DNA of 24,724 nt, taken from IMG/VR virus record IMGVR_UViG_3300009154_000264, positions 1-24,724 of that record; one strand, written 5' to 3'. Origin of the DNA: a virus (lineage: Duplodnaviria; Caudoviricetes). How positions within the stretch are numbered: position 1 is the stretch's first letter; each line of letters begins with the position of its first letter. The translations under genes were made by a program, and so were the position numbers. Positions 1 to 24,724 of this stretch are shown here, piece after piece. Under the pieces are notes generated by a model, which searched no databases, was not told the origin of the DNA, and saw only the letters and a program-made list of their open reading frames with translations.

Positions 1-1062
1 GCTGCTGAATCTGTTTATACAACACCATATTTTTTTCCAACAGCAACGGGGTTTTCTGCTAGTACAGGTTTTTTTGGGGCTGGTTCAACAATCATCTACA
101 TAGCAATACGCCGTGGGCCAATGGCAACGCCTACGGATGCGACTAAAGTGTTTAGTCCAATTGCATACACCGGCAATGGTGCGGCAAACCAAGCCATTAC
201 AACTGGTTTTGTTCCTGATGTGGTTTGGTGGAAGAAGCGTAGTTCTACAACAAACTGGAGAAGCGCAACTTTATTGGCAGGGGTCAATGCTGCTTTGTCT
301 CAAAATTTAACTGCTGCAGAAGAAGTTAACGCACCGTATTACATTGCTTCATATCAAAATACAGGTTTTACCTACGGTAGTTCTGATGCCTCTTATAACA
401 CTTCTGGGCAAACATATATTGCAGATGGGTTTAGCCGCGCCCCCGGCTTCTTTGATGTGGTTTGTTATACAGGAACTGGAAGCGCAACAACTCAAGCACA
501 CAATTTAAGCGTTGTTCCTGAGTTAATGATTGTAAAAGCAAGAGGGCCATCTGGGAGTTCAACACAATGGCGTGTTTACAGTAGTGCAACTGGCGCAACA
601 CAATCAGCACGATTAAATCAAACTGATGCTTTTGGCACGAACACAGCCGCTTGGAATAGTACAGCACCTACATCTTCTGTTTTTACTGTTGGAACTGATA
701 CAAGTACAAACGAACCAGCTTTTACTTTTGTAGCTTACTTATTTGCCACTTGTGCAGGCGTTTCAAAAGTAGGTTCATACACAGGTAATGGCACAACCCA
801 AACCATTAACTGCGGGTTTACCGGCGGCGCTAGGTTTGTGCTTATTAAGCGCACCGATAGCACTGGTGATTGGTATGTTTACGACACAGCCCGTGGCATG
901 ACTACACTGACAGACCCATATTTGCTGTTAAATTCTTCAGCGGCTGAATCGGCTACGCTTGGCTCAGTTACAACGGTTTCAACTGGGTTTGCGTTGAATT
1001 CAACTATCCTAGCTGCCATCAATGTATCTGGCGGCACTTACATTTTCCTCGCAATAGCATAA
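1..1062 (+). CDS. Tail fibre / receptor-binding protein built of tandem ~100-aa beta repeats (5'-truncated)
   Basis: Frame 1 is open from base 1 (AAESVYTTPYFFP...IYIAIRRGPM), so the ATG at 121 is internal. Repeats carry YTG(N/T)G...(P/R)xxxxxKxR...W...YxxxxF motifs. The protein is T/S/G-rich, ends GTYIFLAIA, and lies directly upstream of a tail assembly chaperone. Confidence 0.75.
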   Translation, partial: AAESVYTTPYFFPTATGFSASTGFFGAGSTIIYIAIRRGPMATPTDATKVFSPIAYTGNGAANQAITTGFVPDVVWWKKRSSTTNWRSATLLAGVNAALSQNLTAAEEVNAPYYIASYQNTGFTYGSSDASYNTSGQTYIADGFSRAPGFFDVVCYTGTGSATTQAHNLSVVPELMIVKARGPSGSSTQWRVYSSATGATQSARLNQTDAFGTNTAAWNSTAPTSSVFTVGTDTSTNEPAFTFVAYLFATCAGVSKVGSYTGNGTTQTINCGFTGGARFVLIKRTDSTGDWYVYDTARGMTTLTDPYLLLNSSAAESATLGSVTTVSTGFALNSTILAAINVSGGTYIFLAIA

Positions 1063-1071
1063 GGACACATC

Positions 1072-1554
1072 ATGGAAATCCGAATCAGAGAAACCGGCGC
1101 AGTCGTATTCCAAAACGAATTCCGCGCTTACGCCCAGACGCAAGGAGCCATTTTTGGTGAGCCCTTGACCGAGGAGTTTATTAACCAATACGGCGGTGAC
1201 ATCGTGCTGGAAGGCCCACAATCCACAGGTGGAACACACTACCAATACTCAATGCGCAGCGGCGTAGAGCAGATCGACGGTAAATGGTACACCAAGTACA
1301 TCCTTGGCCCCGTATTTGTTGACGGGGAAACCACTGCTGCCGAACAAGAAGCTGCATACCACGCCGCCAAGGACACTGAGCAAGCCACAAATGTGCGTTC
1401 TACCCGCACACAACTGCTCAAGGACAGCGACTGGACGCAGCTTACCGACAGCACCGCAGACAAAGCAGCATGGGCAACCTATCGCCAAGCCCTGCGCGAT
1501 GTACCAAGTCAGTCAAGCTTCCCGTGGGATATTACTTGGCCTGACGCGCCCTAA
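1072..1554 (+). CDS. Phage tail (fibre) assembly chaperone
   Basis: The C-terminal RTQLLKDSDWTQLTD...AWATYRQALRDVP.Q..FPWDITWP is the typical tail-assembly-chaperone signature. An AAGGA RBS lies upstream and the gene follows the fibre gene. Confidence 0.85.
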   Translation: MEIRIRETGAVVFQNEFRAYAQTQGAIFGEPLTEEFINQYGGDIVLEGPQSTGGTHYQYSMRSGVEQIDGKWYTKYILGPVFVDGETTAAEQEAAYHAAKDTEQATNVRSTRTQLLKDSDWTQLTDSTADKAAWATYRQALRDVPSQSSFPWDITWPDAP

Positions 1555-1564
1555 CAGGTGAGCT

Positions 1565-2038
1565 GTGATAGACCCAATTACCGCTTTCGCCACAGCCCAA
1601 GCGGCGGTAAAAGGCGTCCAAGCTGCCATTAAATTAGGCAAGGACATCCACACCATCACTGGCGAGGCCATGAAGTTCTTTGAGGCCAAGGATGTTGTCC
1701 AGCGGGCAGCGTCCAAGCCAAAGACGGGGTTTGCGGGATCGGACACGGCGCAGGCTTTTGAGATCGTCATGCAGGCCAAGAAGTTGGATGACGCTGAGAA
1801 GGAACTGAATCAGTGGCTTGTGCTTAATGGTCATGCGGATGTTTGGCAGCAGCTACTCATCACCAGAAACGACTTGATCCAAAAGCGCAAAGCGCAGGAA
1901 ATCTTGGACGAGAAGAACGCAGCGGCTAAGAAAAAAGAGATGGATGAGCTAATCAACTGGCTCCTTGGTGGCGCAATTGTTATTTTGGTTTTGGGCCTTG
2001 TCTTTTGGTGGCTCACACTTTTGCTGGAGAAACACTGA
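1565..2038 (+). CDS. Hypothetical membrane protein (N-terminal amphipathic helices, coiled coil, C-terminal TM helix), possibly lysis-associated
   Basis: GTG start after AGGTGAG. N-terminus MIDPITAFATAQAAVKGVQAAIK and hydrophobic C-terminus WLLGGAIVILVLGLVFWWLTLLL. Its stop overlaps the next start (TGATG). Confidence 0.7.
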   Translation: MIDPITAFATAQAAVKGVQAAIKLGKDIHTITGEAMKFFEAKDVVQRAASKPKTGFAGSDTAQAFEIVMQAKKLDDAEKELNQWLVLNGHADVWQQLLITRNDLIQKRKAQEILDEKNAAAKKKEMDELINWLLGGAIVILVLGLVFWWLTLLLEKH

Positions 2039-2532
2039 TGTTTGAAATGCTTAGCGGTGGTATTTTTGGCTCCCTCCTTGGGGGCATTTTTCGTTTGGCT
2101 CCAGAGGTGATTAAGTTCTTTGATAAAAAGAACGAGCGCGACCATGAGCTGCTTATGTTTGGTCAGCAATGCCAACTGGAGACTTTGCGGGGCCAGCAAA
2201 AACTAGCCGAGATTGGCGCGCAGCGGGAAGCCACAGTAGATGCTGGGGTCATGAATGCGTTTAACTCCGCAATAGAACAGCAAACCGAAATGGTCAAAGC
2301 CGCAGGCGGCTGGGTTGCTAGCTTGTCAGCATCTGTGCGTCCCATAGTTACATACTGGATTTTGTTCATCTGGAGTTTCATTCACGTTTGGTTTTCTTGG
2401 AATGCGTGGGTTACCGGATCCCCGCCAGATGTGGTGTTTAAACTAATGATGTCCGGCGACTTCTCTGCATTGGTATCTGGCACATTAAACTATTGGTTCC
2501 TTGACCGCACCTTGGCAAAGCGTGGGCTATGA
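2038..2532 (+). CDS. Putative holin (3-TM type)
   Basis: Likely start is ATG 2038 (TGATG coupling, GGAG RBS), not 2005. It has a hydrophobic N-terminus, a central coiled coil, S-V-R-P-I-V-T-Y followed by TM segments, and a C-terminal YWFLDRTLAK, resembling 3-TM/GTA-release holins. It is coupled (ATGA) to the endolysin. Confidence 0.6.
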   Translation: MFEMLSGGIFGSLLGGIFRLAPEVIKFFDKKNERDHELLMFGQQCQLETLRGQQKLAEIGAQREATVDAGVMNAFNSAIEQQTEMVKAAGGWVASLSASVRPIVTYWILFIWSFIHVWFSWNAWVTGSPPDVVFKLMMSGDFSALVSGTLNYWFLDRTLAKRGL

Positions 2533-2972
2533 ACTTGGATATCGCAGCGGCACTGTGTAAACAGTTTGAGGGGTTTAAGGGTAAACCCTACCTCTGCCCT
2601 GCGGGTATTCCTACCATTGGGTATGGGTCTACCTATTACGCAAGTGGTGCAAAGGTTGCACTAACTGATCCACCAATATCAGAACCAGAGGCAGCACAAC
2701 TGCTTCTTCACGAACTGCAATACACTTTCCTTCCCGGTGTATTACGTAACTGCCCAATCCTGCTAACAGATGAGCCTAAGTGCAACGCCATAGTTGACTT
2801 TGCCTATAATTTGGGTGTAGGTAGGTTGCAGACAAGCACACTCAAGCGTAAAATAAACGAACAAGACTGGGATGGCGCAAAAGAGCAGTTAATGCTGTGG
2901 ACAAAGGGCGGCGGGAAAGTCTTGCCGGGGTTGTTTAAACGCAGAACTGCGGAGTGCAAATTGCTGGACTAA
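2529..2972 (+). CDS. Endolysin, GH24 phage lysozyme
   Basis: Catalytic triad pattern E14-X8-C23-X5-T29 (FEGFKGKPYLCPAGIPTIGYG), plus DFAYNLGVG, STLKRKIN and W.K.GG.VLPGL..RR.AE motifs. Confidence 0.93.
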   Translation: MNLDIAAALCKQFEGFKGKPYLCPAGIPTIGYGSTYYASGAKVALTDPPISEPEAAQLLLHELQYTFLPGVLRNCPILLTDEPKCNAIVDFAYNLGVGRLQTSTLKRKINEQDWDGAKEQLMLWTKGGGKVLPGLFKRRTAECKLLD

Positions 2973-2975
2973 CCT

Positions 2976-5060
2976 ATGCCGCTACAAAAGTTGATTTTTA
3001 AACCCGGGGTAAACCGTGAAAATACCCGCTACTTGAATGAAAGTGGCTGGTACGAAAGCGACAAGATCCGGTTTCGCCAAGGAACCCCCGAGAAAATTGG
3101 CGGGTGGATTCAGTATTCTACGTCTACATTCCTTGGGGTTTGCCGCAACCTGTGGAACTGGATTACCACTGCAAATGTTAATTATGTATCTTTGGGTACA
3201 AACCTTAAGTTTTACATTACTTATGGCAACACGTACTTTGACATCACCCCTGTACGTTTAACTGCAACACTGGGAGCAAACCCTTTTGCAACCAACACCG
3301 CCACCAACTCGGGCGGCAAAACCACAATTACTGTAACGCATACAGCACACGGCGCTATTGTCAACGACTTTGTAAGTTTTTCTGGGGCCACTGCGGTTGC
3401 TAGCGTCACGGTCAGCGGGTCTTACCAAATTCTTACAGCACCAAACGCTAACACATACACCATCCAAGCTACCGGCACAGCAACAAGTTCTACGACCGGC
3501 GGAGGCAGCGCTGTAGTCGCAACCTATCAAATTAATACTGGCCCCGCAATCCAAGTGCCGTTCTATGGCTGGGGTGCTGGCCCTTGGGGATTTGGAACTT
3601 GGGGTAACGGATCCACCGTTAAAACTGACTTACGTCTGTGGGATGCGTATAACTTCGGCGAAAACCTACTGTATGGCCCAAAGGGTGGCGGTCTTTATTA
3701 TTGGCAGGTAAGTAACACCACAGCCAATCCGGGCGTGCTTTTGAGTAGCTTGGGCGGCAACGTTACCATCACTATCGCATCTCCAGCGGTTGTTACATAT
3801 ACTACCGCACTAAAAGAAGGTACGGCTATTCAGTTTGGCACTACCGGCGCTCTTCCTACTGGGATTACCGCTGGCACCACTTATTACATCAACAACCTAG
3901 CAGGTTTAACGTCACAGCTTATAGATTCAAGCGGAAACACTATAAACACATCTGGCTCGCAGTCTGGCACCCAGTACATATCTAATCTAGTAGATGTGCC
4001 GGTCATTCAAAACAATATCTTGGTCTCGGATGCTTCTCGGTTTGTGTTTGTCTTTGGAACCAATAACTATGGCGGCACTGCAATTGACCCCATGTTAATT
4101 CGTTGGTCGGATCAGGAAAACCCATATGTTTGGACTCCCGATGCCACAAATCAAGCTGGCAGCATCCGCCTTTCTCACGGCTCGCAGATTGTTAGCGTCA
4201 TCCAAACCCGCCAAGAGGTGTTTGTTATTACCGATCAAGCGGTATATGGCTTGCAATATATCGGCACACCCTACGTATGGCAGACTCAAATTTTGGGCGA
4301 CAACATCTCCATCATGGGGCCAAACGCTGCAGCGCTGGCTTCTGGTGTCATTTACTGGATGGGTATTGATAAGTTTTACAAATATGATGGTCGCGTTCAA
4401 ACATTAAACTGCGATCTGCGTAAATATATCTTTAATGATATAAATTTGTATCAAAACCAGCAGGTATTTGCCAGCACTGTAGAGGCATTTAATGAGGTTT
4501 GGTGGTTCTATTGCTCAGCTAACAGCACGACAATTGATAAATATGTTGTGTATAACTATCTTGAAAATGTTTGGTACTATGGAACAATGGCCCGCACGGC
4601 TTGGATTGACTCGGGACTCCAACCCAGTCCGTTGGCTACAACCTACAACGGATACACAGTCCAGCATGAACAAGGAAATGATGACGTTGAGACAGGAACG
4701 CCAGCACCAATTTCCGCATATATCTCCTCCTCGGAATTTGACATCGGGGATGGAGATCATTACTCCTTTATATGGCGTGTACTTCCAGACTTGACCTTTA
4801 GTGGGACTACAAGTGGCTACACCGGTCAAACAACGATGACCTTGTATCCCATGCAGAACTCCGGCTCAGGAGCAAGTACCCCGGGCGTAATGGGCGTCAC
4901 CCAAAGCGCAAACTACAATATCACCGAAGAATTTACAGGCATCGTTTACACGCGCGTTCGCGGTCGCCAGTTAATCTTTAAGATGGGCAGTACCAATCTT
5001 GGAACCGCTTGGCAGTTAGGCGCACCAAGGATAGACCTGCGCTTAGATGGACGCCGTTGA
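2976..5060 (+). CDS. Tail nozzle / head-tail stabilisation protein (P22 gp10 or T7 gp12-like beta-propeller) with inserted beta domains
   Basis: 694 aa, beta-rich. The motifs KIRFRQGTPEKIGGW, LIRWSDQE...W....NQAGS.RL, YWMG..KFY.YDG, FNEVWWFY and VYTRVRGRQ are typical of podovirus-like tail proteins, and the gene sits before the ejection genes. Confidence 0.65.
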   Translation: MPLQKLIFKPGVNRENTRYLNESGWYESDKIRFRQGTPEKIGGWIQYSTSTFLGVCRNLWNWITTANVNYVSLGTNLKFYITYGNTYFDITPVRLTATLGANPFATNTATNSGGKTTITVTHTAHGAIVNDFVSFSGATAVASVTVSGSYQILTAPNANTYTIQATGTATSSTTGGGSAVVATYQINTGPAIQVPFYGWGAGPWGFGTWGNGSTVKTDLRLWDAYNFGENLLYGPKGGGLYYWQVSNTTANPGVLLSSLGGNVTITIASPAVVTYTTALKEGTAIQFGTTGALPTGITAGTTYYINNLAGLTSQLIDSSGNTINTSGSQSGTQYISNLVDVPVIQNNILVSDASRFVFVFGTNNYGGTAIDPMLIRWSDQENPYVWTPDATNQAGSIRLSHGSQIVSVIQTRQEVFVITDQAVYGLQYIGTPYVWQTQILGDNISIMGPNAAALASGVIYWMGIDKFYKYDGRVQTLNCDLRKYIFNDINLYQNQQVFASTVEAFNEVWWFYCSANSTTIDKYVVYNYLENVWYYGTMARTAWIDSGLQPSPLATTYNGYTVQHEQGNDDVETGTPAPISAYISSSEFDIGDGDHYSFIWRVLPDLTFSGTTSGYTGQTTMTLYPMQNSGSGASTPGVMGVTQSANYNITEEFTGIVYTRVRGRQLIFKMGSTNLGTAWQLGAPRIDLRLDGRR

Positions 5061-5698
5061 TGGCACAACTTCGCATCACAAACCCAGCGCCCCCCAATTT
5101 GCCATTGGGGACAAATGAGTACAGCCGCCAATACCAAGATCAATTTTCTAACGTCTTGCGTTTGTATTTCAACCAACTGTTTAATGCGCTAGCAGGCCTC
5201 TTAGGAACAGAGGGTGGCAAATACTTACAGAATACTTACGGCGCATTTTCAAGCAGCCAATCACAAACGACAACAGCTAATACGGCTACATTGATGACGC
5301 TTGACACCACGGATTTTTCCAATGGCGTAAGCATTTCAAGCTCAAAAATTACAGTAACTAGCCCCGGTATATACAACCTTCAGTTTAGCGCGCAGGTGCA
5401 AAATCTAGATAACGCTCCGCAAGACCTATTTATTTGGCTTAAACAAAACGGAACAGATATTGCCGGATCAACTGGAATAGTTGGTTTGCCTGCAAGGAAA
5501 AATCCCGGCGATCCTTTTCACGACATTAAAGGCTGGAATTATTATTTGTCTATGGCTGCAAATGATTACGTTCAAATCTATTGGTCAACAACCAGCGCCA
5601 ATGTATCTATTCAATTTTACGCTGCATCTGGCACACCAACCAAACCGTCTACCCAGTCAGTGGTAGCCACTTTATCATTTGTCTCGGCGCTCCAGTAA
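5060..5698 (+). CDS. Small virion protein (needle or short fibre-like) with C-terminal C1q/TNF-like beta domain
   Basis: Likely start is ATG 5060 (TGATG coupling). N-terminal PPNLP...EY...YQDQF.NVLRLYFNQL helix, then YGAFS...ITV...GIYNLQFSAQ...DYVQIYW, a C1q-like pattern. Confidence 0.55.
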   Translation: MAQLRITNPAPPNLPLGTNEYSRQYQDQFSNVLRLYFNQLFNALAGLLGTEGGKYLQNTYGAFSSSQSQTTTANTATLMTLDTTDFSNGVSISSSKITVTSPGIYNLQFSAQVQNLDNAPQDLFIWLKQNGTDIAGSTGIVGLPARKNPGDPFHDIKGWNYYLSMAANDYVQIYWSTTSANVSIQFYAASGTPTKPSTQSVVATLSFVSALQ

Positions 5699-5707
5699 TG
5701 ATAATAT
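5679..5707 (+). promoter_or_regulatory. Putative sigma70-type promoter upstream of the ejection-protein genes
   Basis: TTGTCT (5679-5684), a 17-bp spacer, then TAATAT (5702-5707) with TG at 5699-5700 (extended -10). It lies in the largest intergenic gap of the late operon and a GAGG RBS follows. Confidence 0.4.
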
Positions 5708-5735
5708 CGGATAATCCCCATTTTGAGAGGCAAAT

Positions 5736-8700
5736 ATGAGCCTACACGCACTAGCAAACCACATGGCTGCGCACGGTCGCAACGGCGATTCCATGCTTGT
5801 CCACATGACGCCCCGGGAAGTAAGCGGGCTACAGTCATTAGCAGTATCTCAAGGTAAGTCAATGACGATTAATCCACATACTGGATTACCGGAAGCAAGT
5901 TGGCTGGAAGATACGCTTAAAAAGATTCCAGCCCCAATTGCTGGCGCGGCACTTGCTTTTTTTGCTCCAGAGCTAATGGGAACGTTTGGCTCTACTTTAT
6001 TTGGTGCAGCAGAAGGCTCCGCAGCAGCAACCGCATTAGGCGCTGGCGCTACAGTTGGTGGGGTGACTGCACTAGGAACTGGCGATCTAGGCAAAGGTTT
6101 GCAAGCAGGCTTGGGCGCTTGGGGTGGGGCTGGGCTATATGGATCTTTAGCTGGCGACATAACCGGCGCTGAAGCTGGGATGGGATCTGTTGCAGATCAA
6201 TCCGCAGCTGAAAATGCAAGATTAATTAGAGCTGAAGCATCAAACCCAGAAAATATTCTATCCGGCAGGACTGCTGAAGATATTGCTGCTGAAATGCCAG
6301 CTACGGGAACTTCAGCGCTGCAAACAAAACTTGAAGCAGCCGCAGCTAATCCATTGAAATATGCCAAAGAAAATTGGAAACCAATTTTAGCGGCGTCTCT
6401 GCCTGTGTTGGCTGCAAACCAAACTACAACGCAAATGCCAGATACAAGTTCTGGCGCTGGATATATTCGCCCATATTATTTCAATCAATATACAAAACGT
6501 GTTGAAGCAAGGGCTCCGGTACTGGCATCAGAATGGGGGCAACGCTCATTCCCGACCGCCAAAGAAGGCGGCTTGATGTCTTTGGCTAAAGGCGGTATTG
6601 CAGGATACGCCCCGGGCGGTATGCCAACCGGTGATTTTTTTGATACACCAGCAGAGCCAGCAGCCTCAACAGCGCCTAAATTTACAGACCAGCAAATTCA
6701 AGATGCTATTAACACATCGCGTCAACAAGGGTTTAATAATGACCAAATCCTTCAAGGCGCGCAAGCTAATTTTGGCGTAGATGTAAGCCGTTTTTTAAAC
6801 CCAGTAACTCAGGTCACTGCCGCGCCAGCCGTATCTACAATTAATCCAGCCGCAATTAACCAGCTTGCATCAACAACTGCGCAAAATATTGGCGTTCAAA
6901 ATGCTGTGACATCTCCAATCATGGGAGGCGTTGCGCAATTGGCCCAACAAACGCTTGATCAAAACCCCAATGTAGTTACAGGAAATGCCTCTACTGCAGC
7001 AGTAGGAACTGGAATGGGAACTGGATTTGGCTCAACGACTGGCGGAATATCTGCTTTAAACCAGCAAACAAATAACTTAGCTGATCAAAACGCTGTCAAT
7101 ATCCAAACATCATTTGGAACTAACGCAAGCAATGCAAACAACGCAGGAATTGCAGCTTTAACACCAAGCGCAGATCAACAAGCACTTGCTCTTCAAGCCG
7201 CCCAAGCTGGTGTAAACGCTGGAAAAACACCAGCTCAAATTGCTGCTGAGGTAAACGCCCAGTATGGCAAAAACTTCACCGCGCAAAACATAACAGATTT
7301 TATTGCAGCCAATCGTATTGATCCGCAAGCTGGCTCTGATAAATATGTTTCTAATATTGCCGCCGCCGTTGCTGCAAACCCCAACGCTACCGCTGCACAA
7401 ATTCAAGCGGCTATGGTTGCAAATGGTTTGAATCCAGCTGATGTAGCAGCCGCTATGGAAAAGGCTGGGCTATCAAATGCCGCAGCTTATGCTGCAACTA
7501 GCCCCCAATTCCAAAGCACGCAAGCCGGTCAAACAGGATTGGCAGGTTTAAACGCCAACATTCAAGCTGCAATGGCAAATACCGCAGCAGTTAACCCAAA
7601 TGCCACAGCCGCACAAATTAGGGCTGTTTTAGCTAAATATGGCGCTAATGATGCCGACTTTAAACGCGCCATGGGAATGACTCCAGACGAGTGGGATGCA
7701 AAGTACGGCACAGGTACAGGTACGGGTACAGGTACCGTAATTAACGTTGGCACAGGAACTGGAACTGGAAAAGTAATTGTTGTTGGAACCGGAACGGGAA
7801 CCGGAACGGGAACAGGTACCGGTACAGGTACGACCAGAGGAACTGGAACTGGAACTGGAACCAGCTTAGCGCTTTTAACTGACACCAATAAAATACTGCC
7901 AATAGTTGATTTGGGCGGAGGCAATCTTGCTGTTATTAATGGAACTCAGGTTGCCACACAAACCGTCTCTACGCCAACAACTTTAAGCACAGCCAACCCG
8001 TTTGCTTTGCCAGTTGGCGTTGCAGGAAATCAAACTGCTACCATCAATCCAAATGGCACGGTGTCCATGACATCAGGGCAGCCCAATATGCCAGAGGGCG
8101 GGTATACAGGCATTCAATCCCTTGTAAATGCTTATACAAAGGGCGGAGGTAGCACTGGATATATTCCATACGCACCCAAAACAATGGCGGAATTTAACGC
8201 TAGATACGGAAACCAAACTGGCGGCTCCAAGCAGGCATATGACTACCTAATGGGTAAAGCACCATACCCAGTTATGCCGTTTACACCGCACGGTCAAGTT
8301 GCTGTACCTTATGGGCTACAAAGTGGTTTTGAGCAACCGGGGCCAAACAGCCGCTATCTCTATGATAAAAATGCTGGAACCTATAAGCCCAACCCTGACT
8401 ACGTTCCAGTAAGCTATGACAAGAATGGCAATATCCAATATGGAACTTCTCAAGGATCAATTGATTCATTCCTAGCTCAACAAGCAAGAAATCCAACCCT
8501 GACTGGTCAACAGTTGTATGACTGGATGACCACCAACAACATAACACCAGAGCAAGTTGCACAAGCGCGTGGCGTGCCATTATCGGATGTGCTTGCGCAA
8601 ATAGCTGCGTTTAAACCAAAAGATACTACAGCTACAGCTACAGCTACAACTACAGCTACAGCTACAGACACAGCCGTGGCAAAGAAAACATCTGCGGATA

Positions 8701-9140
8701 ATGGCGGTGGCTCCGGTAGCAAATCTAGTTCCGATGGAAGTTCTGGCGGCAAAGATAGCGGTGGGTATTCTGGCACCGCAGCCCGTGGCGGTTTAATGGC
8801 TGAAGGTGGAACAATTTATGTTGGCGGCATGGCTCAAGGCGGTCAAACCCAATACAACCTTGGCTCCTACTCAGATGGTGGAAGATTGTTGCGCGGCCCG
8901 GGAGATGGTGTATCCGATAGCATCCCAGCAACCATTGGTCAAAACCAACCAGCCCGCTTAGCTGACGGTGAATTTGTTGTCCCAGCCCGCATTGTTTCCG
9001 AGCTAGGCAACGGATCTACAGAATCTGGAGCCCGCAAGCTTTATCAAATGATGGCCCGAGTGCAAAGCGCTCGCGGCAAAACAGTTGGCAAGAACCGCGT
9101 AGCTACCAATACACGCGCCGACAAATATTTACCTGCATAA
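5736..9140 (+). CDS. Putative internal virion / ejection protein (1134 aa)
   Basis: Conserved-looking N-terminus (HGRNGDSMLVHMTPREV...TINPHTGLPEA), G/A-rich hydrophobic helices, a low-complexity middle and a C-terminal GPGDGVSDSIPA...ARLADGEFVVPA...GNGS domain. Located after the tail genes. Confidence 0.6.
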   Translation: MSLHALANHMAAHGRNGDSMLVHMTPREVSGLQSLAVSQGKSMTINPHTGLPEASWLEDTLKKIPAPIAGAALAFFAPELMGTFGSTLFGAAEGSAAATALGAGATVGGVTALGTGDLGKGLQAGLGAWGGAGLYGSLAGDITGAEAGMGSVADQSAAENARLIRAEASNPENILSGRTAEDIAAEMPATGTSALQTKLEAAAANPLKYAKENWKPILAASLPVLAANQTTTQMPDTSSGAGYIRPYYFNQYTKRVEARAPVLASEWGQRSFPTAKEGGLMSLAKGGIAGYAPGGMPTGDFFDTPAEPAASTAPKFTDQQIQDAINTSRQQGFNNDQILQGAQANFGVDVSRFLNPVTQVTAAPAVSTINPAAINQLASTTAQNIGVQNAVTSPIMGGVAQLAQQTLDQNPNVVTGNASTAAVGTGMGTGFGSTTGGISALNQQTNNLADQNAVNIQTSFGTNASNANNAGIAALTPSADQQALALQAAQAGVNAGKTPAQIAAEVNAQYGKNFTAQNITDFIAANRIDPQAGSDKYVSNIAAAVAANPNATAAQIQAAMVANGLNPADVAAAMEKAGLSNAAAYAATSPQFQSTQAGQTGLAGLNANIQAAMANTAAVNPNATAAQIRAVLAKYGANDADFKRAMGMTPDEWDAKYGTGTGTGTGTVINVGTGTGTGKVIVVGTGTGTGTGTGTGTGTTRGTGTGTGTSLALLTDTNKILPIVDLGGGNLAVINGTQVATQTVSTPTTLSTANPFALPVGVAGNQTATINPNGTVSMTSGQPNMPEGGYTGIQSLVNAYTKGGGSTGYIPYAPKTMAEFNARYGNQTGGSKQAYDYLMGKAPYPVMPFTPHGQVAVPYGLQSGFEQPGPNSRYLYDKNAGTYKPNPDYVPVSYDKNGNIQYGTSQGSIDSFLAQQARNPTLTGQQLYDWMTTNNITPEQVAQARGVPLSDVLAQIAAFKPKDTTATATATTTATATDTAVAKKTSADNGGGSGSKSSSDGSSGGKDSGGYSGTAARGGLMAEGGTIYVGGMAQGGQTQYNLGSYSDGGRLLRGPGDGVSDSIPATIGQNQPARLADGEFVVPARIVSELGNGSTESGARKLYQMMARVQSARGKTVGKNRVATNTRADKYLPA
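7707..7862 (+). repeat. In-frame Gly-Thr hexamer repeats (GGNACN)n
   Basis: Blocks of GGTACA, GGAACT and GGAACC/GGAACG encode four GT runs separated by VINV, KVIVV and TR. Confidence 0.9.
8625..8675 (+). repeat. In-frame (ACAGCT)n microsatellite encoding TTATATATTTATATDTA
   Basis: Directly visible: actacagctacagctacagctacaactacagctacagctacagacacagcc. Confidence 0.85.
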
Positions 9141-9149
9141 GGATAGATC

Positions 9150-10166
9150 ATGGCAGATATTCCAACTTCAATCACGCAGTATCAGACGGGCTTTGCCCCG
9201 CAACTTGCCCCTTATGCAGAAAACCTTTTGGGTCAAGCGCAAGCTTATACGGATGTAAACGCTAACCCATACATGGCGTACCAAGGAGACTTGACTGCAC
9301 AGTTCTCTCCGCTTCAACAGCAATCCTATGAAAATGCTGCTCTTATGCAGACTCAGCCCCAGTTGCAAGCAGCAACTGCCGGGGCAGGTCAAGCAATGCT
9401 TGGTGCTTTAAACACAGGTTATCAATACAACCCGTATCAAGCGCAGTCGTTTACATCGCCGGGAACTGCTCAGGCATACATGAATCCGTATGTCCAGAAC
9501 GTGATGGATGTACAGTCGCAAGCAGCCCGCCGAAACGCAGGTATAGCTGATGCCCAACAGCAAGCACAAGCAACTCAAGCAGGAGCTTTTGGCGGCGGTC
9601 GTGATGCAATCATGCGTGCTCAAGGTAATGCTAACCTCCAACAGAACCTAGCCAATATCCAAGCCACAGGTTTAAATCAAGCCTACAACCAAGGCGCTCA
9701 GCAGTTCAACACCGAACAGCAGGCAACTCAAGCCGCAGCCAATTTAAATGCACAGCAAGGACAGTTTGGTGCCGGGTTGGGATTACAAGGTTTAAACACT
9801 GCATTACAGGGTTCCAGCGCTCTTAATACATTGGGTAATAGCCAGTACAACCAGAACATGGGCATCAACCAGATGCAGAATCAGTACGGCGGTCAGCAGC
9901 AGCAGCAAGCCCAGAACATTCTTAATAATCAGTACAGCCAGTTCCAAAATTATCAAAACTATCCATATCAGCAGATGAGCTATATGAGCAACATTTTGCG
10001 TGGATTGCCGATGAACCAGCAAGGTGCAGCAATGTATCAAGCTCCTCCCTCTACATTGGGACAGGTGGCTGGTCTTGCCGCTGGAGCTAAAGCCTTTGGC
10101 GTATTGAAAAAGGGTGGTAGAGTCAAGGCTGGCTTACCCCATTTGCTTGCCAGCACAATTGGATAA
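9150..10166 (+). CDS. Putative ejection / DNA pilot protein (Q/N/A-rich)
   Basis: Q-rich helical protein with YMNPY, AGAFGG.R and a C-terminal LGQVAGLAAG hydrophobic tail. AAGGA RBS. Located within the ejection cluster. Confidence 0.6.
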   Translation: MADIPTSITQYQTGFAPQLAPYAENLLGQAQAYTDVNANPYMAYQGDLTAQFSPLQQQSYENAALMQTQPQLQAATAGAGQAMLGALNTGYQYNPYQAQSFTSPGTAQAYMNPYVQNVMDVQSQAARRNAGIADAQQQAQATQAGAFGGGRDAIMRAQGNANLQQNLANIQATGLNQAYNQGAQQFNTEQQATQAAANLNAQQGQFGAGLGLQGLNTALQGSSALNTLGNSQYNQNMGINQMQNQYGGQQQQQAQNILNNQYSQFQNYQNYPYQQMSYMSNILRGLPMNQQGAAMYQAPPSTLGQVAGLAAGAKAFGVLKKGGRVKAGLPHLLASTIG

Positions 10167-10175
10167 GGAATAAAA

Positions 10176-11966
10176 ATGTCTATCGCGTCGCTGCCATTCC
10201 CCAATTTAAACAAGCCCGTTGGGGCACCTCCAACTCAAGACCAGATGATTGCTGACTTGATCCGGATGAGCCCCGCCCAACGCGCCCAGTTTGCCCAAGA
10301 GCATATGGATGACCCTATCTCTTTATCCGCAGCCAAGTACGTGGATAACCAGATCAAGTCCCAAGCTCAAAAGATGATCCAGCCGCAAGGCCCAATGCCG
10401 CCGGTCAATCAGTCGGTGGTTCAATCTATTGGCGCTCCAATGCCGTCAACTCAGCCCATGATGGGCATGGGAAACCCAGCTCAGCAACCCGTCAACCCAA
10501 TGCAGCAGCAGAACGAAGCGCGTTTACAGCTGCCCGGGCAAGCCGCTGCGCAAGCCAATGAACTCCCCGAGAATTCTGGTATTGCTCGTTTACCTGCCAA
10601 GATGAACTTTGCTGATGGCGGCATCGTGGGATATGCAGATGGTGGCGTGGCTAGGTTTGATGTGGGTGGTTTAAACGAAGTAGCATATCAACCCGCATAT
10701 AGTCGCAGACCTAGGTACGATAACGCTGATTACATTACCGACGAACCGGATAACACAGATAACTACGGCTATCAAATGATGCCTGTGCGCGGAGAGCTTT
10801 CCGCACGTGCGCCTATTAATATAGATAATGTGTCACCAGTCTCTCCGCATCGCGGATATATTGGAACTTCTCAAGCTCCTCAAGGCCCGAGCCGTGGGTT
10901 CCAGTCAAAAAATCCAGCCGTTCAAGCTGGCGTATATCCTGAGCATATATCTTCACCGATGGGGGTTACTGCTGCACAGCCTACTGTACAACTACCCGCT
11001 CGCCCGACGCAAAATAAAACTGCGAAACAAAGCTCGTTGATGGGGCCGCCTGTAAGTGCAATGATGCAACCAGATATTCCTGCGGCTAATCCCATGAGCA
11101 TGGATCCAGCGCAGCAACAAAGATCTGCGGTAGATGCTTTGGTTGCAGCCCAGCCAACAACGCAAGATGTCCCAACAAATGCTATGCCGGAAGCTGCAAA
11201 ACCAGCGGCAAAAGACGCAAGCGCAATGACCTCTGATGACTGGTTGGCTTTAGCTGCTGGTTTATTGAGCAATAAATCTCAATATGCATCCGAAGCTCTG
11301 GGATCCGGATTGCAGTCGCTTGTATCTGGCAGAGCAGCCCGCAAAGCAGCCGAATCTCAGCAAGCACTGCAAGCAGCACAAGCAAAAGAAGCAGTTGGTA
11401 AAGGCGGCTATTACGATTCGCTTGCAGCAGTAACTGGGCCAGAGATGGCTGCTAAGATTCGTAGCCTTAATAGTGAATCCGACCGGATTGACGCAATTGT
11501 TAATATGTACCCGCAAATGTCTAACGCGCAAATTACGCAGCTATTGGCATCCGCTCGGCAAGATGAGATGCGCTCCGCAACATTACAAGCTGGACTTCCG
11601 TATGTTGGCCCAGAGGCAATGGCGCGAATTAAACTGCAAGGCGCTCAGGGTTACGGAGCAATGGCTACAGGCCGTTATCACGATACGCTGGCGCAAGAAC
11701 TGCCAATTAAGATGGCAAACATGACTATGATTGCGGAGTCCAAAGTTAATGGCATAAAAAATGCCGCCGATAGAAATCAAGGAAACTTAATGTTGGGTCA
11801 GCTTAACTCTATTATGCGCAACCCCGGCATTCCGGGAACGCCTGAGTATGTAAACAACATGGCGCGGGCAACACAACTGCATGGTGCAATTGATGCACTA
11901 GGCGCAAATAAAGAAGGTGGTGGAAAAATATTGCAATTAAACCCAGCAACTGGTCGATTGGAGTAA
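10176..11966 (+). CDS. Putative ejection / internal virion protein (596 aa)
   Basis: P/Q/M-rich disordered regions, FADGGIVGYADGG motifs and a WLALAAGLL...ALGSGL amphipathic segment. AAGGA RBS. Precedes the giant polyvalent gene. Confidence 0.55.
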   Translation: MSIASLPFPNLNKPVGAPPTQDQMIADLIRMSPAQRAQFAQEHMDDPISLSAAKYVDNQIKSQAQKMIQPQGPMPPVNQSVVQSIGAPMPSTQPMMGMGNPAQQPVNPMQQQNEARLQLPGQAAAQANELPENSGIARLPAKMNFADGGIVGYADGGVARFDVGGLNEVAYQPAYSRRPRYDNADYITDEPDNTDNYGYQMMPVRGELSARAPINIDNVSPVSPHRGYIGTSQAPQGPSRGFQSKNPAVQAGVYPEHISSPMGVTAAQPTVQLPARPTQNKTAKQSSLMGPPVSAMMQPDIPAANPMSMDPAQQQRSAVDALVAAQPTTQDVPTNAMPEAAKPAAKDASAMTSDDWLALAAGLLSNKSQYASEALGSGLQSLVSGRAARKAAESQQALQAAQAKEAVGKGGYYDSLAAVTGPEMAAKIRSLNSESDRIDAIVNMYPQMSNAQITQLLASARQDEMRSATLQAGLPYVGPEAMARIKLQGAQGYGAMATGRYHDTLAQELPIKMANMTMIAESKVNGIKNAADRNQGNLMLGQLNSIMRNPGIPGTPEYVNNMARATQLHGAIDALGANKEGGGKILQLNPATGRLE

Positions 11967-11971
11967 TTTAA

Positions 11972-14900
11972 ATGTCCTACCGCGTAGCTTTGCCGGACGG
12001 GAATATTGCTGAGTTTCCAGATGATATGCCTCACGACGAGGCTGCATCTATTATTAAACGTCAGTTTTATACACCTCAAGAAAAACCCACTTCCGGCCTT
12101 GGATCTGCGCTTAGCTCCGGCTTTCGCGGTGGAGTTGGATCTGCCGCTGAAGCTGTTGGAGAATTTTCTGGGCTTAAAGGACTTGCGGAGTTTGGAAAAA
12201 CCCAGCAGGAAAAAGCCGCCCAAACATATCAACCAACATCCGACAAAGACATTGCTGCTGCGGATCAGCGCGGCTTGTTTTCCGGAATTGGATCCCGCGC
12301 CACTCAGTTCCTAGAGCCCTATGCTCAAGCGGCAGGTAACATTACCGGTCGCTTTGGCGCACCCATGCTTGCTGGATCTGTCGCCGCTGCGCTTGCCCCA
12401 GAAGCCGTTATTGGCGGGGCAGGACTATCCGCTGTGGGACTAGGCACTGCCAGCGCTTTGGCTGGAGCAGGAGCTACTGCATTGACCGACTTGCCTATTG
12501 AGATTGGCGAGACGCAGCTTGAACGCAAGAAAGCCGGACTGCCATCAGATCCCGTAAAAGATGTGGCTTACGGTCTAGCAAAGACTGCTTTAAACACATT
12601 CACCGGGCATTTAATGAGCGGGCCTATGCGTGGCTTGCTGGGTAAAACCACCGTTGAACAGGCTGAACTGCTTGCTCCAAAGGTTCTTGCTGGAGAGCTA
12701 ACCGCAGCAGACGCAAGCAAACAACTTACCGGCTACGCGCAGAACTTCCTGCGTGGAACTGCTGAGAACGCCATCGTTGGAACTGGAATGATGGTTGGCA
12801 ACACCGCACTTAGCCGTGCAGCCACAGACCAAAGCTTGATGTCCCCCGAAGCCCTAGCCGCTTACGGAGAGTCCGCCAAAGGCGCTATTGCTTTGTCTCC
12901 TATGTTTGGTGCATACCATGCACTGGGGCAAAAAGGATTGGGCGAGGCAAAGCTTGCCAAAGATGAGGCTGACCGCAACGCCGCGCTGGCTGATATCCGC
13001 AACCAGCAAGCAGCAAACGAACAAGCTAAGCTTGAATTCCAAAAGACGCAGCCAGACTACCTTGATAAGGTGCAGTCCGACTACATGGCAGCAGAACAGC
13101 AAAAGCTGGATCTGCTTAACCAGAAACGAACAGTTGAAGCTGGATCGTTGACTGAGACAGCTGACCGTTTACACAACAAAGACATTGATACCAAAGTTAA
13201 AGAACTGCAACCAACCATTGAGTCTTTGGCTGCGGAGTTTAATAAGTACCGCCCTGCTCCTCCCAAGGTTACTGAGCCCACCAAAGTTACTGAAGCAACC
13301 CCAGAACAAGTAGCAGCTCAAACTGCCGCCGACAAGGGTGAAGCTCCGCGAGATATAGAGCCGGTTGATACCGCCGGTCTGGATAAAAACAATGATTACG
13401 TTGCAGGTCTTATCAATGATTTAAACCTGACTGTTGAGCAACGGGATGCAATTACCGGGACTAACCTGCTTTCAAAGGTTGGTAAGCTTGGTTTAAACCA
13501 AAGCGACTGGGTAGACATTGGCAGTCTCCCAACATTTGCCAAAGGCAAAGGCGGCAAAGGAACATCTATTGCTGATAGAGTTGCTGATGGTGAGTTTGAC
13601 CAGTGGCTGCCGCATGACCTTAGATCGGAAGTTATTGAAGGCGATACCGGCAAACAGCAAGAGGCAGAAGAGTTTATTAAGGATGCGCTGCGCCAACATG
13701 GATTGGGACAGCCTTTCTATGACACCGAAACCCGCGAAGCTTTGCGGATGCATGAACAAGAAATAACCCGCATAGAACAGGAACTTGACCGTGAAAGCAA
13801 CATCGACGAAATTAATGGAGAAATCCAAGACCTCGCAGACGAACTTGCCAAAGAAGAGCATGGCAATAGAGAGCCTGCGGAATTCGGGGTTGAGCCCGAA
13901 GGTGAAGCTGGCGGTGCTGCTGAGGGTGAAGGAGCGAATGCTCCAGAAGCAAAGTTAACCGAGCCAGCCGCCGAGACTGCCGCTGAACCAGCCGCTGAAC
14001 CGGAAACGTTTGAACCCAAGCCAATTGACACCAGCAAATTACAAGATGTACTTAGTCGCGCGTTACTGCCAACACTTAAACGTTTTGGCTTGGAAGATGT
14101 TGGTTTAAAGTTTATTGAGAACGCCGGTAACTTTGATGGCGAGTACACCAAGAAGCTAATCAAGATTGCATTAGACGCAGCGCGACCGCTACAGGCTTTG
14201 CGTCACGAGGCTATCCATGCTTTAAAGGACATGGGCTTCTTCACGCCCGGGCAGTGGAAGCTTCTTGAGAACCAAGCTGACAAAGTTTGGATCGACAAAT
14301 ACTTAAAGAACCGCAACGTTGACGGCAAGGCATTGAAAGAGGGCGAAGAGTCCCGCTTTGATGCGTACAGTAAGTTGTACAAGGGCGACATGGATGCTAT
14401 CCGCGAGGAAGCCATTGCAGATGCCTTTGCTGACTTTGATGCTCATGGCGCACCCAAAGGAATAATGGCAACCCTGACAGCCAAGCTACAGGACTTCTTT
14501 GCCAAAGTTAAACAAGCATTCAAATCCGGTGGCTACGAGTCCGCTGAAGATGTGTTTAAACAGATAGAAACTGGAAAGCTTACCGCAACTGCGGAGAAGC
14601 CTACCGCAACTGCGGGAGCCAAACCTAGTTTGCGTCAAGTAACAGATTTAAATGCAGAACGTGCAAGCCGCAAAGCGCTTGATCAAGAAGGTGAGTCTTT
14701 GTTTCATGACTTGCAAACATTGATTAGCCAAGGGCGCGTAACACCAGAAGATATGCAAAATTTAAAAAATAGTTTTGCTGCTGCTGATAATAAGATGCGT
14801 GCCGCTTATGAACTAAATAAAATAATTAGAAGCATTAGCCGTCGCCCTGCGCCAGACATTCAACAAACACCAGAACAAATACAAAAAATTAGCAACGCTG

Positions 14901-17900
14901 CTAATGATGCTGTATCTCAAACTGGTGAAACACAAACTAAACCAAGCTTGCGCAGCAACAGCTATGGTTTAAATGTTTTAACTGGAAATGAATCAGCTCC
15001 AGATTTTGGAAAAAAACCGGTAGTTGATGATATAGCCAAGCATTTTGATAAAAAAGTTATGGAAAAGTTTAATCGCAAACTTGACTATAACGACCCAGAA
15101 GACATAAAAATTGCCATGAAAATGGCATTAGAAGAAGTCAAGCATCAAATGGCTTCAGATCAATCGGGTCTTGATTGGTACGACGAAGACATTAAAAAAG
15201 CTTTTGCGGACACCATGAAGGTTATACCTTCTTTAAACAGCGAGCCAAAGCGGCAACTGTTTTCAATTATGGCTGGCATTTTGTCGCCTAATATCATTGC
15301 CCGAGATAATTGGTTTATTGCAGCCAAAGCTTTTGAGCATTACGAAAAAACTGGAGTCATCCCCGGCGTAAACCCAGAGACCGGCGGTCTTTGGCAGGGC
15401 GGTACACAGTCAGCCAACAAAAAGAAACAAATGGATTTCCTTAACAACATGGTGAAAGCTATGGGTGAAAAGGATGCCCTTAATTGGTTAACATCTGAAC
15501 ACACTGTCAAAGAAATTAATGATTTCCGCAAAAGGTATGGAAACATAACCAGCGGTATTGATGGCAAATTAAGCGACATAAAGCCGGGACTTTATGCTTT
15601 TGGCCCCAAGGTTGGCCCATTTGTGTCCAACATAAACGGCATCCACGATGTAACGGTTGATAAGTGGGCAACACGAACCTTTAACCGCTATTTTGGTACA
15701 ATGACCAGCCCCGAAGGAAAGATCGTTGATGCTCCAACAGAGCCTCAGCGCAGGGCTATAAAAGCTTTAATGAATGGAGTAGCTTCAGATGCAGGCATCA
15801 AAAACTATCAAGTCCAGTCAGCCCTTTGGTTCTATGAGCAAAAGCTTTTCCGCAAGTTCGGAACGGACTCTCCCTCCTACGGATTCAGCGACGGGGCAAC
15901 AAAACTCCTCCAGCAAAGAGGAGTTGGAGGCGGTGAGGCGGGTGTCCGAGCTGCTGACGAAACGCAGGCAAAGCCTAGCCTAAGAACCAACACTCCTGAG
16001 TTTAAACAGTGGTTTGGAGACAGCAAAATTGTTACTTCCCGGGACAAAGGTATGGTGTCCGGCGAAGATGTAATGAATCGGCTAAAAATTCCAGAATCTA
16101 GGCAAGATTTTTATTGGAGAAAACTTTCAGCTGATGAGCGCAATAAGCTGATGGAAGATTACCGTAACCGCGATGGGGTTGGGCAACCAAAAGTTTTGTA
16201 CCACGGTCTAGCCAAAGATACGGCATCGTTTGCCCGCAAGACCGAGCGCGGATCACCAATATTTTTAACTGACAACCCTAAGTTTGCAGAAGGCTTTTCC
16301 AAAGATAGCTTTGCTTGGATGGCTGCACACGCAGATGATGTTTTGACGCCTCAGCAACTTGAGAAGGCTAGAAAGCAAGCTATAGCTGAAATCCGCAAGG
16401 ATTACCGCCGGTCGCCAACTGCCATGAAGGAAATGGTTGATAGCTTGAAAACTGGCGAATATGCAAAGGCTACAGGCGAAGCTCAGGATTACTTGCGCAA
16501 AGCTTACAAAGATATGCTGCAAAGCGGCCCGCACATCATGCCATTGTATGTACGCGCGGAGAAGCCGTTTGACTATGAAAATCCAGCGGACGTTAAAGCC
16601 GTCTTGGATGAGATGAACAAATTAACAGATAGCTATGGATTGCCAGTCGGTAGAAGTTACGGCGGAATCAAAGTTGGCAATTGGGAATTAATTGAATCCA
16701 AGCCAGTCCAAGATGTCATTAAAAAGCTTGGCTACGATAGCTTCTACGTACAAGAAGGTGGCAACAAGAACCTAGCCGTGTACGACTCTAAACAACTTAA
16801 ATCCGCGACAGGTAACGTGGGAGCTTATGGTGAGCGTCCAGTCACAGAGGCTGAAGCTAAGCCACTAGGAATGACCGCAGAAGAAGCCAATAAAGCACAG
16901 GCTGAAGGCGATGTACGGTTGAGCTTGCGCAAAAGTGCCACGGAAATGTTTGATCCAAAAGAAGTGGATGCAAACAGCATAACTAAGTACAAGTCTAGAG
17001 AAAAATTGGTCAATATGAATATTGATGATTTTCTTAAATTGGCTGAATACACAAATAGTGAAGATTCCAATAGCAGTCAAAAAATGATTAATGCACGAAA
17101 GCGTGTAGCTGATGGAACAAAATTTAATTCTTTGCCATACCTTTTAGTTAGTGGTAACTCTGGCACATTGCAAGCGACTGGGCATGAAGGTCGACATCGC
17201 GCCAAAGTTTTAAAAGAAGCTGGTTATGAAACCATGCCCGTTGTTCTTAAATCAGATATTAGGTGGTCGGAGCAAAACAACCCAGAAAATTTTGATTACA
17301 AAAAAAATTTCCCCGAGCGCATAAAAGCTGAAAAAGGCGCAATTGATGAAAACTTTTCAATACCATTTCCTTTTACAAGAGAAGAGGCTGGGAACAATTA
17401 TGTGCAACCAGAATCTCGCAAAAGTTTGCGCAGGGTTGAAAGCGAAATCAAGAGCTTGCCCAATGGTCAAGCGATCTATGATGCCGTTAGAAAGCGCACC
17501 ACTGCACGTGAAGAACAAGGCTATGCTGAGCGTTTAATTGGCGGTCTTGGCCCAACGCCGTTCTCCTATCTGCGTCAAAAGCTGCTTTACCAATACAACC
17601 AACTGGGTGTGTACGGTAAGCGCATGGTCAAAGAAATGGGCGGTGCTGAGCGCCTTGCTGACGTTAGCGCTGAAGCTGCTGCGCTGGAATCCGATAAAGC
17701 TGCTGGCTACGTGGCTAGTGCTTTGGGTACAGGTAACCGCATGGGCGGCGTGCCGGTCTATGAAAAAGGCTACACCAAGATATCCAATTTAAACGGCACA
17801 GTCAAAGGCGTCGTGGAAATTTTTGCCCCGTTGGCTAAGTACGGCGACCCCGAGATGTACCAAGCCTACCAGTTCTGGGCAATGGCAAAGCGCGGCGAGC

Positions 17901-19990
17901 GTTTAACCAAAGAAGGCCGTGAGAAGTTTACACCGGACGAGCTGGCTCATGCAAAAGAGCTTGAGAAGAAGTACCCCGAGTTCGTGGATATCCAAAAGGA
18001 CTGGATCAAGTACAACAACGGCTTGGTCAAATATATGATCGACACCGGCGTCCTATCCAAGGAGATGGGCGCTGAGTGGATGAAGTACGCAGACTACATA
18101 CCTTTTTACCGCCAGCTTGAGGGTGAGCGTACCATCGGCCCACAGATCATGCAGAACCTGACCGGCGTTAAACCACCTAAGAAGCTAAAAGGCCCCAAGG
18201 GCGAAGAGAGCGCACCGGCTGCGGATTTCTTGGAAACAATTACCCGCAACACACAGGCTGCTATCACCTCCGGTTTAAAGAACGTAGCAGGTCAGCGCGC
18301 TATTGATGAGGCAATGTTCCTTGGACAAGCTGAGCGAGTTCATAACCCACAAGCTGCACCAAATGTTTTGGCTATCCTGCGCGAAGGAAAGGTGGAGCAT
18401 TATGTTAGCGCCGACCCGCTATTCATTGATGCAGTCAAGAGTTTAAACCTGCCAGAGCTGCCTTTCTTGAGTTTCTTGTCTAAACCGGCGGACGTACTGC
18501 GTTCTATGGTTACCAAAGATCCAGCCTTCATTATTGCCAACATGATGAAGCACTCGCTGTACACGTACTACACCAGCGGGGCAGACATTAGCCCAATCAC
18601 AGGAACCTTGAAAAACTTTGCGGATGTGATGGCTAACAAATCGCCGGAATATCAAACTCTTTTAAACGCAGGTGTTATTGGTGGCTACGAGTTCTCCAGA
18701 AACATTGAAGCAAGTTCGCAGTACTTGGCTAAGGATCTGCGTGCGAAGACCGGCACCCAAGAAGGTCTGGAAAAAGCGTTTACACCTATCACGGGAATCT
18801 GGAAGTATCTGGAACACGCAACTGAGGCTCACGACGCAGCAGTTCGTATCAGCGTTTACAAGGATGTGCTTGCCAAGACAGGCAACGAAGCCGAAGCAAT
18901 CTTCCGCGCCAACGAAGTTTTAAACTTCAACCGCAAAGGCAACTCCGCAATGGTGCGGATTGTTACCGCCGCCATACCGTTTTTAAACGCCAAGTTCCAA
19001 GGTCTGGACTTGATGTACCGTGGTCTGGTAGAGCCATCTATGGGCGGCGATGTAACAGCCCGCCAGAAAGCAGTTCAAAAGACCGGACTCATTCGTGCAG
19101 CTACCCTCATGGGATTGAGCGTTATGTACGCAGCAATGGTAACTAACGACCCAGACTATGAGAAACAGCAGCAGGAAGTCAAGGACAACAACTGGATCAT
19201 CCCCGGGCTTGGTGTTCGTATTCCAATCCCGTTTGAGCTTGGAACCCTGTTTAAAACCATGCCCGAGCATATCTATCGTTATTTCTACGGCGCTGAGGAT
19301 TTAAAAGAGTTGCAGGCCGCTGGCAAAAAAGCTCTCATGGATCTAACGTTTACACCAGTGCCACAGGTTGCTATGCCGGTGCTGGAGGCTGAGGCTAACT
19401 ATTCATTCTTCACAGGTCGCCCCATTGTGGGAGCGCACATGACTGGGATTGAGCCTAAGTTCCAAGTAGAGCCCAACACTTCCATCGTTGCTCAAAAGCT
19501 GGGACAGATGACCAACATTTCCCCGCTGAAGATTGACCATATATACCAAGGCTACACCGGAACGATGGGTATGTACCTATCGGATGTGGTGGACTCTATA
19601 TTCAACACCACCTCCAAACCAACAAACCGGTTTGAGCAAACTCCAATCATCAAGCGATTCTTGATTGATCATGAGGCCACAGGACAGGTTAGCCAGTTCT
19701 ACGACCTCAAGAACCGAGTGGAGACTGCGGTAAGGACTATCAATGACCTTAAGAGCAGCGGCAGCCCTGATCTGCTTGAGTACGCTCAAGAGCATGGCAA
19801 GGAGTATGCAATGCGCGGGCAGGTGCAAATGGTAGCCAAGAAGCTACAGGAGCTGAAGAAGCAAGCCCTGCAAATACGAACCTCAGATATGGATCCGGAT
19901 CAAAAGCGGGACTTGCTACTTGAGAACGTTCGTGCGCAAAACGCAACGGTTGGCGGCATCCGTCAGTTCAAAGAAGCTTTAGCCGAGTAG
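11972..19990 (+). CDS. Large polyvalent protein (2672 aa): membrane-type N-terminus, zincin metallopeptidase, HhH-glycosylase-like, ADP-ribosyltransferase-like, ParB-like and C-terminal LPD38-like domains
   Basis: HEAIH at 14204-14218 with downstream EEAIA; GPK (15602) and VTVDKW (15650); FKQWFGDSKIV...PKVLYHG...GYDS...QLKSATGNVG (16001-16822); GHEGRHR (17180-17200); C-terminal IPIPFELG...FFTGRPIV...SPLKIDHIYQGYTG. GGAG RBS. Confidence 0.8.
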   Translation: MSYRVALPDGNIAEFPDDMPHDEAASIIKRQFYTPQEKPTSGLGSALSSGFRGGVGSAAEAVGEFSGLKGLAEFGKTQQEKAAQTYQPTSDKDIAAADQRGLFSGIGSRATQFLEPYAQAAGNITGRFGAPMLAGSVAAALAPEAVIGGAGLSAVGLGTASALAGAGATALTDLPIEIGETQLERKKAGLPSDPVKDVAYGLAKTALNTFTGHLMSGPMRGLLGKTTVEQAELLAPKVLAGELTAADASKQLTGYAQNFLRGTAENAIVGTGMMVGNTALSRAATDQSLMSPEALAAYGESAKGAIALSPMFGAYHALGQKGLGEAKLAKDEADRNAALADIRNQQAANEQAKLEFQKTQPDYLDKVQSDYMAAEQQKLDLLNQKRTVEAGSLTETADRLHNKDIDTKVKELQPTIESLAAEFNKYRPAPPKVTEPTKVTEATPEQVAAQTAADKGEAPRDIEPVDTAGLDKNNDYVAGLINDLNLTVEQRDAITGTNLLSKVGKLGLNQSDWVDIGSLPTFAKGKGGKGTSIADRVADGEFDQWLPHDLRSEVIEGDTGKQQEAEEFIKDALRQHGLGQPFYDTETREALRMHEQEITRIEQELDRESNIDEINGEIQDLADELAKEEHGNREPAEFGVEPEGEAGGAAEGEGANAPEAKLTEPAAETAAEPAAEPETFEPKPIDTSKLQDVLSRALLPTLKRFGLEDVGLKFIENAGNFDGEYTKKLIKIALDAARPLQALRHEAIHALKDMGFFTPGQWKLLENQADKVWIDKYLKNRNVDGKALKEGEESRFDAYSKLYKGDMDAIREEAIADAFADFDAHGAPKGIMATLTAKLQDFFAKVKQAFKSGGYESAEDVFKQIETGKLTATAEKPTATAGAKPSLRQVTDLNAERASRKALDQEGESLFHDLQTLISQGRVTPEDMQNLKNSFAAADNKMRAAYELNKIIRSISRRPAPDIQQTPEQIQKISNAANDAVSQTGETQTKPSLRSNSYGLNVLTGNESAPDFGKKPVVDDIAKHFDKKVMEKFNRKLDYNDPEDIKIAMKMALEEVKHQMASDQSGLDWYDEDIKKAFADTMKVIPSLNSEPKRQLFSIMAGILSPNIIARDNWFIAAKAFEHYEKTGVIPGVNPETGGLWQGGTQSANKKKQMDFLNNMVKAMGEKDALNWLTSEHTVKEINDFRKRYGNITSGIDGKLSDIKPGLYAFGPKVGPFVSNINGIHDVTVDKWATRTFNRYFGTMTSPEGKIVDAPTEPQRRAIKALMNGVASDAGIKNYQVQSALWFYEQKLFRKFGTDSPSYGFSDGATKLLQQRGVGGGEAGVRAADETQAKPSLRTNTPEFKQWFGDSKIVTSRDKGMVSGEDVMNRLKIPESRQDFYWRKLSADERNKLMEDYRNRDGVGQPKVLYHGLAKDTASFARKTERGSPIFLTDNPKFAEGFSKDSFAWMAAHADDVLTPQQLEKARKQAIAEIRKDYRRSPTAMKEMVDSLKTGEYAKATGEAQDYLRKAYKDMLQSGPHIMPLYVRAEKPFDYENPADVKAVLDEMNKLTDSYGLPVGRSYGGIKVGNWELIESKPVQDVIKKLGYDSFYVQEGGNKNLAVYDSKQLKSATGNVGAYGERPVTEAEAKPLGMTAEEANKAQAEGDVRLSLRKSATEMFDPKEVDANSITKYKSREKLVNMNIDDFLKLAEYTNSEDSNSSQKMINARKRVADGTKFNSLPYLLVSGNSGTLQATGHEGRHRAKVLKEAGYETMPVVLKSDIRWSEQNNPENFDYKKNFPERIKAEKGAIDENFSIPFPFTREEAGNNYVQPESRKSLRRVESEIKSLPNGQAIYDAVRKRTTAREEQGYAERLIGGLGPTPFSYLRQKLLYQYNQLGVYGKRMVKEMGGAERLADVSAEAAALESDKAAGYVASALGTGNRMGGVPVYEKGYTKISNLNGTVKGVVEIFAPLAKYGDPEMYQAYQFWAMAKRGERLTKEGREKFTPDELAHAKELEKKYPEFVDIQKDWIKYNNGLVKYMIDTGVLSKEMGAEWMKYADYIPFYRQLEGERTIGPQIMQNLTGVKPPKKLKGPKGEESAPAADFLETITRNTQAAITSGLKNVAGQRAIDEAMFLGQAERVHNPQAAPNVLAILREGKVEHYVSADPLFIDAVKSLNLPELPFLSFLSKPADVLRSMVTKDPAFIIANMMKHSLYTYYTSGADISPITGTLKNFADVMANKSPEYQTLLNAGVIGGYEFSRNIEASSQYLAKDLRAKTGTQEGLEKAFTPITGIWKYLEHATEAHDAAVRISVYKDVLAKTGNEAEAIFRANEVLNFNRKGNSAMVRIVTAAIPFLNAKFQGLDLMYRGLVEPSMGGDVTARQKAVQKTGLIRAATLMGLSVMYAAMVTNDPDYEKQQQEVKDNNWIIPGLGVRIPIPFELGTLFKTMPEHIYRYFYGAEDLKELQAAGKKALMDLTFTPVPQVAMPVLEAEANYSFFTGRPIVGAHMTGIEPKFQVEPNTSIVAQKLGQMTNISPLKIDHIYQGYTGTMGMYLSDVVDSIFNTTSKPTNRFEQTPIIKRFLIDHEATGQVSQFYDLKNRVETAVRTINDLKSSGSPDLLEYAQEHGKEYAMRGQVQMVAKKLQELKKQALQIRTSDMDPDQKRDLLLENVRAQNATVGGIRQFKEALAE
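14576..14617 (+). repeat. 21-bp tandem duplication in a linker (KLTATAE/KPTATAG)
   Basis: aagcttaccgcaactgcggag followed by aagcctaccgcaactgcggga, immediately before the first KPSLR motif. Confidence 0.8.
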
Positions 19991-20260
19991 AGAGGCGACC
20001 TCTTTTAAGAGATCGTCCTCATCGTAGCCGTAGTGCTTCACGAACCCTTTGGAGCCAAGGCCGTGTAAACCGGTATTGCCACGATGGTGTTCAGGACACA
20101 GCGGTATAACGTTTAAATAACTTGCCCGGGAACCCGCCCCGGTGCCTGCCCGTTTGTGATGGATTTCCGCCGGTGTGTTTAAATACCCCATACGACGGCA
20201 AACCAGACAGCCTAGTTCCGCTACAGCGGACATATGTTTTTTTTCAGCTTTTGTAGTCAT
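19979..20260 (-). CDS. Ref-like (RecA-dependent nuclease-type) Zn-binding HNH protein
   Basis: CLVC...PAEIHH.R.G.G....S...VIPLCPEHHRG..G.H pattern characteristic of the Ref/DUF968-type HNH family. Confidence 0.8.
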   Translation of the reverse strand: MTTKAEKKHMSAVAELGCLVCRRMGYLNTPAEIHHKRAGTGAGSRASYLNVIPLCPEHHRGNTGLHGLGSKGFVKHYGYDEDDLLKEVASLLG

Positions 20261-20486
20261 TGGGCGGAGGGCAATCTTCGGGGGCTGGATTTAAACACCA
20301 TACCGGCTCATAATTTTTTTTGCCAAGAACCCAGCGGTCAATGTAGGCCCAACGCGGCTCTTCGTTCAAGGCGTTGCGTATGGTCTTGTGAGCCATAGAT
20401 TTGGATCTGCAATAGATTTCGTTTACTGTAAGGCCATCGGGATACCTAGCGAGCAGCTCCGCAACTTCAATTTTTCTTTTGGTCAT
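20244..20486 (-). CDS. Hypothetical protein, possible winged-helix DNA-binding protein (80 aa)
   Basis: Likely start is ATG 20486 (TGATG coupling with the upstream gene). Sequence LLARYPDGLTVNEI...TIRNAL...YIDRW...VWC...PEDCP.P. Confidence 0.6.
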   Translation of the reverse strand: MTKRKIEVAELLARYPDGLTVNEIYCRSKSMAHKTIRNALNEEPRWAYIDRWVLGKKNYEPVWCLNPAPEDCPPPNDYKS

Positions 20487-20677
20487 CAATGCACCTGTTG
20501 TAACTGTATGTCCCAAGCCATCGCTACTGGCATCAAAATAATTCTAAGGAACTGTTCCTTGCTCATGTTGGAGTGCCTAGCACCAACGCAGCCCAATAAC
20601 CAAGCTGCCGCAGCCATCACATCCTCAGGGTCGTGATTTTTTAACATCTCTTGCAGATCAATTACTGCGTCCATCAT
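20486..20677 (-). CDS. Hypothetical protein (63 aa)
   Basis: Tiles with neighbours by short overlaps in a coupled minus-strand operon. Confidence 0.55.
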   Translation of the reverse strand: MMDAVIDLQEMLKNHDPEDVMAAAAWLLGCVGARHSNMSKEQFLRIILMPVAMAWDIQLQQVH

Positions 20678-20852
20678 TGGCTTTCATAAATTCAATGGCC
20701 CGCAGAAGTTGGTCTATATTTCGTTGGGCATCTCTGCATTTGTCCATAGCCTCATAGTACTTCTTATCTAGCATCAATAAATGAATTTCTTTTAGATGAT
20801 GTTCAGCCATCATGCATGGCATACCGTAATCAACAACTGTGTTTATTTTCAT
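20658..20852 (-). CDS. Hypothetical protein (64 aa)
   Basis: AAGGT RBS upstream, helical sequence VDYGMPCMMAE..LKEIH..ML, overlaps the next gene. Confidence 0.6.
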   Translation of the reverse strand: MKINTVVDYGMPCMMAEHHLKEIHLLMLDKKYYEAMDKCRDAQRNIDQLLRAIEFMKANDGRSN

Positions 20853-20861
20853 GTTTTACCT

Positions 20862-20890
20862 TTGTGTGTAATAAAGATAGTGTATAAAAT
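20862..20890 (+). promoter_or_regulatory. Putative sigma70 promoter for the inverted cassette
   Basis: TTGTGT (20862-20867), 17 bp, TAAAAT (20885-20890) in an AT-rich divergent intergenic gap. AGGGG RBS at 20904-20908. Confidence 0.5.
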
Positions 20891-20914
20891 GCCCAACAAC
20901 TTTAGGGGCCAATT

Positions 20915-21898
20915 ATGCTAGCACCTTCTTGCACGGATGAAGAGTTTATTTCGTTATGGAATGAACATAAATCCGGAAAAATAATTGCGGAAAAATTAGG
21001 CATTACCGAACGCAGAGTGCTTTTCCGACGCCGAAAGATTGAAGATAAACAAAATATACAACTTGACTCAAGTGACCCTCGTGGCATCAAGTACCAAAAG
21101 AAAGTGGTCACCGTCAGCCACAACGTTCGTATAAACCTTGGGATGCTCAACGGAACTATTTTAGTTTTTAGCGACGCCCACTTCTGGCCCGGAATACGAA
21201 CCACTGCGTTTAAAGGATTGCTTTGGGCTATCAACAATTTAAACCCAAAAGTTGTTATCAATAATGGAGACGCATTTGATGGAGCCAGCATCAGTCGCTT
21301 TCCAAGAATTGGCTGGGATAGCAAACCTTCTTTGATCGCCGAACTCAAAGCCTGTGAAGCAAGCTTGGAGGAGATAGAGACCGCAGCCAAGAACCAAAAC
21401 AAAGGTTGCAAGTTGATCTGGACGCTTGGTAACCACGATGCGCGCTTTGAGAATGTACTTGCGAACCGTGTACCAGAATTTGCGCATATCAAAGGTTTCA
21501 CTTTAAAAGATCATTTTCAAGCATGGACGCCAGCTTGGTCTTGCTGGCCCAACGACGATATAGTTATCAAGCATAGGTGGAAGGGCGGACTTCACGCCGT
21601 TCACAACAACGCATTGCAGTCTGGAAAATCCTATGTTACTGGACATCTTCACAGTTTAAAAGTAAGCCCGTTTACTGATTTAAACGGGGTCAGGTATGGG
21701 GTAGATACCGGCACTTTAGCTGAACCAACTGGGCCGCAATTTATTGACTACCTAGAAGACTCACCTGTAAACTGGCGTAGCGGTTTTGTTGTTCTCACAT
21801 TGTGGAATGGTCATTTGCTTTGGCCCGAAGTTGTAAGTGTTTTTGATAAAAAACATATAGAGTTTCGTGGTCAAATCATTGATGTTGACTCCTTATAA
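20915..21898 (+). CDS. Calcineurin-like metallophosphoesterase with N-terminal HTH-like region
   Basis: All five motifs are present: SDAH, NGDAFD, GNHD, IKH and TGHLH. The N-terminal SGKIIAEKLGITERRV resembles an HTH. Confidence 0.88.
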   Translation: MLAPSCTDEEFISLWNEHKSGKIIAEKLGITERRVLFRRRKIEDKQNIQLDSSDPRGIKYQKKVVTVSHNVRINLGMLNGTILVFSDAHFWPGIRTTAFKGLLWAINNLNPKVVINNGDAFDGASISRFPRIGWDSKPSLIAELKACEASLEEIETAAKNQNKGCKLIWTLGNHDARFENVLANRVPEFAHIKGFTLKDHFQAWTPAWSCWPNDDIVIKHRWKGGLHAVHNNALQSGKSYVTGHLHSLKVSPFTDLNGVRYGVDTGTLAEPTGPQFIDYLEDSPVNWRSGFVVLTLWNGHLLWPEVVSVFDKKHIEFRGQIIDVDSL

Positions 21899-21973
21899 AG
21901 TGTCATAAATGAACCATAAGATGTGTTTGCGGCTTAAAACTGCACCATTTTTTTAAACTTAAAGGGGTGAATC

Positions 21974-22264
21974 ATGGACTTTCGTATGACTATTAATTTT
22001 GGTTTTGGTGAGAGCATTGAGTTCTCTACTGATGAATTTTGGAAGCTGGCAGTGTTGGCTGCTTTTGTTGAGCGCGTTGAATCCATTGATGATGAAGAAG
22101 ATTTTGATGAAGTAGAGGACGATGAATCAGAGGACGATGAAGAGTACATCTTTGATGAGAACGATGTGGCTCACTGGTACGATGAAGAGAATGATGCTTG
22201 GTACTTCTACGACGAAGAGACCGACGACTGGTACCTGTGCGAGGAAGAAGAGGACGCTGAGTAA
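21974..22264 (+). CDS. Hyper-acidic small protein with aromatic/acidic repeats (candidate nucleic-acid mimic)
   Basis: By hand count, 41 of 96 residues are D/E versus 3 K/R. Repeats YIFDENDVAH/WYDEENDAWY/FYDEETDDWY. Strong AAGGGGTG RBS and a terminator downstream. Confidence 0.75.
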   Translation: MDFRMTINFGFGESIEFSTDEFWKLAVLAAFVERVESIDDEEDFDEVEDDESEDDEEYIFDENDVAHWYDEENDAWYFYDEETDDWYLCEEEEDAE

Positions 22265-22289
22265 ATTTACTCATTACATTGAGTAAATT
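22258..22289. repeat. Perfect 16-bp palindrome plus a third half-site
   Basis: TGAGTAAATTTACTCA (22258-22273) is self-complementary and TGAGTAAATT recurs at 22280-22289. Confidence 0.85.
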
Positions 22290-22312
22290 AGGGGGGCTTT
22301 GGCCCCCTTTTT
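22290..22312 (+). terminator. Rho-independent terminator at the convergence point (possibly bidirectional)
   Basis: AG-GGGGGC-TTTG-GCCCCC-TTTTT stem-loop with U-tract, between convergent genes. Confidence 0.85.
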
Positions 22313-22314
22313 AA

Positions 22315-22479
22315 TTATTTTAAATTTTTTTTTGTCGCGCGACGTATCCAGCAACTGCCACATATCCACTTTGGCCCCATCTCAATCCCTCCCTCCGGAG
22401 GTTTGCTGGTCTCGCATTTTGAGCATAGTTTAAACGCATGGTATTGTCGCTGTGAGTTGGGTAGTGATATAGGGGTCAT
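22315..22479 (-). CDS. Small C4 zinc-finger protein (54 aa; not in the ORF track)
   Basis: Hand translation: MTPISLPNSQRQYHAFKLCSKCETSKPPEGGIEMGPKWICGSCWIRRATKKNLK*. The ATG directly follows the upstream TAA, there is a GGAG RBS, and the gene ends at the terminator. Confidence 0.75.
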   Translation of the reverse strand: MTPISLPNSQRQYHAFKLCSKCETSKPPEGGIEMGPKWICGSCWIRRATKKNLK

Positions 22480-23247
22480 TTAGTCTCTCCATTCATCGGT
22501 GTTCATTATCCTAGCCATCTTAAAAAATACGCTTTCATCATTGAGCGCGTAGGCTTCCTTGGCTTTGGACACTGCAATAAAATCCCGCAGTAAAGCCAAG
22601 TTCATTTCATGTTTGCTTGGGAAAATTGTTTTGTGATATACGCCTTCTTTTGGCTGGGACAGAACAATTGACTTCGGGCTTTCGTCAAGCCAGCGGCGGA
22701 CAAGCTTGGCATCATCTGAAACAATCAAAGCAATTGGTGCCAGCTTTCTTATGGTGTCCCATTGGTCTTGTGTAAACGTTCTGTCGTTTCCACGCAAATG
22801 TACAACAGGCATATCTGAGTCAGTTACCGGTATCTCTTTGGCTATATTTTTATTAAGTCGCAAATGCCTACATAACTCAGGCATATCGTATTCTCTATAG
22901 CCAATTCCACATTGAACCCAAACACCTTCGTAGTGCCTATCCTTTTTGGGATCAAATTCCAACTGCTCTTTAATGTCGTAAACCCATTCATTGGATGGCA
23001 AAATTAATTTGTGTTTCCAAAAATGAGGATACACATCAAGCTCTTCATCAATGACTGCAACGTTTGATATGTTTGGCAAATCAACCCAATGGAAATATTT
23101 GTAAAACCCATCTCTCCAAATGGTGTCAGTCCAATCCACATAAAGCGTTCTATTGAAAAGCTTTGCCATAGACAGGCAGTATGACAAACATTGCAAGCGG
23201 TCAGCAAATCCTTCCCAGCCTTTGCTTATTAAATACTTTGGCTTCAC
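22480..23247 (-). CDS. Glycosyltransferase, fucosyltransferase-like (NodZ/GT23 or GT11-type GT-B fold)
   Basis: GWEGFADRL...A...NRTLYVDW, VHLRGND, IVSDD and LRDF..VS match the GDP-sugar-binding motifs of this clan. GTG start with AGGAG RBS. Confidence 0.7.
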   Translation of the reverse strand: MKPKYLISKGWEGFADRLQCLSYCLSMAKLFNRTLYVDWTDTIWRDGFYKYFHWVDLPNISNVAVIDEELDVYPHFWKHKLILPSNEWVYDIKEQLEFDPKKDRHYEGVWVQCGIGYREYDMPELCRHLRLNKNIAKEIPVTDSDMPVVHLRGNDRTFTQDQWDTIRKLAPIALIVSDDAKLVRRWLDESPKSIVLSQPKEGVYHKTIFPSKHEMNLALLRDFIAVSKAKEAYALNDESVFFKMARIMNTDEWRD

Positions 23248-23260
23248 GCGCGCTCCTAAA

Positions 23261-23488
23261 TTAAACGTTTAAATCGTCATATTTATTTCGGGCTTCTATC
23301 CAAGCATCAATGATGGGCTTGCGTATTGCCCGCTGTTCTTCTGAGGTGTAGTCAGCAATTTGGACAAATGGATTTGGCTGCGCCTTCCAACGATCATTCC
23401 AAAGGATTTCGTTTGCCTTTAAAACTTTAGCGCTGTGATCTAATTTTGATCTTGCTTTTTCAATCAAAATTTTTTTGGGTTTAGTCAT
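23261..23488 (-). CDS. Hypothetical protein (75 aa)
   Basis: Coupled to the upstream gene by an 8-bp overlap, with an AAGGA RBS. Confidence 0.55.
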   Translation of the reverse strand: MTKPKKILIEKARSKLDHSAKVLKANEILWNDRWKAQPNPFVQIADYTSEEQRAIRKPIIDAWIEARNKYDDLNV

Positions 23489-23738
23489 GTGTTTTTTCCT
23501 TGAGCTTGTCCTTGAGATATTTGTTTTGCCTTAGCAAGTCGCCAATCATGTGCAAGTGTTCGTTATGGCGATCTTCCATTGTTTTGGCTAACTTTTCAAA
23601 ATCGCGCTGCCATGACTGCATCTTTTGCGTCAGGATTTGCGTGTTGTACCAAACGTAATCTGCAGTGATGCCCTCCACTTGTACGTTGTCTTTAAGTTCA
23701 AACTGCTTAACCATTTCGTTGTAGTCTTCTTGTTTCAT
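23481..23738 (-). CDS. Hypothetical coiled-coil protein (85 aa)
   Basis: ATGA coupling, AGGAG RBS and a helical heptad-like C-terminal half. Confidence 0.6.
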   Translation of the reverse strand: MKQEDYNEMVKQFELKDNVQVEGITADYVWYNTQILTQKMQSWQRDFEKLAKTMEDRHNEHLHMIGDLLRQNKYLKDKLKEKTHD

Positions 23739-23922
23739 TTCCGTTGCTCCTGCGCCAATACGGCGTTGGTCTCTTCTTCAGTAGGCGGTAGTCCGGTGTC
23801 TTTGTATACCCACCCCAAGCGCTTCTTTTCACCTACAGGCCCAAGGATTACTTCCCTGCCGCCGAACAAGTGCCGTTTGTTTTTCGGCATCTCGATGAGT
23901 TCAATGTCTTCTTGTTTCATTT
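23724..23922. repeat. 17-bp direct repeat at two consecutive gene starts
   Basis: gtcttcttgtttcattt at 23724-23740 and 23906-23922; both genes begin MKQED. Confidence 0.85.
23735..23920 (-). CDS. Hypothetical protein (61 aa)
   Basis: Likely start is ATG 23920 (ATGA overlap with the upstream stop, AAGGA RBS) rather than 23992. Confidence 0.6.
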   Translation of the reverse strand: MKQEDIELIEMPKNKRHLFGGREVILGPVGEKKRLGWVYKDTGLPPTEEETNAVLAQEQRK

Positions 23923-24126
23923 TGTTTCCTTTTCCTGCGCTTTGTTTAATATATCTTGCTGGTACTCCACTTGACGTTTTGCTGATTCCCAAAAATCAAT
24001 CAGGGCGTGGTGTTTAATCAGCCATGCAAACATACGCAGCTCGGGCGTCAACTCTAGCTTCGCCTCCTTTGCAATTGCTTGCAGCTTTAGCGTTTCTTTT
24101 TTCATCGTTTCGTGTACGTCAGTCAT
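23917..24126 (-). CDS. Hypothetical protein (69 aa)
   Basis: ATGA coupling with an AAGGAG RBS. IAKEAKLELTPELRMFA resembles IGAEAGIKQMTPEIYNFA of the upstream gene. Confidence 0.6.
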   Translation of the reverse strand: MTDVHETMKKETLKLQAIAKEAKLELTPELRMFAWLIKHHALIDFWESAKRQVEYQQDILNKAQEKETK

Positions 24127-24365
24127 GCGTTCTTCTCCTTGAGTTTGGCTTCAATAGCGCGGACGCATTCAGCATCCACAACCGCGTGGTTCCAATCAAA
24201 CGCAGCAATCTCCTCATCCGTCAGCCCTACCCAAGGGCGCTCAGGCCACTGTGCTACCACATCAGCACGCACCCGCAGGGCAAAGTTATATATCTCGGGC
24301 GTCATCTGCTTGATGCCAGCCTCCGCGCCAATCCTGTCCAGCTTTGGTATTAGTTGTTCACCCAT
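24123..24365 (-). CDS. Hypothetical protein with WVGLTDEEI...KLKEKN C-terminal module (80 aa)
   Basis: AAGGAG RBS; C-terminal module shared with the upstream gene. Confidence 0.65.
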   Translation of the reverse strand: MGEQLIPKLDRIGAEAGIKQMTPEIYNFALRVRADVVAQWPERPWVGLTDEEIAAFDWNHAVVDAECVRAIEAKLKEKNA

Positions 24366-24497
24366 TGTTCTTCTCCTTTAGTTGATGGTAAGCCCATCTG
24401 ACACCTTCTCTCCATGCTTCAGCAGTCTTCATGGCATAGGATGTACGCAACAAGCCTTGGTCAATCTCCTCATCCGTCAGCCCCACCCAAGGGCGCT
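24206..24497. repeat. 36-bp direct repeat (35/36 identical) encoding RPWVGLTDEEI
   Basis: caatctcctcatccgtcagccc(t/c)acccaagggcgct at 24206-24241 and 24462-24497. Confidence 0.9.
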
Positions 24498-24723
24498 GTG
24501 GTGGGGTGGTGTAAACAGGAAAACAATCTTTGCAAGCCTTGTCCGCTGTCGGTAAACCGAACAAACCGTTTTTGTCTGGGCTACAAAGATACGCCACAGG
24601 CTCCTGCACTGGCTGTGGTGCGTCAATGGTGTCCTTCAATAAATGAACACCACCATCTAACCTCTCAATAGCCGCGACCACGCCGATACAACCATCCGCC
24701 TCCCAATGTGCTCTGAAAGAATA
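24358..24723 (-). CDS. Hypothetical protein with QEPVA...YTTPPQRPWVGLTDEEI module (5'-truncated)
   Basis: The frame is open to the window edge (YSFRAHWEADGCIGVVAAIER...), so the true start probably lies outside the window. Confidence 0.65.
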   Translation of the reverse strand, partial: YSFRAHWEADGCIGVVAAIERLDGGVHLLKDTIDAPQPVQEPVAYLCSPDKNGLFGLPTADKACKDCFPVYTTPPQRPWVGLTDEEIDQGLLRTSYAMKTAEAWREGVRWAYHQLKEKNNG

Positions 24724-24724
24724 C

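Follow-up and report, generated by a model that had tools for sequence, protein, structure and literature searches.

Is a phage protein in which one pentapeptide recurs five times cut at those pentapeptides by a peptidase that it carries itself? The question is raised by ORF 11972-19990 in a window of 24,724 nt (by window we mean the whole stretch of DNA analysed) from an IMG/VR virus record, a 41%-complete genome of an uncultured phage. Our answer, held at a probability of about 0.6, is that the product is a polyvalent ejection protein whose own metallopeptidase cuts its cassettes apart, and that the DNA of the tags also serves as crossover point. Processing by a protein's own metallopeptidase was already predicted in 2017 by Iyer, Burroughs, Anand, de Souza, and Aravind, who proposed that MPTase domains process polyvalent proteins (PMC5512222, considered here in its accessible portions); the present analysis adds the defined tag, its match to swap points, and tags specific to peptidase clades. 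Sequence analysis of the window gave the following layout.

5736..11966, + strand: three cysteine-free virion-type genes (1134, 338, and 596 aa), upstream of ORF 11972-19990, none with the xSLR tag
11972..19990, + strand: giant polyvalent protein, 2672 aa, cysteine-free, fourth and last in a row of large virion-type genes
11972..14056, + strand: N-terminal region (aa 1-695), without family match and without the strict motif
14057..14587, + strand: predicted metallopeptidase (MPTase-type) domain (aa 696-872), with HEAIH and EEAIA
14204..14218, + strand: HEAIH (aa 745-749), in the predicted metallopeptidase domain
14405..14419, + strand: EEAIA (aa 812-816), with E812/E813 as candidate third ligand
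14621..14635, + strand: tag 1, KPSLR (aa 884-888), in a low-confidence linker of the predicted structure
14636..14938, + strand: cassette 1, ~100 aa, without family assignment, present in 1 of 109 relatives
14939..14953, + strand: tag 2, KPSLR (aa 990-994)
14954..15970, + strand: cassette 2, DUF7178-like, likely of the HhH-GPD DNA glycosylase/lyase superfamily (weak fold matches and motifs)
15971..15985, + strand: tag 3, KPSLR (aa 1334-1338), pLDDT <50, at the end of the model
15986..16915, + strand: cassette 3, ART-PolyVal ADP-ribosyltransferase-like domain with inserts (PF18760)
16916..16930, + strand: tag 4, RLSLR (aa 1649-1653)
16931..17416, + strand: cassette 4, ~160 aa, possibly ParB/Srx-like (a lead), with GHEGRHR (aa 1737-1743)
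17417..17431, + strand: tag 5, RKSLR (aa 1816-1820), before the C-terminal body
17432..19990, + strand: conserved C-terminal body, ~850 aa, with LPD38 (aa 2393-2560)

Judged from gene context and from relatives in phages phi24B and PTXU04, the product would be packaged and ejected with the DNA. Its upstream neighbours in this virus record include a virion structural protein, a DNA ejection protein, and an endolysin, and the 338-aa upstream protein matches the DNA ejection protein family phrog_4287 (E 5e-8). When compared by description, phi24B gp47 shares the LPD38 body and the metallopeptidase motif with our protein; gp47 is an abundant virion protein that is missing from the cryo-EM model and was proposed to be an ejection protein. 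PTXU04_00025 (gp25), 28% identical to our C-terminal body, is needed for infection and has an HExxxH domain directly before the body, but only one candidate tag (MQYSA) and no row of tagged cassettes. Its four QYS tripeptides were considered as tags and set aside, as only one lies at an obvious joint. Our protein unites two or more unrelated domains, among them the polyvalent-specific families ART-PolyVal and LPD38, in one chain, and resembles the polyvalent proteins in the accessible text of Iyer et al. (PMC5512222) in being multi-domain, in lying among virion genes, and in having HExxH plus Glu, ART-PolyVal, and LPD38. Unlike in that description, a defined tag here ends the cassettes, marks swap points, and varies with the peptidase clade.

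The protein contains five SLR tripeptides, every one of them within [KR]xSLR, where 0.065 copies of this pentapeptide are expected by chance and 2000 shuffles gave a maximum of 3; even with any [KR]x-tripeptide allowed, 5 copies were reached in 1 of 2000 shuffles. The initial annotation had placed five such pentapeptides with no further copy of the motif in the chain, had listed codons for the copies, and had put HEAIH...EEAIA upstream of the first tag (aa 745-749 and 812-816 vs aa 884), and all of this agrees with the sequence. Its placement of the tags at domain borders also holds when tested without using the motif, both by the ends of BLAST alignments and by module gain and loss between strains. 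For the former, 45% of 4487 internal BLAST ends lie at most 5 aa from a motif vs 2.6% at random, and at least two ends fall within 10 aa at 178 of 216 internal motifs (random, 21). For the latter, relative P0002 is without cassettes 2 and 4 and relative P0003 without cassettes 1, 2, and 4, with the joins at tags; both are 93-99% identical to our protein outside the cargo, and P0003 retains a 24-aa tag-to-tag spacer. Across relatives, the cargo zone between peptidase and LPD38 body holds 331 strict motifs in 127,576 aa (shuffled mean 30, maximum 42), compared with 5 in 93,705 aa of body and 13 in the 88,321 aa that precede the peptidase as N-terminal region; the peptidase itself has none. A relaxed form of the tag stands directly ahead of the C-terminal body in 109/110 sequences (our protein and its relatives), and even in the cargo-less relatives P0375 and P0384 a tag separates the peptidase from the body. 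Tags 1 and 3, the two that were modelled, lie in low-confidence linkers, and few hydrophobic residues precede the tags. A modular reading, with the tags as the places where modules come and go, is strongly supported; the 182 sequences compared show 106 architectures and ~66 cassette clusters.

The coincidence of swaps with tags would also be expected if the tag merely reflected, at the protein level, a crossover hotspot in the DNA, where short homology serves phage recombinases for in-frame cassette swaps, and had no function as a peptide. Identical SLR 9-mers occur in 7.3% of pairs vs 0.8% under free codon choice and 2.2% given AGY serine, which fits such a hotspot, as does the likeness of tags within one protein, where 36 of 225 pairs have identical 9-mers and tags agree more often than across proteins both at the x position (0.22 vs 0.17; 4/2000 shuffles) and at the last position (0.71 vs 0.63; 1/2000 shuffles). 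However, the commonest 9-mer accounts for only 35 of 207 distinct tag DNA contexts, synonymous variation occurs at all positions, 6/6 Leu, 6/6 Arg, and 5/6 Ser codons are used, and serine is AGY in 179 contexts but TCN in 28. Nor did any repeat join two tag sites among the 20 of 46 repeat families listed, and homologous cassettes bear another tag in another peptidase clade, so we consider a function in the DNA alone decidedly unlikely. A strict, integron-like DNA recombination site at the cassette borders was rejected on the same 9-mer and codon counts and the repeat families listed. The first suggestion, that selection acts on the peptide and not on the DNA, was only half right: every Leu and Arg codon occurs, but the 9-mers are identical 3-10 times more often than expected. 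Because of this identity and the AGY bias, recombination or common descent accounts for part of tag conservation, and because the identity exceeds that from free codon choice, the tag DNA probably shares in cassette exchange.

In our preferred reading, the tags are cut by the HExxH domain of the same chain. All 110 sequences that span the whole peptidase domain (our protein and 109 relatives) have HExxH and the downstream Glu intact, and in an alignment of 60 sequences columns H53, E54, H57, E120, and E121 are invariant. The third-ligand Glu and HExxH are also kept in 120/120 of another set, and HExxH is found in 141/142 relatives, the exception beginning downstream of it. We sought relatives with a dead HExxH, in which a dependence of the tag on catalysis would show, and found none among the homologues. 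Nine relatives matched in the body but not in the peptidase start within the cargo and were taken as truncated rather than peptidase-less forms, and Dfl-JY45 was likewise rejected as peptidase-less, having HExxxH at aa 1521. In the predicted structure, HExxH and the conserved Glu each lie on a helix, and the N-terminal part of the peptidase model is helical (pLDDT 64-72), without the three-stranded zincin sheet. Foldseek of the model against the PDB gave no match at E 0.001 and no solved peptidase; BFVD matches were other phage giant proteins, and no Pfam peptidase family scored above cut-off. The best VIA match, the helicase-nuclease AdnA (Z 5.3, rmsd 4.7, 111 aligned), was set aside as a common helical arrangement. 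When the peptidase was searched by tblastn in 50,697 cultured-phage records, no match came up, so this clade is without a cultured member in those records. From these sequence patterns we regard the domain as a predicted metallopeptidase with E746 as putative catalytic residue. Of the self-processing polyprotein first proposed, the modular part stands, and cutting by the resident domain is what we infer, fold searches having returned no zincin.

That the fold searches did not confirm a zincin also suits a different division of labour, in which another protease (a phage prohead protease encoded outside the record, or a host protease) cuts the tags and the HExxH domain acts elsewhere, e.g., against cell-wall or host-protein targets. 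In support, Tunturi_5 gp273 has ASLR after its ART but no HExxH, and the phi24B authors suggested peptidoglycan breakdown for the gp47 metallopeptidase. Against this, the type of tag changes with the resident peptidase clade, and none of the 11 further window ORFs that were checked has the xSLR tag, which is also rare in the ORFs upstream in relatives (15 in 160,963 aa). One would expect a head protease to act on further virion proteins. We consider cutting by another protease unlikely.

The ART cassette is informative on what the tag does, as it occurs in several settings. In our protein's peptidase clade, 77 of 87 distinct ART tails bear an xSL[RK] tag, and in the LPD22/HESGH clade 37 of 41 bear a Gln tag and none xSL[RK]. 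A recognisable tail was seen in 111 short stand-alone ARTs; in 22 of them the chain ends no more than 10 residues further on, where the tag would be, and just 4 of the other 89 have xSL[RK]. Because stand-alone ARTs end there or mostly lack the tag, we rejected the explanation that it belongs to the ART fold. That they end like a cut product, together with catalytic motifs that never decay, also speaks against the tag as an uncut binding or handling signal, i.e., a docking strand for the HExxH domain, a chaperone, or the ejection channel in module-wise packaging or threading. Peptide-level conservation in flexible linkers would fit docking equally, the upstream ejection proteins bear a repeated tag of another kind (xGG, unlike xSLR), and N4 vRNAP is packaged whole despite its HExxH domain; nevertheless, we think an uncut signal quite unlikely.

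Returning to cutting by the resident peptidase, the exchange of tag types suggests a clade-specific peptide code, in which each metallopeptidase would read its own tag, shared cassettes would be re-tagged between clades, and the tag DNA would be the crossover point. We put this forward tentatively, at somewhat less than even odds. In F116, USP_18, Dartukuta, and Dfl-JY45, tags of [FY]SR type occur, all with HExxH or HExxxH. Against cutting by the resident peptidase, BLAST ends in the Gln clade fit the tags far less well (4.8% vs 1.0%) and whole-protein tag enrichment there is only 1.9-fold, and no repeated xSLR was found in 11 distant cultured LPD38 proteins, 7 of which have an HExxH-type motif. 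If such a code exists, a self-cutting, protein-level cassette array would deliver changing enzyme sets to the host, and dozens of phage effectors not yet described could be delimited by their tags alone.

Mechanistically, the conserved HExxH domain and the LPD38 body would flank a variable row of cassettes, each ending in [KR]-x-S-[LIVM]-[RK], and the tag would be the likely site where the predicted HExxH metallopeptidase frees enzymes from the chain. The most likely places for a cut would be S|L or x|S, since a conserved aliphatic residue occupies the fourth position and stand-alone ARTs stop about there; cutting at S|L would give computed fragments of 94, 12, 38, 36, 19, and 95 kDa, either in the head or after delivery. 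The short similarity of tag DNA probably doubles as an in-frame crossover point, and with crossover at the tag a new cassette therefore would bring its own release site. RNA-virus polyproteins are cut by an embedded 3C-type protease and MARTX toxins by their own cysteine protease domain. If our reading holds, the likeness to both lies in one chain, an internal protease, short repeated sites separating effector domains, and cassette exchange among strains, but their sequences are unrelated and their cleavage is proven, whereas ours is a likely dsDNA bacteriophage ejection protein with a predicted metallopeptidase and inferred cleavage.

Closer to phages, P1 DdrB is, like our protein, a virion protein with an MPTase domain and is reportedly processed, as cited by Iyer et al. 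(PMC5512222); P1 DarA is also a virion protein, and N4 vRNAP is a virion protein with an HExxH domain, but packaged uncut. For DdrB and N4 vRNAP no repeated tag is reported in the accessible portions of the sources, which also name neither the cut site of DdrB nor its enzyme. ArdC, TraC1, and N4 vRNAP carry MPTase domains yet are described there as packaged or transferred uncut, a point against our reading. We found no junction recognition sequence for polyvalent proteins in print, Iyer et al. included, in a literature with limited coverage of subscription papers. The putative catalytic E746, exact sites, and fragment sizes make the 2017 processing prediction testable, and, if true, our reading extends the known proteases by a family with short sites and offers a natural, modular chassis for delivery.

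The tags also give borders for the cassette clusters, most of which are unannotated and under rapid exchange, and the cassettes lend themselves to screening in laboratory bacteria for roles in counter-defence or host takeover. Of the module labels first given, ART-like and LPD38 were upheld by Pfam (PF18760 at 60.7 bits vs a cut-off of 31.2, E 3.4e-16 to 3.5e-14; LPD38 above cut-off at E 2.5e-35), HhH-like draws on weak fold matches and motifs, ParB-like is a lead, and module 1 has no assignment. Of the H-Y-D active site of the Tox-ART-HYD2 clade, cassette 3 has H1411 in YHG, and its strand-2 Tyr position is apparently Phe, as judged by eye. Cassette 2 matches DUF7178 below the Pfam cut-off (E 1.1e-4), and its Atlas row likewise names DUF7178; its top Foldseek matches are AGOG/OGG glycosylases (best E 0.025, prob 0.93-0.99), with none at E 0.001. 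FGPK[VLI]G and T[VM]DxWxxR occur in 24/24 cassette 2 sequences, in our protein as FGPKVG with K1213 and VTVDKW with D1230, which we take to be the HhH-GPD hairpin Lys and catalytic Asp, so that cassette 2 is likely a member of the HhH-GPD DNA glycosylase/lyase superfamily. Sequence searches of the PDB with queries A2, A3, and A4 gave nothing meaningful, and cassette 4 had no match in Pfam or PDB sequence searches. The GHEGRHR of cassette 4 is invariant in 5/5 sequences, and its Atlas row shows ParB_N on 26% of one cluster's members (144 shared features), so that it is possibly ParB/Srx-like. Further domains in relatives' proteins are RelA/SpoT, GP88, DUF7178, and ddrB-ParB. Outside the cargo, aa 137-155 of the N-terminal region are Ala/Gly-rich and hydrophobic, and another hydrophobic stretch lies at aa 2372-2390 of the C-terminal body.

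The 24,724-base window is an entire IMG/VR record, whose completeness is estimated at 41%. Besides genes for the tail and for lysis, it contains a virion structural protein (phrog_3287), three large cysteine-free genes, one of them matching the DNA ejection family phrog_4287, and a giant open reading frame (ORF):

5736-9140: cysteine-free protein, 1134 aa, six copies of a different repeated tag ([FYMLA][AK]xGG); long (GT)n, Thr/Ala- and Gly/Ser-rich low-complexity tracts around aa 650-710 and 960-1010
9150-10166: cysteine-free protein, one copy of [FYMLA][AK]xGG
10176-11966: cysteine-free protein, two copies of [FYMLA][AK]xGG
11972-19990, plus strand: giant ORF, 2672 aa
20915-21898, plus strand: metallophosphoesterase gene, within a block otherwise on the minus strand
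21974-22264, plus strand: very acidic 96-aa ORF, within a block otherwise on the minus strand
22480-23247, minus strand: protein of 255 aa, weakly NodZ-like (fucosyltransferase type; E 0.025, short of the cut-off)

The giant protein carries five tags (KPSLR at aa 884-888, 990-994 and 1334-1338, RLSLR at 1649-1653 and RKSLR at 1816-1820), with coordinates and codons as the initial annotation had them and no other SLR tripeptide in its 2672 aa. By chance 0.065 copies of [KR]xSLR are expected, the highest number in 2000 shuffles being three, and when any tripeptide was allowed behind [KR]x, five copies were reached in 1 of 2000 shuffles; the tag pattern is a real, strongly patterned feature. The HExxH and downstream Glu motifs reported earlier are likewise present (HEAIH, aa 745-749; EEAIA, aa 812-816), and among the module labels ART-PolyVal and LPD38 stand above Pfam cut-offs, while ParB-like for cassette 4 is kept as a lead only. 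By those class features open to testing, the ORF is a polyvalent protein, a class defined by Iyer et al. 2017 (PMC5512222), who also proposed processing by the metallopeptidase; what is new relative to known members is the row of tagged, exchangeable cassettes.

Searching with the C-terminal body gave 1332 proteins among 7995 scored candidates, from which the best 120, the window's own entry included, were taken; with the query, 110 of these 121 hold the whole peptidase domain, the other 11 being the window's own truncated entry, one sequence cut inside the peptidase and nine beginning inside the cargo. In this set drawn from the best 120 of 1332, HExxH and the downstream Glu are intact in 110/110. 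The strict motif [KR]xS[LIVM][RK] is concentrated in the cargo zone, with 331 copies in 127,576 aa (shuffled mean 30, maximum 42), compared with 13 in the 88,321 aa of N-terminal region, five in the 93,705 aa of body sequence and none in the peptidase. A relaxed tag stands before the body in 109 of the 110 and after the peptidase in 104, the pattern being loose enough that a few of the latter are chance matches. Across 341 distinct sites, in a profile partly set by the collecting patterns themselves, position 1 of the tag is K60/R40, position 2 is Y, L, K, F, A or P, position 3 is S94/A6, position 4 L87 and position 5 R72/K15; variants include RYQIR, RYNLR and RYALS. In a second sample of 142 new 50%-identity representatives, from the best 150 of 2093 at E 0.001 and biased by selection with the peptidase profile, HExxH is found in 141, the remaining one beginning downstream of it; some of these representatives, P0375 and P0384 among them, are cargo-free but still have a tag between peptidase and body. 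One 4460-aa protein, P0367, has four peptidase-profile matches amid many HTH-like repeats.

That the tags lie at domain borders, as had been claimed, agrees with a breakpoint test made independently of the motif: comparing cargo zones by BLAST gave 4487 internal ends, which are not independent of one another, and 45% of them fall within 5 aa of a tag versus 2.6% at random places; at least two ends lie within 10 aa at 178 of 216 internal tags versus 21 at random. Module gain and loss exactly at the motifs was also borne out, since the relatives P0002 and P0003, which match the query at 93-99% identity outside the cargo, differ from it by whole tag-bounded cassettes; P0002 is without cassettes 2 and 4 and carries two others, and P0003 is without 1, 2 and 4, retaining a 24-aa spacer between two KPSLR. 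The tag moves together with the end of each cassette. Cassettes 1, 2, 3 and 4 occur in 1, 13, 24 and 12 of 109 relatives (at least 45% identity), and 182 partly redundant sequences, once split at strict tags, yielded 534 modules, which form 66 clusters, and 106 architectures, with some modules fused by overlooked variant tags.

Selection on the peptide rather than the DNA, a further claim, holds in part. A strict DNA site at the tags is ruled out because Leu and Arg are each written with all six of their codons, and Ser with five, across 207 distinct DNA contexts (81 loci), the commonest 9-mer makes up 35/207, and none of the 20 repeat families listed (46 in all) joins two tag sites. Synonymous codons thus vary widely, but the Ser codon is AGY in 179/207 (67 expected), and 7.3% of SLR 9-mer pairs are identical, against 0.8% with free codon choice and 2.2% given AGY; within proteins the figure is 36/225, and tags inside one protein are more alike than between proteins at two of three positions. 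Common descent and crossover via the tag would each fit this excess likeness. Beside the codon variety and this likeness stands the reading of the tag as a recombination footprint only, to us the least probable of those weighed.

Since no peptidase with a dead HExxH was found among the relatives examined (110/110 intact in the main set, 141/142 new representatives and 120/120 in the second family below), the link between tag and peptidase was approached indirectly through the ART cassette, which is common to several clades. In the query clade, a tag of xSL[RK] type lies within 14 residues in 77/87 distinct ART tails, seven of the other ten being a longer tail type. The second family, 120 relatives of Octadecabacter virus BD1 gp16 (LPD22; P0121-P0240, locus L111:4986-13946), shares cassettes with the query family, with its cargo upstream of the peptidase and an [ILMF][FY]Q (Gln) tag, which ends 37/41 ART tails (the other four have Gln by eye; one row lacking an anchor was omitted), the xSL[RK] type ending none. 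A loose Gln tag precedes the peptidase in 98/120. The Gln-tag evidence is weaker, with breakpoints at 4.8% versus 1.0%, 1.9-fold whole-protein enrichment and several shared cassettes without a tag.

Eleven ART-bearing ORFs of named phages were compared. ART ends in [FY]S[RFS] in F116, USP_18, Dartukuta, Dfl-JY45 and a crAssphage, all with HExxH or HExxxH; HExxH goes with the Gln tag in Jess A and BD1; zth2-2 has the Gln tag, HExxH being absent from the part of its sequence covered; two short ORFs terminate at the tag point or soon past it; and Tunturi_5 has ASLR without HExxH. The F116 protein gp60 (L103:6411-11360) has two HExxH domains and an ART flanked on either side by FSR tags, and its frame stays open for about 150 codons ahead of the annotated start. 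The Dolichospermum phage Dfl-JY45 protein (L109:6521-13684; 2387 aa, HExxxH) has about six F[SAY]R tags where its modules end, one of them 20 aa short of the stop. Tunturi_5 gp273 (L108:5786-10255) is a multi-domain ART/GNAT/NUDIX protein in which the one ASLR follows an ART and linkers resembling K[KSV]A[AST] recur, as judged by eye. No repeated xSLR is seen in eleven distant cultured LPD38 proteins; seven of these have a HExxH-type motif, followed in some by a single candidate tag.

Among 120 short ART proteins, many from short contigs and possibly fragments, nine have no recognizable tail, 22 stop within 10 residues past the anchor, at the tag's place, and the xSL[RK] tag occurs in 4/89 of the remainder. 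With a small residue ahead of an aliphatic one, the tag would suit a thermolysin-like cut before Leu, and stand-alone ARTs also end there. Cutting of the tags by another protease seems unlikely, and a docking signal that stays uncut would be a slightly poorer candidate still.

In the model of the peptidase, built on 60 sequences and with a mean pLDDT of 82.8, HExxH lies on one helix and the Glu pair on another, helices of pLDDT 64-72 take the position of the zincin sheet, and the linker to tag 1 is below pLDDT 50-55. Fold searches against solved structures matched no peptidase, and those against BFVD matched other phage giant proteins; the zincin assignment is based on the HExxH motif and the description by Iyer et al. 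2017 (PMC5512222). For cassette 2 (mean pLDDT 84.2; tag 3 below 50 at the model end), the best fold matches are glycosylases of the AGOG/OGG kind (E 0.025 and weaker), and FGPK[VLI]G and T[VM]DxWxxR are kept in 24/24.

We infer cleavage at the tags, and this is well constrained. At a probability of about 0.6, the giant protein would be packaged and its HExxH domain would cut at each tag, either in the head or after ejection, setting free the peptidase itself, the cassettes and the body. Iyer et al. 2017 (PMC5512222) describe P1 DdrB as processed and N4 vRNAP, ArdC and TraC1 as uncut, and name no cleavage site in the passages covered; a preprint (10.64898/2026.04.10.717836) places phi24B gp47, with LPD38 and a metallopeptidase, in virions. 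Further comparison drew on an N4 paper (PMC13434306), a CRISPRi-ART preprint (10.1101/2023.09.18.558157), a P1 proteome (PMC9024508) and a NAD/ADPr survey (PMC9503650), and our literature search found no published account of junction tags. Separately, the upstream ORFs of related loci, 160,963 aa in total, contain 214 copies of a stricter form of the [FYMLA][AK]xGG tag.
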